Notes under the pieces: model-generated
Told to the model about the DNA's origin: nothing
What the model saw: only the letters and a program-made list of their open reading frames with translations
Databases searched by the model: none
Source of the DNA: Candidatus Obscuribacterales bacterium
GTDB taxonomy: Bacteria; Cyanobacteriota; Vampirovibrionia; Obscuribacterales; Obscuribacteraceae
Length of the DNA stretch: 64,000 nt
Assembly: GCA_965228855.1 (NCBI GenBank)
Contig: CBDDIJ010000003.1
Location: 704,001 to 768,000 of the forward strand
Direction: 5' to 3'
Position numbers and translations under genes: made by a program
Shown: piece after piece, positions 1 to 64,000 of the stretch
How positions within the stretch are numbered: the stretch's first letter is position 1
Layout: the number at the start of each line of letters is the position of its first letter

Positions 1-210
1 AAATTTTGATTCAATCAATCCGGAGCGACCTGTGTTTTCAAAACACTTCGCAGTCACGGTTTGTTGCACACGTTCAGTATCGCTGTGTTAAAGGAGAGAA
101 CTGGCAACGCGCGGGGCGGCTCATCTAAGTCCTGAAGCCCTGCTTCGTGAGCTGCTGCGTCGCTGTCAGTTTTACCGTTCTACTGACGTTTTATGTTCTT
201 ACAAAGCTTC

Positions 211-285
211 TTACGCTCGCAAGCGACGCATGCATCGGAGGCGTCGTCGTCGTCGACGGTTCGATATTTTGACGACTGGCATCAC
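211..285 (-). CDS. Putative Arg-rich leader peptide (M)MPVVKISNRRRRRRLRCMRRLRA
   Basis: Read by hand; below the ORF-track cutoff. AGGGAGA SD 8 nt before GTG/ATG; 10 Arg codons including a CGT-CGA-CGA-CGA-CGA-CGC run; TAA at 211-213. Confidence 0.55.
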   Translation of the reverse strand: MMPVVKISNRRRRRRLRCMRRLRA

Positions 286-460
286 GATTGCGTTCTCCCT
301 TGCTTAAACTAACCTTTGTCCGGCGCGTTCCTATATATTTAGCAACGCGGCAAGCCGGAGGCGTTGGTTACGTATCTGCATAATCATACATTCGTTCTGT
401 ATAATTATGCACAGAGTTGATTGCTATGTAACCAAAATGTAACGCCGACCGCGGACGTCT

Positions 461-2383
461 CTAGTTTATCAATTCGATTGGGTCTAGTTGACTTTTACGA
501 ATGGTCGTCTGGAGTTCCACGAGCGGCGGAAGTTTCAGCTCTTGCCGCCTACTGGCGAACAACTCTAGCGCCGGTCTGCAGTCTTTCGATGTATCTATCA
601 TTCGAAACTTTTCTAAGCGGGGCATTTGAGCGGAATACAAGACTCCAGTCATCGTTATGCGTTCCGGTGCTGTTAATTTCAACTCCTGCAAACGCGCCTG
701 CGAGAGGACCTTCAGGGTGTCGTCGGTTATGTCTGAATTGTTCAGGGACAGATACTTTAGTTTCTTGCAAGAACTCAGTGGCGCGAGAGCTGCTCCTCCC
801 AGCCCGTGACACCGTGTAAGAGACAGCTTCTCGAGGCGAGGTAATTTTGTCAGCTCTTTGATTGCATCAGGTTCCAGGTTGCAGCCTTTGAAGGTCAGAC
901 TCAGGAGCTTCAGGTGCTGCAACTTATCAATGCCTTTGACAGCGCAAAGTTTATCCGGGGCGAGTAACTCAAGACTTTCCAAAGACTTGTTCGCGGCAAT
1001 CGTGGATAGAAAGTCAGTTTCGCATCTGTAAGCAATTTGGAGCCGTTTGAGTTTCTGAAAACGAGGGAGCAGCGCAATGCCGTCAGGGGTCAGATCGGCG
1101 TACTCTAATTTCAGCTCCTCTTGATTGGGATGGTTGCGAAGCGTTTCTTCCAAACTCATGTCCGTATAAGGTTCGATCGGCAGGTTCTTTTCTGTTGCAC
1201 TAGCGAGGCTTATCTTTTCTGCGCCTTCCGGAAAGGCGGACATGCTGGAGCCCGCTATCTTAAGTTCCGATAGATTCGTTTCTTGAATTGTTTTGTTTCC
1301 TTGACCGGCTCTAAAAAGCAGAAAGTATGATACTGCGGATGACACCACTAGTAAAATCATTGCGGTCAAAACTGGAGCTTTCATGGATTTCCGAGTATCG
1401 TGAAGTTCTGAGCTTGCGGTCAATCCCGGCTCCACATTGGTACTCCTTCTAATCGCTTCTTGTCGAATTTGAAAGCTCGCTTCCTCCTTTAAGAGTTCAT
1501 CAAGGATCTCGCTAACTGTTTGGAATCGCTCCTTCTGAGTCTTGCGCAAACATTTGTCTATAATTGCTTCCAGACCAGGGGTCAAAGGTGGGCTGAAGGT
1601 TAGACCCATTTGACTTGCTCGCTCGCTAATGGTGTCGGGTCTTTGATTTGCATGCTTCTCAAAAATTTCCAAAACTGTTTCAGCTCCGAATAAGGCTGTT
1701 CCAGTCAGCGCTTCAAACATCAGACAACCAAAGGAATAGATGTCGGAACGTTCATCAGTGTCTCGAGTCGCTGCTTGCTCAGGCGGCATGTACTTTGGCG
1801 TACCCAAACCAACGCCTTTGGTGGTGAAGAACTGCTGCGAGTCAGTCTCCATAGCCAGACCAAAATCGAGGATTCGAGCTTTGAAAGTTCGCTTACCCTC
1901 TTCCTCTTCGATAAGCATGATGTTGCTCGGTTTGAGATCTCGGTGTATTACATTCTTGCTGTGGGCATGGACCAAGCCACGTGCAATGTCGATAAACGCT
2001 GCCAGCGCAAGTGGAACCGGCATAGGACCATTGTCTTCTAGCCACGCTGCCAGTGTTTTGCCTGGAACATATTCAAGCACCAGATACGGTTCGCTTTCAC
2101 TTGTGAGACCAAAGTCGAAAGCAGTTAATAGGTTCGCATGTTGCAGCGTCGCTAGAATTTTAGCTTCTCGCTGGAATCGCACCGACTGAGAATCCGTAGA
2201 GCTTCCGTGGAGTTTTTTAATCGCAAAAACTTTATTCAAGTTTTTGTCGAGGACCTTATAGACGACACCTGCCGCCCCCGTTCCTACAACTTCGAGCACA
2301 TCGTACCTGTCACCGATGTGTTTTGGCGGCGGCGGCAGTTTTGAAGATATCTTTGGACCGGAACCGTCGAGCGAATCTGCCAT
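461..2383 (-). CDS. Ser/Thr protein kinase with TM helix and C-terminal leucine-rich repeats
   Basis: GTGAAG, AIK, HRDLKPSN, DFG and GTPKYM motifs; hydrophobic segment; LxxLxL repeats; GGAG SD before the MADS start (ORF track begins at 2476). Confidence 0.93.
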   Translation of the reverse strand: MADSLDGSGPKISSKLPPPPKHIGDRYDVLEVVGTGAAGVVYKVLDKNLNKVFAIKKLHGSSTDSQSVRFQREAKILATLQHANLLTAFDFGLTSESEPYLVLEYVPGKTLAAWLEDNGPMPVPLALAAFIDIARGLVHAHSKNVIHRDLKPSNIMLIEEEEGKRTFKARILDFGLAMETDSQQFFTTKGVGLGTPKYMPPEQAATRDTDERSDIYSFGCLMFEALTGTALFGAETVLEIFEKHANQRPDTISERASQMGLTFSPPLTPGLEAIIDKCLRKTQKERFQTVSEILDELLKEEASFQIRQEAIRRSTNVEPGLTASSELHDTRKSMKAPVLTAMILLVVSSAVSYFLLFRAGQGNKTIQETNLSELKIAGSSMSAFPEGAEKISLASATEKNLPIEPYTDMSLEETLRNHPNQEELKLEYADLTPDGIALLPRFQKLKRLQIAYRCETDFLSTIAANKSLESLELLAPDKLCAVKGIDKLQHLKLLSLTFKGCNLEPDAIKELTKLPRLEKLSLTRCHGLGGAALAPLSSCKKLKYLSLNNSDITDDTLKVLSQARLQELKLTAPERITMTGVLYSAQMPRLEKFRMIDTSKDCRPALELFASRRQELKLPPLVELQTTIRKSQLDPIELIN

Positions 2384-2527
2384 TTGGTCTCCCGTATTCG
2401 CGCAAATACATTTTACCCGAAAGCTCAGGGAAAACCGACGCGATGCTGTGGACCGCTGCGGCAGCCTTCGAATCACTCCCTATGTGTTTTCTTGCTATCT
2501 TGGATCTGAGACCAGCTGGTAGTTAGA

Positions 2528-3517
2528 ATGCTTCAAAAAAACAAAATCAAAGTCATTGATTTCCACACTCACCTGATGTCGTTAGCCGGCGCGGAGCAGG
2601 TTTTTCCAGAAGCCCGTCAGTCAATTTTTTTCAAACACGTCGTACCTTTAGTCGAGCCCATCGCGGACCTGACAGAAGGGCTACATGACCGGCTTCTGCG
2701 CGATCTGGCGATGCGGTATAACAACAAATTGAGTCGCTTGATCTACTCACATTGCGGTGAACTCTTTTTGATGGAGGCACTGCGGCTTTTCAAACGTCAT
2801 GGTCTGGAACGTCTCGTGTTCAACATGGACAAGCTCGGCATTGAGCGTTCGGTAATTTACTCTCTCGAGCCTCTGACGAAAACACAGGACATTCTGGATC
2901 AAGTTAAAAAATATGGTGACCGCTTCTCCGTTTTCGCCTCCGTGCATGCTGAGGAGACTGATAAGATCGGCTATTTGAAGCCTTTTCTGGATTCGGGCAC
3001 AGCAAAGGGATTAAAAATTCATCCCATGATTGGCGGATACAACGCATCGAATCTCTACGAGAAAGCCGGCGACATATTCGCACTTGCCGAAACCTATGAC
3101 GTTCCGCTTGCTATGCACACTGGCGACATTCCTATTCAAAAAATTACAACCAGTCAGGTCTCCTGCTGTGGCATCCCAGCTATTGAAGCACTAGTTCGTG
3201 ATTTCCCAAACTGTAAGCTCGTGTTGAATCACCTCGGTTGGGAGTCGTGGAGAGCGGTTATTAAGCTTGCCGAGGAACATCCCAACGTTTTCGTAGAAAC
3301 AAGCTGGCAGCATGCCAGCATTATGCGTCGCGCTGTCAAAGCGCTCGGACCCGAGCGGGTGATCTTCGGATCCGACTATCCGCTGTTTCAACAATGGCAG
3401 GCGTTGCGCGAAGTCCGCAAGGCTTTCAAACCGCAGGACTTTCAATTGGTCGCTCATGATAACGCTGCCAGACTGCTAAAGCTCCCCATCTCGGAAGAGC
3501 AGGTTGTGGGCGTTTGA
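2528..3517 (+). CDS. Amidohydrolase family protein (Amidohydro_2-like)
   Basis: IDFHTH, GLKIHP, MHTG, LNHLG and FGSDYP motifs. Confidence 0.9.
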   Translation: MLQKNKIKVIDFHTHLMSLAGAEQVFPEARQSIFFKHVVPLVEPIADLTEGLHDRLLRDLAMRYNNKLSRLIYSHCGELFLMEALRLFKRHGLERLVFNMDKLGIERSVIYSLEPLTKTQDILDQVKKYGDRFSVFASVHAEETDKIGYLKPFLDSGTAKGLKIHPMIGGYNASNLYEKAGDIFALAETYDVPLAMHTGDIPIQKITTSQVSCCGIPAIEALVRDFPNCKLVLNHLGWESWRAVIKLAEEHPNVFVETSWQHASIMRRAVKALGPERVIFGSDYPLFQQWQALREVRKAFKPQDFQLVAHDNAARLLKLPISEEQVVGV

Positions 3518-3563
3518 AGCTCAGGTCTGCTTCAGTGTCATACTGACCAGGAACGGCGCCGGC

Positions 3564-4700
3564 CTAGAAAGCATAGTAGTCTTCGGGGATCGTCTCCGTA
3601 GGTCGCCAATCGATTTCGCCGACTTCAGCCCCTTTATATTGGATAAAAGTGTCGGCGATAAGAGCGCCGTTTGCCCGGGGACGCTTCCCCTGCGCTGCTT
3701 TCAGCCAGTCGTAAGCCTGGCGTGCCTGCATTTCGCCTGCGCCCGTTAGACCGACCATGAGCACGAGCAGATGTTTGCAGATGTTTCCCTGAAGACCCAT
3801 GCACTCGTCCAGATCCGGGGTGCAGCAGCCGTACTTGCCCTCCGGCGTCAACCAGCTGGCATACACCTTCGAGGTGGTTGTCTGGCTGCGCACAACGCCA
3901 ACCACATGCTCCTCGTCTTTGCGAACATAGAGCTTGAAGACCTCTTGCTTCAGCATCTTTAACGCTCGACCGAGTTTTCCCTGGTCAACCGTACCATGCA
4001 GTCTACTGATAAACGTGGCGAAGCTCATATCGTCATCACCGGATGTGGTGTCATGATCGGTTCGAACCAGCTCGAGGAATCCTTCCTCATCTAAAATTTT
4101 TAAACGAATACCGCTGGCAGCCAATTTCTTCGCCTTGTTGCTGGCTGCTATTTTGCCATCGCTTTTGCGCGGGCCGAAAACGGCATAGTCTAACTTCTCG
4201 TCTAACGTGTTCACGACAACACCGCCTATGTTTTCAACCATAGACTTCAGGAGTGCTTCGTCGTAGCCTCCACCACAGCAGTCGAAGCCTCCAAACAGGC
4301 AGAAGGTTTTGCCGGTTAAGTTGGCGCGCACCATCTCTCGGAACGCGCTTTCATCTAATATGGTCGGAAACGGTTTTCCTGTAGCTGTTTTTGCCTTTCG
4401 CTTGCCTGATGCAACCGTGCCTTCAGATTCAGCGCGCAGTTTTTCGACTTTCTTAATCGCCTCCTTCTTACCTTCCTCCCTTTTGTCACCGATTACCAGA
4501 TAATCCAGACCTTCATCGACGTCATGCTTCAGAATTCCGCCCCTCATCTGTGCTACCGTGGATGGTGCTCCAGGATGATATGAAGGCCAGTATGAAAAGG
4601 CGCCGAAGAATGCAAAGGTCTTACCCTTAAATACATCGTCGTTTGGTTTTACTGAGCTGATTGCTTTAGCTATCACTGTGCAAGATTTCCCGAAATTCAA
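3564..4700 (-). CDS. Tandem BRCT-domain protein with C-terminal SWIM-like zinc finger
   Basis: Two FxGKTF...GG...LDYxVxG...ILDE repeats; YGCC...C...CKH motif. Confidence 0.75.
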   Translation of the reverse strand: MNFGKSCTVIAKAISSVKPNDDVFKGKTFAFFGAFSYWPSYHPGAPSTVAQMRGGILKHDVDEGLDYLVIGDKREEGKKEAIKKVEKLRAESEGTVASGKRKAKTATGKPFPTILDESAFREMVRANLTGKTFCLFGGFDCCGGGYDEALLKSMVENIGGVVVNTLDEKLDYAVFGPRKSDGKIAASNKAKKLAASGIRLKILDEEGFLELVRTDHDTTSGDDDMSFATFISRLHGTVDQGKLGRALKMLKQEVFKLYVRKDEEHVVGVVRSQTTTSKVYASWLTPEGKYGCCTPDLDECMGLQGNICKHLLVLMVGLTGAGEMQARQAYDWLKAAQGKRPRANGALIADTFIQYKGAEVGEIDWRPTETIPEDYYAF

Positions 4701-5020
4701 CAGTTAGTTTAGCCTTCGAGTTGAGCTGCTAGCAATGGTTCGTGTCGCTTCTCTCAAACAACATTGGCGATTGTTAATGAATTGCTGAGTTTGTCGGTTT
4801 GCTGTCAAGCAGCGTGTTATTGTGGCTATATGAACGAGGTGAACGAATCGTGTCAGAGCAAAAAACAAACTCGGAAGAACGATTCGCGCTGTTTCATACC
4901 AACAAAGTAGTTTTCTAAGTAAAAACAACTTGCGCAGTCCCTGACGGAGACTGCGTTTCTGTAAACGTCCGGAGTTCTCAGGAATTCCGCTAGCCCTGCT
5001 TTGTATTGGAGAATATTTCA

Positions 5021-5938
5021 ATGAACGCTAAATCTGCGGGACTGCTCGGATCAACTCTAGTTGCGCTTGTAATGTTGATTTTTGTCGCTCCGCTTCTCTT
5101 CGGCTTCTGGGTGACCGTAGATGCTGGTCACGTAGGGGTTTTGAAGACGATGGGAGCGGTGAGCCCTAATGTTCTTCCGCCGGGTTTTCACTTCAAAAAA
5201 CCTTTGATCGACGAAGTCGTGCAAATCGACACGCGCCTGACTTCGTTTGAAGTTCGCGCTGCCGCAGCTTCCAAGGACTTGCAAACTGTTGAGACCAAAA
5301 TTTCGGTTCAACATAGCATTGCGCCAGCTATGGCCGGTCAGTGCTATCAGACCGTAGGTGATCTCGAAAAGATTGACCTGACAGTGGTGGCGCCGGCGGT
5401 GCAAGAGAGTTTGAAGGCCATTACCGCCAAGTATACGGCTGAGGAACTCGTCACTCGAAGAGAAACTGTTAAACAATTGGTGACCGACGCTATCAAGAAC
5501 TACATCAGCCATACTCTTACGGAGAAACAGTTGAGTGGAGCGGTGATGGTTGCGAACGTCGCGATTACTGACTTCGATTTCTCGAAAGAGTTTAACCTGT
5601 CAATCGAATCGAAGGTCAAAGCCGAACAGCAAGCTTTGCAGGCGAAGAACGAAAAGGATCGCCGCATCACAGAAGCAGAAGCTGCGGCTCGTGAGAAGGA
5701 GCTGTCGGCTGATGCTGCCGCCTATCAAATTCAAAAGGAGAGTATCGCTAGAGCTCAAGCCATTCAGCGCGAAGCCGCTGCACTGGCCCAGAACCCCAAT
5801 CTCGTGCAGTTGCGTGCTGTAGAGAAATGGGATGGCGAACTGCCGACTTTCTCGAGTGGTGGCACTATGCCCTTCGTCAACATCTCTTCGATAGAGCGCC
5901 GCCATGTAGCTGACAACAAGAAAGCCAATAGCGGTTGA
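5021..5938 (+). CDS. SPFH/prohibitin (band 7) family protein
   Basis: N-terminal TM, VDAGHVGV, PGFHF, ASKDLQ, coiled coil, EKWDG. Confidence 0.92.
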   Translation: MNAKSAGLLGSTLVALVMLIFVAPLLFGFWVTVDAGHVGVLKTMGAVSPNVLPPGFHFKKPLIDEVVQIDTRLTSFEVRAAAASKDLQTVETKISVQHSIAPAMAGQCYQTVGDLEKIDLTVVAPAVQESLKAITAKYTAEELVTRRETVKQLVTDAIKNYISHTLTEKQLSGAVMVANVAITDFDFSKEFNLSIESKVKAEQQALQAKNEKDRRITEAEAAAREKELSADAAAYQIQKESIARAQAIQREAAALAQNPNLVQLRAVEKWDGELPTFSSGGTMPFVNISSIERRHVADNKKANSG

Positions 5939-6094
5939 GTTCAATGAGTTTGATGACACGGAGTATACCCCGGTACACAACCCGAAACCCTAGTACGCAA
6001 CCCAGACCAATGGTGTAGGAGGCACCAGCGAGCTGATTCCATCTATCGACACCCAGGAGGTGGTCCAAGCGTAATAGATAGAAACTAAATCCAC

Positions 6095-6137
6095 AAACAA
6101 AGGAGCTGCTTCATCCCTGACGGCTCCTTTGTTTTTT
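6095..6137 (+). terminator. Intrinsic terminator
   Basis: AAACAAAGGAGCTG/CGGCTCCTTTGTTT inverted repeat followed by a T run. Confidence 0.65.
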
Positions 6138-6335
6138 GCCTGTGAGCTGTCCGCTTGAGCTAATTTGTGACTTTTCGGGGTCATTCTGGCCTCCGGTTCG
6201 TGGAGTTCGGGACCGAAACGTTCACAGAGGTAGACTTTATAGATTTAATGTTGTTCCACAACTTTGTCACTATTGAAGGTTAGGATATTTTGCACAAGGT
6301 CCACTCGCGCTGCTTTTTAAACAGGACTGACCCAA

Positions 6336-6611
6336 ATGAAAATGTCAAAAACCCCTGGTCTTCGCAATCGATTCGCTCGTGGTGTAATGCCTCTGCACAT
6401 GAGACTCTTCGGAGCTGTCATGAAAGCCGTTACCTGGAATGCGCCCCTCGAAAAACCTTCGCTCTGCAAAACAGAGGGACACAAATTCGACCTCAAGAAG
6501 TGGAACGGACCTCACAACAAGTGCGAGGAGTGCGGCGTTTGGATTAAATCGCACGAGCAAGTGCGTACGGAAGAATTCTACAAGCCCGCAGATCACCACG
6601 TTTACAGATAA
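6336..6611 (+). CDS. Small hypothetical protein, possible Zn ribbon
   Basis: 91-aa ORF filling the gap; CxxxxH...CxxC. Confidence 0.6.
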   Translation: MKMSKTPGLRNRFARGVMPLHMRLFGAVMKAVTWNAPLEKPSLCKTEGHKFDLKKWNGPHNKCEECGVWIKSHEQVRTEEFYKPADHHVYR

Positions 6612-6690
6612 GTTTTCACCACTCAGCTCACCACTCCAACTCACGCGTTCCGGCGCCAGCGAAGCTACTTCGCTGGCGTCATCGTTGCGA

Positions 6691-7578
6691 TCAGTTGGCG
6701 CAGGCAATCTTGGTGCCACATTGTTCGAAGAATGTCTTGAGCCTCGCATCAAAATCTGATTGCTTCTTCTGGAAGAAGGCATGATGGCAGTCTTCGTAAA
6801 CAGCGAATTGCGCAGGCTTGGTAGCGTGGTCAAATAGATACTGCGAGTGGTGCCACGGAATGACCTCATCGAGTTTTCCTGCCACTATTAGAAGCGGCGG
6901 GTGGTGCCGGACTACAAAGCTGTCATTGTCGAATTTTTTTGGAAACATCCATGACGGATAAAGTTTGAAAAGGTCGAATTTCTCCTTGCCTAGCGCTTCT
7001 ACCGAGGAAAAACCAGACTCCAGCACCACGCCGGCGCAATCGATTCTCTTGCATAGCGCGCTGGAAACTCCGGCCCCAAGGGATTCTCCGTAAACGATTA
7101 TTTGGTCGTTTTTGATTCCGCAGCGAAGAAGGTAGTTAAACGCTGCTGCAGAGTCGTCGACGACACCGTCTATCGACGGCGTGCCCGTGCTTTTACCGTA
7201 ACCTCTGTAGTCATAGGCGAGCACGGAGACGCCGGTAGATAGAAGGCTATTGATTTTGTATAGACAATAGGGCATGGAGACGTTACCGCCGTTTCCATGA
7301 TTGTAGAGAACTACTTTCGACGCGCCTTTCTGTTTATAGAACCGACCGAAAAGCCTCACGCCATCAGAAGATGTGATATCAACTTCCTCAGCCTTCACGC
7401 CGGCTAACTCTTTTCCGTAGAATTCATCAAAGACTTTCAGCGGTCTGAACAAGATGACGTTTACTAGTGCCGGATTGGCCGCCGGACAGCAGAACCACAC
7501 AACCAGCGATGCTCCGAATAGTATTGTCGCCAGGCAACCGGCACTGAAGCCTATAAGAAAGGATGTTCGTTTCTTCAC
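6691..7578 (-). CDS. Alpha/beta hydrolase (ABHD17/BEM46-like)
   Basis: HGNGG, DYRGYG, GESLG nucleophile motif, D and H of the triad. Confidence 0.92.
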   Translation of the reverse strand: MKKRTSFLIGFSAGCLATILFGASLVVWFCCPAANPALVNVILFRPLKVFDEFYGKELAGVKAEEVDITSSDGVRLFGRFYKQKGASKVVLYNHGNGGNVSMPYCLYKINSLLSTGVSVLAYDYRGYGKSTGTPSIDGVVDDSAAAFNYLLRCGIKNDQIIVYGESLGAGVSSALCKRIDCAGVVLESGFSSVEALGKEKFDLFKLYPSWMFPKKFDNDSFVVRHHPPLLIVAGKLDEVIPWHHSQYLFDHATKPAQFAVYEDCHHAFFQKKQSDFDARLKTFFEQCGTKIACAN

Positions 7579-7734
7579 AGCATATACCTGTTATGAGTTT
7601 GTGACGGACGGAAACAAGGGCGCCATAGGTGCGTCGATAAATCCATCTTATTAAGCAGCCTCGAAAACCGTCCACCCGCGCTACACAGTTTATTAACTGT
7701 TGCAACCCGACCTGACACGAAGTATTCTCAAATC

Positions 7735-9051
7735 ATGAATAAGGAAAATCTCGGACCGTTTCGAATATTCGCCAATTCAAACTATTCGCTCTATTTTGGC
7801 GGTCAGTTGATTTCCTTTATCGGTACCTGGATGCAGCAAGTAGCGCTCGCCTGGTACACCTACGAACTCACGAAGTCGCCCTTTCTGCTTGCTGTCGTTG
7901 GCGTATCCGCGCAGCTGCCGTCATTGTTGGTGATGCCATTTGCCGGCGTGATGGCGGATCGCATGAACCGCTACAAAATCATCATTACGACTCAGTCGCT
8001 GGCGATGATTCAGGCAAGCGTTCTTGCATATCTCACTCTCACACATCAGATAGCGGTACCGCATCTGATAGCACTTGGTATATGCGCAGGTGTTATAAAC
8101 TCTTTCGACATGCCCGCCCGATCGGCGTTCGTTATCAATTTGGTGAACAAGGACGAACTGCCGGCCGCTGTAGCGATGAACTCTTCTTTGATGAACGTCA
8201 CCCGGCTGATCGGTCCTGCTATGGCTGGATTTATCGTTGCTGCCTGGGGCGCCGGAATCTGTTTTCTTCTTAATGCGGCTAGCTATGTAGCCGTTATTCT
8301 CGCGCTTTTTTTGATTCGAGGTGACTTTCATCCTAAACCGAAAGCTAAGCGAGGGATGTTTGATGAGCTCAAAGATGGGCTTGCTTACACGTATGAGACG
8401 AAGGCGCTTCGTTACGTGCTACTTCTGGTGTTGACATTTGGTCTCGGTGCATCGGCTTATATTCTGCTTCTCCCGATGTTTGTGAAACAGATAGGCGGGG
8501 AAGCTCAAACGCTTGGTTATCTGATGTCCGCCTCAGCAGCCGGTTCTCTGGTCGGTACTTTATTGCTGGCCTCGCGAAAAACAGTCAAAGGTTTAGGCAG
8601 ATGGGTGGTAGTGGCGTCGTTTCTGTTTTCATTGGCGCTTATCGGTTTCAGCCAAATAAACAGCTTCTGGCCTGCCGCTTGCGCTATCGCTTTCATCGGT
8701 GCGACCATGATGTTGATGATGGCCGCTTGCAGCACCATCCTTCAATCTGTGGTCGAAGAGGATAAGCGCGGGCGCGTGATGAGCCTGTTCGCCATGTCCT
8801 TCATGGGAACTGCGCCTTTCGGCGGAATGATAGCCGGATGGATTGCCGACCACTATGGCTTTCAGAAAACGGTGTTGGGGTGCGGGATTTACTGCTTCAT
8901 AACCATCGCATTTTTCGCTCGGAAATTCATGCCCAAGCAGGAGCCGCCGCATGCTCCACCTGTGGAACCGGAGGCGCTGCAATCAAATTCCGGTCCAGGA
9001 AAAATTATGGCAAGCTTCAGGAACGAAAGCGCCAGGAAATCGCGCGTTTAA
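7735..9051 (+). CDS. MFS transporter
   Basis: About 12 TM segments; GQLISFIGTWMQ, GVMADRMNR, RGRVMS. Confidence 0.93.
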   Translation: MNKENLGPFRIFANSNYSLYFGGQLISFIGTWMQQVALAWYTYELTKSPFLLAVVGVSAQLPSLLVMPFAGVMADRMNRYKIIITTQSLAMIQASVLAYLTLTHQIAVPHLIALGICAGVINSFDMPARSAFVINLVNKDELPAAVAMNSSLMNVTRLIGPAMAGFIVAAWGAGICFLLNAASYVAVILALFLIRGDFHPKPKAKRGMFDELKDGLAYTYETKALRYVLLLVLTFGLGASAYILLLPMFVKQIGGEAQTLGYLMSASAAGSLVGTLLLASRKTVKGLGRWVVVASFLFSLALIGFSQINSFWPAACAIAFIGATMMLMMAACSTILQSVVEEDKRGRVMSLFAMSFMGTAPFGGMIAGWIADHYGFQKTVLGCGIYCFITIAFFARKFMPKQEPPHAPPVEPEALQSNSGPGKIMASFRNESARKSRV

Positions 9052-9053
9052 CT

Positions 9054-9539
9054 TTATCTTCTGAACGAAAACCAGCCCATCAGGAATAGTAGTGCTGCCG
9101 CGACTTTTCCTGCCAGTGAGATGAAACGTGAGATTTTATCGTCCGGCAAGCGTGCCGGCTTCGGGCGGGTCGCGAGGCGTCGAGCTTGTTCTACTGAAGG
9201 CGCGAGCAGGCACTGCTGCGGAAAACGGCGAGCGTAGCTCACAATTAGATGTCTGCCTGCGAAGGCCTGTCGAACGTAGCCTTCCTCCACTGGTCTTGGC
9301 TGATAGCGACTTATCACGAACGGACCATCCGGCGTCTGAATAGTGAAACTGATCAAATCGCCCGTCTCGTAAGGACCTCGTGACGTTATCGTCGCCGGAG
9401 ACGTAAGCAAATCTTGGCTGAGAAGCTCTTGAGCGGCTGCTTTGTCGCTCTTGTATTTGTTATCCCAATACCAGTCGGCCACCTTATCGGCGTTCATTGA
9501 AGCGACGAAACACATGATGGCTAGGGCTAGAAAGAGCAT
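9054..9539 (-). CDS. Hypothetical membrane protein
   Basis: N- and C-terminal hydrophobic helices. Confidence 0.55.
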   Translation of the reverse strand: MLFLALAIMCFVASMNADKVADWYWDNKYKSDKAAAQELLSQDLLTSPATITSRGPYETGDLISFTIQTPDGPFVISRYQPRPVEEGYVRQAFAGRHLIVSYARRFPQQCLLAPSVEQARRLATRPKPARLPDDKISRFISLAGKVAAALLFLMGWFSFRR

Positions 9540-9783
9540 AAGTTTATCCCGAGAGGCTTGTTGGGTCGCAGGGACTCATACCAGCTTAGTCTAGACCACG
9601 CTAAGAGACAAGCGCGGCGCGCGGTTTTGCGGCATTACCAGACATATGATTGGCGATCCTGTTAAGTATGTATGATCTTCCGCTTCCTTACAACGTCGTC
9701 GTTATATGATGGCTTTTATGTAAAACGCAATAGCGTTGGGTATCCTAAGTCGCAAATCAGTCCCAGCAGGTGGTGCAAATAGC

Positions 9784-10767
9784 ATGTTCGACCTATTCAA
9801 GAAACAATTTATCGACGTTATCGAATGGACGGAAAAGACCAACGGCGTTTTGGCATATCGATTTCCCGCCGAAGACCGAGAAATTCAATCCGGTGCGTCA
9901 CTCACGGTGACTGATTCCCAGATGGCGCTTTTCGTCAATGAGGGGAATATCGCCGACGTGTTCTCTCCCGGAAGATACACCCTTACGACAAAAACCTTGC
10001 CGATTTTGACGACGCTTTTGAACTGGGACAAGGCGTTCAAATCGCCGTTCAAATCCGACGTCTACTTCTTCTCGACACGCGAGCAAATCGACCAGCGCTG
10101 GGGAACTCCAACGCCAATTCAGATCCGCGACAAAGAGTTTGGCGTGATTAGATTGAGAGCGTTCGGAACGTTTTCATACAAGATTGAGGAACCATCGACG
10201 TTTTACCAGAAAATTAGTGGCTCTCGTGCACAATATACGGTAAGTGAACTGGATGGACAACTGCGGTCGCTAATTACAATGTCGATTGCCACGAAGTTCG
10301 GCAAGGGAGATGTTGCGTTCCTTGATATGGCAGGCAACCAGACCGTGTTCTCCGACGAGCTTAAGAAAGAGCTGGATCCAAAATTTTTCGAGTACGGTTT
10401 AAAGCTTGAAACATTTGTCGTTCAAAGCATCACCCTACCTGAAGAGCTGCAAGAATACCTCGACAAACAGTCGAAGATGAATCTTGTGGGCGACCTGCAG
10501 AAGTATGCGAACTTCCAGGTGACGGAAAGTATTCCGGAAGCTGCGGCGAACTCCGGCGGCGTCGCCGGACTGGGAGCTGGTATCGGTGCTGGTGCCTTGA
10601 TCGGGCAGCAGTTTGCCCAGTCGGCGCAGCAGCTCGGTGCGGGCGGCAGCGCAGCGAAAGAAGATCCCTACGAGAAACTCGAGAAACTCGCTGGACTCAT
10701 GGAAAAAGGTATCCTTACAAAAGAAGAGTTCGAACTGAAGAAGGCTGAGATTCTCAAGAATATTTGA
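9784..10767 (+). CDS. SPFH-domain (YdjI-like) protein with C-terminal SHOCT-like tail
   Basis: QFIDVIEW, WGTPTPI, LRAFG; EEFELKKAEIL; first gene of an overlapping operon. Confidence 0.85.
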   Translation: MFDLFKKQFIDVIEWTEKTNGVLAYRFPAEDREIQSGASLTVTDSQMALFVNEGNIADVFSPGRYTLTTKTLPILTTLLNWDKAFKSPFKSDVYFFSTREQIDQRWGTPTPIQIRDKEFGVIRLRAFGTFSYKIEEPSTFYQKISGSRAQYTVSELDGQLRSLITMSIATKFGKGDVAFLDMAGNQTVFSDELKKELDPKFFEYGLKLETFVVQSITLPEELQEYLDKQSKMNLVGDLQKYANFQVTESIPEAAANSGGVAGLGAGIGAGALIGQQFAQSAQQLGAGGSAAKEDPYEKLEKLAGLMEKGILTKEEFELKKAEILKNI

Positions 10768-11396
10768 TGATTGAACTCAGCTGCCCAGCTTGTGGTGCCC
10801 CCGTAGCGTTTCGTTCGAAAGCCTCGGTGTTCGCGGTTTGCAGTTTCTGCAAAACGACAGTCGTTCGTCACGACACGGATCTGGAAGCCGTCGGTAAAAT
10901 GGCGGAACTCCAGTATGAATTGACACCATTTCAGATTGGAACTTCCGGCATGTATGACAAACGCTCGTTTCAAATAATTGGACGTCTGAAGATCGCTTAC
11001 GAAGACGGATTTTGGAATGAGTGGTACACCATATTCGGTGACGATGGAGAAACTGGTTGGCTTGCCGAAGCTCAGGGTTTTCTCGCCATGTGTTTTGAAA
11101 TCAGCGATAAGAGCATTCCCAAGATTGATCTAATCAAACCCGGTTCCGATGTAGTAATGCCTCCTCACGGGCACTTCCAGGTAGAGGATATTCGGAATGT
11201 GCATTGCATTTTTAGTGAAGGTGAGTTGCCGGTAAACGCCGTTCAAGGCAGACGTTCCAACAGCGTCGACCTTGTCGGTGCGAATCGGAAGATGGCCACA
11301 ATTGAATATGCCGACACCACTCGCGCCTTCGTCGGCACATACCAGGACTTCGATGGATTCAAGTTTGAGAACCTGAGGAGAATCGATGGCTGGTAA
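10764..11396 (+). CDS. DUF4178 protein with N-terminal Zn ribbon
   Basis: CPACGAP...CSFC, WNEW, EGELP. Confidence 0.8.
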   Translation: MMIELSCPACGAPVAFRSKASVFAVCSFCKTTVVRHDTDLEAVGKMAELQYELTPFQIGTSGMYDKRSFQIIGRLKIAYEDGFWNEWYTIFGDDGETGWLAEAQGFLAMCFEISDKSIPKIDLIKPGSDVVMPPHGHFQVEDIRNVHCIFSEGELPVNAVQGRRSNSVDLVGANRKMATIEYADTTRAFVGTYQDFDGFKFENLRRIDGW

Positions 11397-12726
11397 TTCG
11401 GGTGAAGGTCGCGATCTGCGCAAGGAAAAGCCCAAAGTAACGACTTTCTCCTGCGGGAACTGTGGTGCACCAGTGACGGTGCGCTATCCGGGACACTCGC
11501 TGTCTGCAGTATGCGATAGCTGCTACTCGGTTATCGATACCAGTAACGAAGCATTCCAGGTCTTAAAAACCTATTTTCGGAAAGCGCACATTCAACCTCG
11601 CTTGGAACTCGGCTCCCGCGGCGAGTTGATGGGGAAAACCTGGGAATGTATCGGTTTCGTAGTCAGAGAAGACGGTGCCAGTAGTTTTAAATGGGAAGAA
11701 TATTTGCTGTTCAACCCCTATTATGGCTATCGCTTTCTGACTTGCAACAATGGTCACTGGAGCTTCGTGACCATGATAAAAGAACGTCCTGAGCGTTTCG
11801 CTGCTTATGCTGATTTTCAGAACAAGCGTTACAAGCTTTTCTATCAGGGACGCGCCCGGGTTCACTATGTTCTTGGCGAGTTCTATTGGCGAGTCTCTGT
11901 AGGTGAAGAGGTCAGCATGGCTGACTATATAGATCCACCGCAGATGGTATCAGTCGAGGATGATAAAAACTCACGTGTCTGGAGCGTTTCCGAGTATTTA
12001 GAGCCAAAAGTGGTATCGCAAGCTTTCGACCTATCCGGGGATTCCATTCCTCGCACAATCGGCATAGCGCCTAATCAGCCAAGTTCGGCAACGGTCAACT
12101 GGCGACAAGTCGGTCCAATGTGGGCATTGTTTCTTGTTGTTTTGACCGGGCTTCAAATATTCCACTGCACTCTTGCGAAAAACATCATCGAGTTTAGCGC
12201 ACCAATTGAATACGTAACCAAAATGGATGGTCAATTTGCGACCAGTGATGCCAAGCTTCCTGAATTTACGACCCCTGAATTCGTTTTGGATAAAGCCAAT
12301 GCAAACGTTGCGATCGACATCAATGCGGACGTCGACAACAGTTGGCTATATGTTTATGGCGAGTTGGTAAATACCGACACGGAAGAACTATTCACCTTCG
12401 AGCGCAGCATCGAGTACTACCACGGTTATGAAGACGGTGAGTCATGGAGCGAAGGGAGCAAGACTACCTCGATATTCATGCCGCAGGTTCCAGGCGGAAA
12501 GTATTATATGAATCTGGATTTTGACAATGGTGGCAACGCACAGGCGAACATGCGTCAAACCTTCAATGTGCAGGTCAAGCGTGATGTTCCGACCTTCCAT
12601 AATTACTTCTGGTGCCTGTTTTTAATTTCTCTATATCCGATTTTTGCGTGGATCAAATATCGGCAAGTTGAGGTCGCGCGCTGGTCGGACAGCGATTTCT
12701 CACCATATCAGTCGAGCAGCGACTAG
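11386..12726 (+). CDS. DUF4178 membrane protein with Zn ribbon
   Basis: CGNCGAP...CDSC, WEEYLL, GEFYW, two TM helices, GESWSEG. Confidence 0.8.
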   Translation: MAGNSGEGRDLRKEKPKVTTFSCGNCGAPVTVRYPGHSLSAVCDSCYSVIDTSNEAFQVLKTYFRKAHIQPRLELGSRGELMGKTWECIGFVVREDGASSFKWEEYLLFNPYYGYRFLTCNNGHWSFVTMIKERPERFAAYADFQNKRYKLFYQGRARVHYVLGEFYWRVSVGEEVSMADYIDPPQMVSVEDDKNSRVWSVSEYLEPKVVSQAFDLSGDSIPRTIGIAPNQPSSATVNWRQVGPMWALFLVVLTGLQIFHCTLAKNIIEFSAPIEYVTKMDGQFATSDAKLPEFTTPEFVLDKANANVAIDINADVDNSWLYVYGELVNTDTEELFTFERSIEYYHGYEDGESWSEGSKTTSIFMPQVPGGKYYMNLDFDNGGNAQANMRQTFNVQVKRDVPTFHNYFWCLFLISLYPIFAWIKYRQVEVARWSDSDFSPYQSSSD

Positions 12727-12742
12727 GAGGCAGGAAGCATTT

Positions 12743-12880
12743 ATGTCAAAACTCTACGGACTTTTGGGAGCGGCACTTTGTGCGTTCTTTTTCTTTGCCA
12801 CTGAAACCGGTATCAGAATTTTTGCTATCGACACCACGCCGCATACCCGACCCACCGGGGCGGCTTTACATCACAAATAA
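12743..12880 (+). CDS. Small membrane peptide of the DUF4178/DUF350 operon
   Basis: Purine-rich SD region, hydrophobic N-terminus, 45 aa, fills the operon gap. Confidence 0.6.
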   Translation: MSKLYGLLGAALCAFFFFATETGIRIFAIDTTPHTRPTGAALHHK

Positions 12881-12890
12881 GGGGGAGATT

Positions 12891-13106
12891 GTGGAATTAG
12901 TTAAGTTGAATTACATTGTCGCGGCAGTTGTGTACTCGGGATTGGGTATTGCAATCCTTTGTACTACTTTCGTGATCTTTGACTTGATTACGCCGAGCAA
13001 AATGTGGAAGGAAATCGTCGAGGAAAAGAATTTGCCTCTTGCGGTTTGTCTGTCTGCAATGACTATTGCTGTCGGGATGATTATTGCGTCTGCGATCCAC
13101 GGCTAA
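12891..13106 (+). CDS. DUF350 small membrane protein
   Basis: FDLITP...WKEIVEEKNLPLA...IIASAIHG; GGGGAG SD. Confidence 0.85.
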   Translation: MELVKLNYIVAAVVYSGLGIAILCTTFVIFDLITPSKMWKEIVEEKNLPLAVCLSAMTIAVGMIIASAIHG

Positions 13107-13121
13107 TATTCTGGTAGAAAA

Positions 13122-14624
13122 TTGACATACTCGCTTCTGATTACCGCTTTCGTCATCTCGACATGCGGTCTCGTGTACGAACTGATCGCCGGGACCGTCG
13201 CCAGCTATTTGCTAGGCGATTCGGTTACGCAATTTTCAACCGTAATCGGCGTGTATCTGTTTTCGATGGGAATTGGCTCGTTTCTCTCCCGTTATGTTGA
13301 TAAGGACATTATCCTGAAATTCATACAGGTTGAGATGCTCGTGGGTCTGGTTGGTGGCTGTTCTGCAGCGTTGCTCTTTATGTCCTTTGAGCATGTTGAA
13401 AATTTTCGCATTCTTCTTTATGCGTTAGTCACCGCCATTGGTGTTTTGGTGGGATTAGAGATCCCACTTCTTATGCGCATATTGCAGGACAAGCTGGAGT
13501 TTAAGGAACTGGTATCGCAGGTGTTCACCTTCGACTATGTAGGCGCGTTGTTGGCATCCTTGCTCTTTCCGCTGCTCCTTGTACCGTATCTCGGTTTGAT
13601 TCGCTCCGCGTTTCTCTTCGGAATTTTCAACGCGCTAGTCGCGGTTTGGACTGTACATCTGTTCCGTAACGACGTTAAGGGAACGTTTGGGCTCAGGTCA
13701 GCGGCCATTACTGTTGCCGCTGCACTTTCTGCCGGTTTTGTCTTCTCCGATCAGTTAATGACCTGGGCTGAGTCTTCAACATATCAGGAGCCGATTATAT
13801 TTTCCAAGTCGACTCCGTATCAGCGGATTGTAATCACGTGCAAAGGCAAAGAAGTGCGTCTGTTTTTAAACGGTAATTTGCAATTTAATTCACGAGACGA
13901 ATATCGATATCACGAAGCGCTGGTTCATCCGGCTATGTCCAGCTTAAAAAATCCGGAGAACATTCTCGTCCTCGGTGGTGGCGATGGAATGGCAGTGCGT
14001 GAACTCCTCAAGTATCCCTCTGTTAAAACCATTCAACTAGTCGACCTTGATCCGGAGATGACGAAGCTGTTTCGCGCTAAGGGTTTATTGTCGCAGCTGA
14101 ACAATGATGCGTTAAGCGACAGTAGAGTCACCGTGATCAATCAGGATGCTTTTGTATGGCTGCGAAAGTCGAAAGAAAAATTCGATTGCGCGATAATTGA
14201 TTTCCCTGATCCAAGCAATTTTTCGCTCGGCAAACTTTATAGCGATACCTTTTATAAAACAGTAAAGAGGGCGTTGAAACCCGGTGGTGTTTGCGTTATC
14301 CAGAGTACTTCTCCATATTTTGCGAAGAACTCTTACTGGTGCGTCGTGAACACTCTCGAATCAGTCGGATTTCACACGACACCATATCACGCATACGTTC
14401 CTTCATTCGGTGACTGGGGCTATGTGCTAGCGTCGATCGACAAATTCGAGCCTCCGGCAGCGTATCCGGCTAATCTCAGATACGTGACGGATGAGTCATT
14501 TCGTCAGATGCTTAACTTCCCACCGGATATGGTGGCAACTGAAAAGTGTGTCAATAAACTGAATAATCAAAAACTTGTTCACCTGTTCGAGTCTGAGTGG
14601 GGAGAATATGTTGAAACGTTTTAG
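13122..14624 (+). CDS. speE: Membrane-anchored polyamine aminopropyltransferase (spermidine synthase family)
   Basis: N-terminal TM domain (CGLVYEL), DEYRYHEALVHP, LGGGDG, DFPDP, VPSFGDWG. Confidence 0.92.
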   Translation: MTYSLLITAFVISTCGLVYELIAGTVASYLLGDSVTQFSTVIGVYLFSMGIGSFLSRYVDKDIILKFIQVEMLVGLVGGCSAALLFMSFEHVENFRILLYALVTAIGVLVGLEIPLLMRILQDKLEFKELVSQVFTFDYVGALLASLLFPLLLVPYLGLIRSAFLFGIFNALVAVWTVHLFRNDVKGTFGLRSAAITVAAALSAGFVFSDQLMTWAESSTYQEPIIFSKSTPYQRIVITCKGKEVRLFLNGNLQFNSRDEYRYHEALVHPAMSSLKNPENILVLGGGDGMAVRELLKYPSVKTIQLVDLDPEMTKLFRAKGLLSQLNNDALSDSRVTVINQDAFVWLRKSKEKFDCAIIDFPDPSNFSLGKLYSDTFYKTVKRALKPGGVCVIQSTSPYFAKNSYWCVVNTLESVGFHTTPYHAYVPSFGDWGYVLASIDKFEPPAAYPANLRYVTDESFRQMLNFPPDMVATEKCVNKLNNQKLVHLFESEWGEYVETF

Positions 14625-14633
14625 CCGAGCGAC

Positions 14634-16337
14634 GTGACTATGCCGAGACGTTTCAGTCGAGCTGTGTTTCTTGCGATGATGGGCGGCTGTGCGGTTGCTG
14701 CGGTGTCCGGAAAATATCTTCTTGACGCACTGAAAGCGCGAGTGAAATTCCCGATTCGTATGCTTGGTCCTTCGATGAACCGGGGACATATGATTCGCGA
14801 TGGCAAAATGCCGAAAGTCTTAACGGATGCAGAGCACGCAAAAACAAGAGTCACCATTATCGGTGGCGGAATGGCGGGTTTATCTGCTGGTTGGTGGCTG
14901 AAGAGAAACGGATTCTCAGACTTCAAGATTTTGGAACTGGAAAAGGAAGTTGGTGGCAATTCATCTTTCGGTAAAAATGGCATCAGTGCTTACCCCTGGG
15001 GAGCGCATTATGTTCCACTTGCCAATCCGGAGTCTGAATATGTTCGCATGTTTTTTCAGGAACTTGGAGTCATTCAGGGCGTTGATGCAAATGGTTTGGC
15101 AATCTATAACGACCTGTATATGTGTCACGACCCTGAAGAGCGGCTTCTAAAGGACGGCTCCTTTCAAGAGGGGTTGGTTCCTCGTCGCGGTTTACAACCA
15201 TCTGACAAGCAGGAATTTCAGCGCTTCTTCAAAGCGATGAAGCATTATCGTGAGCTGGTCGGTCGTGATGGAAAGCCAGGGTTCGCGATTCCTCTCGATT
15301 TGAGCTCGCAGGATGAAGAGCTGATTACCCTCGATAGAATTTCGATGGCGAAATGGATGAAGGAGAATAAGTTTCTGGGTAAGCCAATCCGATGGTATGT
15401 CGACTACTGTTGCCGAGATGACTACGGCTCACTTCCTGAACATGTTTCGGCCTGGGCGGGCATTCACTACTTTGCTGGGCGCAAGGGCGTGGCGGCTAAC
15501 GCGGAGATGAATTCTGTAGTGACGTGGCCGGCTGGAAACGGTTTTCTCGCTGACAAACTTCGTGAGATGTTGAATGGGAAAATCGAGACGGGAAGCGCAG
15601 TGTTCAACGTTTCCAGCACGGAAAGTGGAGCGACCGTTTCGTTTTTCGATGTCAAAGAAAATGCTGCCAAGATCATTGAGTGCGATTACGTGATATTTGC
15701 GGCTCCAAGATTCTTGGCTCGCCACCTTGTTTCACCTAATGGTCGAGACGAAACTATTTCTTCTCCGGGAATTTCTGCGCAGGCTGTACGTTCACAAAAT
15801 GAACCTGTCCAGGAGCAATTCGAGAGCGCTCAATATGCACCCTGGATGGTGGCGAACATCAGTTTGAAACGTGTCCCCGAGGGCAAGGGCGTTGGTCTTG
15901 CCTGGGATAATGTTAGCTTCTCAAGTCGTTCTCTCGGCTACGTTGTAGCTACTCACCAGAATATAACGACGCAGAGAGACGCGCCGACAGTCATTACCTA
16001 CTATTATCCAATGGCTCAGGATGAACCGAGCGAGTCTCGACGGATACTCTTAGAGCGCACGGCAGAGGAATGGTCACAATTGATCCTTGCCGACCTTGAA
16101 AAAATGCATAATGGTATAACGACTGAGATTACAGCGATGGATTTATGGCCGTGGGGTCATGGAATGATTCGTCCTTCGGTCGGTTACATCTGGGGCGAGA
16201 CTCGCAGAGTGATGAAGAAGAACATGGGAAATGTTTACTTTGCTCATTCGGATATGAGTGGGATCTCTAACTTCGAGGAAGCTCAATATCAGGGAATTGA
16301 AGCGGCTAAACAGGTTTTAGCCAGGGTGACGTCGTGA
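14634..16337 (+). CDS. FAD-dependent amine oxidoreductase
   Basis: IIGGGMAGL dinucleotide motif, WGAHY, CCRDDYG, FEEAQYQG. Confidence 0.88.
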   Translation: MTMPRRFSRAVFLAMMGGCAVAAVSGKYLLDALKARVKFPIRMLGPSMNRGHMIRDGKMPKVLTDAEHAKTRVTIIGGGMAGLSAGWWLKRNGFSDFKILELEKEVGGNSSFGKNGISAYPWGAHYVPLANPESEYVRMFFQELGVIQGVDANGLAIYNDLYMCHDPEERLLKDGSFQEGLVPRRGLQPSDKQEFQRFFKAMKHYRELVGRDGKPGFAIPLDLSSQDEELITLDRISMAKWMKENKFLGKPIRWYVDYCCRDDYGSLPEHVSAWAGIHYFAGRKGVAANAEMNSVVTWPAGNGFLADKLREMLNGKIETGSAVFNVSSTESGATVSFFDVKENAAKIIECDYVIFAAPRFLARHLVSPNGRDETISSPGISAQAVRSQNEPVQEQFESAQYAPWMVANISLKRVPEGKGVGLAWDNVSFSSRSLGYVVATHQNITTQRDAPTVITYYYPMAQDEPSESRRILLERTAEEWSQLILADLEKMHNGITTEITAMDLWPWGHGMIRPSVGYIWGETRRVMKKNMGNVYFAHSDMSGISNFEEAQYQGIEAAKQVLARVTS

Positions 16338-17473
16338 CACAGGCGATTTTGAAAACGGATGCAACCGCGCTTCCGAAGCAGCCGTGGCTTGCTTCAGTGA
16401 AATGGGATTGCGCTTTGATTATTGGTCCTGCGATCGTCACTTCGGTTATTGCGCTGGCTTGCAAACCTTTACTTGATAATAGTCAATTCATGCCGCTCTG
16501 GGCGTGGGTAACTTTTGTACTGGTCGTTGATGTTGCGCATGTTTACTCAACTCTATTTCGGACCTATTTTGATCGTCGCTCGATTGCCGAACATCACTTA
16601 TTGCTGGTTGTGATTCCGATCGCATGTTGGGTCGTTGGGTGGTTGTTGTATCGAACTGATTTTATGTACTTCTGGCGGGCACTGGCTTACCTCGCGGTTT
16701 TTCATTTCATTCGTCAACAGTTTGGTTTTGTAGCTCTCTATTCAAGAAACGATCCGCGAGCGTTTTTGAAGGTCCGCTGGCTCGACCAGGTGTGCGTCTA
16801 CACTGTGACGCTTTATCCTCTTCTGTATTGGCATACTCATTTACCTCGCAATTTTAACTGGTTTGTCAGTGGCGACTTTGTCAATGCGGTACCGCCTGTG
16901 GTGAATGAGTGTGCGCTGGCATTTTACTGTTTAGTTGTTACTGTTTACACTGCCAAAGAGCTGCTTCTGTTTAAATCAACGGGGTTTTTAAACATACCCA
17001 AGAACTTGATTCTGTTTGGAACAGCGTTGAGCTGGTGGGTAGGCATTGTCGCGTTGAATTCTGATCTTGCCTTCACCATGACGAATGTTGTCTCTCATGG
17101 CGTTCCATACATGGCGCTAATCTGGCTTTATCACAACAAGGCAAGTCGAGCCAACGCTGATGTTTCCAGTGCACAAACGAGGGCTTCGAAGTCGCTTGGG
17201 CGTTTCAGCAAAGATTTTCTGCTGTCATTTGCACCAGCGTTTGTGCTATTTCTCGTGCTTCTCGCTTATTTCGAAGAAGGTTTCTGGGACGGACTCATCT
17301 GGCGAGAGCATTTAACGTTTTTCACGCCGTTTGCCTCCTTGCCCGCTATCACCGACGCGACCACGCTTTCAATACTTGTGCCTCTGCTTTCTCTGCCACA
17401 ATCCACGCATTACGTCCTGGACGGTTTTATATGGCGTGTGAAGGACAAATCTGGTTCATGGTCTGCGAGGTAG
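16334..17473 (+). CDS. Polytopic membrane protein with conserved His motifs
   Basis: DVAHVYST, FHFIRQQ, HGVPY, THYVLDGFIW. Confidence 0.75.
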   Translation: MTQAILKTDATALPKQPWLASVKWDCALIIGPAIVTSVIALACKPLLDNSQFMPLWAWVTFVLVVDVAHVYSTLFRTYFDRRSIAEHHLLLVVIPIACWVVGWLLYRTDFMYFWRALAYLAVFHFIRQQFGFVALYSRNDPRAFLKVRWLDQVCVYTVTLYPLLYWHTHLPRNFNWFVSGDFVNAVPPVVNECALAFYCLVVTVYTAKELLLFKSTGFLNIPKNLILFGTALSWWVGIVALNSDLAFTMTNVVSHGVPYMALIWLYHNKASRANADVSSAQTRASKSLGRFSKDFLLSFAPAFVLFLVLLAYFEEGFWDGLIWREHLTFFTPFASLPAITDATTLSILVPLLSLPQSTHYVLDGFIWRVKDKSGSWSAR

Positions 17474-17650
17474 AGCGTCTGGGAAACCTGATTATGTTTC
17501 CCACGAAAGGTACCAAGCTTAGATAGATTTCAGGAGGCGGTGCCGAAAAGGCGCAAAAGCCGTCGCTTCTTTTAGTTTTGGCTCATGAAAACCTCGGGTG
17601 ATTCCTGACAAGATCTGTAAGTCGGCGTGTGCCGTGTGTTTGTGGCTTTT

Positions 17651-19117
17651 ATGCTATTCAACAGTCTGCAGTATCTTATATTCCTGCCGCTCGTGGTGCT
17701 CGCCTATTGGCTAGTGCCCGGCAGATTGCGCACTGTTTTGCTGCTCGCGGCGAGCTACTACTTTTACATGAGCTGGATGAAGTCCTATGGGCTTTTGCTT
17801 TTCGGGCTCACAGCCATCAATTACCTGGCTGGTCTGGCTATCGGCAAGCTCGAGGCCGCGCAATCGAAGCGCCTTGCTCTCATTGCCGGAATCACGTTTA
17901 ACGTCGGCGTCCTGGCGCTTTTCAAATATACAAACTTTTTCCTTGAAACCTATAACAGTCTGGAGAAGATGCTTAGCTCCATACTGCCACTTAATCTGGT
18001 GCCTGCACCCGAGGCACTGCCCATAATACTACCCCTTGGTATCTCATTTTTTGTCTTTGAATTCATTCATTACCTGGTCGATGTTCGCGCCGGAAATAAA
18101 CCGATTGCAAACCCGCTGCGATTCGGATTATTCGCGGCATTTTTTCCGTCTCAAATTGCGGGTCCGATCAAGCGTTATGAAGACTTTGACGGTCAACTCG
18201 AGAAACCTCGTGTGTTCAGTCGGGCTGAATTCGGTGAGGGGATTAACCTGATCGTTCGCGGTATGTTCAAAAAGGTTGCGTTAGGCGATAACCTCGCACC
18301 TTTGGCTGCAAGCGGTTTCGCCAATCCAGCTGCGATAGGCACAGTGGATGCCTGGGTTGCAGTGCTCGCCTTTACTTTGCAAATTTATTTTGACTTTTCC
18401 GGTTACACGGACATCGGTCGTGGCTCCGCGCTTTTGCTCGGGTATAAACTGCCTGAGAATTTCAATATGCCATACATCGCCAGAAGCATTCAGGAATTCT
18501 GGCATCGCTGGCACATGAGCTTGTCGACCTGGCTTCGCGATTACCTTTACATTCCGCTGGGTGGTTCACGTGGTGGCAAATTCGCCACGATGAAAAACCT
18601 GTTTATCACTATGCTGCTAGGAGGTCTCTGGCACGGTGCCTCGTGGCACTTTGTACTGTGGGGCGGCTATCAGGGTGTTTGTCTGGCAATTCACAGAACT
18701 TGGGAGCGGATCAGCGAAGGACGGCCAGCGCTTGCAACGTTCGGAAACTCATTTGTAGGAAAAGCAACTGCATGGTTGGTCACATTCCTGACGGTCGTGA
18801 ATGGCTGGGTGCTGTTCCGTGCGAATACCGTGGCGGAAGCGTTCCAAATGTACCAATCGATGTTTACGCTCAAGGCAGGGACCGGCGAGTCTCTTCTTGA
18901 GCTATTCATCTACGGTGGTCCACTGCCGGCGGTGCTGGCGATCTACACCGCTTTCGTCCTTGGCGATAAACTCAAGTGGAAGGCTAAACTTGAATCCGCA
19001 AGCCTTTTGCCGTCACCGCCCGTGACGGCACGCGCCGTCGCACTAGCTGCAGTGGCACTGTTCATCGCGAGCCTGGCTCCGCGACATGCTGTTCCCTTCA
19101 TATACTTCCAATTTTAA
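17651..19117 (+). CDS. MBOAT O-acyltransferase (AlgI/DltB-like)
   Basis: LPLGISFF, DFSGYTD, FWHRWHMSLS, GLWHGA. Confidence 0.95.
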   Translation: MLFNSLQYLIFLPLVVLAYWLVPGRLRTVLLLAASYYFYMSWMKSYGLLLFGLTAINYLAGLAIGKLEAAQSKRLALIAGITFNVGVLALFKYTNFFLETYNSLEKMLSSILPLNLVPAPEALPIILPLGISFFVFEFIHYLVDVRAGNKPIANPLRFGLFAAFFPSQIAGPIKRYEDFDGQLEKPRVFSRAEFGEGINLIVRGMFKKVALGDNLAPLAASGFANPAAIGTVDAWVAVLAFTLQIYFDFSGYTDIGRGSALLLGYKLPENFNMPYIARSIQEFWHRWHMSLSTWLRDYLYIPLGGSRGGKFATMKNLFITMLLGGLWHGASWHFVLWGGYQGVCLAIHRTWERISEGRPALATFGNSFVGKATAWLVTFLTVVNGWVLFRANTVAEAFQMYQSMFTLKAGTGESLLELFIYGGPLPAVLAIYTAFVLGDKLKWKAKLESASLLPSPPVTARAVALAAVALFIASLAPRHAVPFIYFQF

Positions 19118-19126
19118 GGGGACATC

Positions 19127-20515
19127 ATGACGACGACTCTTAGAGAGAAAACGATAAAGTCTCCCACTCCAGTCAAGGAGCCCAGCCAAATTTCCCGACT
19201 TGTTCGCGGTTTAATCCGGAATATAGTCTGGTGTTTTGGAACATTAATCGTTTCGCTCCTGGTTCTCGAAGTTGCTCTGCGAGCATGTGGTGTGGGCGGC
19301 GAAGAGTATTTGAAGATGGACCCGACGATTGGTTTTACTCACCTGGAGAATAAACCTATTGTCGTCCGCTCCGAGGGCTGGTCTTATGACCCCGCCAACT
19401 CCAGAGGCATTCGCGATTATGAATACTCTGTCACTCCGGCACCGGGTGTGCATCGCGTAGCATTTCTCGGAGACTCGAAAACAGAGTCTATTCAAGTTCC
19501 GCTGAAGGATAATTTCCCTAAAGAGATTGAGCGTCGTTTAAACGCAAATGGTTCCAGCGGTGGTCGGGAAACGGCAATAAATGGCTCGAATGTATCGAAC
19601 GGCCTGGATGGCAAAGTTGAGTGCATCAACTTCGGTATGTCCGGTTATGGGACGTCGCAAGAAGTTCTCCAGTACATGCGTGATGTGCGGCAATACAAGC
19701 CGGAAGTCACGGTCCTTGTTTATCATGTGCTCGATAACGACGAAAATACTGCCCCGGTGCAGCCGGAGACGTTTACGCCTCGTCCTTACTTCAGCGTCAA
19801 CGATCAGGGGGTTTTGAAACCGGACTGGCTTTTTCTTGATGCGTGGTTTTGTTCCGAAAGGGCGGTTTATTTCAAGGCTTGTGATTGGCTGAGAAGAAAC
19901 AGTTATGTGCTGGGTGTTCTCGCGCAGATCGATAAGACGAGTAAAGGGCAAAAATATTACGACCTATATCAGCAAAAAGTGCTGTTACCGATTTACGAAT
20001 CGCTAGCGAACGTTGTTCCTGCTTTTCGATATAAACCGGATGAAGTTGCTATGGCTCAAAGAGCCAGTCTTGCTAAGGAGTTTGAAAAGCCAATACAGAA
20101 TTTCGGTTCTACGTCTGAAGAACAAATTCCAGATCGCCCGCCAGGTTTTCTAGATAAAGACTATAACGTGCTATTGCTTAACCATCGCTTGCACTTCCGC
20201 GTGACCGCGGCGCTGATTCGGAAACTGAATCAGGTGTGCAAAGAGAATGGTTCAAAGTTGGTTGTTGCGACCCTTCCTGCGCCTACTTCACAGATATTCT
20301 ATTTCAAGGAAGTCAACGCTCTTCAGCAAATCTCAAAAGAAGAAGGCTTTGATTTTGTCAATTTGCATGAGGCATTTCCGAAGTCAACCGGCGGCGAATC
20401 GAGTCCACTATTTGTCGGCTTCCACTTCTCTCGCCTTGGACACAAAATCGTTGCTGATGAGTTGACGCCGGTTGTCGAACGAAATCTGAAAAGTAAAAAA
20501 CTGAATCCGCAATAG
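19127..20515 (+). CDS. SGNH/GDSL hydrolase-like periplasmic O-acylation partner
   Basis: FLGDS, NFGMSGYG, HFS..GH; follows the MBOAT gene. Confidence 0.85.
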   Translation: MTTTLREKTIKSPTPVKEPSQISRLVRGLIRNIVWCFGTLIVSLLVLEVALRACGVGGEEYLKMDPTIGFTHLENKPIVVRSEGWSYDPANSRGIRDYEYSVTPAPGVHRVAFLGDSKTESIQVPLKDNFPKEIERRLNANGSSGGRETAINGSNVSNGLDGKVECINFGMSGYGTSQEVLQYMRDVRQYKPEVTVLVYHVLDNDENTAPVQPETFTPRPYFSVNDQGVLKPDWLFLDAWFCSERAVYFKACDWLRRNSYVLGVLAQIDKTSKGQKYYDLYQQKVLLPIYESLANVVPAFRYKPDEVAMAQRASLAKEFEKPIQNFGSTSEEQIPDRPPGFLDKDYNVLLLNHRLHFRVTAALIRKLNQVCKENGSKLVVATLPAPTSQIFYFKEVNALQQISKEEGFDFVNLHEAFPKSTGGESSPLFVGFHFSRLGHKIVADELTPVVERNLKSKKLNPQ

Positions 20516-20517
20516 TA

Positions 20518-20600
20518 AGGAGCAGACAGGAGTTGAACCTGTAACCCTTGCAGGCAGACGGTTTAGCAAACCGCTTCCTCGACCGTGTCGGACCTGCTCC
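20518..20600 (-). tRNA. tRNA-Ser(GCT)
   Basis: GGAGCAG/CTGCTCC acceptor, TTGCTAA loop, long V arm, GTTCAACTC. Confidence 0.85.
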
Positions 20601-20604
20601 AAAG

Positions 20605-20708
20605 TCGCATCGTCACCAGCCAATCACTAGTATTGAATCTGGTGCTTCTCAGGGAATGGTGACCATGCGGCGTCCGGTGAAGACGCCGCGGGCGAGCAGA
20701 CGATGCGA
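20605..20708 (-). ncRNA. Unassigned three-way-junction structured RNA
   Basis: 10-bp closing stem TCGCATCGTC/GACGATGCGA with internal GCGGCGTC/GACGCCGC and CCAG..CTGG hairpins. Confidence 0.5.
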
Positions 20709-20713
20709 GCTAC

Positions 20714-20822
20714 TCGCGGTCACCTATATGACGGAGTCTAAGCATTTCCAGCGCACAGGCGGAAGAGGTTTCCGCCTGACCGCGACAGGTTTGATACCAC
20801 AAATATAAATGCTGACTCGGTC
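20714..20822 (-). ncRNA. Unassigned pseudoknotted RNA
   Basis: Crossing helices 20807-20822/20730-20747 and 20779-20785/20714-20720, with nested hairpin 20756-20778. Confidence 0.5.
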
Positions 20823-20827
20823 TAAAA

Positions 20828-20902
20828 TGGCTGCACAGGCAGGGGTCGAACCTGCGACAAATCGGTTAACAGCCGATTGTTCTGCCGCTGAACTACTGTG
20901 CA
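20828..20902 (-). tRNA. tRNA-Asn(GTT)
   Basis: Cloverleaf, CTGTTAA loop, encoded CCA. Confidence 0.93.
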
Positions 20903-20905
20903 ATA

Positions 20906-20987
20906 AGGAAGCAGAGGGACTCGAACCCCCAAACCTTGACGGCCAACTGTTTTCAAGACAGCGTCCTCATCCAGCCGGGTTGCTTCC
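20906..20987 (-). tRNA. tRNA-Ser(TGA)
   Basis: GGAAGCA/TGCTTCC, CTTGAAA loop, V arm. Confidence 0.88.
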
Positions 20988-21046
20988 GAGTGATACCGAA
21001 AATGATTTCGGTATCGCCGATAGTGCTTGCGAGCACGCTCGACATA

Positions 21047-21119
21047 AGCCGTTGACAGGAGTTGAACCTGCAACCTACTGTTTACAAGACAGCAGCTCTA
21101 CCAATTGAGCCACAACGGC
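21047..21119 (-). tRNA. tRNA-Thr(TGT)
   Basis: Cloverleaf, CTTGTAA loop. Confidence 0.93.
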
Positions 21120-21120
21120 A

Positions 21121-21195
21121 TGGAACCGCATCCAGGATTCGAACCTGGGCGCAAAGGTTTAGAAAACCATCGCTCTTCCGCTGAGCTAATGCGGT
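21121..21195 (-). tRNA. tRNA-Arg(TCT)
   Basis: Cloverleaf, TTTCTAA loop, CCA. Confidence 0.9.
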
Positions 21196-21196
21196 A

Positions 21197-21290
21197 TGGT
21201 ACCAGTGGTAGGGCTCGAACCTACAACCTTGCGCTAATCGGGCGCTCAACCGAGTATAAATCGGCCGCTCTGCCATTGAGCTACACTGGT
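21197..21290 (-). tRNA. tRNA-Ile(TAT) with long variable arm
   Basis: ACCAGTG/CACTGGT, TTTATAC loop, GCGC..GCGC V arm, ACCA end. Confidence 0.85.
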
Positions 21291-21320
21291 TCGTTTGTGA
21301 ACTAATTTAAGTAGCGAAGA

Positions 21321-21392
21321 TGGAGGCAGTAGGAATCGAACCCACTTAATGCTGGTTAAAAGCCAGATGCATAGCCACTCTGCCATACCTCC
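21321..21392 (-). tRNA. tRNA-Lys(TTT)
   Basis: Cloverleaf, CTTTTAA loop. Confidence 0.88.
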
Positions 21393-21509
21393 TAGCGTTG
21401 ATTCTCATCGACGCTATGCGTTTTGAACTCATATTGGAACCTCCGATGATGGAGCATGACCGTTTTTCAACGACCATGCTCCGAGACGCAAACTTGTTTC
21501 CGAAGTAAT

Positions 21510-21584
21510 TGGGAGCACTGACGAGAATCGAACTCGCATTTGCGGAGTGAAAGTCCACCTTCCTAACCATTAGAAGACAGTGCC
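21510..21584 (-). tRNA. tRNA-Glu(TTC)
   Basis: Cloverleaf, CTTTCAC loop, CCA. Confidence 0.88.
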
Positions 21585-21615
21585 GTAGAACCGCTTTTGA
21601 AGCGGAGTTGTAATC

Positions 21616-21688
21616 AACCCTTGTCAGGACTTGAACCTGAACGCTACTGGATCGGAACCAGTTGCTCTTCCGTTTGAGCTACAAGGGC
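21616..21688 (-). tRNA. tRNA-Arg(CCG)
   Basis: Cloverleaf, TTCCGAT loop; body nearly identical to Arg(ACG) at 22568. Confidence 0.9.
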
Positions 21689-21689
21689 A

Positions 21690-21820
21690 TGGGCCGTACG
21701 AGTTGGAGATACGAGTTTTTTACATCCCCATGTAGCGGGGATGATTGGAGTTGAACCAATTAGATTTGTGTTGGAGACAAATGTTTTACCGTGTGTAAGT
21801 ATCTTCTGTTAGAGTACGGC
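21690..21820 (-). ncRNA. Scaffold RNA carrying a circularly permuted tRNA-Trp(CCA)-like domain
   Basis: GCCGTAC-TCTAACA...AACTC-GTACGGC scaffold enclosing an anticodon arm (CTCCAAC), a T arm, then the acceptor hairpin CATCCCC/GGGGATG. Confidence 0.75.
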
Positions 21821-21829
21821 GGAAATTTG

Positions 21830-21898
21830 TTCGTGCAAGTCGTTGATGCGAAGCTAAGCTCGTTCAAAGAGTGTATGCATCAACTGTCGGAGCACGAA
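21830..21898 (-). ncRNA. Minimal scaffold RNA
   Basis: TTCGTGC-TCCGACA-GTTGATGC...GCATCAAC-GACTT-GCACGAA. Confidence 0.7.
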
Positions 21899-21901
21899 AC
21901 A

Positions 21902-21988
21902 TGGTCGGCGGGGCACGGATTTGAACCTGCGAAGTCTTGAGACGCGTGGGTTACGGCCACGCTGCTTTGGCCACTTGCATACCCGCCG
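21902..21988 (-). tRNA. tRNA-Tyr(GTA) with C1-G72 pair
   Basis: CGGCGGG/CCCGCCG-ACCA, CCGTAAC loop, V arm, bulged T stem. Confidence 0.82.
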
Positions 21989-22061
21989 GTACTGTTTGCG
22001 TTCTGAATCGGGGCGATACCAGAGTGGTATCACCGTGATACCAGACTGGTGTCATCAATGA

Positions 22062-22132
22062 AGTCCCTTGCAGGAATTGCACCTGCATAAACTGATTTGC
22101 AGTCAGTCACCTTGCTATTCGGACAAAGGGAC
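22062..22132 (-). tRNA. tRNA-Cys(GCA)
   Basis: CTGCAAA loop, U73, atypical TGCAATT T loop. Confidence 0.85.
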
Positions 22133-22133
22133 G

Positions 22134-22207
22134 TGGAGCCTATCATCGGACTCGAACCGATACCCCTAGCATGGCTCGCTAGGATTCTGCCTTTATACTA
22201 GATAGGC
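22134..22207 (-). tRNA. tRNA-Gly(GCC), atypical anticodon loop
   Basis: GCCTATC/GATAGGC-TCCA; loop GAGCCAT (G32, A33). Confidence 0.8.
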
Positions 22208-22208
22208 G

Positions 22209-22283
22209 TGGTTGCCGCAGAAGGATTTGCACCTACACTTGCTCACTTATCGGGTGAGTACTCTGCTGTTAAGTTATGCGGCA
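22209..22283 (-). tRNA. tRNA-Ile(GAT), atypical
   Basis: CCGATAA loop (C33), TGCAAAT T loop, ACCA end. Confidence 0.8.
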
Positions 22284-22284
22284 C

Positions 22285-22369
22285 TGGTGGAGGCAGTAGG
22301 AATCGAACCCACGTTGGTTTTGAAACCTCTGGTTAAGAGCCAGGTGCATAGCCATTCTGCCATGCCTCC
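22285..22369 (-). tRNA. tRNA-Lys(CTT) with variable arm
   Basis: CTCTTAA loop; GGTTTCAAAACC V hairpin; paralog of Lys(TTT). Confidence 0.88.
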
Positions 22370-22371
22370 AG

Positions 22372-22522
22372 GACGAGCGACATCGAGAACGGTTTCATGT
22401 TGCACATAGAAACCTCATCGTGCAGTTAGTCAGCTCGTTTCTGTTCTTGCACCACAGATGGTTTCGTTCATAAGACAGTCCCTTAGAACCGTTTTTTGCG
22501 AACCACATCTGGTGCTCGATGT
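22372..22522 (-). ncRNA. Unassigned multi-stem, possibly pseudoknotted RNA
   Basis: ACATCGAG/CTCGATGT closing stem, long hairpin 22449-22515, hairpin 22391-22414, crossing helix 22433-22439/22372-22378. Confidence 0.5.
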
Positions 22523-22567
22523 TTTAGACGTCACCCGGCGCCTGATAGCGCCTGCGGTGCTCTTAAT

Positions 22568-22642
22568 TGGAACCCTTGTCAGGATTCGAACCTGAAGCCT
22601 ACTGGTTCGTAGCCAGTTGCTCTTCCTTTAAGCTACAAGGGC
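22568..22642 (-). tRNA. tRNA-Arg(ACG)
   Basis: Cloverleaf, CTACGAA loop, CCA. Confidence 0.92.
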
Positions 22643-22682
22643 GCATGCCTGCTTATGGTTATGACACCGCAAGTAGGCGGTC

Positions 22683-22900
22683 AACCGTGCAAGTTGAAGT
22701 TACGGATCATCGCGTTTTACCGTTGCTCGAAATCTAGCCCAGTCCGCACTTACGCGTTGTTTAAATGATGGCTGCTTAAAGCCTACATCCTGGGTTTCTG
22801 ACGACTCCTCACAATCTCATTGCCATTTGAAACGACGGTTGGCTTAGCCAACTAGCCTCCTCTCGTACTGCTTGTATGTATCTTGGGTTGGGGCACGGTC
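22683..22900 (-). ncRNA. Scaffold RNA carrying 23S rRNA sarcin-ricin loop and L11/GTPase-centre mimics
   Basis: AGTACGAGAGGA at 22869-22858; CCCAGGATGTAGGCTTTAAGCAGCCATCATTTAAACAACGCGTAAGTGCGGACTGGG at 22794-22738; closed by GACCGTGC/GCACGGTT. Confidence 0.85.
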
Positions 22901-22903
22901 GCT

Positions 22904-22973
22904 TGCTCACCATCGGAATCGAACCGATTTCTCCATCCGGCGAGATGGATTTCTGCCATTGAATTAGGCGAGC
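22904..22973 (-). tRNA. Degenerate tRNA (Gly-like body, 8-nt anticodon loop CTCGCCGG)
   Basis: Acceptor GCTCGCC/GGTGAGC, canonical T arm, irregular D and anticodon arms. Confidence 0.6.
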
Positions 22974-22977
22974 ACAT

Positions 22978-23110
22978 AAACCGTACGAGTCGCGCTTGCA
23001 GGTGGGGCTTTACATTTCGCAGCCGTGAATTCCAGTTCCGGCAAGACACCCACAGTTACGTTTGTTTATTTGTTTGTGGATTGTAAGCAATCGCTGTTGG
23101 AGTACGGTTT
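22978..23110 (-). ncRNA. Scaffold RNA with A/C-rich single strand and small junction domain
   Basis: AAACCGTAC-TCCAACA...GACTC-GTACGGTTT; internal CACAAACAAATAAACAAAC and GTGGG/CCCAC domain. Confidence 0.72.
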
Positions 23111-23114
23111 TATA

Positions 23115-23185
23115 TTGCCGCAGCAGGTCTTGCACCTGCACGTGTCGGTTTATTCAACAAACACTCTGCGTTGATTTACACGGCA
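23115..23185 (-). tRNA. Degenerate tRNA-Ile(AAT)-like
   Basis: TGCCGTG/TGCGGCA acceptor like Ile(GAT), mismatched anticodon stem, loop TGAATAA, TGCAAGA T loop. Confidence 0.55.
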
Positions 23186-23186
23186 T

Positions 23187-23261
23187 TGGTACCCGATGAA
23201 GGACTTGAACCTTCAACCCGCTCTTTGTAAGAGAGACGCTCTACCATTGAGCTAACCGGGT
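23187..23261 (-). tRNA. tRNA-Val(TAC)
   Basis: Cloverleaf, CTTACAA loop, ACCA end. Confidence 0.92.
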
Positions 23262-23262
23262 A

Positions 23263-23339
23263 TGGTGCTTAGGGTCGGGGTCGAACCAACAACGCGCAGG
23301 GCTTCAACCTGCCGCTCTACCACTTGGAGCTACCTAAGC
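23263..23339 (-). tRNA. tRNA-Phe(GAA)
   Basis: Cloverleaf, TTGAAGC loop, ACCA end. Confidence 0.92.
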
Positions 23340-23340
23340 A

Positions 23341-23417
23341 TGGTGCTTCTGGAAGGAGTCGAACCTTCAGACTTCTGTTTTTGAAACAGATGCATGTACC
23401 GATTCTGCTACAGAAGC
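23341..23417 (-). tRNA. tRNA-Leu(CAA), short variable loop
   Basis: TTCAAAA loop, A73, variable region only AGTCT. Confidence 0.88.
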
Positions 23418-23420
23418 ATG

Positions 23421-23540
23421 TGGCCGTACGAGTCGAGGTGCAGTGTAGTTCACGGAGGAATCGAACCTCCAACTTCTGATTAATAGTCAGATACTCTTAC
23501 CGTTTGAGTTAGTGTGTATGCACGTCTGTGTGAGTACGGC
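23421..23540 (-). ncRNA. Scaffold RNA carrying a tRNA-Asn(ATT)-like D/anticodon/T core
   Basis: GCCGTAC-TCACACA-GACGTGCA...TGCACCTC-GACTC-GTACGGC enclosing perfect D, anticodon (CTATTAA) and T arms. Confidence 0.78.
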
Positions 23541-23547
23541 GCAGTTA

Positions 23548-23620
23548 TGGAGACGATCGGAGTTGAACCGACAACCTTCTCGTTGCAGGCGAGGTGCTCT
23601 ACCAGTTGAGCTAAGTCCCC
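23548..23620 (-). tRNA. tRNA-Ala(TGC)
   Basis: G3-U70 pair, CCTGCAA loop (C33). Confidence 0.9.
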
Positions 23621-23624
23621 AGGT

Positions 23625-23728
23625 GGAGCCGATCTTGGCGTTTCGAGATTGCGATGAAGACCCTCCGAGTTTGCGCCGGCAATGCGCTCGATCTTCGCAG
23701 AGAAAAAATCGTCGAAACAATCGGCTCC
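23625..23728 (-). ncRNA. Unassigned rod-shaped RNA with pyrimidine-rich internal loop
   Basis: GGAGCCGAT/ATCGGCTCC, GTTTCGA/TCGAAAC, TTTTTTCTC bulge, apical hairpin. Confidence 0.5.
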
Positions 23729-23734
23729 TGGTAC

Positions 23735-23810
23735 TGGTCGCAGAGACCGGATTCGAACCGGTAATTTACAGGTTATGAGCCTGCCGTGTTAACCGTTACA
23801 CTACTCTGCT
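23735..23810 (-). tRNA. tRNA-Met(CAT) with A1xG72 mismatch
   Basis: CTCATAA loop, ACCA end; Met versus fMet versus Ile2 not resolved. Confidence 0.88.
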
Positions 23811-23823
23811 AAATTTGAACATT

Positions 23824-23897
23824 TGCTTCTGGAAGGATTCGAACCTTCAGACCTCCGGGTTTAAGTCGGATGCATGTGCCGATTCTGCTACAGAAGC
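23824..23897 (-). tRNA. tRNA-Leu(TAA), short variable loop
   Basis: CTTAAAC loop; paralog of Leu(CAA). Confidence 0.88.
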
Positions 23898-23898
23898 G

Positions 23899-23973
23899 TG
23901 GCGCATCCCCTAGGATTTGAACCCAGATCGAACGAGTTTGGAGCTCGTCATGTTGCCGTTACACCAGGGATAC
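23899..23973 (-). tRNA. tRNA-Trp(CCA)
   Basis: Cloverleaf, CTCCAAA loop, GCCA end. Confidence 0.92.
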
Positions 23974-23976
23974 GGG

Positions 23977-24136
23977 TTGAGTGAGTTAAGCACGAGCCTT
24001 CGGTCTGGGTTATGTGAACTGCAACTGAATCTGATTTTCAGCTGCTGGAACCATTTGCTATCACGATTCCGTCGGCTCCGTGTTGGGTCACGACGCCTGC
24101 TCGATCACGAACCAAAACTCGTGCTCAACCACTCGA
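23977..24136 (-). ncRNA. Unassigned ~160-nt structured RNA at the head of the array
   Basis: Long closing helix GAGT-GGTTGAGCACGAG / CTCGTGCTTAACT-C-ACTC with internal hairpins. Confidence 0.5.
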
Positions 24137-24273
24137 ATGTTTTTTTGCGGATTCAATTTTCAGTGTGCGATTCGTCGAGGAGTCACGCAAGAGCGCAGAG
24201 AAACAGGCCTGTTCACTACTGCGAAGGCGCTTCAAGACTATTTTTTTGTTCGCGAAAATCCAGAACTAATAAC

Positions 24274-24303
24274 AAAAAAGCCTGGGCTTTTCGACCCAGG
24301 CTT
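24274..24303 (-). terminator. Intrinsic terminator upstream of the tRNA array (attenuator)
   Basis: AAGCCTGGG-TCGAAAAG-CCCAGGC followed by TTTTTT on the minus strand. Confidence 0.8.
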
Positions 24304-24325
24304 GCGAATGAGAAACGACTCTACG

Positions 24326-24454
24326 TCAGATCACACCTGGGCTATATTTATTCGTCGCGCCTGCTGTCCACAGTTCGCGACCGAGTATCTCGGCCGGTTT
24401 CCCGACGGACATGCGATTCTCGCAACTTAAATGTCTATATGATCTAAACGACAT
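24326..24454 (-). CDS. Putative 42-aa leader peptide MSFRSYRHLSCENRMSVGKPAEILGRELWTAGATNKYSPGVI
   Basis: GGAG SD 9 nt upstream; last codons contain the antiterminator strand GCCCAGG; stop 22 nt before the terminator. Confidence 0.6.
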   Translation of the reverse strand: MSFRSYRHLSCENRMSVGKPAEILGRELWTAGATNKYSPGVI

Positions 24455-24521
24455 TTCGTGTTTCTCCATTCGCCGCCGAATTCGATACTTAATCGAATCG
24501 ATTTTTCGGTCGACACTAACA

Positions 24522-24530
24522 ATCCTACCA
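24522..24530 (-). promoter_or_regulatory. Possible extended -10 promoter (TGGTAGGAT) of the array
   Basis: TGnTAnnnT match about 70 nt upstream of the leader ORF; -35 weak. Confidence 0.35.
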
Positions 24531-24854
24531 TGCACCTTCCGAAATTACACGGGGAAGTTTCAACTTTTAATCTTTGATTCGCGCTTACCATGCGGTTTTC
24601 CGCATATAAGAGTAAAAGAGTAATAAATAAACATGGAGAAGATGAAGATGTGGTGCGTTCTTAACGCTCACCAGATCCTCGGTCATGATTAAGTGCTTGT
24701 AGCACAGTCTCGTGTTTAGGTAATCAAAACATGTAATCGCTGAGCTTCTATCATGAACTTTAGAGGCCTTACTTTAATCAAAAGCCTATAGATCAATAGA
24801 TCCACATTTCAAGCTATTGAGATAACATAGAAGAAGGTAAATATTGGAGACGCT

Positions 24855-25124
24855 ATGTCAAAGGTTGTCTATTCTGATCGCCATCTGACCGACAACGGCT
24901 GGGTAACGGGGACCGAGCGTTGGGATGACGGAACACTTAAACTGGTAAATCCGCCATCCGACACAGCTATGACTGTTCGCTACTCTGTGCCCATGCATAG
25001 GCCTCCATACATAACGACCCAGTGGAAGACGGATCGCGACGAGTATCTGCAGGAACTCGTTCAGAAGTTTGGTGAATTGCCAAACGACCTGCAGATCGTT
25101 GAGAACACTGCGGGCGATAATTAA
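24855..25124 (+). CDS. Hypothetical protein
   Basis: GGAG SD, 89-aa ORF. Confidence 0.7.
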   Translation: MSKVVYSDRHLTDNGWVTGTERWDDGTLKLVNPPSDTAMTVRYSVPMHRPPYITTQWKTDRDEYLQELVQKFGELPNDLQIVENTAGDN

Positions 25125-25406
25125 CTGCGAAGCGGCGCTCGATTTTTCAATTAGTCGATAAATATCTGAAGATCATGTAGATGAGATCTCAGAGGGACTC
25201 TGAGATTTGAGCCGCGGTTTTTTTTGGTTTTCAGTGCCACTATATGTGGTGTTTGGCCTTTCGGAAGCCTGTATGGAACGACGCTAAAATTTGCAGATCG
25301 ACGCAAGCACTTGAGGTGGTTTGTCAACGAGTGAGCGTCGGAATTTGTGAAAACCGTCGCTCTGGGATTGACAGGGCGGGTCTAGAATCGATTTGTCTAA
25401 CGGTCG

Positions 25407-26324
25407 TCAAATGGGTGGACCAGAGGCTCCATATTTCGATAGTTCTTCGAGCAGGTTTCTGACCGAATATTGTGGGACATATCCGATACTGCTGGTGGTG
25501 CGTGAGATGTCCAGCCTCCTAGGACAGTGATGAAGTGGAAGATCGTGTTTTAGAGCCATCTCGTAGTATTCTGGAAAGTGCAATTTAAATGTGGTGCCTG
25601 GACCTTCTCGATCCCAGTTTAAGAACTCATCTTTTGAGTACTCATAGGCACCATCTACGGTGAGGATCAAATTTTCGCATACGTCGCGTTCCGCATCTTC
25701 ACTTTCCTCATCGCTACGTGTCGCATCTCCGTCGAGTCTCCTGGCCAGATAGTCGATACTTCTTTCTACTGATTGCGCAACATCGTTGATATGCACCGCT
25801 CCTTTCCAAAACCATTTTGCCCATTCTACGTAGTTGCTGTAAACCGCCCGGTTCCAGTGCGGAATGAACGCTCTTGGACGCAGTGTTATCGTCTTCAACT
25901 TGTGATGCGAAGCGTAAAATGAAGCCAGCTGTTCTGAAATAATTTTGCTGTTCCCATATACTGTATCGGGTTCATCGATACTGGTGCTCGAGATGAAAAT
26001 CACGCTGCCAACGCCGGCACGGACAGATGCCTCGAAAACTTCGAAAGTTCCCCTGATGTTCAGGTCGAAGAATTCGTAAGCATCCCTCTGCTTCTTAAAC
26101 TCATGAATGCCATGCCAAGCCGCGATGTGAACGACTACATCGCAGTTTGAAAACCACGTTGGAAGTTGTGGTCGATCCAAGACCGAGCCGCGGACGAATT
26201 CTCCGGGCGAGTCATGCGGCGGGTCTGCAACATCGAGAAGAACCGCTTCATCACCCCGATTCGTCAATCTTCTCGCCAGAACTTTGCCCAGATCACCACA
26301 ACCACCTGTCAGCAAAACGCGCAT
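25407..26324 (-). CDS. NAD-dependent epimerase/dehydratase
   Basis: TGGCGDLG, HIAA, YxxxK (YGNSK). Confidence 0.9.
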   Translation of the reverse strand: MRVLLTGGCGDLGKVLARRLTNRGDEAVLLDVADPPHDSPGEFVRGSVLDRPQLPTWFSNCDVVVHIAAWHGIHEFKKQRDAYEFFDLNIRGTFEVFEASVRAGVGSVIFISSTSIDEPDTVYGNSKIISEQLASFYASHHKLKTITLRPRAFIPHWNRAVYSNYVEWAKWFWKGAVHINDVAQSVERSIDYLARRLDGDATRSDEESEDAERDVCENLILTVDGAYEYSKDEFLNWDREGPGTTFKLHFPEYYEMALKHDLPLHHCPRRLDISRTTSSIGYVPQYSVRNLLEELSKYGASGPPI

Positions 26325-26515
26325 CGGTTTCCTCCCAAAAAAAAGTTGTAAAAGGCCGCCAGACGCGTAGATTCAAATTTTAGCGGTTTCGTGCAAGAAA
26401 AGACTTTTTGCAAGAAATTCGCAATTCGAAGTTTGAATCTGAAATCGTGCTAAGATGACCCACTGATTGCGTTTCTGCAGATGCAGTCAGATGTCATAAG
26501 GAAGGAGATCAATAA

Positions 26516-27115
26516 ATGAATATCTCGCGGCGCGCACTTCTGTCATTGATGACGGCGTTTGCGGTGACCGGTGGAATTGCGACGGCAAGCTTCGCAGCCG
26601 ACTCGGGAACCTTCGCCAAATTTAGTACGACTGAAGGCGACTTTACTGTCAAATTGTTCGATAAACAAGCTCCGAAAACAGTCGCCAACTTTGTTGGCTT
26701 GGCTGAAGGTACCAAAGAGTGGAAGGACCCCCGTTCGGGCAAAATGGTCAAGAAGCCGTTCTACAATGGTTTGAAGTTTCATCGCATTATCGATGGTTTC
26801 ATGATTCAGGGCGGAGATCCGCTTGGTAACGGAACTGGCGGACCCGGCTACGAATTCGAAGACGAATTCGATCCCAAGCTCCGTCACTCCAAAGCGGGAA
26901 TTCTCTCGATGGCGAATGCTGGTCGCAACACCAACGGCAGCCAGTTCTTCATCACTCTCGCTCCTACGCCTCACCTCAACGACAAACACTCGGTGTTTGG
27001 TGAAGTAGTGAGCGGCATGGATGTAATTAAAAAGCTCGGCTCGACACCTGTTGGTGCCAACGATAAGCCGATCAAAGACGAAATAATCAAGTCCGTCACG
27101 ATCGAACGCAAATAG
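26516..27115 (+). CDS. Cyclophilin-type peptidyl-prolyl isomerase with signal peptide
   Basis: FHRIIDGFMIQGGD, MANAG, NGSQFFIT; SRRAL N-terminus. Confidence 0.96.
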   Translation: MNISRRALLSLMTAFAVTGGIATASFAADSGTFAKFSTTEGDFTVKLFDKQAPKTVANFVGLAEGTKEWKDPRSGKMVKKPFYNGLKFHRIIDGFMIQGGDPLGNGTGGPGYEFEDEFDPKLRHSKAGILSMANAGRNTNGSQFFITLAPTPHLNDKHSVFGEVVSGMDVIKKLGSTPVGANDKPIKDEIIKSVTIERK

Positions 27116-27157
27116 TTTCAGCAGCGCCAGAGCGCTGTTTGTACCAAATGCAAATTT

Positions 27158-27183
27158 AAGGGGCACCATTTTTGGTGCCCTTT
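27158..27183. terminator. Hairpin terminator between convergent genes
   Basis: AAGGGGCACCA/TGGTGCCCCTT-like inverted repeat. Confidence 0.65.
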
Positions 27184-27247
27184 CGTTTAATCTGGTTTCT
27201 GCCGTGTTGATACCGGTTATGGTATCGTCGAATTCAACTAAGCGGAA

Positions 27248-28288
27248 CTAGATTTTCAATACTACTTTCCCGAAGTGAGCTCCGCTCTGCACGTAGCGAA
27301 GAGCTTCCACTACGTCGTGCGCATCGAACACTTTATCGATGACAGGTTTTGTTTTGTGCACTGTCAGAGCGGCGTTCATGCGTTCGTACATCTCTACCGA
27401 ACCGACGAAGATGCCCTGCAGTTTAACCGCCTTCATCAACAGGTGAACGGCGTGATTGCTTTGCGCATTTGGATTTGCAAGGACACCGATCAAGCTGATG
27501 TGTCCACCGACCTTGACGGAGACTGCGGACTTTTCCAGAGTACCTGAGCCGCCGACTTCGATTACGTGATCGACGCCCCGACCGCGGGTAAATTTCACTA
27601 CTTCCTTATCCCAGTCGGGATTGGATTTGTAGTTGATCACGTGTGCTGCTCCCATCTTTTTCAGCCGCTTCAACTTCTCATCGCTGCTGGATGTTGCAAT
27701 GACCTCAGCGCCACTCATAAGCGCGAACTGCATGGCAAATATGGAGACTCCGCCGGTTCCCATAACTAGAACGGTTTCACCGGCCTTTAGATTGCCTTCT
27801 TCGATTAAACCGTTCCAGGCTGTCAGAGCGGCGCATGGCAATGTTGCCGCTTCTTCGTCGCTCAAATAGTCAGGGATTTTGACAAGCGAACGTTCGTCGA
27901 AAACCGCATATTGCCTCAAGACTCCGTCGATACCGGCGCCGAGATCCGTCTGGATCACTTCGGGAGTTATCGTGCCTCCGGTCCATCCAGTCATAAAATT
28001 AGGCGAAACGCGCATGCCTACCTTGACTTTAGTCACCGCCTGACCGACTTCTATTACCTCGCCGACGCCGTCCGAAAGCGGAACTCTTGGGAGGGAAATC
28101 TTGCGATAACGACCGGTGCAAACTAACAAATCTCGGTAGTTGAGGGAAGCAGTTTTTATCCGCACCAGAACATCTCTAGGTCCCAGGGCTTGCGAAACTC
28201 TGGTGGCAGATTGGATCGCCGTCAAATCGTAGTTCGTGAGTTCGTAAGCCGCGTATTCGAGAGCACTCGAAGATGTAACTGCCGTCAT
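27248..28288 (-). CDS. Medium-chain alcohol dehydrogenase / quinone reductase family
   Basis: SLNYRD, PLSDG, LPCAALTAW, GTGGVS, HFGKVV. Confidence 0.92.
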   Translation of the reverse strand: MTAVTSSSALEYAAYELTNYDLTAIQSATRVSQALGPRDVLVRIKTASLNYRDLLVCTGRYRKISLPRVPLSDGVGEVIEVGQAVTKVKVGMRVSPNFMTGWTGGTITPEVIQTDLGAGIDGVLRQYAVFDERSLVKIPDYLSDEEAATLPCAALTAWNGLIEEGNLKAGETVLVMGTGGVSIFAMQFALMSGAEVIATSSSDEKLKRLKKMGAAHVINYKSNPDWDKEVVKFTRGRGVDHVIEVGGSGTLEKSAVSVKVGGHISLIGVLANPNAQSNHAVHLLMKAVKLQGIFVGSVEMYERMNAALTVHKTKPVIDKVFDAHDVVEALRYVQSGAHFGKVVLKI

Positions 28289-28407
28289 TGCTACCTCCGG
28301 CTGGTCGTATGTATGCTCGGTCAAACCGTGCAGCTATTATCCGATACGAAGGGCCCCTAAATATACTGTGTTAACAAAGGCTTCAGTTGGATTTGTTGCC
28401 AAGTGAA

Positions 28408-29307
28408 TCAGCGCGCCGACAATGTAGTAACTCTTGGTCTGAAGTATTGTTGGTAGTTTGCGGTCCGCATGTAAAGAAGAATCGAGGCTGTTTTTGCAAT
28501 CTTTCCGGCGGTCTTGCGCAGTTCCGGATCGTCCGATTTCATGAGAGTTTTCAAGGCACTCACGGAATTTATAGCCGCTGGAATCGAGAATTCTGATTTG
28601 TAAACTGTTTGCGTCTTGCCCGTCCGGACCTGCTTTACGTCGGAATGAGGAATTAACTCCAGCGCGTTTGCCGATGCGAACTCTCCGGATTTGTCCGTAG
28701 AAATCAAAATGTGACGACCCGGCGAAAGGGTATGAGTTTCTCCGCTTGTAATCACTTTTATGTTTCCTTTCTTTGAGTCGTGGACATCGTAAACCGCGAG
28801 CCCGTCTGCGGTAGAGGATATTAAAGCGACCGATTTACCACCGATGTGTACGACTCCATGTATTGTGGAGACGTCCATGTCATGCTGTGGAACGAAGAGC
28901 GTAGTTCCTTCGAAAAGGTTAGACTTTCGCTCAGGGTTGCGGTCATCGTTCAACGCAGCACTTTCTACTGTGGTGGCTGGTGTCACGACAGCTCCTATTG
29001 AACTCCCCGTAACCAAGTTGGCTTGAATCTCCGCCACCTGTCGATTCTGGGTCAGAGGCGCTTGACCAGAGGCGCTTGTTGCGGTTCTTCCAGCTCGTAA
29101 AGCGCCGCTCTGGGGGAGTGTAGCGACCTGAGTACCAACATTTCCACGTTCTCTCGGCGAAGCGCTCTGCGATACCGGATGTGATATCGGACTGGATGCG
29201 TACATTGGCACCGCGGATGAGACCATCAGTCCGAACAGAACGGCTCGAGCAGTCGCACCGACCCGGTTTTGAACGGTTGAAATGTTCGAGAATGCTTCGC
29301 CTTGCAT
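28408..29307 (-). CDS. Hypothetical exported protein
   Basis: Signal-like segment, low-complexity linker, beta-rich C-terminal domain; GGAG SD. Confidence 0.65.
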   Translation of the reverse strand: MQGEAFSNISTVQNRVGATARAVLFGLMVSSAVPMYASSPISHPVSQSASPRERGNVGTQVATLPQSGALRAGRTATSASGQAPLTQNRQVAEIQANLVTGSSIGAVVTPATTVESAALNDDRNPERKSNLFEGTTLFVPQHDMDVSTIHGVVHIGGKSVALISSTADGLAVYDVHDSKKGNIKVITSGETHTLSPGRHILISTDKSGEFASANALELIPHSDVKQVRTGKTQTVYKSEFSIPAAINSVSALKTLMKSDDPELRKTAGKIAKTASILLYMRTANYQQYFRPRVTTLSAR

Positions 29308-29602
29308 GATGTCTCCTTCGGCTTTCCATTTAGACCGCATTGCGAACTGCGAATGCGAACTTACAACAGAGTGAAGCATTGTTGTGTCGGTCTTGTGAAC
29401 GAGCCGGCATCCTCTCATTAATGTTTGTTCCTTTTCGTGTCGTTCATCTTGAAGACTGTCGAGCCTGTCCCAGGCGCGCGTTTGGCGCTCTCGAGGAGCT
29501 TAAGCCGGTTGGCGATATTGTGAATTGATAATGTGAGTTGTGGAGCGAAACGGCTGTTGTGTGCGATTATTATTGACCGCAGGCGCTCGAAAGTGAGGTC
29601 AC

Positions 29603-30310
29603 ATGAGCATCAAGAAATCTTGTAAACGTCCGATCCTTGCCGCACTCGCATCAATCTATCTGCTTGCTGGTGTTTCTGCGCCGGCATTGGCGGAGGGATT
29701 GTTCTATGACGCAGAGCATGATGTATTTGTCCTGCCGACCAATGAATTGAGCGTTCGATATAACAGTAAAACATTTGCGCCTGTAAAAGCCACCAAATAC
29801 GGTGACGATGCCGTCCACTTTCTTCAGTATCCTCTTCTCACCGGCGTAAAGATTGAGGAGGACTTCAGCAAGATGAACATCTCGCAATCGCCTGAATCCA
29901 TACAAATTGAGTGTTATGATTCCGGACCAATCGGTCCTATGGGAACCAATCGCATCTCCAAGGACTTTCTGAAAGAAAACAAAGTCACTCAAGTGAGCTA
30001 CAACCACGAGAAGATTGCGAAGGAAACCGGAATGCCGGTATCAGCTCTTCGAGCAATGAAAGCGATATTGATCTTTGAAGTGAAGCCGAAGAGCGGCGCT
30101 GATGCCTACAACTTATTCGCGTTTCAACATGATGGTCATACGACAATGTTTGCAAGGCGAATGCGTAGTGGAAGGGCTGATATCAAAAATGACCCACCGG
30201 TAATCATCGTAGACATGCGTCTAGGTTCAGTCAAAGATAGTAAAGCGAATGTGGAGTTTCCTGCCACGACTGAAAAAACGGCAAGCGAAGGCACACCTTC
30301 CGAACAATGA
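29603..30310 (+). CDS. Hypothetical secreted protein
   Basis: Signal peptide ending ALA; GAGG SD. Confidence 0.7.
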   Translation: MSIKKSCKRPILAALASIYLLAGVSAPALAEGLFYDAEHDVFVLPTNELSVRYNSKTFAPVKATKYGDDAVHFLQYPLLTGVKIEEDFSKMNISQSPESIQIECYDSGPIGPMGTNRISKDFLKENKVTQVSYNHEKIAKETGMPVSALRAMKAILIFEVKPKSGADAYNLFAFQHDGHTTMFARRMRSGRADIKNDPPVIIVDMRLGSVKDSKANVEFPATTEKTASEGTPSEQ

Positions 30311-30342
30311 GTTGTTAGCCCCGAGGGTGTAGCGCGCATTCG

Positions 30343-32085
30343 ATGAAAGGCGTGGCTCAGAAACTGATTCGAATGTACGGGTATTTCCCCGTAATAGAGG
30401 CCTGCGTGATTGGCACTGCATCCGGTGCCTGTGCCCTGCTGCTGGGTGCAGGAATAAATTGGCTAGGCTCGTTGCGATTGTTGCTCTGCCAGAGCTATCC
30501 TGCGATGCTCGTATTGCCTCTATTCGGATTAGTTGGTGGCATGATCGCCGGATGCATGTTGCTCATTTCTCCTGATACCTCTGGTAGTGGCATCCCTCAA
30601 GTACGGGCTGTTCTGAACAGAATGAATCTGCCACTAGACGTCAGGGTGGCTATAGCGAAACTAATTGGTGGCACCGTGGCACTTGGCTCCGGTCTCTTCA
30701 TGGGAAGAGAGGGACCCACTGTGCAAGTCGGTGCAGCGATCGCCGGTCAGTTGACTCGATGGATCCCCACAACTGTCGAAAGTCGCAGATATCTCATAGC
30801 CTCAGGCGCCGCCGCTGGTTTAGCCGCTGCTTTCAGTGCGCCCATCGCTGGAGTCGTTTTCGTAATTGAGGAACTTTTGAAGGAGTTCAAACCCGCGGCC
30901 GTGGCACTATGCATAGTGTCATGCTTCAGTGCCTGTCTAATCGAGCAGCATTTCGGCACGCCCCACAAAATCGTATTTCGAAGCGAGACCTTTCAGGGTG
31001 TTTTGAATGCACCGGACATTTTGTTTCTTGTTGTCCTTGCCATAATCTGCGGGTTCTTCGGAGCGCTATTTAACCGGGGGATTCTGCTCTTGCTTCGGCT
31101 GTTTCGCTCGGTAAAGGTGCCGAAACCCTTCAAAGTCGGCTTTGCTGGTTTGCTCACTGGTGCCATAGTGGCGATGCTTCCTGCAACGCTGCATGATTAT
31201 GCTGGTGCGCGAGCGATGATAAATTCCGGCACACTGGAAGGCGACCTGGTTCCGATAGTATTCAGTTCATTTTCCGTTCTTACATTTCTTGGCTACGGAT
31301 CCGGCGCTCCTGGCGGTTTGTTCGCTCCGACCCTATCAATCGGTTCTTCAATCGGCTACATGGTCGGAGAAGCCGAGCGCTTTTGGATGCATACCGGGGC
31401 TTTGCATTTGTTTTCCCTGGTTGGTATGGGCGCGTTCTTCGCGGGGGTATCGCGCGCGCCCTTGACGGCTATCGTCATCGTTTTTGAGATGGTTAGCGAT
31501 TTCGCGCTGGTGCCACCACTAATGATCGCTTGCGTAATTTCTTCGTTTGTTGGTGATTGTTTCTATAAGGGTGGATTGTACGATCTCTTGATGGTTTGGA
31601 ATGGATTACATCTGCGCAATCCCGATCAGCCTGCTGAAGCCGTTGGAGTGTGCGCGCGCGACCTGATGACTGCTAAATTCGATGTCGTGGAGTCCGGCAT
31701 GACTCAAAAGACAGCTCTTGAACTCTTAGAGAAGACAAAAACATTAAGTGTTTCAGTGGTGAAGAAGGGCAAATTGATCGGTGTTTTCGTGGGTGGCGAC
31801 CGTCCGGCATCCACTAACCTGGAAACGGTAACCGTCGATAGCGCCATGGTGACTCCACCGCTGGCGGTAGCGCCGCACGACAGTGCCGAGGACCTGTTAT
31901 TTTTATTCTCTAGATACAAGTTCAACTGGCTGCCAGTCACTGATGATTCGAATAATTTGATTGGTGTAGTCTGGCAGAATGATCTTATTAATTCAGTTTT
32001 CCCGACAAAAACTGTAGGCGACGACACAGATGGCGACCCTGTTGATTCGGCTGAATCTGTCGAGCCCTCTTCTCCGTCTGCGTAA
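30343..32085 (+). CDS. ClC H+/Cl- exchange transporter with CBS domains
   Basis: GSGIP, GREGP and GLFAP signatures; C-terminal CBS pair. Confidence 0.95.
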   Translation: MKGVAQKLIRMYGYFPVIEACVIGTASGACALLLGAGINWLGSLRLLLCQSYPAMLVLPLFGLVGGMIAGCMLLISPDTSGSGIPQVRAVLNRMNLPLDVRVAIAKLIGGTVALGSGLFMGREGPTVQVGAAIAGQLTRWIPTTVESRRYLIASGAAAGLAAAFSAPIAGVVFVIEELLKEFKPAAVALCIVSCFSACLIEQHFGTPHKIVFRSETFQGVLNAPDILFLVVLAIICGFFGALFNRGILLLLRLFRSVKVPKPFKVGFAGLLTGAIVAMLPATLHDYAGARAMINSGTLEGDLVPIVFSSFSVLTFLGYGSGAPGGLFAPTLSIGSSIGYMVGEAERFWMHTGALHLFSLVGMGAFFAGVSRAPLTAIVIVFEMVSDFALVPPLMIACVISSFVGDCFYKGGLYDLLMVWNGLHLRNPDQPAEAVGVCARDLMTAKFDVVESGMTQKTALELLEKTKTLSVSVVKKGKLIGVFVGGDRPASTNLETVTVDSAMVTPPLAVAPHDSAEDLLFLFSRYKFNWLPVTDDSNNLIGVVWQNDLINSVFPTKTVGDDTDGDPVDSAESVEPSSPSA

Positions 32086-32231
32086 TTACACCATGGTTTT
32101 GAGGGTTTAGTCACAAATTCGTGATATCCCGTCGCCTATAGTGATAGCAGGTTTACAACGCAAATGACCAGGGTCTGGACTGCCGGAGTGTTCCAGCAGC
32201 TTCTGCATGTCGATTTTATTGAGGCAAGACA

Positions 32232-33425
32232 ATGTCAAAAGAGAACTTTTTTGAATCCAAAGCTCATGGCGGATTGAATTCTGCCGACTCTATCATGACG
32301 GCACATGCTCTGAGGAGTTCGGAAGACGGTGATTGGCAGTCGAGAGCTCTCAGTGGCTTTCTAGATAGCGCAAAGGAAGCCTGGAGCAATAAAGAGGATA
32401 CTGCGACGACAGTCGCGTCAGGACTGGCTATTGGTGCTGCAATCCAGACGGGACTCAATAACGCTGAGCATGTCGGCGGCAAAGTCGGTGCTGCCGCAAA
32501 GATTGGCAAGGCGTTGTTTGTCGGTGTTCCTCTGGCTATGTCCGCCGTTCGAATAACTGGAGCTGATGACTCAGCTCGCGAGGCTGGTCGGATGGTTTTT
32601 GAAACAGGATTGTTCCTCGGGGCAGGCAAGTTGGGATCGATGGCAGATCGGGTGCCAGTCCTCGGTAAGCCGCTGGGACCGCGTCCCGTATCTCAAGTCC
32701 CTGAGAAGTTAAACTATCAAGTCTTCGGAAAGGAGGTCAAGATAGACAATTTGTCCGGATCGTATAGTCCAGTGCAGGTTCGTCTTTCCAATGGAATGGG
32801 TTTTATCACTAGTGGAGCGCGTCAGGAAACGTCGAGTCTGATTCACATGCCTCGGGAAGTACAGGGCGTCGGCAAGTTTGCTTACGATTCACGAAGCACC
32901 ACACTGACAAATTCACATGGTTCTTTCACGAGGAGTCACGTAGATAAATCAACAAGCGTTGTCACCAAAAGTGGTGACACCGTAAGTACGACCGACGGAA
33001 AAGTATATACTGTGCGCAGGACTGAGTCCGGCAACGAGCTATCGGTTTTTCCTGATGGAACCAGATCCGTACTGGAGGGTTCGTATCAGTCAGGTCGCCT
33101 CTGGTCATTCAGAGAGGACGGCTCAATCGCTATGAGGAGTCTTCCATCAGGGAAGTATCGGTTGAACCTTGATCCTTCCGGTGATGGCATATATCACTTC
33201 ACTCATGGTACCAGTCGTGGTATCGCAGGTAGGGTCGGACCAAGGTCAAACTACTCGCCTCTCAAGATTGACGATACGAAAGTGTCTCTCAATCCTCCTG
33301 CGGATGGTACGAGAAAAGCTGTTCCCTTCATGATTCCCGACGCCAATCCGCTGCCTGTCAATGTGGTCAAACCATTATTTGAATCAAGACAAATTCTAGA
33401 TTTATTGGCTATCCAGCCGAAGTAG
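32232..33425 (+). CDS. Hypothetical protein
   Basis: Long ORF; Gly/Ala hydrophobic helices followed by a beta-hairpin-rich region. Confidence 0.7.
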   Translation: MSKENFFESKAHGGLNSADSIMTAHALRSSEDGDWQSRALSGFLDSAKEAWSNKEDTATTVASGLAIGAAIQTGLNNAEHVGGKVGAAAKIGKALFVGVPLAMSAVRITGADDSAREAGRMVFETGLFLGAGKLGSMADRVPVLGKPLGPRPVSQVPEKLNYQVFGKEVKIDNLSGSYSPVQVRLSNGMGFITSGARQETSSLIHMPREVQGVGKFAYDSRSTTLTNSHGSFTRSHVDKSTSVVTKSGDTVSTTDGKVYTVRRTESGNELSVFPDGTRSVLEGSYQSGRLWSFREDGSIAMRSLPSGKYRLNLDPSGDGIYHFTHGTSRGIAGRVGPRSNYSPLKIDDTKVSLNPPADGTRKAVPFMIPDANPLPVNVVKPLFESRQILDLLAIQPK

Positions 33426-33437
33426 TTGTGAGAACTT

Positions 33438-35681
33438 CTACCAGCGAAAGCTTCGAGCAGCAAACCAGTTATGCCCAGGTAACGGTACAGGAACCATCTG
33501 CTGGGAAAACTCTGAGGCTGCTTTGTGCGTGTCGAAAATGACAATGATCTCCTTATTAGCAAGTGTCACCGGTGGCGATGGCAAAGGAGAAGACCATCGG
33601 AGTGCTTCGCCGCTTATACTTTCGAGTAATTTGATTTCATGCTCTTGAGTAGACAATGAATTGTATAGCGGTGCATTTCTTTCGATAGAGTTGATTGTGA
33701 TCTGACCATCTGAGGTTACTTTGAGACGGACGAGCGTGTGTTCATCCGATTCTTCGACTGGACAATACCAATTTGTTCGAATTCTTTGCTGTATCTCGTT
33801 TAAATATCCTTTTTCGGTAAACTGGAGAGTTCCCACGAGTTCAGGTTTCGGGTAGCGATCTTTATTCAGTAGTTTCTCGTACGTTTCTAACTCATTCGTG
33901 CGTCCACTAGCAACTAGTGCTTGGCGATATAACTGACGGGACAGTCCCTGATAGTATCGCTGAGAATCATGACTGAGTTGCGTTCCTCGTCGCACTATAT
34001 ACGGTGAATCGGGATCTGTGGGTGCAAATCGTGAATTTACATAATGGTCAACTCGGCCAAAGGTCTCAAACAGCCTTTCGAGGACCTGATCATCGGTAAA
34101 ATTACGATCGTCCGGAACTGCGACTGCTTTCTCTTCCTCCCAAAAACGCGGCGGTGGAAACTGCGCTTTCGAGTCTAGCGATAAGATGGCTGAATTCTTC
34201 AGAGGTTTTAAAGCATCGATTGGTCGATTCATCTTCATCAAAAATAGACCATAGAGAGCTGAAGATTCGATTGAGTGAAACTTATCATCGTATGCGCGCA
34301 AAAATGTTTCATCTTCAGGATTAGATCTACTTTCGACGCACAGGGCTGCGACATTATAGGATGCCTGCCGCTCGTCTTCTGAATGATTTGCGTCCGAACC
34401 ATATGTTAATGCCGCTAACTTGAATTGTTCTTTGGCGGAGCGTAGATCTCCGTCAGCGTACGCGAGGCAACCCAAGTTATATCGAGTGTTTGCCACTTCA
34501 ATTTTTTTATCGAGTTCCTCATACTTGCCCAGGGCCTTTTCAAAACAATCTTTGGCGCTATGCAGAGATTCTGAATCGTACGCGGCGATACCATTGTTGT
34601 AGTCAACGTTCGCTGAATAAAACTTATGTTTTCCATCAGGTTCGAAGAGAAAGACTTTTGGCGTATTCTTCTCGGCAGTCTCGGACGGCGTTTCAAGCTC
34701 GGTAGGGAAATTCTCTAAATGATTGATATTATCGAAGTGACATGCTGCTACTGCCCTGATATCACCGGAGTTGAAGAATGACGCTTCTTCTTTTAGTTCA
34801 TGGGAGTACCATTCCTTCTCTTCCTTTGTGGATGCGTTTAGAGCAAGTCGAGCTAAGGCAGACCACCTCTCTTTTCTTGTACTTACTGCGCTGAGTTCCG
34901 TTATAAGTTCTGAAGGGATGTTTCTAGTATTTTCTTGAGCCAGACGAAACAGCGCCGCTGTTTCTTCAATGCATTTGGCTCTGTGATAATGCCGGGCAAG
35001 TTGTAAGGACGCTTTCAGGGCGAGATAGTGCCGCTCGTTTTTGTACTCGCTTCCCGCCGAGTCTTTCTGAAATCCCTGCCGGCTTGCAACCGAGACAACT
35101 GCCTTCTCCAACGCCTGGCGAGCTTCATGGTCAAGCGCGTCCCGCGCCTGCTCCGGCAAGTCGTCCAGAGCGTCGCTGCACGACCACATCTGCGATTCCT
35201 CGTCTCTTATGAATGCGCCATCATGATGGCGTTCCTCGTCCTGCTTTTCTGCCTCGCACCGTTTGCGGTGGCAGTCGTTTCGAAGCGTACTCAATGGTTG
35301 AATGGCGTTTTGAAATTCACCAACCGCGACGTACGATAATCCTAATCCGAGCAGACTTCTGGGATCTCTGGCTCTTTGCGCGAGAGCTCGTCGAAAAGCT
35401 TGAATTGCTTTCCGATAGTCTCCTGTTCTGTAAAATCTTTCACCGTCTTCTCTGTCACTTGAAACTTCCGCCCCCAATCCCGCGCCGCCGCAGCCCATGG
35501 GAATTGCTTGACTCGAGCGGTTTACGATAATTATTGGTACCGAGCCGGCATTTGATGAGACATCTGAAGGGGTTGCAATTTCATAATTTTTCGTCGCTTT
35601 GAAATCTGAGCGGTTAACCAGCATAAGCGACAGACACGCCGCCGTGAGAGCGGTCGCTACCAAGAAACCGTTAGGCTGCAT
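33438..35681 (-). CDS. TPR protein with TonB-C/TolA-like C-terminus
   Basis: TPR-like helices; YLNEIQQRIRTNW...SDGQI...PLPSPP. Confidence 0.72.
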   Translation of the reverse strand: MQPNGFLVATALTAACLSLMLVNRSDFKATKNYEIATPSDVSSNAGSVPIIIVNRSSQAIPMGCGGAGLGAEVSSDREDGERFYRTGDYRKAIQAFRRALAQRARDPRSLLGLGLSYVAVGEFQNAIQPLSTLRNDCHRKRCEAEKQDEERHHDGAFIRDEESQMWSCSDALDDLPEQARDALDHEARQALEKAVVSVASRQGFQKDSAGSEYKNERHYLALKASLQLARHYHRAKCIEETAALFRLAQENTRNIPSELITELSAVSTRKERWSALARLALNASTKEEKEWYSHELKEEASFFNSGDIRAVAACHFDNINHLENFPTELETPSETAEKNTPKVFLFEPDGKHKFYSANVDYNNGIAAYDSESLHSAKDCFEKALGKYEELDKKIEVANTRYNLGCLAYADGDLRSAKEQFKLAALTYGSDANHSEDERQASYNVAALCVESRSNPEDETFLRAYDDKFHSIESSALYGLFLMKMNRPIDALKPLKNSAILSLDSKAQFPPPRFWEEEKAVAVPDDRNFTDDQVLERLFETFGRVDHYVNSRFAPTDPDSPYIVRRGTQLSHDSQRYYQGLSRQLYRQALVASGRTNELETYEKLLNKDRYPKPELVGTLQFTEKGYLNEIQQRIRTNWYCPVEESDEHTLVRLKVTSDGQITINSIERNAPLYNSLSTQEHEIKLLESISGEALRWSSPLPSPPVTLANKEIIVIFDTHKAASEFSQQMVPVPLPGHNWFAARSFRW

Positions 35682-35848
35682 CGACGGATTTACCTCGCAT
35701 CAAGTACGGCACCTGGAAGATTCGGTGAGCGCGTTGACGCGCTGATTTGAATGAATAGTAAAACGCCCGAGCCAAGTCGAGAATCATGTCCAGTACGTCT
35801 CCATCATCAAGGAGAACAGATTGGAGATACATGGGAAAAACCCTGAAA

Positions 35849-37282
35849 TTATTTCTGATTCGACATTTGTTTGCTATGTCGTTTCGCCTGGCGCTTATAA
35901 ACACTGACGTAAGAAGAGCTCTGGAAATCATTCTCGTAGATTTCCATAATTTCGGTGATCTCCTCGCGCCGTCGCTTGGCTCTCGAATTTATGGACACTG
36001 CCCTTTCCATCGACCGGGTCGCCGCCGACTTATCTCCTGCGACGTCCTGGGCAATCGAAAGCAAAATCCAACCATCGACAAACTTTGGATTAATGGAGAT
36101 GACTTTATGGAGCAGTTCTTCTGCTCTGTCCGGCTTGTCATCCAGAAGATAAAACTGCGCGAGAGTGATATACGGACATTCGAAGCTCGGGTACTTTTCA
36201 ATGCACTCCTTCGCCTGCACAACACACGTTTTGTAAGCTGCGGCAACGAGAAGATCGTGTGCTTCATTATTCAGTTTGCGTGCTTCGAAGGGAACGAAAT
36301 CTTTTGGAAGCAAGGTCTCTATATCTTGAGTAGCTTGCTCTTGAACCCGGCGTTCACCGCGCTCCTTTGCCAATGTCAAAAGCATTCTACTGCGATTGGG
36401 GCGACCCATGAGCCGATCCGTCGTACCGAGTTTCAGGTACTGCTCTGGGGCAAGGGATTCCGGAAGTCTTTCGTAAATGTTTTCATCACGCTCGATCGTA
36501 AACTTCAGTTCCTTTCCATTTCTAGAGACGCTAATCGCAACCTCTGTTCCGGGAGAACCAGATAATCGCTTCGCAATACTCTCTGTTGATTCCCCCTTCA
36601 CAGCGACGCCGTCTATCATGAGAATCTCGTCACCAATTGCGATGCCGGTAATTGAAGCGGGCGTAAATCTTTTCACGTCGGTGATTTTGCATCCACTGGT
36701 GACCAGCCCGGTTGCTCCGACGACATCCGCCGGCGGTCGCTGTGTGAGTTCGACTTCAACAGCGTTAGAAGATGTGATGGCAGACTGAATCGAAGCTTTC
36801 TCGGCTTTCTTTTCATTCAACATCAGAAAAGTAATGGATGTGATCGTAATTACAGCGACCAACAAAGCGATGACTGAGGTGATTTTGAAAACAGTCCTAT
36901 CCCGTTTTTCATCTCTCGGCTCGAACTCCTTTTGCATTACCGCCTGGAGATCGAGCAGCGCTTTCTTGTCATCCGCAGGCTCAGCGAGTTTTCTCGCCAC
37001 CACCGAATGTGGTGCAGAAGGAGGCGCAGAAGTAAGAACTATCTGAGGAAAGTCGCATCGGCACGAGTTCTCCTTAAATATCCACTGAGTCATCGAACCT
37101 GCTCGCTTCGTCTCTACTTTCTTACCGCAACTCTGGCACCATTCGATCGCTTCTTGCTCAGTCGTGGAAGATTGTATTAAAGCGTCACACTGGCAAAGTG
37201 AGACCCATTGAGTAATGGTGGCACCCTTGGTGCCAGTTTTAGGCTTGCCGCACTTTACACATGTTTCGGAAGTTTGGTCCAT
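35849..37282 (-). CDS. Membrane protein: Cys-rich repeats, TM, PDZ, TPR
   Basis: Two CxxCGK...TQW...CxC units; TPA...[12 protein letters not shown] motif; TPRs. Confidence 0.8.
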
Positions 37283-37322
37283 CGCCGTTTTATGTTTCTA
37301 ATTCGCCACGACAATTTGGCGG

Positions 37323-38117
37323 CTATTTATCAGGTCTTTCAATCAGAAGGTCAGCCATTACTTTTCGATCGTATTTGAAGGGATAAGCGGATATTCTCAT
37401 ATAACCCTTGTAGGGATTGCTGAAGAGCGCCACAAGCAAAACGTTTAACGAAAGTGCGAGCGCAACTAGAGCCGTCATGAAGACCTGCGCTTTAGCGTCT
37501 TCTACTTCGAACATGTAGGTAAACAGAACGGTCAGAGAGCCGCCCGCAATTAAAACACCCCACATAATCTCAGGAAGCCCAGCTTTAGCTTTTTGAATGC
37601 GAAACCTTCTGCCGTCCGACAAGTCTTGCATCTCGTCTAAAATGTTTTGATAGGAATTCTGTTCTCGCCCGGTTTGTGGCTCAAAATCGACGATAGTCCA
37701 CCAGATTTGCCGAAACTCATGGCGAGCCGACTCCGCGAAGCTACCGTCATCGGTGGCTGCTTCCCACTCATCTTCGTCGACTAGACGCATGTATTCCTGC
37801 AGGTGACCGTGCAGCTTTTTTCGTGTGTCTACTGGCATTGTGTATGCCAGGTGAAACAGATCGAGGCACGAGTCCGCCTCTTGTTGCGTCATCTCTTTAG
37901 CCTGCTGATATTTCGCCTGCGTGTCTACGACAATGAGACCGAGTAAAACCGAATACAAAGTCCCGACAATTGATAAGAGATAGCCGGCTACCTCATGATT
38001 ACTTTTCAAGCGACCCTGTGTGACGCTGTTGCGAACCAGCAAAACGCCGAGCGAAGCAAAGAGAACCGCGCCGCCGACCACGGCTATTCCGAACAACCAA
38101 GCATCAATCATGACCAA
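37323..38117 (-). CDS. DUF4239-like membrane protein
   Basis: GTLYSVLLG, EW and NPY patterns with 4 TM helices. Confidence 0.75.
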   Translation of the reverse strand: MVMIDAWLFGIAVVGGAVLFASLGVLLVRNSVTQGRLKSNHEVAGYLLSIVGTLYSVLLGLIVVDTQAKYQQAKEMTQQEADSCLDLFHLAYTMPVDTRKKLHGHLQEYMRLVDEDEWEAATDDGSFAESARHEFRQIWWTIVDFEPQTGREQNSYQNILDEMQDLSDGRRFRIQKAKAGLPEIMWGVLIAGGSLTVLFTYMFEVEDAKAQVFMTALVALALSLNVLLVALFSNPYKGYMRISAYPFKYDRKVMADLLIERPDK

Positions 38118-38253
38118 CTCCGAATCGGATATCTAATCCTATGGCATTCCGTCTCATCCGTCAAAGAGGTCGAGGGTTTAAACGACCACTCGTTTCCGAG
38201 GCAGGTCGGAAACGAGTGATGTTTTCAGAGTTGCTCTTTGCTCTGTCGTTTAT

Positions 38254-39363
38254 CTAGTTCTTCTTGCGTTCTCTTCGTTTGTTTTCGTCATCATCGCGAT
38301 TTTGCTCGCGGCGTTGCTGTGCAGCATCGCGTTTTTGCTGAGCTTCGTTGCGGCGATGTTCAGCTTCCCTGCGTTGATCGTTGGAACTGTCGTGTCGCTG
38401 GGGCTGAGCGTCTGTGCGCTGCTGTGATTCGCTACGTTGTTGGGGGCGTTGCTGTTCGCTCCTCGGTGATTCGCGCCTTTGTTGTTGCGGCTGCTGCGGT
38501 GCCTCGTTGTTTATGCGCGTTCTACTCTTATCGATGTTCGTTGTTTCGTTTCGGTTGTTCGTTGTGTTATTGATTATCGTCGTGTTGTTGATTTGATTGA
38601 TGATTGTTTGATTCGTAGGACGTTTTGGCGACCAGTCGTTGTCGCCTCGGCTGCGATAATAGTCGCGAGTTTTGTTTATCTCAATATCCAGCCTGAAACC
38701 TGGCGGTGCGTTTTGCGGACGCCAGTCATTATCTGGACACCAGCGTGGGTCGTGCCTGCGAACTCTTTCTCTACCGATTTCGATTTCGAGATTGAACGAG
38801 AAGCCCGGATTGTTTCTCTCACCGATTACAACCGGTGGTGGTGGCGGTGGTGCCTCGACAACCACCACTTGTTGTGGTGGCAAAGCCTGAACCTCCGGTC
38901 CGATATGATTGTCCACTCTGGCAACGACGTCGCGTTTCTCCCATTCTTGTCCCGTTTGCGGGCTTCGGTATCTGGTTGCCATGTCGACCTCAACCGCAGT
39001 CGGACGGCCTAGCACATCACCATTCTGGTAAATGGGATTGAACTCGAGATGTGTCGGAGCACCTGTTGCTTTGTTCATCGCTCGAACTTCCCCAGCCAGA
39101 CCCATAAATTGCTCGTGGCTGAGAAAAATGTTTGCGTCTTCTCTCAAGCGACAGAGAGCATCGTCGTGTCTTCCCTGGCGCATCAAGTCATTGATTTGGA
39201 TAGCCTCACTTGTCGATACTTGTTGAACAACGGCGTTATAGTCGGCTCTCCCCATCGTGTTTGCATCAAAAGCGAGCAATTGTCGCGCCTGATTGCCACC
39301 ATCTCCAGTGTGCATCACGTTATTAATCAACGTTGCAGCCTGGTCAATTCGATCGTCACTCAT
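38254..39363 (-). CDS. Hypothetical protein with Pro-rich and Q/R/E/N-rich low-complexity tail
   Basis: AGGAG SD; long ORF. Confidence 0.7.
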   Translation of the reverse strand: MSDDRIDQAATLINNVMHTGDGGNQARQLLAFDANTMGRADYNAVVQQVSTSEAIQINDLMRQGRHDDALCRLREDANIFLSHEQFMGLAGEVRAMNKATGAPTHLEFNPIYQNGDVLGRPTAVEVDMATRYRSPQTGQEWEKRDVVARVDNHIGPEVQALPPQQVVVVEAPPPPPPVVIGERNNPGFSFNLEIEIGRERVRRHDPRWCPDNDWRPQNAPPGFRLDIEINKTRDYYRSRGDNDWSPKRPTNQTIINQINNTTIINNTTNNRNETTNIDKSRTRINNEAPQQPQQQRRESPRSEQQRPQQRSESQQRTDAQPQRHDSSNDQRREAEHRRNEAQQKRDAAQQRREQNRDDDENKRRERKKN

Positions 39364-39498
39364 TGAGCATTTCTCCTAAAACAAAGGCGCGCGAGGTGCG
39401 CGGGCAGCGGTTTTCATGGATTTAATGCTATTTTTGAATTGTGACTCACTTGTGACAAGTTTTGCGAAAGTCTGCGTATTTCACGCACAATAAATAAG

Positions 39499-39522
39499 AC
39501 AGGGAGGAAGTCCTCCCTGTCT
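39499..39522. terminator. Hairpin downstream of the pilin-like gene
   Basis: GACAGGGAGGA/TCCTCCCTGTC flanked by A-rich sequence. Confidence 0.55.
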
Positions 39523-39626
39523 AAACCACTTGCAAGCTGTGCTTGAAACTTACCGTGATGTTTTATTCCGATTATTGTTGGCTGTTCGATTCTGAATCGT
39601 GCGATCCACAGGAACTGAAGTTGAGT

Positions 39627-40145
39627 TTAGCTGAACAAGTTGGCGTCGCGTGCTGATGCAACCAGCCAGTTGATGCAACCTGGTGTTGCCAGTCCGCCAG
39701 TCACACCGGCAGCTCCGAAGAGCACTTTCTTCATAGCGTCTTGAGAGCCGGCAGCCATGTGCATGAAGCCCATGATCATCGTGGGACCGCCCCAGGCAAT
39801 ACCGAGGATCTCCATTCCGTTTGCGATGATGTTGAGCAACGCTTCTAAGTTGGCCAGGTTATTGACGCGAACCGTTCCGGCTGTGTTCACACCCATGATG
39901 GAGGTGGCATCACCGCCTTGTGGCCCGATAGTACCGTTGGTTGCGCCTTGGAGTATCGGTGACGCGCCGGCGTTGATTTGTTGTGTCTGAGCGCCCGTGT
40001 TGTAGTAGGTGTTGTTGCCGCCCTGGACTTCGCCCATTGTGGACTGCGAAGAGAACGCATCACCGTACGATTGTGCGTGTGCTGGTGCGCATGTGATACC
40101 AGCGAGGAGAGCGGTTGCAACTAGTAATTTTGTGAGGCTACGCAT
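39627..40145 (-). CDS. Secreted protein with TrbC/VirB2 pilin-like C-terminus
   Basis: Signal peptide (AHA); two hydrophobic helices separated by a short basic loop. Confidence 0.6.
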   Translation of the reverse strand: MRSLTKLLVATALLAGITCAPAHAQSYGDAFSSQSTMGEVQGGNNTYYNTGAQTQQINAGASPILQGATNGTIGPQGGDATSIMGVNTAGTVRVNNLANLEALLNIIANGMEILGIAWGGPTMIMGFMHMAAGSQDAMKKVLFGAAGVTGGLATPGCINWLVASARDANLFS

Positions 40146-40459
40146 GGTTAAAATACTCCACTATTAGAAGAGGTGTAGGTGGAAAGAAAAGAAACGACTT
40201 AGTAAGTTGCCCTGAGTGTATGCTTTTGGTATTTTGCTTGTCAAGCGAATGTGATCAACTCAAGCGTGAAGTTTGGCTATTCATGCGGATCACACTTGTG
40301 ATCGTTTCATGACATTTTTGGACCCTGGTTTGGAACGTCAGCTTGCGTGACTGTTTTCAGGTTTTCACCCTGATGTTTTTCTAACTCATGAAACCGTTCG
40401 ATCACAATTGTGTTGTGATCGAATACCTGAAGAAACAACATTTATATGACTGCGTGCTG

Positions 40460-42166
40460 TCACTTTGGCACCAGTCGCCACTCATCATTTTGTCGGACAT
40501 GAACCACATTTGTCCGATACCAGGGACGTTTGTCCGTGTCCTGTCCGTATCTCCAGCCTGCTACACGGTCTTGCTTGTCGAACTCTATCGCCAGAATTGG
40601 ATCCGGAGAATTACCGCAGTGAGGGACCAGGGTGAAAGACAGGTAGTACTTTATCTGATTGCATTCTGACCCTTCGCCGTCGTAATCCGGTTGTCCCAAA
40701 AATTTGTACAGCTCGGTTCTCCTCATTCCGATGACGTCCTGCTCCCGCAAAAAATCTCGCCATAAGTCCATCCGAGCGATCATTCCATCGCGGCTGGGCA
40801 TCCAGTCATATTTGTCAAATCCTTTTCTCCTGTTGTACAAGATGGCGTTTCTTCCATGAATACTAACGGAGTCATATTTTTGAGGAATGATAAATCTACC
40901 GTCTGGTCCGAGCAGTCCTACCTTCAGTTCGTTAGTCGCGAAATTTCGAGCTCCAATTGCTATGTAATTCTTCGAGTATCCGAAAATGGCATCGTATTTT
41001 GCTTCGACTAGGATGTGTCCGTGAGCGTCGACTACGCCATATTTCCTTATTGAGTCCCCGTCACCATTTTTTATTGAGGCTTCTTGTCTGAAGAACCTCC
41101 AAACATCATCTCCAATTGGGTCTTCAAGACGAACTCCTGAAGGTAAAACAGAGAGCAACTGTCCTTGAGCAGAAAACACATGTAGTCTTCCGTTTTTCAA
41201 GCCAAATATACGATCTTTGTCTCGCTTGAGGCTTTCGAATTCTGGCTTGAGAACGAACTCTCCGGAATGATCGACCATCCCGCATAGCTTGCTGCTCAGG
41301 GTAACAATCGCCAGACCGTTTTCGAAATGCTCGGTCCATCCGTCCTGAAAAGGTCCGGCAATAACCTTTTCGTTTTTATCGATCAAAGCACCGCAGATAG
41401 TACCATGATTATCTATGGTTACACTGGCAAAACCTTCGTTAAATTCCTCCGCGCCATAGTACTTTGGCTTGATCTGGTATTGACCTTTTCTATTCACGAA
41501 TCCAAATCGATTGCCATGTTTTAGCTCTACTAAAAGGAGGTCATCGTGATACTCGCGAGTTCGCACAACTAGTTCTTGAGGTAGGTCTGCAATGAAATTT
41601 GCCTTCTCATCGTAGAGCTTGTAGACGCGAACGCCTTCAGGTGTGAAGGTGTCCTGCAGGAAACGGTCGGTCCAGACCGGTCTCACATCTCCTCCGTTAC
41701 CGACTCCGTTGGGAGAAAAGATAATCCGTCCATTTTGATCGCAGATACCGAAGTGTCCATCTTTTTCGAACCGATAGTATCCCAGACCGAGGTTCTCGCG
41801 CATCTTGGCGCCCGGAACCTGAACCTGCGCGAGCTCTTTGAATGATACGTCCGGAGCTATCGAGCTAGGAACCACTGATGGTGGCGGAAGGGGAAACCGC
41901 TCGTCATAAAGTTTAGCCCCAGCGGGCGTCGGAATTAGGGCTCCCTTCTGATTGACAAAGAAGGGAACGACATCTTTAGGATTGCCTTTCGGAGTTATTC
42001 TGAAACAGTCTTTCGACATCCACCGAATATCGCCATAGACAGGGGGTATCTTGCCGTCTAAATTTGCTAGCCCGAAGTCGTCAGCATCTGCAGTCTGCGT
42101 AAAACTTGCCAGGATGGACAGAGCGGCTGATAGACCGAGCCTTATCCGGTTCTCGAAAGCTGGCAT
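40460..42166 (-). CDS. WG-repeat (KWG) protein
   Basis: FGFVNRKG...IKPKY...FNEGFA repeats. Confidence 0.88.
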   Translation of the reverse strand: MPAFENRIRLGLSAALSILASFTQTADADDFGLANLDGKIPPVYGDIRWMSKDCFRITPKGNPKDVVPFFVNQKGALIPTPAGAKLYDERFPLPPPSVVPSSIAPDVSFKELAQVQVPGAKMRENLGLGYYRFEKDGHFGICDQNGRIIFSPNGVGNGGDVRPVWTDRFLQDTFTPEGVRVYKLYDEKANFIADLPQELVVRTREYHDDLLLVELKHGNRFGFVNRKGQYQIKPKYYGAEEFNEGFASVTIDNHGTICGALIDKNEKVIAGPFQDGWTEHFENGLAIVTLSSKLCGMVDHSGEFVLKPEFESLKRDKDRIFGLKNGRLHVFSAQGQLLSVLPSGVRLEDPIGDDVWRFFRQEASIKNGDGDSIRKYGVVDAHGHILVEAKYDAIFGYSKNYIAIGARNFATNELKVGLLGPDGRFIIPQKYDSVSIHGRNAILYNRRKGFDKYDWMPSRDGMIARMDLWRDFLREQDVIGMRRTELYKFLGQPDYDGEGSECNQIKYYLSFTLVPHCGNSPDPILAIEFDKQDRVAGWRYGQDTDKRPWYRTNVVHVRQNDEWRLVPK

Positions 42167-42296
42167 GCGTAAAGATCCGTGGGGGCACAAAAAGCATCCT
42201 AACACTTATTTGTTATGGTAGCTTCAGCTAAACCGGACCAATCACCTTCAGGCAAACTGATACCTGCGCCAATCTCGCGTAAACAGTTTGGCGCGC

Positions 42297-43532
42297 CTAT
42301 CCGTTTGGTTTAACTATAAGTTGTTGCAGACCGCGCAGCGCAAAAGGCGCTTTATAATGGATGGGAGCGTCCGCAAGAGCGAGGTTTGGAGCGCGCTCGA
42401 ATAGACGGCGAAGCGCAATGCGCGCCTCTGTTCTCGCCAGCTCTGCGCCGAGACAGTAGTGAATGCCTGCTCCAAATGAAATGTGTTTTGGATTTTCGCG
42501 CTGGACGTCGAATTTGTCAGGGTTGGAATTTGCGCGAGGGTCTCTGTTGCAAGCGCCAATCAAAATTGTCAGCGCCTGGTCTGGCTTCAACTTCACTCCG
42601 CCGACTTCCATGTTTTCTTTGGCGAGGCGACGGACTATCTGTACTGGCGGATCATATCTGAGGATTTCTTCTACCGCACTGTTCATAAGACCTGGATTAT
42701 CCATCAACAGCTGCTTTTGAACAGGGTGAGTAAGTAAGTTTAGTGTGCCGTTGCCGATCAAGTTGACCGTGGTTTCATGACCTGCAATCAGTATCAAAAT
42801 TGCATTCGATAAAAGCTCTTTCTTTGACAATCTGTCGTTATCTTCCTGCGCCTGGACGAGCGTAGAAATGATGTCATTCTTTGGCGCTTTACGCTTTTCG
42901 TCGATGGCTGCGCTGAGATATTTTTTCAAACCCTGGGTTGCCGCGATCGAATTGAAAATTTTCATCGGACAGCCTGAACCGTCTAGACCCAGCGTAATTT
43001 TTGTAGACCATTCTTTAAACTGATGGCGGTCGGAAGTGGGCACACCAAGGAGTTCTGCAATGACAGTAACTGGAAGAAGAAAGGCGTATTCGGAAACTAA
43101 ATCTGCCGATTCTTTTTTGAGTAAGTCATCGAGCAACCGGTCGGCAATCGACGTGATGTGTTCTTCCAGCGCATGAATTACTTTAGGCGTAAATGCTTTG
43201 TTTACGAGAGATCTTACGCGAGTGTGATCGGGTGGATCCTGCAACAGCATATTCGTTGTAGGTCTAATTATTTTTAGTGCGCCACGCAGCAGTAGATTCG
43301 GGTGTTTCCATCTATCGAGACGTTTGCCGAAACGGTTGTCTCGCAGAATAGCACTGGCAACTTCATACTGAGTGACCAACCACTGGTCTCCAGCCGGGCT
43401 CCAGATGATTGGACCACTCTCGCACATCTCCGCTAGGCGACCATAGGGCGCGTCCAGCAGCTGCGGCGAGACGTTTATAAGTGGGTCAAAAACTTCGTTT
43501 TTTTGCTTGAGCATAGTTGTATTCATAGCCAT
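42297..43532 (-). CDS. Cytochrome P450
   Basis: DPPDHTR, AGHETT, EEILRY, FGAGIHYCLG. Confidence 0.97.
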   Translation of the reverse strand: MAMNTTMLKQKNEVFDPLINVSPQLLDAPYGRLAEMCESGPIIWSPAGDQWLVTQYEVASAILRDNRFGKRLDRWKHPNLLLRGALKIIRPTTNMLLQDPPDHTRVRSLVNKAFTPKVIHALEEHITSIADRLLDDLLKKESADLVSEYAFLLPVTVIAELLGVPTSDRHQFKEWSTKITLGLDGSGCPMKIFNSIAATQGLKKYLSAAIDEKRKAPKNDIISTLVQAQEDNDRLSKKELLSNAILILIAGHETTVNLIGNGTLNLLTHPVQKQLLMDNPGLMNSAVEEILRYDPPVQIVRRLAKENMEVGGVKLKPDQALTILIGACNRDPRANSNPDKFDVQRENPKHISFGAGIHYCLGAELARTEARIALRRLFERAPNLALADAPIHYKAPFALRGLQQLIVKPNG

Positions 43533-43623
43533 TCTCTTCTATCGGGGCGGTCAAAATCAATATGTGATTTGACCCAAGAAGTTGCGCTCGAATAGCTAAT
43601 TAAATGTGAAAAACGTCGCGATT

Positions 43624-43896
43624 CTATTCTCCCCCGCCGCAAACCTTGCACGGTACTCCGCCCTGTGCCTTGGCCTCCGAGCGTTTGACGGCAATACAAT
43701 GTGTGCATCGCTTGAGGTGAATGCAGCTTGGTGTGTGATATTTCTTCGAATTTGTATTTATGTAGACAGTGTCATTTCCGTCGGCAAGCGCCCGAGTGTG
43801 GGGATTTTCGCTATTGGCGGCGAAAGTGCTGGTCGCCTGGATAGATGTGCCTCCCAGAGCCAGCACGACTGCAATAATTGCGGTCACGGTTCTCAT
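43624..43896 (-). CDS. Small secreted protein with Ada-like metal-binding motif
   Basis: VYI...KKYH...C...A...G..PCKVC. Confidence 0.75.
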   Translation of the reverse strand: MRTVTAIIAVVLALGGTSIQATSTFAANSENPHTRALADGNDTVYINTNSKKYHTPSCIHLKRCTHCIAVKRSEAKAQGGVPCKVCGGGE

Positions 43897-44048
43897 TATT
43901 CAACTCCCGAATCAGGCGAAATCGCCTGCTTTCTGACAGACCCAGAACCAATATGCCACTTGAAACCAAAGTTGACACTCTGGGCGTTGCAAGCTTGCCG
44001 CTGATGGGCGTTTGCTAAAATTGCCATGGGCAACAACAGAGGCATCTT

Positions 44049-44915
44049 ATGGATATTGCTTACATCGGTATGGGAATTATGGGATCTGCTATGGCTGCCA
44101 ATTTAGCCAAGGCAGGACACAATGTAAGAGTGTGGAATCGAAGTAAAGACCGAGAGACACTGAAGAATGCAGTGAAATCGGGATGCACCAGTTGTGATAC
44201 CATTCAAAATGCAGTTCAAAATAGCAAGATCGTTTTCACTTGCGTAAGCGATGTTCAAGACCTCGATGAGATTATCACCGCAGAAGGTGGCATTCTATCA
44301 TCCGCCGCGCCGGAGACTCTGGTAATTGACACCGCTACCGTTGGCCCGGCTGCGGCTAAAGCGTTTGCCGAAAAACTCGCTATGAAAGACATTCGATTTC
44401 TCGATGCTCCTGTAACTGGCGGCGATGTTGGCGCTCGCAACGCCACTCTGACCATCATGGTCGGCGGTTCTCAAACAGATTTTGACGAAGCCTTACCCGT
44501 ACTCAATGTCATTGGGAAAAATGTCAAATACTGCGGACCTACAGGAAGCGGTCAAGCCCTCAAGTTGTGCAATCAAATTCTATGCGCGATCAACATGATT
44601 GGAATAACTGAGGCGTTGATGCTGGCAAAGCAGTTCGGTCTTGATGAGAACATGGTGCCGGAAATCCTGGGTACCGGTGCCGGTGGATCATGGGCTCTGG
44701 CAAACCTTGCTCCTCGGATAATTAAGGATGACTTCGAGCCAGGCTTTCGAATCAAAGACATTTTGAAAGACTTGCGATTGGTTCATGAAAATAGCACCGC
44801 GGACGGTGCCGGGTCCGAACTCCCTGGTACCGCGCTTGCGAGCGAGCGTTTTGAAGCTGCTGCCCGCGCAGTGGGTCTGGATAAAGGAACGCAGGCGATG
44901 CTTAAGGGCTACTGA
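44049..44915 (+). CDS. 3-hydroxyisobutyrate / tartronate semialdehyde reductase family
   Basis: IGMGIMG, DAPVTGG, KLCNQ, KDL. Confidence 0.93.
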   Translation: MDIAYIGMGIMGSAMAANLAKAGHNVRVWNRSKDRETLKNAVKSGCTSCDTIQNAVQNSKIVFTCVSDVQDLDEIITAEGGILSSAAPETLVIDTATVGPAAAKAFAEKLAMKDIRFLDAPVTGGDVGARNATLTIMVGGSQTDFDEALPVLNVIGKNVKYCGPTGSGQALKLCNQILCAINMIGITEALMLAKQFGLDENMVPEILGTGAGGSWALANLAPRIIKDDFEPGFRIKDILKDLRLVHENSTADGAGSELPGTALASERFEAAARAVGLDKGTQAMLKGY

Positions 44916-45898
44916 GTAGATCCAAGTTTTAAACTCAACCATTCATCGTTGTATATGGTGCTCAAGTAGCCACGACCTCCGTCCGGAAGAATGGCAACTA
45001 TGTTCTTGTTCTCTCCGCTCAATCGTCTTGCATACTCGACCGCGGCCGCGATAATGCACCCGGAGGAGCTGCCGAGAAATAGACCTTCTGTTGCGAGAAC
45101 CTTTTTCGACATCGCTACGGCGTCCTTGTCCGCAACACGAACAACGTCGTCTACCAGCGAGATGTCGAAGTTGCCGGGTATAAAATCTTGACCTATGCCT
45201 TCCACCAAGTATGAACCGCTTTTAGATTCCTTGCCTTGGACAAGATCGGCAAGGGAACTACCGATAGGATCGGCAAGCACCACCTGTACCGCAGGTTTAT
45301 GCTCTTTCAAGTATCGCCCGGTCCCGCTGAGGGTGCCACCGGTGCCGACACCTGCGACAAGTGCGTCAACATCTCCACCAGTTTGATTCCAAACCTCGGG
45401 TCCTGTGGATTGGTAATGAGCTTCTGCATTTGTCTCGTTGTAGAACTGGTTGGCAAGCCATCCTCCTGTTTCCTCCGCCATCTTTCGCGCCCGGTTCATA
45501 AAGTTGTCCGGATCTGAGATCGGTTTTCCGCCCGGCAGAACGACAGTTTCTGCGCCCAATGCTTTGAGAAAATTGACTTTGTCCTTACTGACCTTCTCCG
45601 ACATGACAGTGATCAATTTGTATCCGCGAACTGCTGCCACCTGAGCCAATCCGATGCCGGTATTGCCGGCGGTGGCTTCAATAATCGTTCCGCCAGGTTT
45701 CAGTCGGCCGGTCTCTTCGGCTTTGCGCACCATGTAGAACGCGATGCGATCTTTTACCGACCCGCCTGGATTGAGAAATTCACACTTGCCGAGAATTGTA
45801 TGTTTTAGATTTTCGCTCTGACAGAAGCGCGACAGTCTTATGATGGGAGTATTTCCGATAAGCTCTTCTAGAGAGTTTGCGATGGCTTTGTCTGTCAC
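44909..45898 (-). CDS. Cysteine synthase / cystathionine beta-synthase family PLP enzyme
   Basis: NPGGSVKDR, TAGNTG, GTGGT, EGIG. Confidence 0.94.
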   Translation of the reverse strand: MTDKAIANSLEELIGNTPIIRLSRFCQSENLKHTILGKCEFLNPGGSVKDRIAFYMVRKAEETGRLKPGGTIIEATAGNTGIGLAQVAAVRGYKLITVMSEKVSKDKVNFLKALGAETVVLPGGKPISDPDNFMNRARKMAEETGGWLANQFYNETNAEAHYQSTGPEVWNQTGGDVDALVAGVGTGGTLSGTGRYLKEHKPAVQVVLADPIGSSLADLVQGKESKSGSYLVEGIGQDFIPGNFDISLVDDVVRVADKDAVAMSKKVLATEGLFLGSSSGCIIAAAVEYARRLSGENKNIVAILPDGGRGYLSTIYNDEWLSLKLGSTQ

Positions 45899-45936
45899 TG
45901 TTTAATCCGATGGAGAGAACGCAGACAATCGTACCA

Positions 45937-47193
45937 TTAGTGCAATTCGAGCGTTCCGATCTTGATATCTGCCGCTTTCAGTTCGCGAACGACGGGCTGA
46001 ATATTGTTAGCCCGCGCTTGCATTGACTGACCTGCGCCCTTCTGACCGCAGTAGTACAGCACATAGCCGTACTTCTTGAGATAGGGAACTACGGCAATTG
46101 ATTGAGACCCATTCACCTTCTCTGCGGTCCTGAGCGCTCGGGCGAGGAGTGGAGCCGCTGAGCCGAAGCGCTTTCTGTCTGAATAGAAGCAACCTAGGGT
46201 AAAGAGGGCGCGCTGCTCAAGTGATGGCGAGCCGGCCCAGCGTTTCACCGCATACTTGTATATCTCCTCGGCTTCGCTGAATTTGCCTTCTGCCACATAA
46301 CATGTGGCGAGTCGATTCATTCGCGAGAAAATCTGTGGGTCATCAGGATTCAGAACGCTTTCGGTGATGTCCAGAGCCTCTTTGTAATATGATTCGGCGT
46401 CTTTTTTCTCGCCTTTCTTCAAACAAATGCCTGCGAGATTGTCATAGCTGTTGGCCAGCGATAAATGTTTCTTTCCGAGTATTGTGGCTTTGACATCGAG
46501 GGATGTTTTATATAGTTTGTCCGCCATGACATAGTCTCGGCGAGCGTTGTACAGGTCTCCGAGCTTGTCGCAACTGATCGACCATTCAAGAAGCGGATCC
46601 ACCACTTGCGGAGCGGCGGTGCCTGCCCAGCCGACTAGCGGGGTTCCTTCTTTGTAAGCCAGTTTCGCATTCTTTTCTTCCAGGTCGCTTTGCTCTCGAA
46701 ATTTACCTTGCACGAAATTGAGCAGGTCTTCTGTCAGAGGCTTTGCCTTCTCTGGCGTTCCTACCGTGAGGTAAAACCGAATCAACTCTTCCATGTCGAA
46801 AACTAGCTTGCCTACGTTCTCGCTGATGTTGCGGTCCTTGATATAAAATTCTTCTTCCAGAAGTGGCTGCGCCTCGCGAAAACGCGCACGCACAGCCAAC
46901 AAGCGGCCTAAATCGCCCATGCTTTTTGCGATGCGAATTTCGTCTGGACCAATTTTTCGCGCTTCTTCGACAGCCTGGCGCAATATGCGCTCCGCTTTAC
47001 CGTACTCGTTGTTGAAAAACGCCTCTTCTCCCTCTTTTTGAACCATCTCCCAGTGCTTAAACGCTTCTGTCTTTTCATTCTCGGCGTAAAACGTCGCGTT
47101 CGAAGGCGTCGTAATGGACACGCCAAAGACAAACGACAGAAATACGACACGAATGTGCCGTTTACTTGTTAACGCGCGAATAAGAGAGTTCAC
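45937..47193 (-). CDS. Secreted TPR protein (kinesin-light-chain-type repeats)
   Basis: Signal peptide; LG..H...A.S..NLA repeats. Confidence 0.85.
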   Translation of the reverse strand: MNSLIRALTSKRHIRVVFLSFVFGVSITTPSNATFYAENEKTEAFKHWEMVQKEGEEAFFNNEYGKAERILRQAVEEARKIGPDEIRIAKSMGDLGRLLAVRARFREAQPLLEEEFYIKDRNISENVGKLVFDMEELIRFYLTVGTPEKAKPLTEDLLNFVQGKFREQSDLEEKNAKLAYKEGTPLVGWAGTAAPQVVDPLLEWSISCDKLGDLYNARRDYVMADKLYKTSLDVKATILGKKHLSLANSYDNLAGICLKKGEKKDAESYYKEALDITESVLNPDDPQIFSRMNRLATCYVAEGKFSEAEEIYKYAVKRWAGSPSLEQRALFTLGCFYSDRKRFGSAAPLLARALRTAEKVNGSQSIAVVPYLKKYGYVLYYCGQKGAGQSMQARANNIQPVVRELKAADIKIGTLELH

Positions 47194-47411
47194 CTGGGTA
47201 TCTTAGCGAATTAAATGGGCTTCGTTGTCATAACTACTCCCGATTTTCACAATTTAGGACGGAATATCTATGGCTGAAACTGCCCCGACATTCACAATCC
47301 CGTGAGTTAAACGGCTGCCTCATGTGACCGTGCCGCCGATTTCCATCGACGGCACTTCACTCGCTTATTCACTCACTGGAAAAACTTTGCTCTACTGCTT
47401 GTTTAGCGCAT

Positions 47412-47939
47412 TCAGGACCAGAACTTTGGGCTTGGTGGGACCTGATGCACACGATGTTCGTGCTGTCTGGGCTGCAACCCGCGACCGTCTTCCCGGCGTT
47501 CCCATGGACTGGGGTTGCCTGGCACTCTGTCTACCGATCTATCCGAATTGTTTTTGTCATTAATGCCGTCGTTGCGGTTTATATCCTTGCTGTGATCCTC
47601 TTTGCGGAGGTCCTCTCCGGGGTCCAGCGAGCGCGTCTTCTCGGCTGCCTTGCCGCCTAATTTGTCGTCCATTTTGTCGCTAAGCTGGTTATTGAGTTTG
47701 TCGTCGAATCCTTGAAGGGGAGCGGCGCAGAAGTCCAGCTCCTTGGGCGATTGCCGTTCTAAATGATTGGGACCGCGACCGCCGCCGCCGCCGTGACCGC
47801 CATGCTGAACTTCGTTGTCCGCACCTGCTGCGCCGCGTCCAAGAATCATGGCGCCTTCGAGCAATCTGTGGCTTGTGGAATCGGAGCTGGTTTCCCGAGA
47901 TTGGTTTTGAACGCGATTGTCAATTTCAAAATTAGGCAT
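47412..47939 (-). CDS. Hypothetical low-complexity protein
   Basis: AAGGAG SD before MPNFEID. Confidence 0.6.
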   Translation of the reverse strand: MPNFEIDNRVQNQSRETSSDSTSHRLLEGAMILGRGAAGADNEVQHGGHGGGGGRGPNHLERQSPKELDFCAAPLQGFDDKLNNQLSDKMDDKLGGKAAEKTRSLDPGEDLRKEDHSKDINRNDGINDKNNSDRSVDRVPGNPSPWERREDGRGLQPRQHEHRVHQVPPSPKFWS

Positions 47940-48209
47940 GGTCGGCTCCTTGGTAATAGAATCGTTGAGTGAATGGTGGCGAAGTGCCGTCTCAGTTGGG
48001 CTTTCAGGTTGGTTACTAAGTCGTCCTGTCTTCCGAACGAGAACATCATAATTTCGAGTTATGACAATTTTGAACCAGAATCGGACGCTCAAAATTTCGT
48101 GGAAAACCTATATATGGAGCCGTATGCGACTAATTTTGTTGACGGGAAGAGATAGATCGCCGCATTAAGCTAGACTTTTGCTACGCTTGAAACAGACTTG
48201 AAAGGCGAT

Positions 48210-48617
48210 GAAATGAAAATGACAGCCGGCACGTTGTTATATAAAGAGGTGGATGGCCAAATCCATGTATTGCTCGTGCACCCTTCAGGCAATTACAATC
48301 GCCGCGCGCCCTGGAGCATACCGAAAGGGATGCCGGACGAAGGCGAGGAACTTGAAGCTGCCGCGAGACGTGAAACACTTGAAGAGGCTGGTATCGTAAG
48401 CGGTGACCTTGTGCCGCTTGGTTATATCGATTACAAGAAGAGTCGCAAGCGTGTTTTCTGCTGGGGTGGAATTGCGCCCGTCGATCAGCAGCCGCGATGC
48501 GCCTCGTGGGAGATCGATAAAGCTGAATTCGTTTCACTTGCCAGAGCAAAAGAACTTATTCACGTCGATCAGGCCGTTTTCATAGATCGACTCATTGATT
48601 ATTTGAAGAGCGTGTAA
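48210..48617 (+). CDS. NUDIX hydrolase
   Basis: PKG...GE...AARRETLEEAG box. Confidence 0.93.
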   Translation, partial: EMKMTAGTLLYKEVDGQIHVLLVHPSGNYNRRAPWSIPKGMPDEGEELEAAARRETLEEAGIVSGDLVPLGYIDYKKSRKRVFCWGGIAPVDQQPRCASWEIDKAEFVSLARAKELIHVDQAVFIDRLIDYLKSV

Positions 48618-48696
48618 AATGCTGTTAGTCCGGCTGATGCTCTACAAGCTCTTAAGGCGTTAAAAGCAATTTGAAACTTCCAGGATAAATCTAAAA

Positions 48697-49422
48697 ATGT
48701 GTGCAGCGAAACCTCGAACAATTCGCGATATTAGGGTTGTCCCAGTGTCCGCTGCCGACGAATTTCCATGGTATGAGCAGTTTTTAGTGGTGGCAAACCG
48801 AATTACGGACAAGCTCAGAAAGGCAAAATTCGCAATTAGTAATTTTGACCATGTCTACTTATACATCTCATTTTCGGGTACCAGCATAGAAATGTCGCCC
48901 CATGAAACCGATCTGGAGCCGTGGTTCAAGGTTGTGGAGGTTTCGCTTCCATCCAGTATGCAAAAGGAGGCGCCGTCTAGTGAGAGTATTTCCTTAATTG
49001 TTCACGATGCATTGCTCAGTCTTTCGAAGTTCTCCGATATTGACGGAGACGTAATAGACAAATCTTTGGATGCCGTTTTTGAAGTCAGCGAAAACAGCGA
49101 ATTTTCTTTTATCGAAAAGAACACGAGAGAGTACAAGGTGTCTCTGTTTTACAAGTACAACTTACCAGAACCTCATCTTGTTAGCGTTTACTTACGCGTA
49201 ATTGATAAAGGAAGCGGAGCGAAGAAGGAAGTCACCATCGGAAAAATGCTTAGGGAATTTATGAGAGCTCGCCTCGGTTGTATAGAGGTCGTCAATAGCA
49301 AATTAGTAATACATCCCAGAACGTCTGTTCAGGACAGCATTTTTTTAGAGATGGAATCTAAAGATCCAAGCTTACAACTTGAATTTGACCTAACAAATAT
49401 CAACAACGAGCAGATCGAATGA
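48697..49422 (+). CDS. Hypothetical protein
   Basis: 241-aa ORF, visibly AT-richer than its neighbours. Confidence 0.6.
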   Translation: MCAAKPRTIRDIRVVPVSAADEFPWYEQFLVVANRITDKLRKAKFAISNFDHVYLYISFSGTSIEMSPHETDLEPWFKVVEVSLPSSMQKEAPSSESISLIVHDALLSLSKFSDIDGDVIDKSLDAVFEVSENSEFSFIEKNTREYKVSLFYKYNLPEPHLVSVYLRVIDKGSGAKKEVTIGKMLREFMRARLGCIEVVNSKLVIHPRTSVQDSIFLEMESKDPSLQLEFDLTNINNEQIE

Positions 49423-49471
49423 TCACGTTGATGTACCGCCAGGTACTTGCTCATTCTTGCGACGAATACTT

Positions 49472-50905
49472 CTAACGAACGCTTCCCATGAGTTTCTTCA
49501 CTAGTGGCACCATGCATAGCATGACCAGTGCTGCGACTATAGCCGCACCGCCCATGGAGCCGAATAGTGTAGTCATACCATCGAGATTGTTTTCATCGAA
49601 GAAACCGCTGAGTTTGCCGGCGACGAAATTGCCGATTGAGATGCTCGTGTACCATGCACCCATAGTGAGTGCGACGAAACGAGCCGGAGCCAGTTTCGTA
49701 ACAGTACTTAGACCGACCGGACTGAGGCAAAGTTCTCCAAGGCATTCTAGCAAGAAGACGGAAATCAGCCAAAAGGGGCTAACTAAGCCGCTTTTAGCGA
49801 GCATCGCCGCTGGTACCATCAATGTAATTCCCAAGCCGAGTAGTAAGATCCCGATGGAAAACTTTGCGGGTGCAGAAGGCTGTTTCTCACCGAGTTTAAT
49901 CCAGAGCATGGAAAATAGAGGCGCGAACATGATGATGAAACCGGCTTGGAAAGTCTGAAGCCAGGTGCTGGGAAACTTCCAGCCGAAGATGGAACAGTCG
50001 ATGCACTTGCTTGCAAAAATGTTGAGACTTGAGCCGCCTTGTTCATAAATAGCCCAGAACAGGATGTTGAAAACGAACAGCACTGCGATCGCGCCGATGC
50101 GATTGATCTCTTCCTTGGTCAGTTTTGACGATTCAGCAGCCTCAGTAGCGTCTTTCGCTTCGTGAGCTGCTTCTTCGGCGAGCTCAACCACAGGCTGCGG
50201 TTTTTTCTTACCCGAAGGTCTCAGACCCGCATCGCCCAGTAATTTGCCTTGCAGAACATAGAACAGCAGACCGAATACCATGCCGACGCCCGCTGCGCCG
50301 AAGCCCCAGTGCCAACTCATATGGGGCGACATTCCGATGGATGTGAGCCATCGCTTGAACTCGTCAGCCTGGGCGAAGTAACCGCATGCAAGTGGTGCGA
50401 GCATGGCTCCGATGTTCACGCCCATATAGAAGATAGAGAAGCCGGCATCACGCCTGGTATCACCAGGCTTGTACAACATTCCGACCATTGTGCTCATGTT
50501 CGGCTTGAGAAGCCCTGTTCCCAGGACAATCATTCCCATGCCGATGTACAAGGTATGGAGAGACGGGAATGCGATCGTGAAGTGACCGAGGGCAATTATT
50601 ATGCCGCCGATTAAAACCGCGTTTCTGGCTCCAAGAAGTCTGTCGCCGATCAAGCCGCCCGGTAGAGCGCTGAGATAAACGCTCATAGTGTACAAACCAT
50701 AGATGCCGCCGGCTTCTTGGTTCGTCATTCCCAATCCGCCGTCACTGACGGCAGTCACCATATATAGTACCAGAATGGCGCGCATACCGTAGTAACTGAA
50801 GCGCTCCCACATCTCGGTACAAAACAAATTGATCAGACCGAGAGGATGTCCGGCAAATGTTTTTTCTTCCTGCGCGGCCGAAATCGTTGCGGCTTCTGAT
50901 GTCAT
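49472..50905 (-). CDS. POT-family proton-dependent oligopeptide transporter
   Basis: EMWERFSYYGMR, GTGLLKPN, FYMGVNIG, GELCLSP. Confidence 0.96.
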   Translation of the reverse strand: MTSEAATISAAQEEKTFAGHPLGLINLFCTEMWERFSYYGMRAILVLYMVTAVSDGGLGMTNQEAGGIYGLYTMSVYLSALPGGLIGDRLLGARNAVLIGGIIIALGHFTIAFPSLHTLYIGMGMIVLGTGLLKPNMSTMVGMLYKPGDTRRDAGFSIFYMGVNIGAMLAPLACGYFAQADEFKRWLTSIGMSPHMSWHWGFGAAGVGMVFGLLFYVLQGKLLGDAGLRPSGKKKPQPVVELAEEAAHEAKDATEAAESSKLTKEEINRIGAIAVLFVFNILFWAIYEQGGSSLNIFASKCIDCSIFGWKFPSTWLQTFQAGFIIMFAPLFSMLWIKLGEKQPSAPAKFSIGILLLGLGITLMVPAAMLAKSGLVSPFWLISVFLLECLGELCLSPVGLSTVTKLAPARFVALTMGAWYTSISIGNFVAGKLSGFFDENNLDGMTTLFGSMGGAAIVAALVMLCMVPLVKKLMGSVR

Positions 50906-51056
50906 TTTCTCTCCCTTGACGCATCGCAGCAGCCAACCACATTGCAACTGTGGTGAGCGGTTTGCAAGAGTTTAGCACTTCATCATGGTAAAATGACACT
51001 TCAGTCAAGGGCTTCGAGGGTTGTCGAGGTCTGTTTTTATACTTCGAGGTTTATCC

Positions 51057-53198
51057 ATGAAGAGAAGGACTTTTCTGAAGCGCGCCATTTCGCTTGTGGC
51101 ATTGGGAGGGGTTTCGCACATGAGTACAAGTCAGTCGATTGCAATGACGGAGACACTGGGACCGCTTCTGGCAGAGTGGACCGGGGACCATGGCGGAATT
51201 CCGCGCTTTGACCTTGTGAAGGTTGGCGACTTCAAAACAGAGCTCTTGAAAGGAATGGATTTGAAACGAGCTGACATTAAGCAAATGACCGAGCAAAAAA
51301 GCATGCCGACCTTTGAAAACACTATCGCTGTTTTTGAGGATATTGGTCGTCCCTACAGTCGAGTTAATCGCTTCTTCGACGTCTACACCGCGACGATGAA
51401 TGATAAAACGATGCAGGGGATTGAAACCGAAATGCGTCCTTTGATCGCTCAGTTCGAAGACGAAATTATTCAGAACGATCCCTTATTTCAACGGATAAAA
51501 ACTGTTTATGACGCGCGTGAATCTTCGAATTTGACAGACGAACAGAAACGACTGGTGGATGTTTACTACCAGATATTTGTCCGTCAGGGAGCCGGTCTTG
51601 ATGAGTCGAAGAAGAAGCGTATAAGAGAGATTAACGAGAAGCTTGCTAAGTTGTTCACGAAATTCAGGCATCATTTGCTTGCCGATGAGGAGAAGTACAC
51701 GCTCGTCATCGACAAGGAAGAAGATCTTGACGGGCTTTCGGAGGACCTTCGCAAAGCTGCTGCCCAACAGGCAGAAGCTCATAAGATGCCGGGTAAGTGG
51801 GTAATAACGAATACGCGTTCCTCGATGGAGCCGTTCTTGTGCTTTTCGACTCGGCGCGATCTCCGCGAAAAAGGTTGGAGAATGTGGACCAATCGTGGCG
51901 ATAACAATGATGAGAACGACAATAAAGCCACGATGTCCGAAATTTTGAAACTGCGCGCTGAAAGAGCCAAGATTCTTGGTTTTGCAACGCACGCGGATTG
52001 GGTTCTTGCAGACAATATGGCGAAGACTCCTGCAAACGCTCTCGACTTGATGATGCGAGTTTGGAAAGCAGCAACTCAACGAGTCAAGGAAGAAGTTGCA
52101 GATATGCAGAAGATCGCTGATGACGAGAAGGCAAACATTACGATTGAACCCTGGGATTATCGCTTCTATGCGGAGAAGGTTCGCAAGGCGAAATACGATC
52201 TCGATCAAAATGAAGTCAAACAGTATTTGCAGCTAGACAAAATTCGTGACGGAATGTTCTTCGCCGCCAAACAAGTCTACGGAATAGACATGGTAAAGGT
52301 CGATGGATTGCCGGTCTGCCACCCGGACGTCACTGTCTACGAAGTGCGAAAAGGACCGAAGCAAATCGGACTCTGGTACTTCGACCCTTACGCTCGCGAT
52401 GGAAAACATTCGGGCGCATGGATGAGTGAGTACAGAACGCAAGAGCGCTTCAGAAAAGAGATCATGCCTATAGTCTCGAACAATTCGAATTTCGTGAAAG
52501 GAAAACCGGGCGAAGCTGTTTTGATCTCATGGGATGATGCTACAACGATGTTCCATGAATTTGGTCACGCGCTTCACGGTTTGCTTTCCAATGTCACATA
52601 TCCATCGCTTGCAGGAACAAACACAAAGCGAGATTTCGTTGAGTTCCCTTCGCAGGTCAACGAGCGTTGGGCATTGACCAATGAGGTGCTTGGAACCTAT
52701 GCGTTGCATCATAAAACTGGTGAACCGATTCCCGCCGCGTTAGTCGAGAAAATAAAGAAGGGCAAGACGTTCAACTCGGGTTTCACAACTGTTGAGTACC
52801 TCGCGTCCGCGTTGTACGACTTGAAAATTCACCTCGCTGCTACGCCGGATGAAACCATTGATCCAGGAGAATTCGAGAAGAAAACGATGGCTGAGATTGG
52901 TTGTCCCAAGGAAATCGTGATGCGTCATAGACCGACGCAGTTTTCCCATATATTTGCCGATGACGGTTATTCGTCAGGGTATTACGTTTACATCTGGGCT
53001 GACACAATGTCTGCGGACGCCTCGGAAGCTTTTGTCGAAGCCGGCAGCTTCTACGATCGCAAAACTTGCGACCGCTTCCGTGACACCATATTCAGTGTAG
53101 GTAACTCCGTTGCTCCCGATGTGGCGTTCAAAAACTTCCGCGGACGGGATGTCGATACCAATGCATTATTCCGCGACCGCGGCTTCCCTGTGTCCTGA
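51057..53198 (+). CDS. M3 metallopeptidase (peptidyl-dipeptidase Dcp-like) with Tat signal
   Basis: KRRTFLK Tat motif; FHEFGHALH; DFVEFPSQ. Confidence 0.95.
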   Translation: MKRRTFLKRAISLVALGGVSHMSTSQSIAMTETLGPLLAEWTGDHGGIPRFDLVKVGDFKTELLKGMDLKRADIKQMTEQKSMPTFENTIAVFEDIGRPYSRVNRFFDVYTATMNDKTMQGIETEMRPLIAQFEDEIIQNDPLFQRIKTVYDARESSNLTDEQKRLVDVYYQIFVRQGAGLDESKKKRIREINEKLAKLFTKFRHHLLADEEKYTLVIDKEEDLDGLSEDLRKAAAQQAEAHKMPGKWVITNTRSSMEPFLCFSTRRDLREKGWRMWTNRGDNNDENDNKATMSEILKLRAERAKILGFATHADWVLADNMAKTPANALDLMMRVWKAATQRVKEEVADMQKIADDEKANITIEPWDYRFYAEKVRKAKYDLDQNEVKQYLQLDKIRDGMFFAAKQVYGIDMVKVDGLPVCHPDVTVYEVRKGPKQIGLWYFDPYARDGKHSGAWMSEYRTQERFRKEIMPIVSNNSNFVKGKPGEAVLISWDDATTMFHEFGHALHGLLSNVTYPSLAGTNTKRDFVEFPSQVNERWALTNEVLGTYALHHKTGEPIPAALVEKIKKGKTFNSGFTTVEYLASALYDLKIHLAATPDETIDPGEFEKKTMAEIGCPKEIVMRHRPTQFSHIFADDGYSSGYYVYIWADTMSADASEAFVEAGSFYDRKTCDRFRDTIFSVGNSVAPDVAFKNFRGRDVDTNALFRDRGFPVS

Positions 53199-53395
53199 TC
53201 TATATGCATTAGAGCTATCATCATCCTAAAGGATGATTTTTGAGGGCGGTGTCCGTTATGCGGGCACCGTTCAGCGTTTGCGGGGATAAACGATTATTGC
53301 CGGATGACCGAACGGTCGATGAACGGTCCAAAAAGAAGCGGTAGGCTAAACCTTGTTCACCCGCTGGTGAATCGCTTACAAGGAATCGTTCGACA

Positions 53396-54568
53396 ATGGA
53401 AACATTCAATTTCATTCCCGCCTATCCGCCACTTCCCTTTCCGTTGCCGGTGTGGCTGATGCAGACGCTTTTGATCGCCGGCTTCTTTTTACACGCCTTG
53501 CCAATGAATGTGGTTTGGGGCGGCTCCGTAATCGGCGCGGTGATGTTTTTCCTTGGACGCAAGGATACCTCTTCCTACACATATAAGAGTGCTAAGGCGC
53601 TGGCGATTTCCTTGCCGCTGTTTATTTCCTTCGCGATTACTCAGGGAATTGTCCCGCTATTGTTTTTACAACTGTTGTACGGACCGGCGTTCTATTCGTC
53701 TTCCATTATTATGGCTGCTCCCTGGCTGAGCCTGCTCGCCATTCTGATCGTCAGCTATTACATCGCTTATTACATCATCTATCGAGTGCTTAAGAACGAT
53801 TTCGGAGCAAAAACCGCAATCAAGGCCTCGGTCTGGATGGTAATTATGAGTATCGGTTTTGCCGCGATCGCGTCTATTTTTTCAAACAACATGACGCTGA
53901 TGCAGACACCGGATAAGTGGATGCCACTCTACTCCAACAATCCTCATGGTTTAAACCTGAATTTGCATGAGCCTCAGTTGCTTCCGCGATACACGCACTT
54001 CTTCGTATCGTCTATCGCTGTTACCGGCATGACTCTTGGATGTTTCGGACTATATCTGACCAAACGTAATGCCGAATTCTCAACATGGCTTTTGAAGCTA
54101 GGCTCGCGAATATTTCTCGGTGCCACCATTCTTCAAATACCGGTAGGTCTGTGGTTCCTGAAAGCATTGCCGCAAAGTCATATGGCTGCTTTCATGGGTG
54201 GAGACCAGCTTGTGACCGGAGTTTTCATAGCATCGATGGCACTGATGCTGGTATCAATTCTGGCAACGGCTATCTCGTCTGCAAGTGGTGACCGCCGGCT
54301 GTTCATTGCAGGTCTGGTCTCCAACGCGCTTTTGATTCTGGCAATGATTGTCAACCGGCATCAACTCAGACTGATGTATCTGAATCCGCATGTGCAACCG
54401 GATACGGTGGCGGTTAGCACTCAGTGGGATCTGCTGGCAATTTTTCTTGTTTCGACTGTGGCACTTATTTTATATCTCGTTTGGCTCAGCCGTCTGGTCT
54501 ATACGGCTTTCCATACCGAGTCTCCAGCCGTATCAAATCCGGCATCTGCAAATGTGGCGTCTACCTGA
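53396..54568 (+). CDS. Polytopic membrane subunit of the bc/bd-like respiratory operon
   Basis: About 10 TM helices, conserved-looking His (LHALPMN, RYTHF), GIVPLLFLQLLY. Confidence 0.75.
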   Translation: METFNFIPAYPPLPFPLPVWLMQTLLIAGFFLHALPMNVVWGGSVIGAVMFFLGRKDTSSYTYKSAKALAISLPLFISFAITQGIVPLLFLQLLYGPAFYSSSIIMAAPWLSLLAILIVSYYIAYYIIYRVLKNDFGAKTAIKASVWMVIMSIGFAAIASIFSNNMTLMQTPDKWMPLYSNNPHGLNLNLHEPQLLPRYTHFFVSSIAVTGMTLGCFGLYLTKRNAEFSTWLLKLGSRIFLGATILQIPVGLWFLKALPQSHMAAFMGGDQLVTGVFIASMALMLVSILATAISSASGDRRLFIAGLVSNALLILAMIVNRHQLRLMYLNPHVQPDTVAVSTQWDLLAIFLVSTVALILYLVWLSRLVYTAFHTESPAVSNPASANVAST

Positions 54569-54582
54569 GAAGTGATCTAACA

Positions 54583-55197
54583 ATGAGCGATAAAGAAAGT
54601 ATTGAAGATAAACCAGTCGCAGAGCCGGCACCAGTCGGTTTGTGCGGAAAATCAGAGCCCTGCTCCGGACCAAATAGCTGCGGCGGTAAGAGTTCGTGCT
54701 CAGAGCATGTCGACCCTGATGCAGATCCAGCTGCCTATCTGGATGATGACTATGACGAGGTTCTCAGTCGCTCTGACTTCATGCGAAAAGCCTTTGGTGG
54801 CACTGTGCTTCTATGGGGTGGAGTGGCTTTAGCTCCGATTGTTGCATATTTAACGCCGCCTCCTGGAGAGGACAAAGAAGCCGCAAAGGTGACCAGCGTC
54901 GAAGTATGCAAAGTGTCGGAGCTTCCAAAGGGAACCGGCAAAAACTTTCGGTTCGGCTCCTTTCCTGCAGTCGTGATAAACGATATGGAAGGTCAGCTTC
55001 ACGCTTTCAACGCGATCTGCACACATCTTGGTTGTACCGTGCAGTTCCGAGCCGACAAGCAATGTATCTATTGTGCATGTCACGGCGGAGAATACGATGC
55101 TTCGACCGGAAAAAACATTGCCGGACCTCCGCCTAAACCGCTGCCGGTTCTAAAAGTTGCGATCGTTGACGACAAAATTGTCGTGTCTAAAGCCTAA
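54583..55197 (+). CDS. petA: Rieske iron-sulfur protein
   Basis: CTHLGC and CACHGG motifs; TM anchor. Confidence 0.93.
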   Translation: MSDKESIEDKPVAEPAPVGLCGKSEPCSGPNSCGGKSSCSEHVDPDADPAAYLDDDYDEVLSRSDFMRKAFGGTVLLWGGVALAPIVAYLTPPPGEDKEAAKVTSVEVCKVSELPKGTGKNFRFGSFPAVVINDMEGQLHAFNAICTHLGCTVQFRADKQCIYCACHGGEYDASTGKNIAGPPPKPLPVLKVAIVDDKIVVSKA

Positions 55198-55209
55198 AGG
55201 AAGTTCCCA

Positions 55210-56307
55210 ATGGTATCAAATCACTCTCATCGCCAAGTTCAAGAGCAAGGCATTATTCAATATATCGAAGAGCGCCTTCCCATCGATGGTTTACGTGAGT
55301 TAGCCGAAAAGAAAAAGGTTCCGCTCCACAAGCACTCCATCTGGTACTACCTTGGTGGCATAGCTGCAATGCTTCTCGGCGTGCAATTTCTAACTGGAAT
55401 TCTACTGATGGTCTATTACGTGCCGGAGATCAACTCTGCGCATGCGAGCATCCTGAAGCTCAACTCTCAGATAAATTTCGGTTGGTTCGTACGTTCGCTG
55501 CACAGCTGGGGCGCGAATTTGCTCATTCTTGCTCTGTTTGTTCACATGTTCAGCGCGTATTTCATGAAGGCGTACCGGAAGCCCCGTGAGTTAACATGGT
55601 GGTCCGGGCTGCTTCTGATGGTTATTTGTCTTGCTTTCGGCTTCACCGGCTACCTTTTGCCGTGGGATGAGGTTTCCTTCTTTGCCACAAAGATAGGGCT
55701 GGATATAGCCGAGAAAATGCCGGTTTTAGGGCACATGGTGTCCTATATGCTGCGCGGCGGAGATTCAATCACGCAGGCGACGATATCGCGGTTCTTCGTG
55801 ATCCACGTTGCGATTCTACCAGTGCTGCTCGTCGGTCTTCTTGGTGGACACCTGTTTCTGGTTCAAGTTCATGGCATCTCAGAACCTGACTCGTTCAAAA
55901 AGCTTCCACCGGAAAAGAAATCCTACGAGAAATTTTTTCCCACATTCTTCTTCAAGGACATACTTGTATGGGTACTTGCAATTAACGTTCTTTTCGGTTT
56001 AACAACCCTCTGCCCGTGGGGATTGGGACCGGAAGCCGATCCGTTTGCTGCTGCTCCTATCGGGATAAAACCTGAGTGGTATTTCCTTGCACCATTTCAG
56101 TTTTTAAAACTGATACCGCCCATGGTAGGTCCCATCGAGGGAGAGCTCTTTGGAATTCTTCTCATGTCCGTCGTAGGTGTTGTATTTGTCGCAGTGCCGT
56201 TCTTCGATAACGGCACATCCAAATCCTATGCTAAAACTGCCACTATTTTTGGTTGGCTGATTTTGGCTGGTTTGATTGGTTTCAGTATCTGGGGAGCTCT
56301 GTCATGA
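55210..56307 (+). CDS. petB: Cytochrome b of a bc complex
   Basis: RSLHSWGA, GFTGYLLPW, PEWYF. Confidence 0.95.
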   Translation: MVSNHSHRQVQEQGIIQYIEERLPIDGLRELAEKKKVPLHKHSIWYYLGGIAAMLLGVQFLTGILLMVYYVPEINSAHASILKLNSQINFGWFVRSLHSWGANLLILALFVHMFSAYFMKAYRKPRELTWWSGLLLMVICLAFGFTGYLLPWDEVSFFATKIGLDIAEKMPVLGHMVSYMLRGGDSITQATISRFFVIHVAILPVLLVGLLGGHLFLVQVHGISEPDSFKKLPPEKKSYEKFFPTFFFKDILVWVLAINVLFGLTTLCPWGLGPEADPFAAAPIGIKPEWYFLAPFQFLKLIPPMVGPIEGELFGILLMSVVGVVFVAVPFFDNGTSKSYAKTATIFGWLILAGLIGFSIWGALS

Positions 56308-57689
56308 ACTATCCGTTATGGGTGGTGCCGGTATTAGGCGGCACTTGGGTCGTCGGAATTATTTCCATCATCCACGTATATCTTTCTCACTTCGCTGTAG
56401 GTGGTGGCATCTTTCTGGCACTGGCTGAAGAATTAGCTTATCGACGTAAAGATGAGCGAATGTACGAGTTCTTACAGAAGCACTCTCGCTTCTTCCTTCT
56501 GGTAACCACTGTCGCTGGCGCTGTTACTGGTGTAGGAATCTGGTTCTCGATCAGCTTGGTCAGCCCTGACGGTATCCACTCGCTTATCCAGAGTTTCACT
56601 CTTGCTTGGGCTGAAGAATATCTCTTCTTCGTTGCTGAACTTGCGACTGCCTTTGCCTACTACTACACGTGGGGAAAGATATCGCGCGAGCAGCACCTTT
56701 TCCTTGCGCGTCTGTATGCGATCTTCTCTGTTTTCACGCTGGTGATAATTAACGGCATCCTCACATTTATGTTGACGCCCGGTAAGTGGCTGACTACTCA
56801 CAACTGGATGGATGGGGTTTTCAATCCAACCTATTTTCCATCGCTATTCATAAGACTTTTAATCATGCTTGCGATTGCCGGTATGTACGCGTTGATTACG
56901 TCGTCCATGATCAAGGAGTCGAAGTTCCGGACAGTCATGGTGCGATATGCAGCAAAATGGCTCTTGCCGGTATTTCTCCTTGGACCGGTTGTGACTATTT
57001 GGTTTTTAACCCAGGTCCCTCAAGCGTCTATCGAGACCATTTTCACAGGGATTCAAACATCAGGAGTCGGCAATTTTTCGATTCTCGCTCGAGCGCTTTA
57101 CTTGAGTCTGGTGCTTTCCGGAACAATTCTGATATTTGCCTTCTTCGGACCGTACCTTAACCCTCGAGCATTTACTTTCAGAATCGCTTTACTGTTCCTG
57201 GTCTGTGGTCTCGGGGCGACCGCCAGTACCGAGTGGATGCGCGAGATGCTGAGGAAACCGTATGTGGTGTACAACTATCTCTATTCAAACGGTCTTCATA
57301 AGGATGATGTAGCCTCAATTGCCCAAACCGGTTTTCTGCCGAAGAGTAAATGGTCGCGTGCCATCACCGATAGTTGCAAGGACGATACCGCATCTGGTGA
57401 AGCTATTTTCCGGTACCAGTGCATGTCGTGCCATACCGTAGAGGGCTATCGTAGTATGCGTAAGCTGCTGGGCGCTCGCGACGAAGATGCCATAATGAGT
57501 CTGCTGAGCATCCTCAGAGAAACAGATCCGAAGAAAAATAATTACTCCGGCATCATGCCTCCTCTCGCCGTAAATTCTGAAGAGCAGAAGAGTCTGGCTA
57601 AATACCTGGCTACGTTAAACGTAGCAGCGCGAGGCGAAACCGAGAAGGTAAGCGCGTTGCCGCATGATGACAAGAAAAAGCCGGAATAG
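56304..57689 (+). CDS. Cytochrome bd subunit I-like protein fused to cytochrome c
   Basis: GAVTGVGIWF, WAEE, EWMREMLRKPY; C-terminal CMSCH...MP. Confidence 0.88.
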   Translation: MNYPLWVVPVLGGTWVVGIISIIHVYLSHFAVGGGIFLALAEELAYRRKDERMYEFLQKHSRFFLLVTTVAGAVTGVGIWFSISLVSPDGIHSLIQSFTLAWAEEYLFFVAELATAFAYYYTWGKISREQHLFLARLYAIFSVFTLVIINGILTFMLTPGKWLTTHNWMDGVFNPTYFPSLFIRLLIMLAIAGMYALITSSMIKESKFRTVMVRYAAKWLLPVFLLGPVVTIWFLTQVPQASIETIFTGIQTSGVGNFSILARALYLSLVLSGTILIFAFFGPYLNPRAFTFRIALLFLVCGLGATASTEWMREMLRKPYVVYNYLYSNGLHKDDVASIAQTGFLPKSKWSRAITDSCKDDTASGEAIFRYQCMSCHTVEGYRSMRKLLGARDEDAIMSLLSILRETDPKKNNYSGIMPPLAVNSEEQKSLAKYLATLNVAARGETEKVSALPHDDKKKPE

Positions 57690-57753
57690 TTGTTCGGCTA
57701 CTCCGGACTATCAAAATACATCGAGCGTTTGTAGTATCTATTGTTGAACAGCG

Positions 57754-57975
57754 TCAGGTCGGGGTATCTTTGCCGGCAAGCAAAATCGCACCGCCTATGG
57801 TGACCAGGATGCCTATAACCAGAATGGGTGTGCCGAATACGATTTCCTTGCACATTATCAAATTCATTCCAGTAAAGGATCTTTCAATGCCGACGAATAG
57901 GAGTGAGAGTGGAATTATCTTCCACTGTCCGCTCTTGGAATACCATCGAGATTTTGGAGTCGATGTTTCATTCAT
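57754..57975 (-). CDS. Small membrane protein
   Basis: Two hydrophobic segments. Confidence 0.5.
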   Translation of the reverse strand: MNETSTPKSRWYSKSGQWKIIPLSLLFVGIERSFTGMNLIMCKEIVFGTPILVIGILVTIGGAILLAGKDTPT

Positions 57976-58133
57976 TTTCTTAGTCTCAATAGCCGAGGTC
58001 TGTACTGACCTAGTTTCAATATAGTAGGGCCGTATTGGTGCGACCTCATCCGAAAGGATGATCGCAAATAAGTCCCGGGAATGATGTTTGGTTCTATGCG
58101 GGCTGTCAGGATTTTTAAAGTCCGGTCTCAGCG

Positions 58134-58550
58134 GTGAGCAGAATTTCTATGTTTCTGAAGCAGATCCTAAGTTTCGTTCTTGCTGTTGCAGCGGGTCTGA
58201 CGGTGTCATCGTGCCAGAGTCGACCAGCCGTTGACTGGGTCTCCACCACCGGGGTTGTTAAGGACATAAAAGGGATTAGTCCGGAAGGCAACGCTGCAAC
58301 TAAGAGAAAACAGCCGCTCTTCGTTATCGTTAGCTTCAAATACACTTATAAAGACCAGGACTATGAGGGATCGCAGACTGTCAGCATCAATGCTCCGATG
58401 CACTTTCAAGTCGGACAGACGATTGCTTTGAAGGTGAACGCAAAGGATCCAAAAAAGGTAAATATTGACTTGCCGCCAGGACCGCCGGACAGGACCGGAC
58501 TGACATGGCGTCAGCTTCCTGAATACACTCGCGACACCGGGCGCCCGTGA
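58134..58550 (+). CDS. DUF3592-like lipoprotein
   Basis: Lipobox-like VSSC; W..TTGVV...FKYTY...Y...V..GQ.I...VN..DP. Confidence 0.65.
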   Translation: MSRISMFLKQILSFVLAVAAGLTVSSCQSRPAVDWVSTTGVVKDIKGISPEGNAATKRKQPLFVIVSFKYTYKDQDYEGSQTVSINAPMHFQVGQTIALKVNAKDPKKVNIDLPPGPPDRTGLTWRQLPEYTRDTGRP

Positions 58551-58560
58551 ATAGATAGTT

Positions 58561-58652
58561 CGCGACGACACGCTCGCGACTACCCGCTCGAAACGACACG
58601 CTGGAAACGACACGCTCGAAGCGACACGCTTGAAACGATATGCTTGAAACGA
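58561..58652. repeat. 14-bp tandem repeat, about 6.5 copies (consensus CGAAACGACACGCT)
   Basis: Units start at 58561, 58575, 58589, 58603, 58617, 58631 and 58645. Confidence 0.9.
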
Positions 58653-58708
58653 AGAGCCTCATCGATAGATGAAGCTCTACGTCGCAAGCGAGGTAAAATT
58701 TGCGGGAT

Positions 58709-61700
58709 TTAGTGTTTACCCGATGAAACGAAGTTTCTAGTTACCGTCGTCTTCGTGTTGTCGGACGTTCCTTCTCCTTCTAAGTTTCGTGGTCTCCGAA
58801 AGTTTTGAATCTTAAGCTTCCAATCGTCGACATATGTAAACACGACCGGCACCACGATTAGTGTCAAAAAGGTTGAGGTTATTAAACCGCCGACTACTGC
58901 CACCGCCATAGGTGAGCGCACTTCGGAGCCCGCTCCGATACCGAGGGCAATTGGCACCATGCCTGCGATCATAGCGACTGTTGTCATCAAAATCGGTCTC
59001 ATACGAGCCTCAGTTGCTTCGAGGATTGCCTCATGTCTTGGCACGCCACGGTGCATGGACATCAAAACGTACTCAACGAGAAGAATGGCGTTTTTCGTTA
59101 CAAGACCCATAAGCATGACTATGCCGATCAGAGCATACAAACCAACAGATTGATGGGCGACAATCAGACCGAGCGCGGCGCCACCGATTGCCATCGGGAG
59201 TGACATCATGATAGTGAGTGGATGCAGGAAGTCGTTGAAGAGCAGCACGAGAACTGCGTAGATGAGAACGACTGCTGCTGCGATCGCCATACCGAAGCCA
59301 GAGAATACATCTCGTTGAATTTCGACGTCGCCGCTCACATTCTCCTTGATAGATGCGGGCAAGTTTTTGAACGTCGGTAATTGGTGAATTGCCTTCAGTG
59401 CTTGACCGAGCGTCATATTGCTGTTTAACGTTGCGCTGATCGTGACCTGGCGATCTCTGTCATATCTGTCAATCTGCGCCGGACCGCTACCAAAGCGGAC
59501 CTCAGCAACTTCACTCAATGGAACCATTTGTCCTCTAAAGTTCGACACTTTAAGATCGCCGATTGAATCGATATTTCTGCGGTAACGCGGATCAATTTGA
59601 ACGCGGATGTTGATTTGACGATCCGGAAGGTCGAATTTGGCGAGATTGAAATCTACATCTCCGACTGTTGCCATGGTTGCTGTTCTTGCAATCTGTTGAA
59701 CGGAGATCCCATGATCCGAGGCTTTCTCGAAGTCCGGTATGACTTGAATTTCAGGACGACGCAATGCAGAACTGGAAGTGACGTCTGAGATACCGGATAC
59801 GGTGCGCATCTCTTTAGCAAGTTTTTCAGTTGTAGCTTTTAGCTGTCCGGCGTCAGGACCTACGAGCAAGATTTGAACTTTGCCGCCCAGTCCCATTGTG
59901 GCTGAGATATTTGCGCGAATTCCAGGAATCGCGGCAACCTCGGGCCGAATCATGTCCTCGAACTGCTGCTGCGAAATTTTTCGGTGAGAGCGCTCCTTCA
60001 GTATGACGTAGAGGTTCGCTTTATTGATGCTACCGGCGCTACCGGATGATCTGACGCCCGTGGTTGATGGAGTACCAACCGAGGCGAAAACGTGTTCCAC
60101 TTCCTGGTGTGCCATGAGCAGTTTGGTTACGCGAAGCGAAACGTCCGAAGTTGTTTCAAGCGTCGCTCCTGGCGGTAATTCAATTGCAACGAGACTTTCA
60201 CCGCGGTCAGCGGAGTTTACCAGCGAGGTCGGAAGCGCTGCCAACATGCCGACGCTTGCTACGAAGATGGCACCAGCGATGAGAACGGTCTTACCGCGAT
60301 GGTCGAGAGCCCAGGCAAGTAGTTTGTCAAAGAACTTCTGCACCGCATTCTTCGGCGGCTCCTCCGGGGCGCCTTTTAACCAGAAAGCCGACATCATAGG
60401 CGTAATCAAACGGGCGACGACGAGCGAGAAGAATACTGCAACTGCAACGGTTATCCCGAATTGTTTAAAGAATTGACCGGGAATGCCTCCCATGAAGGCG
60501 ACCGGGAGAAATACTACGATGATACTCATTGTCGTGGCGACTACAGCCAGACCGATTTCGTCTGCAGCTTCCAGAGCCGCTTCAAGAGGTTTCTTGCCCA
60601 TTTGCATGTGGCGAACAATGTTTTCTATTTCAACAATTGCGTCGTCTACCAGGATACCGATGACGAGAGCAAGTCCAAGAAGCGACATATTGTTAAGGGT
60701 GAAACCCAGCAGACTCATCACTGCGAATGTCGGTATCATTGACAGTGGCATAGCCAGGGCTGCAATGCCGGAGGCACGCCAGTCCCGAAGAAAGACCCAA
60801 ATTACTGCGATTGCCAGGGCGGCCCCAAGAAGCAGTGAGTCGATGGTTGCGTGATAAGACTCCATGACATAGCCGAGATTCGAGCGCACTTTTGTAATTT
60901 CGACATCCGGCATCTCCGCGCGCATCTTTTCCAGTGCCTTGTCGACGTTGGTGCCGACCTCCGCCATGTTACTGCCTGTGGAACGAATGATTGAAAACGC
61001 CACCGCTGGTTTGCCGTCCATCATTGCTAACTGGCGCTGTTCTGCGATGCCATCGCTTACGGTGCCTAGCGAATCTAGTGATGCCCAGGTGCCATTCTGC
61101 AAGGCGACACGAGTGTCTTTCAGTTGTTCAACCGATGTGGCACTACCAATGGTTCTAATCGATTGCTCCTGGGAGCCCACGGAGCCCCTGCCACCCGGCA
61201 TGTTGGCGTTCATTATCCTAACCTGGGTATTTACCAGATCGGCGGTCACGCCCAGGGCCTCCAGTTTTGCTGGATCGAGATCGATGTTAATTTCTCTGTC
61301 GACGCCACCCGCACGTTGAACCTGCCCAACGCCTTTAACTGCGAGTAGTCTTCTCGAAATTTCATTGTCGATCAACCAGCTCAGGTCCTTCACTGATTGA
61401 GTTTTCGACGAGACTGTATATGTTGCAAAAGGTCCTCCGACGAAATCTAATCGTTGAATCGTCGGTTCTTCAATTGCAGCGGGCAACTGGCTTCTAATAC
61501 GGGTTACCGCATCGCGAACATCATTGAGCGCTCTGTCCGTATTGGTGCCAAGTTCAAACTCGATTTTTGTTTGTGCCGTACCTTCGTTCAGAGTGCTTGT
61601 GATGTGTTTGATGTTGCCTATTCCGGCGACCGCATCTTCTACTCGCCTGGCGACCTGTGTTTCCAACTCAGATGGTGCCGCGCCATTCTCTGAAACAGTG

Positions 61701-61846
61701 ACCATGATCGTGGGCATATCGATGTTTGGGTTTTCATCGATGCCGAGATTGAAGTAACAAATCACGCCTGAAATCGAGAGTATCAGGAATAAGAGTATTG
61801 AAGGTATCGGTTGCCGGATTGACCAGGCTGAGATATTCCAGTTCAT
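58709..61846 (-). CDS. RND efflux permease (AcrB family)
   Basis: GILVDDAIVEIENI, KNAILLVE, RMRPILMTT. Confidence 0.97.
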   Translation of the reverse strand: MNWNISAWSIRQPIPSILLFLILSISGVICYFNLGIDENPNIDMPTIMVTVSENGAAPSELETQVARRVEDAVAGIGNIKHITSTLNEGTAQTKIEFELGTNTDRALNDVRDAVTRIRSQLPAAIEEPTIQRLDFVGGPFATYTVSSKTQSVKDLSWLIDNEISRRLLAVKGVGQVQRAGGVDREINIDLDPAKLEALGVTADLVNTQVRIMNANMPGGRGSVGSQEQSIRTIGSATSVEQLKDTRVALQNGTWASLDSLGTVSDGIAEQRQLAMMDGKPAVAFSIIRSTGSNMAEVGTNVDKALEKMRAEMPDVEITKVRSNLGYVMESYHATIDSLLLGAALAIAVIWVFLRDWRASGIAALAMPLSMIPTFAVMSLLGFTLNNMSLLGLALVIGILVDDAIVEIENIVRHMQMGKKPLEAALEAADEIGLAVVATTMSIIVVFLPVAFMGGIPGQFFKQFGITVAVAVFFSLVVARLITPMMSAFWLKGAPEEPPKNAVQKFFDKLLAWALDHRGKTVLIAGAIFVASVGMLAALPTSLVNSADRGESLVAIELPPGATLETTSDVSLRVTKLLMAHQEVEHVFASVGTPSTTGVRSSGSAGSINKANLYVILKERSHRKISQQQFEDMIRPEVAAIPGIRANISATMGLGGKVQILLVGPDAGQLKATTEKLAKEMRTVSGISDVTSSSALRRPEIQVIPDFEKASDHGISVQQIARTATMATVGDVDFNLAKFDLPDRQINIRVQIDPRYRRNIDSIGDLKVSNFRGQMVPLSEVAEVRFGSGPAQIDRYDRDRQVTISATLNSNMTLGQALKAIHQLPTFKNLPASIKENVSGDVEIQRDVFSGFGMAIAAAVVLIYAVLVLLFNDFLHPLTIMMSLPMAIGGAALGLIVAHQSVGLYALIGIVMLMGLVTKNAILLVEYVLMSMHRGVPRHEAILEATEARMRPILMTTVAMIAGMVPIALGIGAGSEVRSPMAVAVVGGLITSTFLTLIVVPVVFTYVDDWKLKIQNFRRPRNLEGEGTSDNTKTTVTRNFVSSGKH

Positions 61847-61899
61847 TTTCGCCTCAAGACATTTGTCTTTTCTATCGTTTTCCGCCCTGCCTCGTTTCC

Positions 61900-63390
61900 T
61901 TATCTCCCCACGGCAACGGGATCTTCATCATTCAGAAATCCGGCTCCCGCCACAATTATTTGTTCTCCGGGTTGAAGTCCGTTCCGAATTTCGGCGACAT
62001 CTTTCACGCGCGCACCGACGGCAACTTGATGCTTCCTCGCTAGTCCGTTTTCATAAGTGAAAACATAATCAACTCCCTCGTCGGAGAGGATTGCGCTGTT
62101 CGGCACTGTAAGAGCGTTGCGATTGCCCCGTTCAATTTGTCCTTTGACGAACATGCCGGGCTTGAATCCGGAATCCGCTGGAATCGCTATGCGCACGGTA
62201 CCAAGTCTGGTTGTTTCATCTACGACAGGCGAGATTTGAAAAACCTTTCCTTCTGCCGATCTCGTATTGTCAGTCACGTGGGCAAGCTGACCGACAGCCA
62301 GTCTCGAGATATCGTCTTGGGAGACCTTTGCCTTTAATTCGATGTTGCCTTTGCGGATCATTTCAAACAAAGGTTTGGTGCCGTTCGACAGATCGCCGAT
62401 GTGAGCGTAGCGCCTGGTGATCAAACCATCATCAGGAGCTCTCACTATGGTCTGTTCGATTTGAGCGCGCATTTGTTGAACCGCTGCAGCGTTTTCGTTC
62501 GCTGCAGCCTCCGAAATTTGAACGTCTTCTCGGCGACCGCCTTCTTTCGCCATTGTCAGTCGGTTGGCTGCCTGACGAGATGCAAACCGGGCGGCCTCCA
62601 GATTTTGCTGAGCTGCTCGGACGGTACTACCGGTGGTGAGTGCCTCAGTTTCCTTTGTTTGGGCTTCCATCTGGCTGACGGCGCCTTCCTTAAGAAGAGC
62701 TGCATAACGCGCCGCAGTGCTTTTCGCGAGTTTCTGCGACGCCTTCGCCTGGTCCAAAAGGGCGGTTTTGTTTTGAATATCGGCAAGACTTTGCTGGTAG
62801 GCGGCCTCGAATGAGCCAATATCCTCAACTCGATTGGGTTGCTCAGCCTTGATCAATGATGCATGTGCGCCTTGCAAGCGAGCCTCCGCCCCTGCCAGCT
62901 GCGCTCGAATGACCGATGAGTCCAGGGTGCAGAGGACTTGCCCTTTTTTAACATAGTCTCCTTCCTCGACATCGACTGTTTTGATGACCAGTCCCATTGA
63001 TGAGGAGCCCACGGATAGCGGGTCGGTTGCCGAAATTGAGCCGGTGAGACTGAGGGTGTCGGGCACTGCTCTCAGAGTGGCGGGAAGAACTGTGACTGTG
63101 GCGACCGGGACTTGCTTCGTCACTGCGGCCGCATCGTGAGCGCGCCCGTTGACCAGCATTGAGCCGGCTGCTGTTGCGCCAGTGAGAACTGCCAGGGCTC
63201 CGACGATTCCGAACGTTATATATAAGGACCGTTTTGAGAAACCTTTCGAGAAACCTTTCGAGACTGCCTTTCGTGCAGGCTCAGGCTGCTTTGTGGCTGT
63301 GCCCGACTCAATGCCGGCATCGATGCCGTCAGTTGTCGGTTGACCAGGCTGAGCAGGCTCTATTGGTTGGTTTCGACTGATTACCATCAT
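61900..63390 (-). CDS. RND membrane fusion protein
   Basis: VEEGDYVKKGQVL, long helical hairpin, RAPDDG, PGMF. Confidence 0.95.
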   Translation of the reverse strand: MMVISRNQPIEPAQPGQPTTDGIDAGIESGTATKQPEPARKAVSKGFSKGFSKRSLYITFGIVGALAVLTGATAAGSMLVNGRAHDAAAVTKQVPVATVTVLPATLRAVPDTLSLTGSISATDPLSVGSSSMGLVIKTVDVEEGDYVKKGQVLCTLDSSVIRAQLAGAEARLQGAHASLIKAEQPNRVEDIGSFEAAYQQSLADIQNKTALLDQAKASQKLAKSTAARYAALLKEGAVSQMEAQTKETEALTTGSTVRAAQQNLEAARFASRQAANRLTMAKEGGRREDVQISEAAANENAAAVQQMRAQIEQTIVRAPDDGLITRRYAHIGDLSNGTKPLFEMIRKGNIELKAKVSQDDISRLAVGQLAHVTDNTRSAEGKVFQISPVVDETTRLGTVRIAIPADSGFKPGMFVKGQIERGNRNALTVPNSAILSDEGVDYVFTYENGLARKHQVAVGARVKDVAEIRNGLQPGEQIIVAGAGFLNDEDPVAVGR

Positions 63391-63431
63391 TGTTCCGGAC
63401 TCCCAGACGCTTTTGACTATTTGTCACGATA

Positions 63432-63449
63432 ATGAATGAATTCATTCAT
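63432..63449. promoter_or_regulatory. Perfect 18-bp palindrome, likely TetR operator
   Basis: ATGAATGAATTCATTCAT between the divergent efflux operon and TetR gene, next to TATAAT. Confidence 0.75.
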
Positions 63450-63620
63450 CTATAATATTACGGACATCGAAATCTGTAAAATGTTCCGCTCCGAGCGGTG
63501 AAATTATTCTCCTGAAAGCTTTGCGGAGGTTCTGATTGCGGGTTTTCGCTAAAAAATTTCCCTGGTTTCGGGACGAATCTTGGATAATTAGGTCTGGAGC
63601 TACTACCGCAAGTCTGAAGA

Positions 63621-64000
63621 ATGGCAAGACCAATAGATCCGGAAAAACGAGCCGCGATTTTGCAAGCGGCGAAGATGATCATCGAACGCGATGGTTATCA
63701 ATCTGCGAAGATTGCGCAGATTGCAGCCGAGGCTGGTGTCGCCTCTGGTACCGTCTATCTCTATTTCGATTCTAAAGAAGCCATTGCTGCAGCGCTCGCT
63801 TCCGAATTTTTCGAGCTCGCCTCCGCACTTACACGCAAGCATGCGCCACAGCTGACCGAGCCCAACGGCGTAGAAAACTATATTGACGCCGTCGTTGAAT
63901 TCGCGATTGCAAATAAGGCTCTTCTAGAGCAACTCAAGCCGAATCCAAAAATGGCGGAGGATGAATACTCCAAGGAAAAACGCAGGGAGTTGCAGGGGCA
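63621..64000 (+). CDS. TetR/AcrR family regulator (truncated by window end)
   Basis: Hand translation MARPIDPEKRAAILQAA...IAAEAGVASGTVYLYFDSKE. Confidence 0.93.
   Translation, partial: MARPIDPEKRAAILQAAKMIIERDGYQSAKIAQIAAEAGVASGTVYLYFDSKEAIAAALASEFFELASALTRKHAPQLTEPNGVENYIDAVVEFAIANKALLEQLKPNPKMAEDEYSKEKRRELQG

Follow-up and report, generated by a model that had tools for sequence, protein, structure and literature searches.

A D-loop-opened tRNA-like RNA in a handle family linked to a predicted Ro60-fold protein in Obscuribacterales

Results

A structured element within a tRNA array

The window, a 64,000-nucleotide stretch of a Candidatus Obscuribacterales genome, carries a tRNA gene array on its minus strand (20518..23973; 21 ARAGORN calls) that is likely one transcript, given the common strand and the spacing. 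Within the array, one base from a tRNA-Arg(CCG) gene, lies a 131-nt element (21820-21690, minus strand) that overlaps no ORF of at least 50 aa. A nearly identical element is present in records titled Ca. Obscuribacterales. The array also holds a normal tRNA-Trp gene at 23899-23973, so the element is not needed for decoding, as the first-pass annotation had argued.

All segments that the annotation listed were found on the minus strand, in the order half-D, anticodon, T, acceptor; the tRNA position numbers used here are those that we take to apply to its parts. The RNA begins with the 5' strand of an outer helix, P1 (21814..21820; pair probabilities 0.99-1.0, covariation), and continues with a conserved 7-nt internal-loop strand and the 5' strand of an inner helix, P2 (21799..21813), both recognized by a handle descriptor and the handle alignment. 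Immediately 3' of P2 is a conserved linker, HUACA (21791..21798), identified in an alignment of 125 handles and similar to the YUAY of YrlA. The 3' half of a D loop (G18-G19) and the 3' strand of a D stem follow (21782..21790), assigned from sequence and from homologues at loci L004, L005, and L089. Next come an anticodon-like arm (21765..21781) with the loop CUCCAAC and the anticodon CCA at 21774-21772, and a T arm (21744..21760); both arms are supported by the fold, by covariation, and by pair probabilities of 0.8-0.99 in their stems. The acceptor part (21721..21743) has a 7-bp stem (3' strand 21743-21737, 5' strand 21729-21723; pair probabilities 0.97-1.0) that covaries and is followed by U8-A9 (21722-21721). 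The end of the stem is sealed by a loop, as described earlier: G73 (21736) and a CUACAU linker (21735-21730) close it. The remainder (21690..21720), delimited by sequence and handle alignment, comprises an A-rich linker in place of the decayed D-stem 5' strand, the 3' strands of P2 and P1, and a CCA. The outer 7-bp stem (21820-21814/21699-21693) and the encoded CCA after it are both present as annotated. We reject this CCA as a functional end because it is not conserved (3/24 rows, two of them from this lineage).

The predicted fold (-34 kcal/mol, z -4.97) consists of a 7-bp helix, a 7x6 internal loop, and an inner helix around the tRNA-like part, and none of 200 shuffled sequences was equally stable. 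Outer and acceptor helices pair with probabilities of 0.97-1.0. Folding pairs the D-loop G19 with the HUACA linker in free RNA (p 0.87), so the elbow may need protein. Homologue covariation, one of the checks proposed with the first annotation, bears the structure out: among 13 D-loop-opened members selected for having an acceptor hairpin, 93.9% of cells are paired and 21 of 32 pairs are altered on both sides, a result reached by 0 of 500 shuffles (slid controls, 35-44% paired). In the acceptor stem 5 of 7 pairs covary in these members. With its segments all present, a stable fold, and helices that covary in homologues, the element is real.

A tRNA-like domain opened in the D loop

In the native segment order ARAGORN finds no tRNA in the element, and Rfam returns a partial tRNA match below threshold (18.4 bits, E 3.5). 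Once re-permuted, the element is called tRNA-Trp(CCA) by ARAGORN at the default threshold. With a tRNA HMM built from 39 genuine tRNAs of the genome, the re-permuted sequence scores 13.1 bits, versus 9.9 in native order and 5.2 for the best of 300 shuffles, so the proposed comparison with shuffled controls came out in favor of a permuted tRNA. Six real tRNAs of the array score 9.5-46 bits with the same HMM. The gain over native order is modest, and we therefore regard the window's copy as a weak tRNA. Specifically, it is degenerate: it lacks the 5' D-stem strand, has A at position 48, and carries G-CUA instead of CCA.

The homologues at L004, L005, and L089 retain U8-A9 and both D-stem strands, and score 30-39 bits when re-permuted (37-39 for L004 and L005, versus 13 for the window's copy). 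Because they keep both D-stem strands, the opening lies in the D loop; the handle is inserted there, and the window's copy has lost its 5' D strand. The annotated opening "at the D arm" thus stands as to the circularly permuted tRNA-like domain, and its position is corrected to the D loop. Re-ordering yields the cloverleaf expected of a permuted tRNA gene, with the D stem absent in the window's copy; inspection of the fold revealed no bulge-helix-bulge junction in the element.

One handle, many cargoes

Five array RNAs, including the element, share the same handle ends around different cargo. In the handle, a helix of 6-9 bp is separated by a conserved 7x5 internal loop from a second helix of 7-8 bp, which the HUACA linker follows. 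The annotation missed that the outer stems form such a handle; the scaffold that it named is not peculiar to this RNA, since the handle is common to the five array RNAs and tied to a divergent Ro60-fold protein (below). The four siblings, all on the minus strand and detected with the handle descriptor, are a minimal 67-nt RNA (21831..21897); an RNA whose cargo resembles parts of 23S rRNA (22685..22898), with a GTPase-centre mimic (Rfam LSU positions 1071-1170) and a portion that we take to be sarcin-ricin-loop-like; an RNA with a further structured cargo (22981..23107); and a tRNA mimic opened at the acceptor, with D, anticodon, and T arms (23424..23539; Rfam tRNA model positions 5-66). The rRNA mimic has homologues in L004, L005, L191, L302, L305, and L324. 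Arrays of the same genus also have the 22981-23107 sibling, in which a CAAA repeat varies in length.

A first exact pattern run over the genome contigs gave 118 stretches, nearly all of them chance: a full handle among several tRNAs occurred in only five, and the 113 others served as controls. The descriptor derived from the array copies matches the 8.2-Mb genome at seven places: the five array RNAs, C3:1378454, and a weak site at G000:C5:50002-50106. It has no match in the 113 unrelated control loci (478 kb). We collected 133 distinct handles, 125 of which have the modal geometry and were used for statistics. In these 125, the U, A, C, and A of HUACA and a C at +8 are invariant, the UAC core being imposed by the descriptor; three flanking pairs that are not imposed occur in 113, 109, and 81 handles (shuffle maxima 66, 71, and 56). 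Rfam, at gathering and E-value thresholds, has no family for the element or the handle. The GNCGAA Ro-binding motif is found in 2 of 133 handles and is absent from the element.

A heuristic sort of the cargo of the 133 handles, which contains a few run-through artefacts, gives 35 minimal, 24 D-loop-opened, 23 anticodon-opened (YrlA order), and 10 acceptor-opened RNAs, with 5 rRNA mimics, 6 T-only, and 30 other cargoes making up the remainder. For the D-loop-opened class, a relaxed scan returned 51 rows, and 40 were left after removal of 11 anticodon-opened RNAs. A 7-nt Y-U anticodon-type loop is present in 22 of the 40, with 12 different triplets (UAA 4, CCA 3, UUC 3, CAU 2, GAA 2, GUA 2, and six singletons), and several rows have a GNRA tetraloop instead. 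Same-genus homologues carry CAU, UUC, UAU, or AUU. An acceptor of 6-7 bp occurs in 23 of the 40 members and is lacking in 17. The sealed loops of the 23 acceptors read N-CCA (7), N-CUA (5, including the element), CCA straight after the stem (4), or other (7), so that CCA or CUA appears in 16 of 23. Variable triplets together with a CCA-like loop motif argue for selection on tRNA shape and on the sealed-loop motif, not on tryptophan. As judged from sequence, the CCA triplet is lineage-specific and not the conserved function.

Some members of the class depart from the common form. RNAs at L230:1499-1623, L231:1499-1622, and L172:533-664 have a sealed acceptor with G3-U70, A73, and CCA, which we take to be the alanine/tmRNA identity set. 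A subtype without the 7-bp acceptor (L243:1894-2010, L244:1817-1938, L246:2137-2258, L247:1843-1969, L234:1491-1617) consists of GGUA, an anticodon arm, a T arm, and a short hairpin, with CCA outside the hairpin. The cargo at L005:602-694 is collapsed.

A divergent Ro60-fold protein travels with the handle

The handle copy at C3:1378454 is 66 nt long and lies ~130 bases upstream of a gene for a 525-aa protein, which occupies G000:C3:1378651-1380222. This protein has no significant Pfam or NCBIfam match, the Pfam TROVE model (PF05731) does not recognize it, and TROVE finds no match in its own genome. A 62-sequence profile of the protein matches a phage TROVE (E 2e-4) and human RO60 (E 4e-4), and vWA_Ro60 was found in 24 of the 62 homologues. 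In a Foldseek search with the AlphaFold model (pLDDT 88), the best 11 among the matches listed were Ro60 or Rsr (TM 0.54-0.61, E 1e-10 to 8e-9), and alignments to 1yvp, 2nvo, and 9kop gave TM of about 0.6 over about 500 columns. The protein is predicted to adopt the full-length Ro60/Rsr fold, a helical ring closed by a vWA domain.

Handle and protein are linked well beyond this genome. At 17 of 20 loci from relatives a handle precedes the Ro-like gene on its strand, and in metagenomes 36 handle matches fall in 25 of 80 Ro-like loci, every one on the strand of the gene. Across 107 genomes of the order, which are kin and not independent samples, 31 have handle and protein, 2 the RNA only, 2 the protein only, and 72 neither (33 with the RNA pattern and 33 with the protein). 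The patchiness of the two matches even inside genera (g13, 5/8; g22, 4/6). In another phylum, sampled with 351 genomes around a Chloroflexota-titled record, the handle is present in 4 genomes, and all 4 have a Ro-like gene within about 2 kb. A Planctomycetota-centred sample gave a pattern match in 1 of 351 genomes; we consider it chance, as it does not fold as a handle and its genome lacks a Ro-like protein. In the element's own phylum, the Ro-like protein occurs in 33 of 301 genomes.

A strict handle search gave no convincing match at many Ro-like loci: 55 of the 80 from metagenomes, 18 of 31 from a mostly cyanobacterial set, and 14 of 15 viral ones. Short flanks and a variant handle are part of the explanation. 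On plasmid pA of Kovacikia minuta, a cultured strain (L324, NZ_CP083583.1), a 33-tRNA array, four handle RNAs, and a Ro-like gene share one locus. In the genome studied here, ~650 kb separate the array from the Ro-like gene, and the common handle is what links element and protein.

We scanned the neighborhood of the Ro-like gene in 18 handle-bearing metagenome loci (56 of 60 same-strand ORFs). Ten of the loci have a ThiF (E1-like) gene, three encode a separate vWA protein, and two have Tpt1; RNA ligase and JAB are each present at one locus, and RtcB is absent from the 56 ORFs. In 11 loci the Ro-like gene is accompanied by a recurrent nameless protein of about 300 aa. Here, a 317-aa protein and a ThiF gene lie together 11 kb from the Ro-like gene (G000:C3:1365681-1367281; L292:5682-7282). 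Elsewhere, in many bacteria and in a phage, the two are direct neighbors of the Ro-like gene, and JAB, vWA, kinase, Tpt1, or RNA ligase genes sometimes accompany them.

Discussion

Relationship to known RNAs

The element shares several features with YrlA and its partner Rsr/Ro60 (RF02553; PMC4201824; 10.1101/312249): a 5'/3' stem bearing a tRNA-like module, a loop-sealed acceptor, and, after the stem, a motif like the YUAY described for YrlA (PMC4201824). As in that system, the RNAs of the family have a Ro60-fold gene nearby on their own strand, and short hairpin RNAs occur alongside (cf. YrlB). The element has the broad form of a Y RNA (80-130 nt, a long 5'/3' stem with internal loop). A Y RNA is expected to share its strand with a Ro60 gene no more than about 4 kb away; the handle sibling here and same-class RNAs elsewhere fit this, and the element itself lies ~650 kb off.

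Other features set it apart from YrlA. In YrlA the T arm comes first, then the acceptor and the D arm, and the Ro stem takes the anticodon position; 23 of 133 handle relatives have this order, and the element does not, as the first reading had also noted. D-loop opening keeps the anticodon arm, and the handle differs from the Ro stem of YrlA in having no GNCGAA and in being conserved on both strands. The partner protein is missed by Pfam TROVE, and a single handle serves five or more types of cargo, rRNA mimics among them. The YrlA model (RF02553) has no match at the element (E<=10) or in the genome, and none at gathering score in 20 family loci; the YrlA signature GNCGAAN0-1G near the 5' end is absent from the element. 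Because the handle is common to five array RNAs and tied to a Ro60-fold protein, the element emerges as Y-RNA-like after all: on sequence grounds it is likely a variant of the Ro60/Y RNA kind that resembles Y RNAs in type and is not a YrlA.

Yrn1 of Deinococcus also has a T arm, a potential anticodon arm, and a Ro helix conserved on both strands (PMC4201824). In Yrn1, as described there, a stem-loop with a 6-nt loop sits between D and T arms at the anticodon position and the Ro helix is metazoan-like, whereas in the element the loop has 7 nt, the sealed 7-bp acceptor is a stem apart, and the handle is unrelated. The segment order and the linker-closed acceptor recall the type I permuted tRNA genes of Cyanidioschyzon merolae, with their D-loop junction at 20/21 (PMC3978253). 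Permuted tRNA genes proper are nuclear or archaeal, with bulge-helix-bulge junctions, and their products are ligated to give tRNAs that decode. In the element, by contrast, the junction is taken up by a conserved handle linked to a protein, and the anticodon drifts. Two-piece tmRNA, a permuted bacterial gene whose pieces stay unligated yet paired (PMC3978253), offers a model for the processed form predicted below, although the element has no tag reading frame and no tmRNA match. Its genomic setting resembles the long tRNA arrays of cyanobacteria, such as the trn operon of Anabaena, whose stress-induced spare tRNAs have been proposed as RNase sponges (PMC8421152). The main text of that paper contains no mention of Y RNA, TROVE, Ro60, or tRNA-like RNA.

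A proposed function and its alternatives

We propose that the element is a D-loop-opened tRNA mimic on a handle, probably bound by the Ro60-like protein as a Y-RNA-type decoy or adaptor in translation or RNA-damage stress (probability roughly 0.7). The mimic siblings, on a common stem that travels with a distant Ro60, make such a role likelier than a tryptophan-specific bait. The element would be co-transcribed with the spare-tRNA array, probably in translation stress if the Anabaena trn operon is a guide, and freed by processing of the flanking tRNAs. The Ro60-like ring would then bind the handle. We slightly favor a further step in which RNase P cuts before acceptor G1 and 3' trimming or CCA addition leaves a two-piece mimic held by the handle, in analogy to two-piece tmRNA and to YrlA of M. 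smegmatis, whose acceptor is opened by RNase P and receives CCA (PMC4201824). The element and its siblings would offer nucleases or tRNA-binding factors different faces of the tRNA and the ribosome, and such factors may be absorbed or brought to a repair complex. Each of the three permutations would free another face of the tRNA, and D-loop opening alone would leave the anticodon arm, T arm, and acceptor exposed together.

A more far-reaching version is tentative, and we hold it possible rather than probable. The Ro60 clade, widespread and uncatalogued in this view, may build a modular RNA toolkit on one handle that covers every tRNA face and the ribosome factor site; its D-loop member would be an RNase P-cut, CCA-ended two-piece tRNA with an anticodon that diversifies as an immune decoy against tRNA nucleases, the whole coupled to an E1-like/JAB module.

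An aminoacylated two-piece tRNA tethered to Ro60, charged after RNase P opening to serve as a donor of amino acids or a ligand of the ribosome, is unlikely. The 7-bp acceptor, the loop-encoded N-CCA of 7/23 homologues, the presumed alanine identity set in L230, L231, and L172, and the ThiF gene near the Ro-like gene in 10/18 loci would fit it, but acceptor identity varies, 17/40 members lack an acceptor of at least 6 bp, and the loop of the window's copy reads CUA. In addition, the bulk of the handle at the elbow would probably hinder EF-Tu and ribosome entry.

It is distinctly unlikely that the handle family is functional while the cargo of this copy is decaying or neutral filler. The lost D stem, the A-run linker, the low tRNA score, and the collapsed cargo at L005 in the same class point that way. 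However, although the element differs by about 28% from homologues in its genus, its three cargo helices are perfect, a sign that selection on structure has continued.

The first-pass annotation saw the RNA as bait for TrpRS or for a tRNA-Trp anticodon nuclease. Bait in a general sense remains plausible from the sequence; the tryptophan specificity is not supported, and an RNA that exists for those two partners is very unlikely. The case for it is the CCA in a tRNA-Trp-like CUCCAAC loop with G73, the ARAGORN call of the re-permuted element as tRNA-Trp, and a class member that follows a tRNA-Trp gene in two cyanobacterial loci. Yet both of those copies lack CCA, the 22 loops hold 12 triplets with CCA in only 3 (two from this lineage), same-genus homologues carry the other triplets given above, and still others have GNRA tetraloops. 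Fast anticodon turnover could mean that one nuclease is baited per lineage.

Similarly low odds attach to the idea that the handle is a processing or stability signal of the array transcript, or binds another protein such as that of about 300 aa, with the Ro60 link being operon hitch-hiking. The known Ro motif is absent, and the about-300-aa protein and ThiF are in the same operons. Against this, a minimal handle stands directly upstream of the Ro-like gene here, with the other two genes 11 kb off, and Ro-binding stems have the same stem/internal loop/stem geometry.

A true permuted tRNA gene of the algal type I kind, with the handle excised and the D loop ligated to make a decoding tRNA-Trp, is hardly credible: the junction region is as in C. 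merolae (PMC3978253), L004 and L005 re-permute to well-scoring tRNAs, and the genome has two RtcB genes (both away from the neighborhood of the Ro-like gene), but the same handle also bears empty hairpins as well as rRNA mimics, inspection shows no bulge-helix-bulge at the junction, a D stem is impossible in this copy, and the genome already has three normal tRNA-Trp genes.

If the Ro60-bound decoy or adaptor is the correct reading, bacterial stress tRNA arrays encode non-decoding RNAs. One handle with three circular permutations of tRNA and with rRNA mimics would be a natural cargo-swap experiment, separating protein binding from mimic function; the effector of the Y RNA tRNA-like module was called unknown by Wang (2018, 10.1101/312249). 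TROVE-based surveys would miss the system, because Pfam TROVE misses the protein clade and Rfam the RNAs. The main texts searched hold no description of the handle, the protein clade, or a D-loop-opened Y RNA, and an earlier mention of the clade is possible. The presence of the system in the cultured cyanobacterium Kovacikia minuta makes it testable.

Expression and other features of the array

Three metatranscriptome runs, of which small shares were used, cover the rRNA-mimic sibling, and the contig of one relative extends to the 5' part of the element. The assembled contigs show neither strand, ends, nor processing, and we therefore do not count them as support. A promoter scan gave results at chance level. 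ARAGORN found no tmRNA gene in the whole genome, where it may be divergent or unassembled. Upstream of the array (24278-24454, minus strand) are a short leader ORF and a terminator-like hairpin in an attenuator-like arrangement. Other non-tRNA spacers of the array look structured and have no descriptor match (22380-22520, 21395-21480, and 20620-20800, minus strand). A second small tRNA cluster (Gln, Gln, Leu, His, Asp; G000:C3:1529761-1530653, L128), with imperfect direct repeats nearby, is possibly a detached part of the array.

Follow-up and report, generated by a model that had tools for sequence, protein, structure and literature searches.

Exchangeable tRNA-like and 23S-rRNA-like inserts on scaffold RNAs of an Obscuribacterales tRNA array: a likely Y RNA variant with a predicted divergent Ro60 partner

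The closest described systems are the YrlA RNAs (RF02553) of Rsr/Ro60, in which a terminal stem module is likewise joined to a variable effector module and which, as in the family presented here, are same-strand neighbours of the Ro60 gene. The available part of PMC4201824 gives the canonical bacterial Y RNA motif as GNCGAAN0-1G and the order of the tRNA-like parts of YrlA as T-acceptor-D. Thermus phage phiLo carries a Ro60 (PDB 9KOP, 9L5Y) with upstream stem-bulge-stem RNAs, Yrl1 and Yrl2, again like the present family; in the accessible portion of PMC12135203 these use a CGAA motif, from which the present scaffold differs, and that portion makes no mention of an rRNA mimic or a ubiquitin-like (Ubl) module. 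Long co-oriented tRNA arrays such as the one considered below are known as L-arrays and from the Anabaena trn operon (PMC8421152, PMC10272220), the latter under the TrcR repressor. For the Anabaena array the part of PMC8421152 available suggests that its tRNAs may sponge toxin RNases, and that paper has no occurrence of Y RNA, Ro60 or TROVE. Bil and Bub operons encode a Ubl with a terminal glycine, a ThiF-type E1 and a JAB peptidase; the Ro60 loci here likewise have such an E1, a JAB and a candidate Ubl with a terminal glycine, and the Bub preprint has no occurrence of Ro60, TROVE or noncoding RNA. Words for the scaffold and the sarcin-ricin loop (SRL) are likewise without occurrence in six supplements of PMC4201824, mostly tables. 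Outside the Aravind-group work and two reviews by Wolin, literature searches brought up no paper on the scaffold motif or on Y RNAs with rRNA mimics. Operons combining Ubl, E1 and JAB genes with Ro are reported by Burroughs, Iyer and Aravind (2011-2012), who reportedly predicted a Ro-Y RNA-Ubl neighbourhood, possibly the present one, and may already have described the scaffold motif or the rRNA inserts.

The window, a 64,000-nt stretch of a Candidatus Obscuribacterales genome, holds on its minus strand a long array of about 23 tRNA genes (20518..23973; 21 from ARAGORN, plus 22212-22283 and 20907-20987 from Rfam), and syntenic arrays are present in relatives. Five RNAs lie within it, all on the minus strand and where a preliminary description of this DNA had placed them: e1 (21693..21820), e2 (21830..21898), e3 (22682..22901), e4 (22978..23110) and e5 (23423..23540). 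They are one scaffold with exchangeable tRNA-like or 23S-rRNA-like inserts. The termini of all five share a stem, a 7x5 internal loop and a second stem, and the paired 5' and 3' ends enclose a large internal domain, as in Y RNAs. The UACA said to stand behind the upper stem is there in each, and the upper stem of about 8 bp holds as a shared feature, with the e3 copy imperfect. A pattern of both termini gives exactly five matches, e1 to e5, on the two strands of the 8,218,057-base genome, against a mean of 0.0005 and a maximum of one in 2000 Markov resamplings of the array. Two other searches of the same genome were less complete, a descriptor scan giving eight matches, of which five are true (e3 was missed) and three probably chance, and a weight-matrix scan overlooking e5. 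Covariation, claimed beforehand for the lower stem, is strong in an alignment of 40 members taken from the window and from relatives, with both-side changes at 15 of the 17 scaffold pairs and pairing in 86.3% of 671 cells, a level reached by 0 of 500 shuffles and compared with only 22-43% in slid controls, in statistics biased in favour of the structure, as it was derived from the same aligned sequences.

The minimal member is e2 (69 nt), whose fold bears out the small hairpin ascribed to it. A tRNA core of D, anticodon and T arms without a free acceptor end fills e5 and scores 49.4 bits against the Rfam tRNA model (positions 5-66), and the insert of e1 is tRNA-like but circularly permuted, with the opening in the D arm, and folds into an anticodon arm, a T arm and a closed acceptor hairpin, with a weak Rfam tRNA score (18.4 bits). 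The labels tRNA-Asn core and permuted tRNA-Trp given to these two survive as to fold and fail as to amino acid, since the anticodon loop varies at the e5 slot across eight orthologous arrays and varies also among e1-type RNAs. In e3 an SRL (22869-22858) is fused to a mimic of 23S helix 42-44, the GTPase-associated centre (22816-22717), much as first read: the Rfam LSU rRNA model matches with 52.6 bits at positions 1071-1170, identity to the host 23S is 79% over 62 nt, and 14 of 14 tested rRNA-type pairs are retained. With a profile built from seven distant members, the only matches in the own genome are the host 23S and e3. Ten complete copies of the SRL plus helix 42-44 insert retain 140 of 140 tested pairs, with 25 both-side changes relative to the host 23S, and the order, SRL before helix 42-44, is stable from Obscuribacterales to cyanobacteria. 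A second rRNA-like insert class, at seven loci, resembles 23S helix 69-71 (E 3.7e-7). For the e4 insert, an A/C-rich strand with a branched hairpin, searches of Rfam and of the host rRNA operon and tmRNA gave no match, leaving its designation as an mRNA mimic unsupported; nor does host rRNA or tmRNA match the wider e4 class or a cyanobacterial class resembling it.

In related loci the commonest insert, by a simple pattern, has the T-acceptor-D order of YrlA (42 of 146), an order seen in none of the five window RNAs; short inserts make up 20 of 146, many with no assigned likeness, and each locus has two to three short inserts without recognisable mimicry. Unlike YrlA, the family also includes 23S rRNA mimics, tRNA cores and inserts permuted in other ways, with as many as six RNAs at a locus and with clusters within tRNA arrays distant from the gene. 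The canonical motif GNCGAAN0-1G occurs in 0 of the 5 window RNAs, which agrees with the earlier remark that their motif is unlike the known Ro60 site, and in 2 of 146 in related loci. Comparison with Rfam, proposed at the same time, places the five elements below every Y RNA cut-off: none matches YrlA at its gathering score of 69 bits, the best RF02553 score at or near any family member is 35 bits, and the scaffold RNAs generally reach no Rfam Y RNA cut-off.

The preliminary description saw no Ro60 gene in the window and supposed a common protein for the shared scaffold. One protein does seem likely, although not one unrelated to Ro60: about 650 kb from the five RNAs the same genome encodes P0002 (525 aa), and a sixth scaffold lies upstream, about 125 nt from its gene and, counted to the start codon, 194 nt away. 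The P0002 model (pLDDT 88.8) predicts over its full length a helical-repeat ring followed by a C-terminal vWA domain, and Foldseek places Ro60 at each of ranks 1-11 (E values between 7e-11 and 2e-9; query TM 0.54-0.61 over 483-519 columns), the best match being the phiLo protein, which is 17% identical. A profile of the 91-sequence P0002 family matches phage Ro60 with an E value of 1.7e-4 and the human protein RO60 with one of 4.5e-4, and PF25045 (vWA_Ro60) matches 34 of the 91 members. Pfam TROVE (PF05731) has no match in the own genome and is absent from the families matching the 91 members; a PF11443 search of the own genome was also empty, with its control silent too. Taken alone, these two Pfam searches would have excluded Ro60 wrongly. 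As judged by predicted fold and profile, then, P0002 is a divergent Ro60 homologue that Pfam TROVE misses, and with Ro60 the likely partner the five elements are Y-RNA-like rather than an unrelated class. Members of the family are encoded by 11 of 41 genomes, among them all eight with an inspected scaffold cluster, and the five TROVE-positive genomes of the 41 do not overlap with these 11. Of 8000 scored candidates 1717 proteins belong to the branch, and within the phylum 34 of 301 genomes have it.

Scaffold copies beside these genes recur elsewhere. The scaffold lies upstream of the P0002-family gene at 13 of 15 loci in relatives; 69 of 99 phage or metagenome loci are scaffold-positive, with 146 scaffolds on the gene strand and three on the opposite one; and 26 of 31 further loci, mostly cyanobacterial, have it with no opposite-strand match. 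In the co-occurrence counts kin are not independent. Many of the loci without it (2 of 15, 30 of 99 and 5 of 31) are short, yet of the 76 loci whose upstream sequence reaches 600 nt or more, 19 show no scaffold there, and the six loci at 28% identity or less have none. A relative at 35% identity or more is encoded at 13 of 19 viral loci, a 595-kb phage carries six scaffolds, and on a cyanobacterial plasmid (L180, from Kovacikia) the Ro60 gene and scaffolds stand directly behind a 33-tRNA array. Same-strand placement near a Ro60 gene is a property of the family, the window copies being some 650 kb distant and the sixth adjacent. Several candidates were set aside: a viral pattern match (L023) is a chance one inside coding sequence; three of 17 genome-scan matches (L043, L045, L055) stand near neither a tRNA nor a 3' half; and matches in G013, G016 and G020 look like background, as do single ones in G005 and G010, a reversed-pattern control giving 0-2 per strand per genome. 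A follow-up viral scan found none with a strict pattern that is too narrow, and a plasmid DNA search gave short matches only, with query coverage no higher than 6%.

Of the 58 loci where 2.5 kb or more of sequence follows the Ro60 gene, 39 encode an OB/cysteine protein, 35 an E1, 33 a Ubl and 24 a JAB peptidase. The E1 is of the ThiF type (PF00899) and the peptidase matches PF14464, as in conjugation operons. The terminal glycine of the Ubl is invariant (36 of 36), its only matches to solved structures being non-significant ones to ubiquitin D (E 0.3-0.5). The OB/cysteine protein has an invariant Cys291 behind a four-strand sheet and, across the 41 genomes, is found in just those 11 that carry the Ro60 gene; searched whole, it draws a list filled by OB folds of the S1/cold-shock type, with no E2, and atlas searches gave neither it nor the Ubl a named family. 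In the own genome some 11 kb separate the Ro60 gene from the Ubl, OB and E1 genes, and a single query found no JAB. No ribotoxin or immunity gene is among the common neighbours.

Unlike the repressor-controlled Anabaena operon, the window array has a predicted leader-peptide attenuator. A 42-codon leader ORF (MSFRS...PGVI; 24326..24454, minus strand, coordinates derived from a scan of ten arrays) overlaps at its end a predicted antiterminator strand (24341-24336), and a terminator scan shows, ahead of the array, a hairpin resembling an intrinsic terminator (24274..24303, minus strand). An ORF terminating on the predicted antiterminator strand, and alternative terminator and antiterminator folds, were found in ten of ten arrays examined, and the region is predicted to sense ribosomes; a promoter scan upstream of the array found no site. 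A conserved leader repeat was considered as a repressor operator and set aside, because its sequence supplies the conserved F-R-S codons and a single further copy is all that the genome contains.

Our preferred account, held with a modest lean in its favour, is that e1 to e5 are Y RNAs on the divergent Ro60 and that their inserts are baits, drawing proteins that target tRNA or the ribosome to this complex while translation is being attacked. Ribosomes stalled in the leader ORF would allow read-through into the array, and tRNA processing would free each scaffold RNA, of which the stem and 7x5 loop are very probably what Ro60 binds. An insert might then catch anticodon nucleases, nucleases of the SRL or helix 69/70, or factors binding these sites, and the caught protein would be titrated or else tagged by the linked ubiquitin-like system; against the rivals, this capture and its sequel are put forward tentatively. 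More doubtful still is a full and widespread bait-and-tag system of bacteria and huge phages, in which Ro60 would show swappable baits, a library copying anticodon arms, the tRNA elbow, SRL plus GTPase centre and helix 69-71, and the linked E1, cysteine protein and JAB would label the biters. The decoy or surveillance role put forward beforehand would fit both inserts and gene context.

The rival with most to commend it, if on balance rather unlikely, is RNA quality control, the established Y RNA role (PMC4201824, bioRxiv 312249 and PMC12135203, in the parts available), with the RNAs as tethers or gates of Ro60, as in the Deinococcus Ro60-Y RNA-PNPase complex. The inserts would draw in or keep out nucleases and ligases, and damaged tRNA and rRNA would thereby go to degradation or repair. 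The genome has two RtcB genes, an RNA 2'-phosphotransferase gene adjoins at three Ro60 loci and the linked protein has S1/cold-shock-like OB folds, all in keeping with this role. RtcB is not among the common neighbours, however, whereas Ubl, E1 and JAB are, and quality control leaves unexplained why 23S factor-binding surfaces are joined and compensatorily kept. Alternatively, Ro60-bound mimics would regulate the cell's own translation factors, throttling or re-routing translation in stress or phage infection, with EF-G, EF-Tu or L11 held on the SRL plus helix 42-44, recycling or rescue factors on the mimic of helix 69-71, and synthetases or modification enzymes on the tRNA cores. Translational GTPases dock on the SRL and helix 43/44 together, both parts are fused in the ten complete copies, and a predicted ribosome-sensing attenuator precedes the array; tight factor binding, though, requires ribosomal proteins and more rRNA, and variable anticodon loops together with a conjugation module suit conflict better. 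Factor control is the less probable of these two.

That the scaffold alone matters, for instance in regulating Ro60 or in processing or stability, around captured tRNA and rRNA fragments that have no function and drift, is very improbable. The 20 of 146 short inserts, many unassigned, and the unconserved anticodons are what it would lead one to expect, but the rRNA-like inserts retain every tested pair through 25 both-side changes and keep their order from Obscuribacterales to cyanobacteria, and for this class the reading is already largely refuted. That the termini act at the DNA level only, as a repeat or a site of recombination that yields no RNA, can hardly be credited, given covariation that tolerates G-U, strict co-orientation with the Ro60 gene and inserts like tRNA and rRNA. 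What such a site has on its side is the lack of a discrete transcript among RNA-library contigs, which reach only e3 and e2 at depth 2-3, may be of DNA origin and give neither ends nor strand; stretches lacking coverage in the RNA runs carry no evidential weight.

Overall the scaffold RNAs are likely a new and widespread Y RNA variant carrying rRNA-mimic inserts. For bacterial Y RNAs the effector of the variable domain is given as unknown in the available text of bioRxiv 312249. Here one scaffold bears many inserts, including stand-alone mimics of two 23S rRNA functional centres, and pull-downs with swapped inserts would therefore directly test what a variable domain binds. The family also reveals a Ro60 branch of bacteria and phages, predicted from fold and profile, that Pfam TROVE and Rfam miss and that gene linkage ties to ubiquitin-like conjugation, and some apparent tRNA genes of such arrays are likely to be Y RNA inserts.

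The minus-strand tRNA array at 20518-23973 houses five RNAs with a common scaffold, e5 (23423-23540), e4 (22978-23110), e3 (22682-22901), e2 (21830-21898) and e1 (21693-21820), and the pattern of shared termini from which they were described retrieves these five and no others from the genome of 8.2 Mb, with a mean of 0.0005 occurrences in 2000 resamplings of the array. Each has a lower stem of 7-9 bp, an internal loop with strands of 7 nt and 5 nt and an upper stem closing in C-G, with N-UACA next. At none of the five does Rfam give a Y RNA match, and no member of the family reaches the YrlA cut-off. The GNCGAAN0-1G motif is in 0/5 of the window RNAs and in 2 of 146 structural descriptor matches (their metagenome part being the best 80 of 228 loci), and so the unlikeness to the known Ro60 site noted in the preliminary description is real. 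Other strongly folding spacers of the array, with neither scaffold nor Rfam match, lie at 23622-23734, 23974-24140, 22370-22567, 20601-20827 and 21393-21509 (all minus). A degenerate tRNA-like element (23110-23186, minus) sits directly upstream of e4 and is also found at three relatives' loci (L026, L028, L041). Array tRNAs at 23187-23261, 23547-23621 and 22903-22974 (minus) have odd anticodons, ARAGORN giving Cys where the relatives' slots are Val or Ala and leaving one unassigned; a second small tRNA cluster of the genome (C3:1529761-1530653) supplies Gln, Gln, Leu, His and Asp, types absent from the main array.

The termini pattern is present in 11/41 genomes, and in all seven relatives' loci inspected the clusters occupy tRNA arrays in which slots are kept while inserts change, one scaffold pair lying outside any array. 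Scanning the strict 5' half against 185,579 species genomes gave 17 stretches, three being chance matches and 14 lying in scaffold-bearing tRNA arrays. Of these 14, 12 carry titles at the level of Candidatus Obscuribacterales or below it, and two are on a single contig titled Proteobacteria. Across an alignment of 40 members 86.3% of cells are paired, and 15 of 17 pairs have changed on both sides. Very short hairpins with the lower stem alone directly precede a full member at L031:1596-1626 and in L051 near 3969-3990.

A Pfam TROVE search of the host genome found nothing, and the suggested check for co-occurrence with TROVE came out negative, the five TROVE-positive genomes of 41 differing from those with arrays. 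A weight-matrix scan of the genome located a sixth scaffold of 66 nt at C3:1378454, and directly downstream lies an unannotated 525-aa gene, P0002, whose profile matches phage and human Ro60. Its homologs match vWA_Ro60 in 34 of 91 cases, and its predicted model (pLDDT 88.8) retrieves Ro60 structures at ranks 1-11 of a fold search. The common protein proposed for the scaffold thus has a putative counterpart beside the sixth scaffold, but the part of the proposal that set it apart from Ro60 probably does not stand. The P0002 gene is in 34/301 genomes of the phylum and in 11 of the 41 genomes, including all eight with inspected scaffold clusters; at 13 of its 15 loci in relatives a scaffold lies 80-1102 nt upstream on the gene's strand. 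The structural descriptor was run on 99 loci, of which 19 are viral and 80 come from metagenomes (the best 80 of 228). It was positive at 69 of them, with 146 matches on the gene strand against three opposite, a few overlapping or nested; where the upstream flank reached 600 nt or more, 57 of 76 loci had an upstream copy. In a further set of 31 loci, 26 also have scaffolds. Very probably, then, and with good support, the scaffold RNAs are Y-RNA-like predicted partners of a divergent Ro60, and the gene arrangement matches that reported for Ro60-Y RNA in PMC4201824.

Clustering of 934 neighbouring ORFs gave a recurring order of Ubl, RNAs, Ro60, a 270-320-aa middle protein, JAB and a ThiF-type E1, with the middle protein in 39, E1 in 35, Ubl in 33 and JAB in 24 of the 58 loci having at least 2.5 kb downstream. 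In the host, Ubl, middle protein and E1 form an operon at C3:1365430-1367281 (L211:5431-7282) which co-occurs with the divergent Ro60, middle protein and Ro60 gene being in the same 11/41 genomes. Fold searches with the middle protein's model retrieved OB folds; its invariant cysteine lies within a C-terminal alpha/beta domain which none of the searches named, and the protein may act as an E2. Gene neighbourhoods joining Ubl, E1 and JAB to a Ro protein and a Y RNA were reportedly predicted by Burroughs, Iyer and Aravind, so that the broad features of the protein operon may already be known. The two RtcB genes of the host genome (L001, L002), for which a check had been suggested, adjoin neither the array nor the Ro60 gene.

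The 146 inserts (metagenome part again from the best 80 of 228) fall into YrlA-order 42, T-arm-only 29, tRNA-core 17, short 20, SRL 1 and other 37, by simple patterns that are rough, several of the "other" looking tRNA-like. Two insert classes copy 23S rRNA. In e3 the proposed mimicry of the sarcin-ricin loop (SRL) and GTPase centre is upheld by an Rfam LSU rRNA match of 52.6 bits and by a profile of seven non-Obscuribacterales SRL/helix 42-44 members, which has just two matches genome-wide, the host 23S (E 1.5e-5) and e3 itself (E 1.2e-4). This class has 11 sequences, one incomplete; 14 pairs are intact in 10/10 complete copies, several of them close kin, with 25 both-side changes relative to host 23S, none contributed by e3. 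That e3 is an rRNA pseudogene fragment is ruled out because the host operon has the two segments in reverse order, with 1617 nt between them. The second class matches 23S helix 69-71 (E 3.7e-7) and has a weak match to a segment upstream (E 0.029); it occurs in seven loci including a phage (L092:3471-3797; L182, L183, L184, L190, L194, L107), the phage copy's insert being 288 nt. For e5 the tRNA character holds (Rfam, 49.4 bits) but the Asn identity does not, the anticodon loop of its slot differing among eight arrays, and so amino-acid labels of tRNA-like inserts are incidental. ARAGORN calls tRNA-core inserts tRNA genes in L185, L192, L193, L200 and L202, some with stop or pyrrolysine anticodons, and such annotations may therefore be Y RNA inserts. 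For the e4 insert neither Rfam nor the host rRNA operon and tmRNA offered a match. An e4-like cyanobacterial class recurs (L196:1339, L184, L185, L169, L171 and others) with an A/C-rich strand, two hairpins and a possible pseudoknot; it has no match among host RNAs.

Upstream of the array a leader peptide and terminator/antiterminator switch (24274-24454, minus) is conserved in 10/10 arrays examined, the end of the short ORF overlapping one predicted antiterminator strand with which a terminator competes. The region is a predicted ribosome-sensing attenuator, in which stalling within the leader would let the array be read through. This parallels the Anabaena array, induced by translation inhibitors according to PMC8421152 and PMC10272220. 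Three studies have RNA-library contigs over e3 or e2, with a depth of 2-3; these give neither ends nor strand and fall short of proof of transcription.

Surfaces of the insert type are targets of anticodon nucleases and rRNA-cleaving toxins. A role as bait, capturing proteins that attack translation, is favoured because the inserts are attacked surfaces, anticodons vary, huge phages carry the Ro60/scaffold system and a conjugation module is linked to it. Against bait, no toxin or immunity genes are among the common neighbours, and the function established for Y RNAs is a tethering one, to PNPase; tethering or repair, and factor control, are less favoured alternatives. Literature searches brought up no description of the scaffold motif or of rRNA-mimic Y RNAs, and the system is best regarded as a Ro60-Y RNA variant in which the rRNA-mimic inserts and the multi-member panels are new.

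Follow-up and report, generated by a model that had tools for sequence, protein, structure and literature searches.

A conserved RNA in a bacterial tRNA array unites a sarcin-ricin loop and a uL11-binding domain on a putative Ro60-type scaffold

The stretch of DNA analysed here, referred to as the window, comprises 64,000 nucleotides of a Candidatus Obscuribacterales genome and contains a tRNA array on its minus strand (20518..23973, 21 ARAGORN calls). Housed in the array is a 218-nt RNA (22683..22900, minus strand) that bears a sarcin-ricin loop and a uL11-binding domain on a predicted scaffold of the Ro60 type. It is delimited by a closing stem and a full-length match to the family model R1 (172.5 bits), and it is covered by contigs from RNA libraries. 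Directly upstream lies a degenerate tRNA-like gene (22903..22974, minus strand), from which those contigs continue into the element. Long hairpins are predicted in the array leader and spacers (24400-23974, 23735-23621, 22567-22370 and 21510-21393, minus strand), and the leader is partly conserved in related arrays. Spacer 22567-22370 was considered as a possible 23S-like stretch and rejected, as its match was marginal (29 against a shuffle maximum of 27) and it is missing from two related arrays. A promoter scan gave nothing above chance. The host genome has a second, small tRNA cluster of five genes on the same contig (1529761-1530653). Elsewhere in the window, positions 9736-17473 (plus strand) hold an ordinary cluster of SPFH, DUF4178, spermidine-synthase-like and amine-oxidase genes without a link to the RNA.

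From 5′ to 3′ the modules of the element are P1, bulge, P2, UACA linker, sarcin-ricin hairpin, P4, then P5, an H42-like stalk, and H43/H44, all on the minus strand. The 8-bp closing stem P1 pairs 22900-22893 with 22690-22683, and both sides have changed in 4 of its 7 counted pairs across 35 copies of the RNA. Inside it lie a pyrimidine-rich 5′ bulge (22885..22892), which reads CCCAACCC in the window copy and CCYAAC in its family form, and a 3′ bulge strand (ACUU, 22691..22696); both are conserved in the family and in sibling RNAs. P2 follows (22878..22884 with 22697..22703), with both sides changed in 6 of 7 pairs. The conserved UACA linker (22873..22877), made of invariant alignment columns and also present in the siblings, leads into the sarcin-ricin hairpin (22854..22872), which has a 3-bp closing stem and a core that is exact in 33 of the 35 copies. 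P4 (22838..22852) is a variable hairpin proposed by folding prediction, and 18 copies from outside the Obscuribacterales have a covarying hairpin here. The remainder is an H42-like stalk topped by H43/H44 (22717..22816, the span of an Rfam match), within which the uL11-binding domain (H42 tip, H43 and H44) occupies 22738..22794. Comparison of the copies shows P1, bulge and P2 as a scaffold, and as its cargo a junction with the sarcin-ricin hairpin, the variable hairpin, and the H42-like stalk with its uL11-binding fold.

The stem-bulge-stem scaffold is common to four other RNAs of the same array, two of which have tRNA-like cargo. Sibling A (23422..23541, minus strand) has D, anticodon and T arms resembling those of tRNA in a YrlA-like layout, with an Rfam tRNA match limited to model positions 5-66; its counterparts in two other genomes (G004 and G001) match YrlA weakly (E 0.007). 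Sibling E (21692..21821, minus strand) likewise has tRNA-like arms and a weak Rfam tRNA match (positions 8-63), while sibling D (21830..21899, minus strand) is a minimal form of 70 nt. The cargo of sibling B (22979..23109, minus strand) is neither tRNA-like nor matched to rRNA, giving nothing beyond shuffles against the host rRNA stretch. That cargo is conserved and is retained in three related arrays. A sixth scaffold RNA in the host genome, 68 nt long, lies 128 nt upstream of a Ro60-like gene.

An earlier note on this DNA, made from the letters alone, had placed two 23S rRNA motifs within one closing stem, and its comparisons held up throughout. Positions 22794-22738 are identical to positions 1051-1108 of the annotated E. 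coli 23S gene at 47 of 58 sites, the approximate figure of the note, and 22869-22858 is an exact copy of E. coli 2654-2665, a 12-mer with a chance of about 1e-5 in 218 nt of uniform sequence. The host's own 23S gene, located on another contig by blastn and the family model, agrees with the uL11 domain at 45 of 58 sites. It has the two sites 1613 nt apart and in the opposite order to the element, where the note had said about 1600 nt and reversed. The Rfam LSU model matches 22816-22717 (model positions 1071-1170, 52.6 bits, E 8e-13), which means that the likeness continues down the H42 stalk; this is the sole non-tRNA match in the window. As the note had claimed, the pairs 1051-1108, 1087-1102 and 1090-1101 are all C-G in the window copy, and positions 1097-1098 differ; one base is missing from the 1067-1068 loop. 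The window copy does not keep the combination of A1067 and A1095, which we take to be the thiostrepton site; its loop is shortened and starts with U. The unusual C1087-G1102 and C1090-G1101 pairs also occur in Micrarchaeota 23S genes (L148, L152, L156).

The likeness is confined to these modules. The element's three other segments match E. coli 23S rRNA no better than shuffles do, and an H69-like reading of its 3′ end was dropped when 40 of 200 shuffles scored equally well. No collinear rRNA was found beyond the two modules, and by this test the element is not a 23S gene or pseudogene. Positions 22683-22900 have no tRNA or YrlA match in Rfam, and besides the partial LSU match no Rfam 15 family, GOLLD and ROOL included, reaches its gathering score there. 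The element has in common with H42-H44 and the sarcin-ricin loop (H95) of 23S rRNA their sequence, secondary structure and tertiary-contact bases, but it is free-standing, carries the modules in reversed order and about 63 nt apart instead of 1600, and has a relaxed H43 tip.

Searches yielded 35 full-length copies of 203-268 nt, 52-99% identical to the window copy, in Obscuribacterales, oxygenic cyanobacteria, an Armatimonadota genome and metagenomes; this set includes some close kin, and the copies found by pattern were selected for parts of both motifs. Of seven same-genus genomes, three carry the element at the equivalent place in the array, with identities of 99, 72 and 70%. A pattern scan of one genome per species returned 24 loci, 12 of them free-standing copies (Nostoc, Anabaena, Spirulinaceae, other cyanobacteria, Obscuribacterales, Armatimonadota) and 12 genuine 23S genes, which were left out of all counts. 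The covariance-model search that the earlier note had proposed for other tRNA arrays reached well beyond the genus: a model built from 13 sequences found full-length copies, scoring at least 141 bits, in 13 of 150 further genomes from the phylum. Matches to 23S genes scored at most 77 bits, well separated from these, and 39 of the 52 model-positive genomes were set aside (the host itself and 38 with nothing but partial matches of the 23S type). Eight further copies came from a metagenome scan with 11 loci, the other three being chance matches. Two copies on plasmids fall where no feature is annotated, in a feature table that lists no RNA genes. One genome (G118) has a second, longer copy of 268 nt (L212:3165-3432, minus strand).

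In the alignment of the 35 copies, 93.4% of cells are paired and 18 of 29 pairs have changed on both sides. No shuffle reached this level, and slid partners gave at most 6 pairs. This alignment was fitted to the model; with MAFFT the corresponding count was 18 of 30, and RNAalifold recovers the same helices. The folding energy of the window element is by itself unremarkable (z -0.80), so the structural support comes from covariation. The sarcin-ricin core is exact in all 14 copies found by the model rather than by pattern. Its flanking stem has at least three pairs in 32 of 35 copies (mean 3.7, compared with 2.2 after shuffling) while varying in sequence, so that a 12-nt core closed by a predicted helix is retained. 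RNAalifold also predicts a competing helix between the invariant UAC of the linker and the GUA of the loop, which would disturb the sarcin-ricin fold.

The uL11-binding domain retains the pairings of the H42 tip, H43 and H44 together with the tertiary-contact bases. U1060/A1088, G1071/G1091-C1100, A1084, A1085 and A1103 are invariant in 35 of 35 copies, and we take U1060/A1088, G1071 with G1091-C1100, and A1085 to be tertiary-contact bases of the domain. U1072 is found only together with U1092-A1099 (13 of 13 copies), presumably the base triple of uL11-rRNA structures; C1072 occurs with U-A in 7 copies. In the literature searched, including the accessible part of PMC1919483, we found no paper stating the 1072 triple. 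A1067 is present in 25 of 35 copies, A1095 in 34 and A1098 in 32, the window copy having U1098. The H43 tip (1067-1070) has the rRNA sequence in 12 of 35 copies, compared with 15 of 15 host 23S genes. A tandem GA/GA kink-turn below the uL11 domain was found by a loose pattern in 29 of 35 copies, not including the window copy, in which it is eroded. Kink-turn 42 is the uL10 site. Stalk length and spacing are conserved. All 4 Obscuribacterales copies are slightly nearer to the 23S of their own family, and the remaining 31 copies to oxygenic 23S. We consider it likely that the H43/H44 fold binds uL11, and also uL10 in the copies with a kink-turn; the resulting particle would resemble the stalk base beside the sarcin-ricin loop.

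The existence of 35 full-length copies with strong covariation argues against rRNA decay, and the earlier note's view that the fold is under selection stands. Homologous arrays conserve the motifs, and the pairings covary. Together the comparative data support a conserved, covarying and free-standing mimic of the factor-binding centre that is neither a chimera nor decaying rRNA.

Contigs from three metatranscriptome runs of two studies, about 99% identical to the window, cover 22699-22951, 22739-22964 and 22686-22955 at depth 2-3; the runs were chosen with this region, DNA carry-over is possible, and the contigs give neither strand nor level. They hint, weakly, at a transcript that ends near 22686 and is joined to the upstream degenerate tRNA. 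Most of the array is spanned by another run, probably of DNA. Array parts that are uncovered in the RNA runs were not counted as evidence.

The host genome encodes a vWA protein of 525 aa on the same contig as the window (about 1378650-1380225, equivalent to L213:16649-18226, plus strand), some 650 kb away; its gene is 47% identical to the vWA gene of Nostoc-type loci. Pfam TROVE misses this protein, and tblastn of the host genome with an ordinary cyanobacterial Ro60 likewise found nothing. The absence of any Ro60 link that these two results first suggested was overturned by profile and structure searches. The profile matches phage and animal Ro60 in the PDB (E 1e-4 for phage Ro60), and hhalign pairs it with cyanobacterial Ro60 over 300 columns (89.7%). 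The predicted structure (pLDDT 88) has as its 12 best PDB matches only Ro60 chains, aligned at full length with TM 0.53-0.63, at 13-16% identity to solved Ro60. As modelled, the vWA protein has the full Ro60 fold, and by profile, hhalign and predicted structure it is the host's Ro60 orthologue. The subfamily is large, with 2386 relatives among 8000 candidates scored, and it also occurs in 15 viral loci.

When 31 loci with the Ro60-like gene were searched with the RNA model, all 39 scaffold matches lay upstream on the gene's strand, many within 300 nt (a fortieth match was dropped as a phage uL11-site RNA). They came from 10 of the 16 genomic loci and 9 of the 15 viral ones. Other scaffold RNAs lie within about 4 kb of the gene on the same strand at 19 of the 31 loci. 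For the rRNA-like RNA itself, the gene is a same-strand neighbour within 8 kb in 6 of 13 carriers found by the model, and within about 4 kb in G082, G145, G185, L155, L157 and L164, not in the host genome. Nostoc-type loci have the order tRNA-like scaffold RNA, 477-521 aa vWA gene, another gene, rRNA-mimic RNA, a conserved 277-aa gene to which searches gave no name, and ThiF gene. A gene for a 277-317 aa protein and a ThiF-like gene also follow the RNA in Nostocales and in a metagenome copy (L157:2303-3813, minus strand; L213:3682-5282, plus strand); this pair, possibly further parts of the system, lies 11 kb from the host's Ro60-like gene. Among genomes, the Ro60-like gene is present in 15 of 16 carriers; of those that lack the RNA, 1 of 19 oxygenic and 6 of 11 same-family genomes have it. 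These genomes were hand-picked from earlier steps of the analysis, and because they are related to each other the co-occurrence is overstated. One genome (G121) has the RNA and lacks the gene.

With its scaffold clustering upstream of the Ro60-like gene and the gene present in nearly all carriers, the RNA looks like a Y RNA that imitates rRNA instead of tRNA. We therefore think it quite probable that the scaffold is bound by the divergent Ro60 that Pfam's TROVE model misses, and we infer that it behaves as the Y RNA of that subfamily, its 5′ bulge being the putative Ro60 contact where known Y RNAs have their CGAA motif. This set resembles the bacterial Y RNAs (YrlA/YrlB, Rfam RF02553; D. radiodurans Yrn1; phage phiLo Yrl1/2) in several respects: a terminal stem-bulge-stem is combined with an effector module of its own, more than one RNA goes with each Ro60, scaffold RNAs are encoded directly upstream of a gene with the Ro60 fold, and tRNA-like arms occur, here in siblings. 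The stem-bulge-stem is plain in the element, where P1 and P2 covary in 35 copies. The element differs in that its effector imitates 23S rRNA rather than tRNA, its bulge is CCYAAC rather than GNCGAA, Rfam gives no YrlA match, and its putative partner belongs to a Ro60 subfamily that Pfam TROVE misses. The YrlA motif GNCGAAN0-1G, described near the 5′ end (PMC4201824, in the part accessible to us), is absent from the element, as is the tRNA-like D/T arm module, which siblings A and E have. Because the motif is missing and Ro60 binding is putative, we describe the RNA as one that may work in the manner of a Y RNA, and we do not assign it to YrlA. The earlier note's idea of a factor-centre mimic is upheld; what it overlooked is that the closing stems form a separate module tied to tRNA-like RNAs and a divergent Ro60.

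A search of viral contigs with a pattern for the uL11 core found at least 120 loci. Among the matches listed, one is a full 23S gene and two resemble rRNA pieces; most of the remainder are RNAs that stand alone close to tRNA genes and have an insert separating 1090 from 1091. None of 20 loci tested has an Rfam family, and we found no description of these RNAs in the literature searched. A first viral pattern had given three loci, all chance loop matches, one of which happened to contain a phage uL11-site RNA. The phage RNAs resemble the element in presenting the 1051-1108 fold free-standing, mostly in tRNA clusters, but they are closed by a plain helix and usually have an insert of 29-366 nt between 1090 and 1091; one pattern for the scaffold motif found it in 0 of 120 loci listed. 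Three of them (L087/L165, L118/L166 and L248) carry a complete sarcin-ricin hairpin in the uL11-domain insert, and one of the three sits just downstream of the divergent Ro60-like gene. The layout differs from that of the element, which suggests that the pairing of the two sites arose more than once. Other features of these RNAs include an 8-mer of a small hairpin motif shared by 14 inserts (L021-L140) and a GOLLD RNA 120 nt upstream of one locus (L023:1582-2047, plus strand). Cultured phages of Pseudomonas, Aeromonas, Xanthomonas and Vibrio also have such RNAs, without annotation.

RNA mimicry of a protein-binding site of rRNA has precedents in the leader of rplJ (L10) and other ribosomal-protein mRNA leaders. 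These are cis-acting leaders of ribosomal operons, whereas the element precedes no such genes, combines both factor-binding sites, and shows no leader match in Rfam. Long one-strand tRNA arrays are also known from the cyanobacterial trn operons and the TrcR regulon, and an RNA of this kind goes unmentioned in the accessible parts of PMC8421152 and PMC10272220. The TrcR box, known from the Anabaena trn operon and linked there to translation stress (PMC10272220, in part), lies in the 60 nt before 8 of 18 stand-alone copies, compared with 0 of 16 array copies, and none was found upstream of the window's array. More widely, the portions of the full-text literature searched (including PMC4201824, PMC8421152, PMC10272220, PMC12135203, PMC8661411 and PMC1919483) describe no such RNA, in line with the earlier note's statement that it knew of none; YrlA tables and motif catalogues could contain scaffold RNAs.

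The ORFs next to the copies include NADAR, PARG, Macro, Tpt1, RNA ligase, ThiF, HEPN and PIN domains (Pfam, 61 hand-picked ORFs, without a background rate). No Ro60 or repair gene is adjacent to the window copy, and none of these domains was found in the 16 ORFs of the window that were scanned. An invariant sarcin-ricin loop away from the ribosome would need a reader that recognises it as rRNA, either GTPases or toxins. The toxin Tre23 attacks H44 at bases 1095-1098, and cleavage of the sarcin-ricin loop by a VapC is cited in the same source (PMC8661411, as far as accessible). The copies mostly keep the Tre23-target bases, at the frequencies given above for A1095 and A1098, and genes for ADP-ribose removal and ligation recur nearby.

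Our best guess, which we hold at slightly less than an even chance, is that the Ro60-held RNA serves as bait, a decoy or a sensor, for ribosome-targeting toxins. The divergent Ro60 would hold the RNA by its scaffold handle, and under translation stress the complex would bait enzymes that attack both rRNA sites, namely nucleases and glycosylases that cut the loop and ADP-ribosylating toxins of H44. The bait may act as a decoy, or as a sensor whose damage neighbouring repair enzymes would handle, and the tRNA-like siblings could play the same role against enzymes attacking tRNA. Against the bait reading, a decoy would compete with many ribosomes and be consumed when cut, and the Ro60-like gene also occurs without this RNA (the 6 of 11 same-family genomes). 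The H43 tip contacts EF-G and thiostrepton. Because that tip is relaxed in the family and strict in 23S genes, the thiopeptide-decoy and EF-G-sponge roles listed in the earlier note have lost ground. Its L10 (uL10) sponge is weaker for the window copy, with its eroded kink-turn, and gains from the kink-turn found in most copies.

It is also possible, although we give it clearly lower weight, that the Ro60-held mimic serves the cell's own proteins, storing or titrating uL11 and uL10-bL12, or offering an off-ribosome platform for translational GTPases or RelA, during ribosome damage and recycling. The invariant uL11-binding core, the frequent kink-turn, and the conserved stalk length and spacing would all be expected of such a role; the TrcR box ties the RNA to translation stress, and the copies are slightly nearer to their own group's 23S. 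Yet the H43 tip is relaxed, and storage of stalk proteins alone needs no invariant sarcin-ricin loop.

Less probably, the RNA truly mimics rRNA but has a scaffold unrelated to Ro60, the two merely travelling together in one stress module. The missing YrlA motif, the distance of the Ro60-like gene from the RNA in the host genome, and the genome with the RNA and no gene (G121) would fit this, but the uniform position of the 39 scaffold matches, upstream and on the same strand, often at less than 300 nt and in phages and the host as well, makes it unlikely. We are similarly doubtful of a spare part or repair aid, in which Ro60 would bring the RNA to damaged 50S subunits and the modules would stand in for a cut sarcin-ricin loop or stalk base, or guide its religation. 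Neighbouring genes for RNA ligase and Tpt1 and two RtcB genes in the host genome speak for it, as does the report of Rsr with partly degraded ribosomes (PMC4201824, in its accessible part); but it is hard to see how modules in reversed order and with non-rRNA flanks could be inserted into a subunit, and they are sense copies with no antisense complementarity. Functionless 23S fragments or an assembly chimera, for which one could cite the unremarkable folding energy and the window copy's lost loop base and kink-turn, are extremely improbable and effectively refuted by the covarying copies, by the same array position in three related genomes, by a single contig of an independent run covering 22414-22844, and by genuine Micrarchaeota 23S genes with the same C1087-G1102 and C1090-G1101 set.

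Taking the bait reading together with the scaffold family, we lean slightly towards a modular set of Ro60-held RNAs in bacteria and phages that carry interchangeable copies of translation targets. The rRNA-like member would be a miniature factor-binding centre assembled with uL11, acting off the ribosome as bait or sensor, and it would be the first Y-type RNA to imitate rRNA. The partners of the variable module of bacterial Y RNAs are described as unknown (PMC4201824, as far as accessible to us). A natural swap of rRNA for tRNA in this module suggests that it holds interchangeable imitations of translation targets. The swap involves the two best-known functional sites of the large subunit and can be tested in laboratory cyanobacteria. 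The RNA offers a natural model of the factor-binding centre in 200 nt, and its analysis has uncovered a large Ro60 subfamily that Pfam misses. It may also represent an RNA-based defence of ribosomes.

Follow-up and report, generated by a model that had tools for sequence, protein, structure and literature searches.

A leader ORF and terminator conserved ahead of tRNA arrays in Obscuribacterales form a probable ribosome-mediated attenuator whose codons sample the array tRNAs

In the trpL, hisL and pheL/pheM attenuators, a leader peptide with a run of one or two control codons works through protector, antiterminator and terminator helices, and an untranslated leader leads to termination. For some tRNA genes of Firmicutes, regulation by T-boxes has been predicted, and attenuation may therefore have precedent for tRNA genes as such. 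According to the available part of a recent preprint, the upstream open reading frame (uORF) of whiB7/wblC has a broad amino-acid content (in M. smegmatis all amino acids but Cys), stalling on it causes read-through, and it answers many shortages as well as antibiotics (bioRxiv 10.1101/2023.06.02.543512). Long tRNA arrays are exemplified by the Anabaena trn array, which is extra to the housekeeping set and, in the accessible sections of two papers, is induced by translational stress via promoter repeats and the repressor TrcR (PMC8421152, PMC10272220). The words “leader” and “terminator” are absent from those sections. The first of these papers, in the same sections, reports a response to diverse ribosome inhibitors and calls the mechanisms of differential tRNA gene regulation largely unknown (PMC8421152), and an array survey, in its accessible text, terms tRNA array function unknown (PMC12803027). 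We found no leader-peptide attenuator for tRNA genes in the literature searched, which comprised few subscription papers and took in the accessible text of the array surveys PMC4758250 and PMC12803027.

We analyzed a 64,000-nucleotide stretch of DNA (G000:C3:704001-768000; hereafter the window) from a genome of 8.2 Mb that is 95% complete. The window carries a tRNA L-array that is extra to a scattered housekeeping tRNA set elsewhere in the genome, and the array is preceded by a leader with its own promoter element, ORF and terminator (Table 1). Records with the same element are titled Obscuribacterales or Melainabacteria, which are non-photosynthetic relatives of cyanobacteria. The locus resembles whiB7/wblC in combining a uORF, an antiterminator and an intrinsic terminator with a broad, sequence-variable peptide. 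It differs in its output, which for whiB7 is a transcription factor and here is a non-coding tRNA array with a boxA, and the two are not expected to be homologous. In the available part of the whiB7 preprint, loss of the start codon raises expression and the only uORF bias is toward Ala, whereas termination is predicted in the window's genus and leader content follows the downstream tRNAs. Membership in the whiB7/wblC type by target was rejected, as a tRNA array and not a whiB7-like gene lies downstream. The locus is like trp-type attenuators in having a protector helix and predicted termination without leader translation, and unlike them in offering one or a few codons for each of 8–20 amino acids and in preceding tRNA genes rather than genes for enzymes or synthetases. 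A classical single-amino-acid attenuator was likewise rejected: there is no run of control codons in 24 leader peptides, and the downstream genes are tRNAs.

Table 1. Coordinates of features at the two tRNA loci (window positions unless a contig is given)
Feature	Position	Strand	Remarks
Palindrome, possible transcription-factor site	24590..24605	.	Whole or half kept in 8 aligned genomes; putative role
Extended -10 promoter element	24522..24532	-	Predicted transcription start near 24516-24517
5' hairpin	24476..24509	-	From folds and alignment; length and sequence vary among homologues
SD and start region, strand A of protector helix	24440..24473	-	SD GGAG at 24467-24464
Leader ORF, 42 codons	24326..24454	-	ATG at 24454, TGA ending 24326
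Antiterminator strand GCCCAGG	24336..24342	-	Within last five codons; pairs terminator 5' arm
Spacer	24304..24335	-	From folds; extends antiterminator hairpin or pairs SD/start strand
Intrinsic terminator, 10-bp stem and U-rich tail	24272..24303	-	Hairpin 24303-24278; -16.7 kcal/mol
boxA-like word	24152..24168	-	Type preceding 16S rRNA, 23S rRNA and tmRNA in the family
tRNA L-array, 24 tRNA or tRNA-like genes	20518..23973	-	No Asp, Gln, His or Pro tRNAs
23S rRNA-like segment inside array	22717..22816	-	Model positions 1071-1170; Rfam match above gathering score
Second tRNA cluster (Asp, His, Pro, Leu-UAG, Gln, Gln)	L126:1263-2154	-	Serves four amino acids absent from window array
Leader of second cluster, 46 codons, own promoter	L126:2409-2549 = G000:C3 about 1530900-1531050	-	

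The Anabaena trn operon is also a long tRNA array beyond the housekeeping set. Cyanobacterial trn operons carry repressor-binding repeats over the -10 element, whereas control here appears to lie in the transcript. Tandem repeats of the TrcR type over the -10 and start were searched by eye in an alignment of 8 genomes and none were seen, against four copies in Nostoc HK-01; a single repeat-like 8-mer at the window's -10 can also be explained as the extended -10 itself. The Nostoc HK-01 array, the one inspected, has the repeats and the same boxA-like word ahead of its first tRNA, which begins ~75 nt after the promoter and leaves no room for a leader. If the present interpretation is right, sister lineages have met one problem with two solutions, a repressor in cyanobacteria and an attenuator here. 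The mechanism is akin to the whiB7 and trp attenuators; the distinctive combination, not found in the literature searched, is a non-coding output with leader codons that follow the tRNA content of the array.

The preliminary description of this DNA had reported a 42-codon ORF with an SD whose stop ends 22 nt ahead of a strong terminator, and in its final codons a GCCCAGG word identical to the terminator 3' arm. These points are accurate, and a U-rich tail follows the hairpin. Its tally of the peptide (18 of 20 amino acids, with Asp and Gln missing; two AGA codons, one TTA and one ATA) is exact in content, but the diversity is not unusual by itself: 18 distinct amino acids in 42 codons have P 0.16–0.18 in proteome windows and 0.37 in nucleotide shuffles. 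Diversity was therefore discarded as a signal for the window and for 13 leaders of g54 and g22 (P 0.16–0.97). Codons among the ten rarest of the genome show a mild excess in the window leader (6 of 41 against 2.7–3.4 expected). That the rare codons are ones without a housekeeping tRNA was excluded, as Arg-UCU and Leu-UAA tRNAs exist outside the array. The hairpin of the antiterminator strand with the terminator 5' arm is computed at -19 to -20 kcal/mol. The leader peptide has no Pfam family and the leader no Rfam family; region 24316-25450 has no Rfam match at E≤10, neither to a T-box or metabolite riboswitch nor to a known sRNA, and the sole Rfam signal is a weak terminator-shaped match at 24272-24315 (E 5.3). 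A divergent 89-aa ORF (24855-25124, +), present as a single copy and without a Pfam match, is kept beside the leader in genus relatives.

We interpret the conserved leader ORF, antiterminator and terminator, with good confidence, as a transcription attenuator that acts through the ribosome and has leader codons sampling the array tRNAs. A DNA search found the leader region in genus relatives. In the alignment of 8 genomes the extended -10, SD, start, antiterminator strand, terminator and downstream boxA-like word are conserved, the 5' hairpin is variable, and indels in the leader ORF keep the frame. We then searched 104 family genomes with a pattern made of the antiterminator strand and the terminator only, excluding the ORF. 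The pattern matched 26 genomes (reversed control, 0), and 24 of the matches lie upstream of tRNA arrays. Of the remaining two, one is a repeat within a gene, and the other, in G126, is an aromatic amino-acid leader that precedes a DAHP synthase gene. Every one of the 24 array leaders has an SD-led ORF of at least 33 codons (33–43) with its stop in the antiterminator strand, 9–13 nt from where that strand begins, against 0.13–0.41 expected from shuffles; the list of SD words was fixed after seeing the data, and the same list was applied to the shuffles. With metagenome leaders included, the stop falls 8–13 nt into the antiterminator strand despite ORF lengths of 33–47 codons and the use of all three phases. 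Three of the 24 leaders use another frame relative to that strand and two metagenome leaders the third, with the stop shifted so as to hold its place. Two further arrays, reached through boxA and independently of the pattern, have the same leader. Conservation upstream of homologous arrays, the check proposed in the preliminary description, was thus found at 26 arrays (24 by pattern and two by boxA), although the counted genomes are kin and stand for about 7–9 lineages.

Outside these genomes, 23 metagenome matches comprise 14 before tRNAs, one leader at a contig end and 8 that are unrelated. Among GTDB genomes, 23 of 33 matches precede tRNA arrays and the other 10 are without tRNAs. The titles of the 23 array matches read Obscuribacterales, Melainabacteria or Cyanobacteria bacterium in 21 cases and only “bacterium” in one; the last is a Chloroflexota contig that is near-identical to G012 and probably misbinned. 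Viral contigs gave no pattern match, and plasmids showed single-tRNA similarity only. The pattern is strict: it missed G010 and G068, and diverged leaders elsewhere could escape it. The U tail of the terminator is weaker in some homologues. The pattern also matched a leader before rplJ in Dehalococcoidia-type contigs (L052, L131), probably an unrelated ribosomal L10 leader. In G126 (L049:1558-1623 and upstream), two tandem ORFs rich in Trp, Tyr and Phe, with hairpins, precede the DAHP synthase gene. The second of these leaders shares arm sequences with the tRNA-array terminator, and the occurrence of the same terminator and antiterminator words there indicates that the lineage uses such switches.

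Promoter words and RNA contigs bear on how the leader and array are transcribed. In each of the 26 leaders an extended -10 word precedes the antiterminator strand by 110–240 nt. The spacers from the terminator to the first tRNA (5.6 kb in total) contain a sigma-70-like word or a -35/-10 pair in 0 of 26 cases; the words searched for had been taken from the upstream elements themselves, and non-sigma-70 promoters would escape the scan. The RNA data consist of contigs from 4 of 18 listed runs, all metatranscriptomes and from different studies. Each contains one contig over the leader (24337-24506, 24338-24507, 24337-24506 and 24269-24456), and contigs from 3 studies start at 24506-24507. No RNA contig in the four covers 23915-24217 or 24521-25400, and none spans the leader and downstream genes; processed spacers and tRNAs are poorly recovered in such data anyway, and we did not count the missing cover across most of the array as evidence. 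The contigs hint, weakly, at transcription of the leader into a short RNA ending at or before the terminator. Those of the three studies are 170 nt each and end at 24337-24338, inside the antiterminator strand and with no loose end; this shared end may reflect a pause, cleavage, a reverse-transcription block or an assembly break.

These data might also suit a stand-alone leader gene, specifying a small RNA or a small protein and closed by its own terminator, with array transcription starting at a different promoter or resulting from leaky or protein-driven read-through. On its own the leader folds well (z -5.4), RNA contigs represent this part of the locus, the conserved palindrome ~80 nt upstream of its promoter hints at protein control, and the promoter scans are blind to non-sigma-70 promoters. 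We nevertheless regard a stand-alone gene as very unlikely, since the peptide is unconserved (G015 and L146 are separated by 10 replacement and 4 silent codon changes), the stop keeps its place relative to the antiterminator strand whichever frame is used, the leader has no Rfam family and the spacers lack promoter-like words throughout.

We assessed the predicted switch by folding transcripts that extend to the terminator 5' arm. The antiterminator was absent in 24 of 24 leaders when a ribosome occupied the stop codon, and present in 22 of 24 when one occupied the start codon. As the preliminary description had proposed, the antiterminator and terminator are mutually exclusive in these folds, and a ribosome at the stop is predicted to mask the antiterminator strand and cause termination. 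Pattern and ORF occur together before the array in all 24 cases. When RNA 5' of the ribosome was omitted, the window antiterminator formed at every sampled position until ~9 codons from the end, and in all 24 leaders it formed at most stall positions. When pairing across the ribosome was allowed, its probability in the window was 1.0 at the start codon and 0.0 at codons 5, 12 and 20, a loss caused by a helix between the SD/start strand and the spacer (-24.6 kcal/mol, p 0.003). Antitermination from a stall anywhere, as in whiB7-like schemes, is thus seen in the 3'-only fold, and in the whole-leader fold of the window at the start codon only; sensing in the middle of the ORF would need a queued ribosome or steric exclusion.

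The earlier expectation that absent translation gives read-through is not supported for the window leader. When ribosome-free, this leader has an antiterminator probability of 0.00 through the SD-spacer helix, and termination is predicted in 6 of 7 members of the window's genus. The expectation holds in 16 of 24 leaders overall, where the ribosome-free antiterminator forms, among them one of the 7 of the window's genus. The SD-spacer helix was rejected as a universal element; it is significant in 11 of 32 leaders and in no leader of g54, g22 or g4. The addition of the window spacer to the antiterminator is not significant (p 0.35), and 11 of 32 leaders reach p≤0.05. On the full transcript at equilibrium the terminator is present in nearly all states (mean P 0.96–0.99), and the decision must therefore be kinetic and co-transcriptional. 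Some covariation is seen in the inner antiterminator helices, with 15 two-sided changes where shuffles give 7.7; the core antiterminator pairs are invariant by design of the search. Under the attenuator interpretation, a ribosome on the last 8–9 codons would mask the antiterminator strand, the terminator would form and only a leader RNA of ~240 nt would be made. A ribosome slowed or stalled earlier would leave the antiterminator free and the SD-spacer helix blocked, and the polymerase would read through. With no ribosome, the SD-spacer helix would win in the window's genus and termination is predicted.

We compared the composition of each leader with the tRNA set of its array. Each of the 16 amino acids that the window array serves is present in its leader peptide (P 0.06 in shuffles, 0.02 in the proteome). 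In 23 of a set of 25 arrays, no amino acid served is missing from the leader, against 3.2 expected from composition-preserving shuffles. In this comparison mis-called Ala and Val anticodons were reassigned by rule and 16 doubtful tRNA-like calls were dropped; the set includes the truncated L145 and the possibly truncated L150 and excludes metagenome duplicates. Seven partial arrays are listed apart, and 6 of them are covered by their leaders. The leaders of G067 and L135 lack Trp though their arrays have it, and the same applies to G029. The ATA codon is present wherever the array includes a tRNA-Ile(UAU) (9 of 9 leaders) and missing wherever it does not (0 of 12); loci added later gave two agreeing cases and one exception, and in L130 the leader has ATA and the matching tRNA is absent. 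For AGA the counts are 10 of 11 leaders with the matching array tRNA against 2 of 10 without. The metagenome loci were collected after the idea of matching had been formed. At the codon level the match is significant in most g54 leaders, in G010 and in L130 and is mixed in the window's genus; it is not significant for the window (p 0.24–0.27) or for genus g50 (0.4–0.6).

Leaders are nearly complete where the array contains Asp and Pro tRNAs: they encode 20 of 20 amino acids in 35, 35, 43 and 47 codons and 19 in 33 and 43 codons (P 0.002–0.08 for the six). Of 34 residues, 10 differ between the G015 and L146 peptides, with 4 silent changes, and both contain 20 of 20 amino acids (chance ~0.06), a pattern that fits selection on composition and not on sequence. 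The informative signal is the match to the array and not amino-acid diversity. The proposal of a general sensor in the preliminary description needs refining, in that the amino acids of each leader follow the tRNA set of the array behind it. Its proposal of a protein-free sensor has to be weighed against the conserved palindrome upstream of the promoter and the boxA-like site downstream, where proteins may act.

A second tRNA cluster in the same genome allowed an internal comparison. Upstream of the second cluster there is a single SD-led ORF of 28–70 codons within 600 nt. The leader in G000 is unrelated in sequence to the main leader, has no Pfam match and has homologues in more than 20 relatives. 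Asp, His, Pro, Leu and Gln make up 26 of its 45 residues (58%), against 26% of the proteome (p 6e-6) and 6 of 41 residues of the main leader. In 16 of 16 genomes with both leaders scored, the amino acids of the second cluster form 47–59% of its own leader and 3–16% of the main leader (Fisher p ~0.001 or less each; G010 had no anchor, and Pro was assumed where no Tyr tRNA was called). Clusters of this second type that carry Tyr, Glu or Asn tRNAs have leaders containing the corresponding residues, and those led by Glu have 3–8 Glu per leader. In three Glu-led loci (L175, L178 and L179, from G091, G092 and G094), the leader stop lies 30–40 nt before tRNA-Glu, no terminator was found between the ORF and the tRNA, and a U-rich run directly follows the tRNA.

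One competing account of the composition data, in line with the preliminary description, is a generic stall sensor for any translation defect, such as antibiotics or starvation, with the match a by-product of ancestry, base composition or RNA structure. Availability of the antiterminator from almost any stall position in the 3'-only folds suits such a sensor, as does the small number of independent lineages. The responses of the whiB7 uORF to many shortages and antibiotics (bioRxiv 10.1101/2023.06.02.543512, available part) and of the Anabaena array to diverse ribosome inhibitors (PMC8421152, accessible sections) point the same way. By-product explanations sit poorly with the coverage of 23 of 25 arrays against the shuffled expectation, with a non-homologous second leader that matches its own cluster in the same genomes and with the Glu content of Glu-led clusters, and we consider a purely generic sensor unlikely. 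The generic and matched readings overlap, in that antibiotics would probably induce the array under both.

On balance we lean, by somewhat more than an even chance, toward matched leader peptides that audit the tRNA pool. Each backup cluster would be headed by an ORF that spells its amino acids together with several rare codons (in the fullest case 20 of 20 amino acids in 35 codons). Were any covered tRNA lost to toxin cleavage, phage attack or modification failure, the ribosome would stall, the terminator would open, rRNA-type antitermination would be engaged and exactly those tRNAs would be restored. As the array tRNAs read the leader codons, induction would shut itself off once those tRNAs were restored. 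If true, this is a self-referential feedback loop in which decoding speed sets tRNA gene expression. A leader that lists the codons served by its array would give a testable readout of array purpose, with the inducing shortages readable from the peptide, and would offer a compact biosensor for tRNA depletion.

Folding of the second leader raises the opposite polarity. In 4 of 4 genomes folded, a long hairpin ending in a U run is present when the ribosome is stalled and absent when it has reached the stop codon, and no terminator was evident in second-type leaders of other relatives. The second leader thus favors matching and not polarity, and we cannot reconcile the predicted behavior of its hairpin with a supply switch. 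Such folds would agree with inverse or stability control, where translation of a matched leader is needed for expression or processing and tRNAs are made only when amino acids are available; the predicted termination without translation in the window's genus would agree as well. For the main leader, the antiterminator is removed by a ribosome at the stop in 24 of 24 cases, which implies termination upon completed translation, and inverse control appears highly improbable.

A conserved word follows the terminator. It occurs in 25 of 26 spacers between terminator and tRNA (the missing case has an N gap), 90–280 nt behind the conditional terminator, and the same word precedes 16S, 23S and tmRNA genes in the family. 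In rRNA operons boxA serves antitermination. We take the word to be boxA and presume a link to NusB/NusE. NusB-family matches are present in G000. After read-through, the polymerase would take on rRNA-type antitermination factors at boxA and continue through the 3.5-kb array. A search of the 95%-complete G000 genome for a Rho RNA-binding domain found none, and the role of boxA may therefore be in folding or processing and not in protection from Rho. A boxA scan with one mismatch was too loose for counting arrays (102 of 104 genomes); inspection of 20 of its matches yielded 2 arrays, and among the matches listed most are tmRNA leaders. The word precedes the tmRNA gene in L083-L091 and L098-L101 and at G000:C2:2199514, and the 16S and 23S genes are unlinked in G000.

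The array itself contains unusual elements. Its 23S rRNA-like segment, presumably the L11/GTPase-associated region of 23S rRNA, is possibly a decoy. One RNA contig covers it, G004 has a similar match, and such a piece lies at L106:5072-5192 (model positions ~1063-1185). A strict motif search found the piece in G000 and G007 only and missed the known G004 case, making that search uninformative. Degenerate tRNA-like genes at 23451-23514, 22903-22974 and 21744-21801 (-) have an anticodon loop that varies freely among genomes. The tRNA at 21197-21290 is 94 nt long and has a UAU anticodon, which is uncommon in bacteria.
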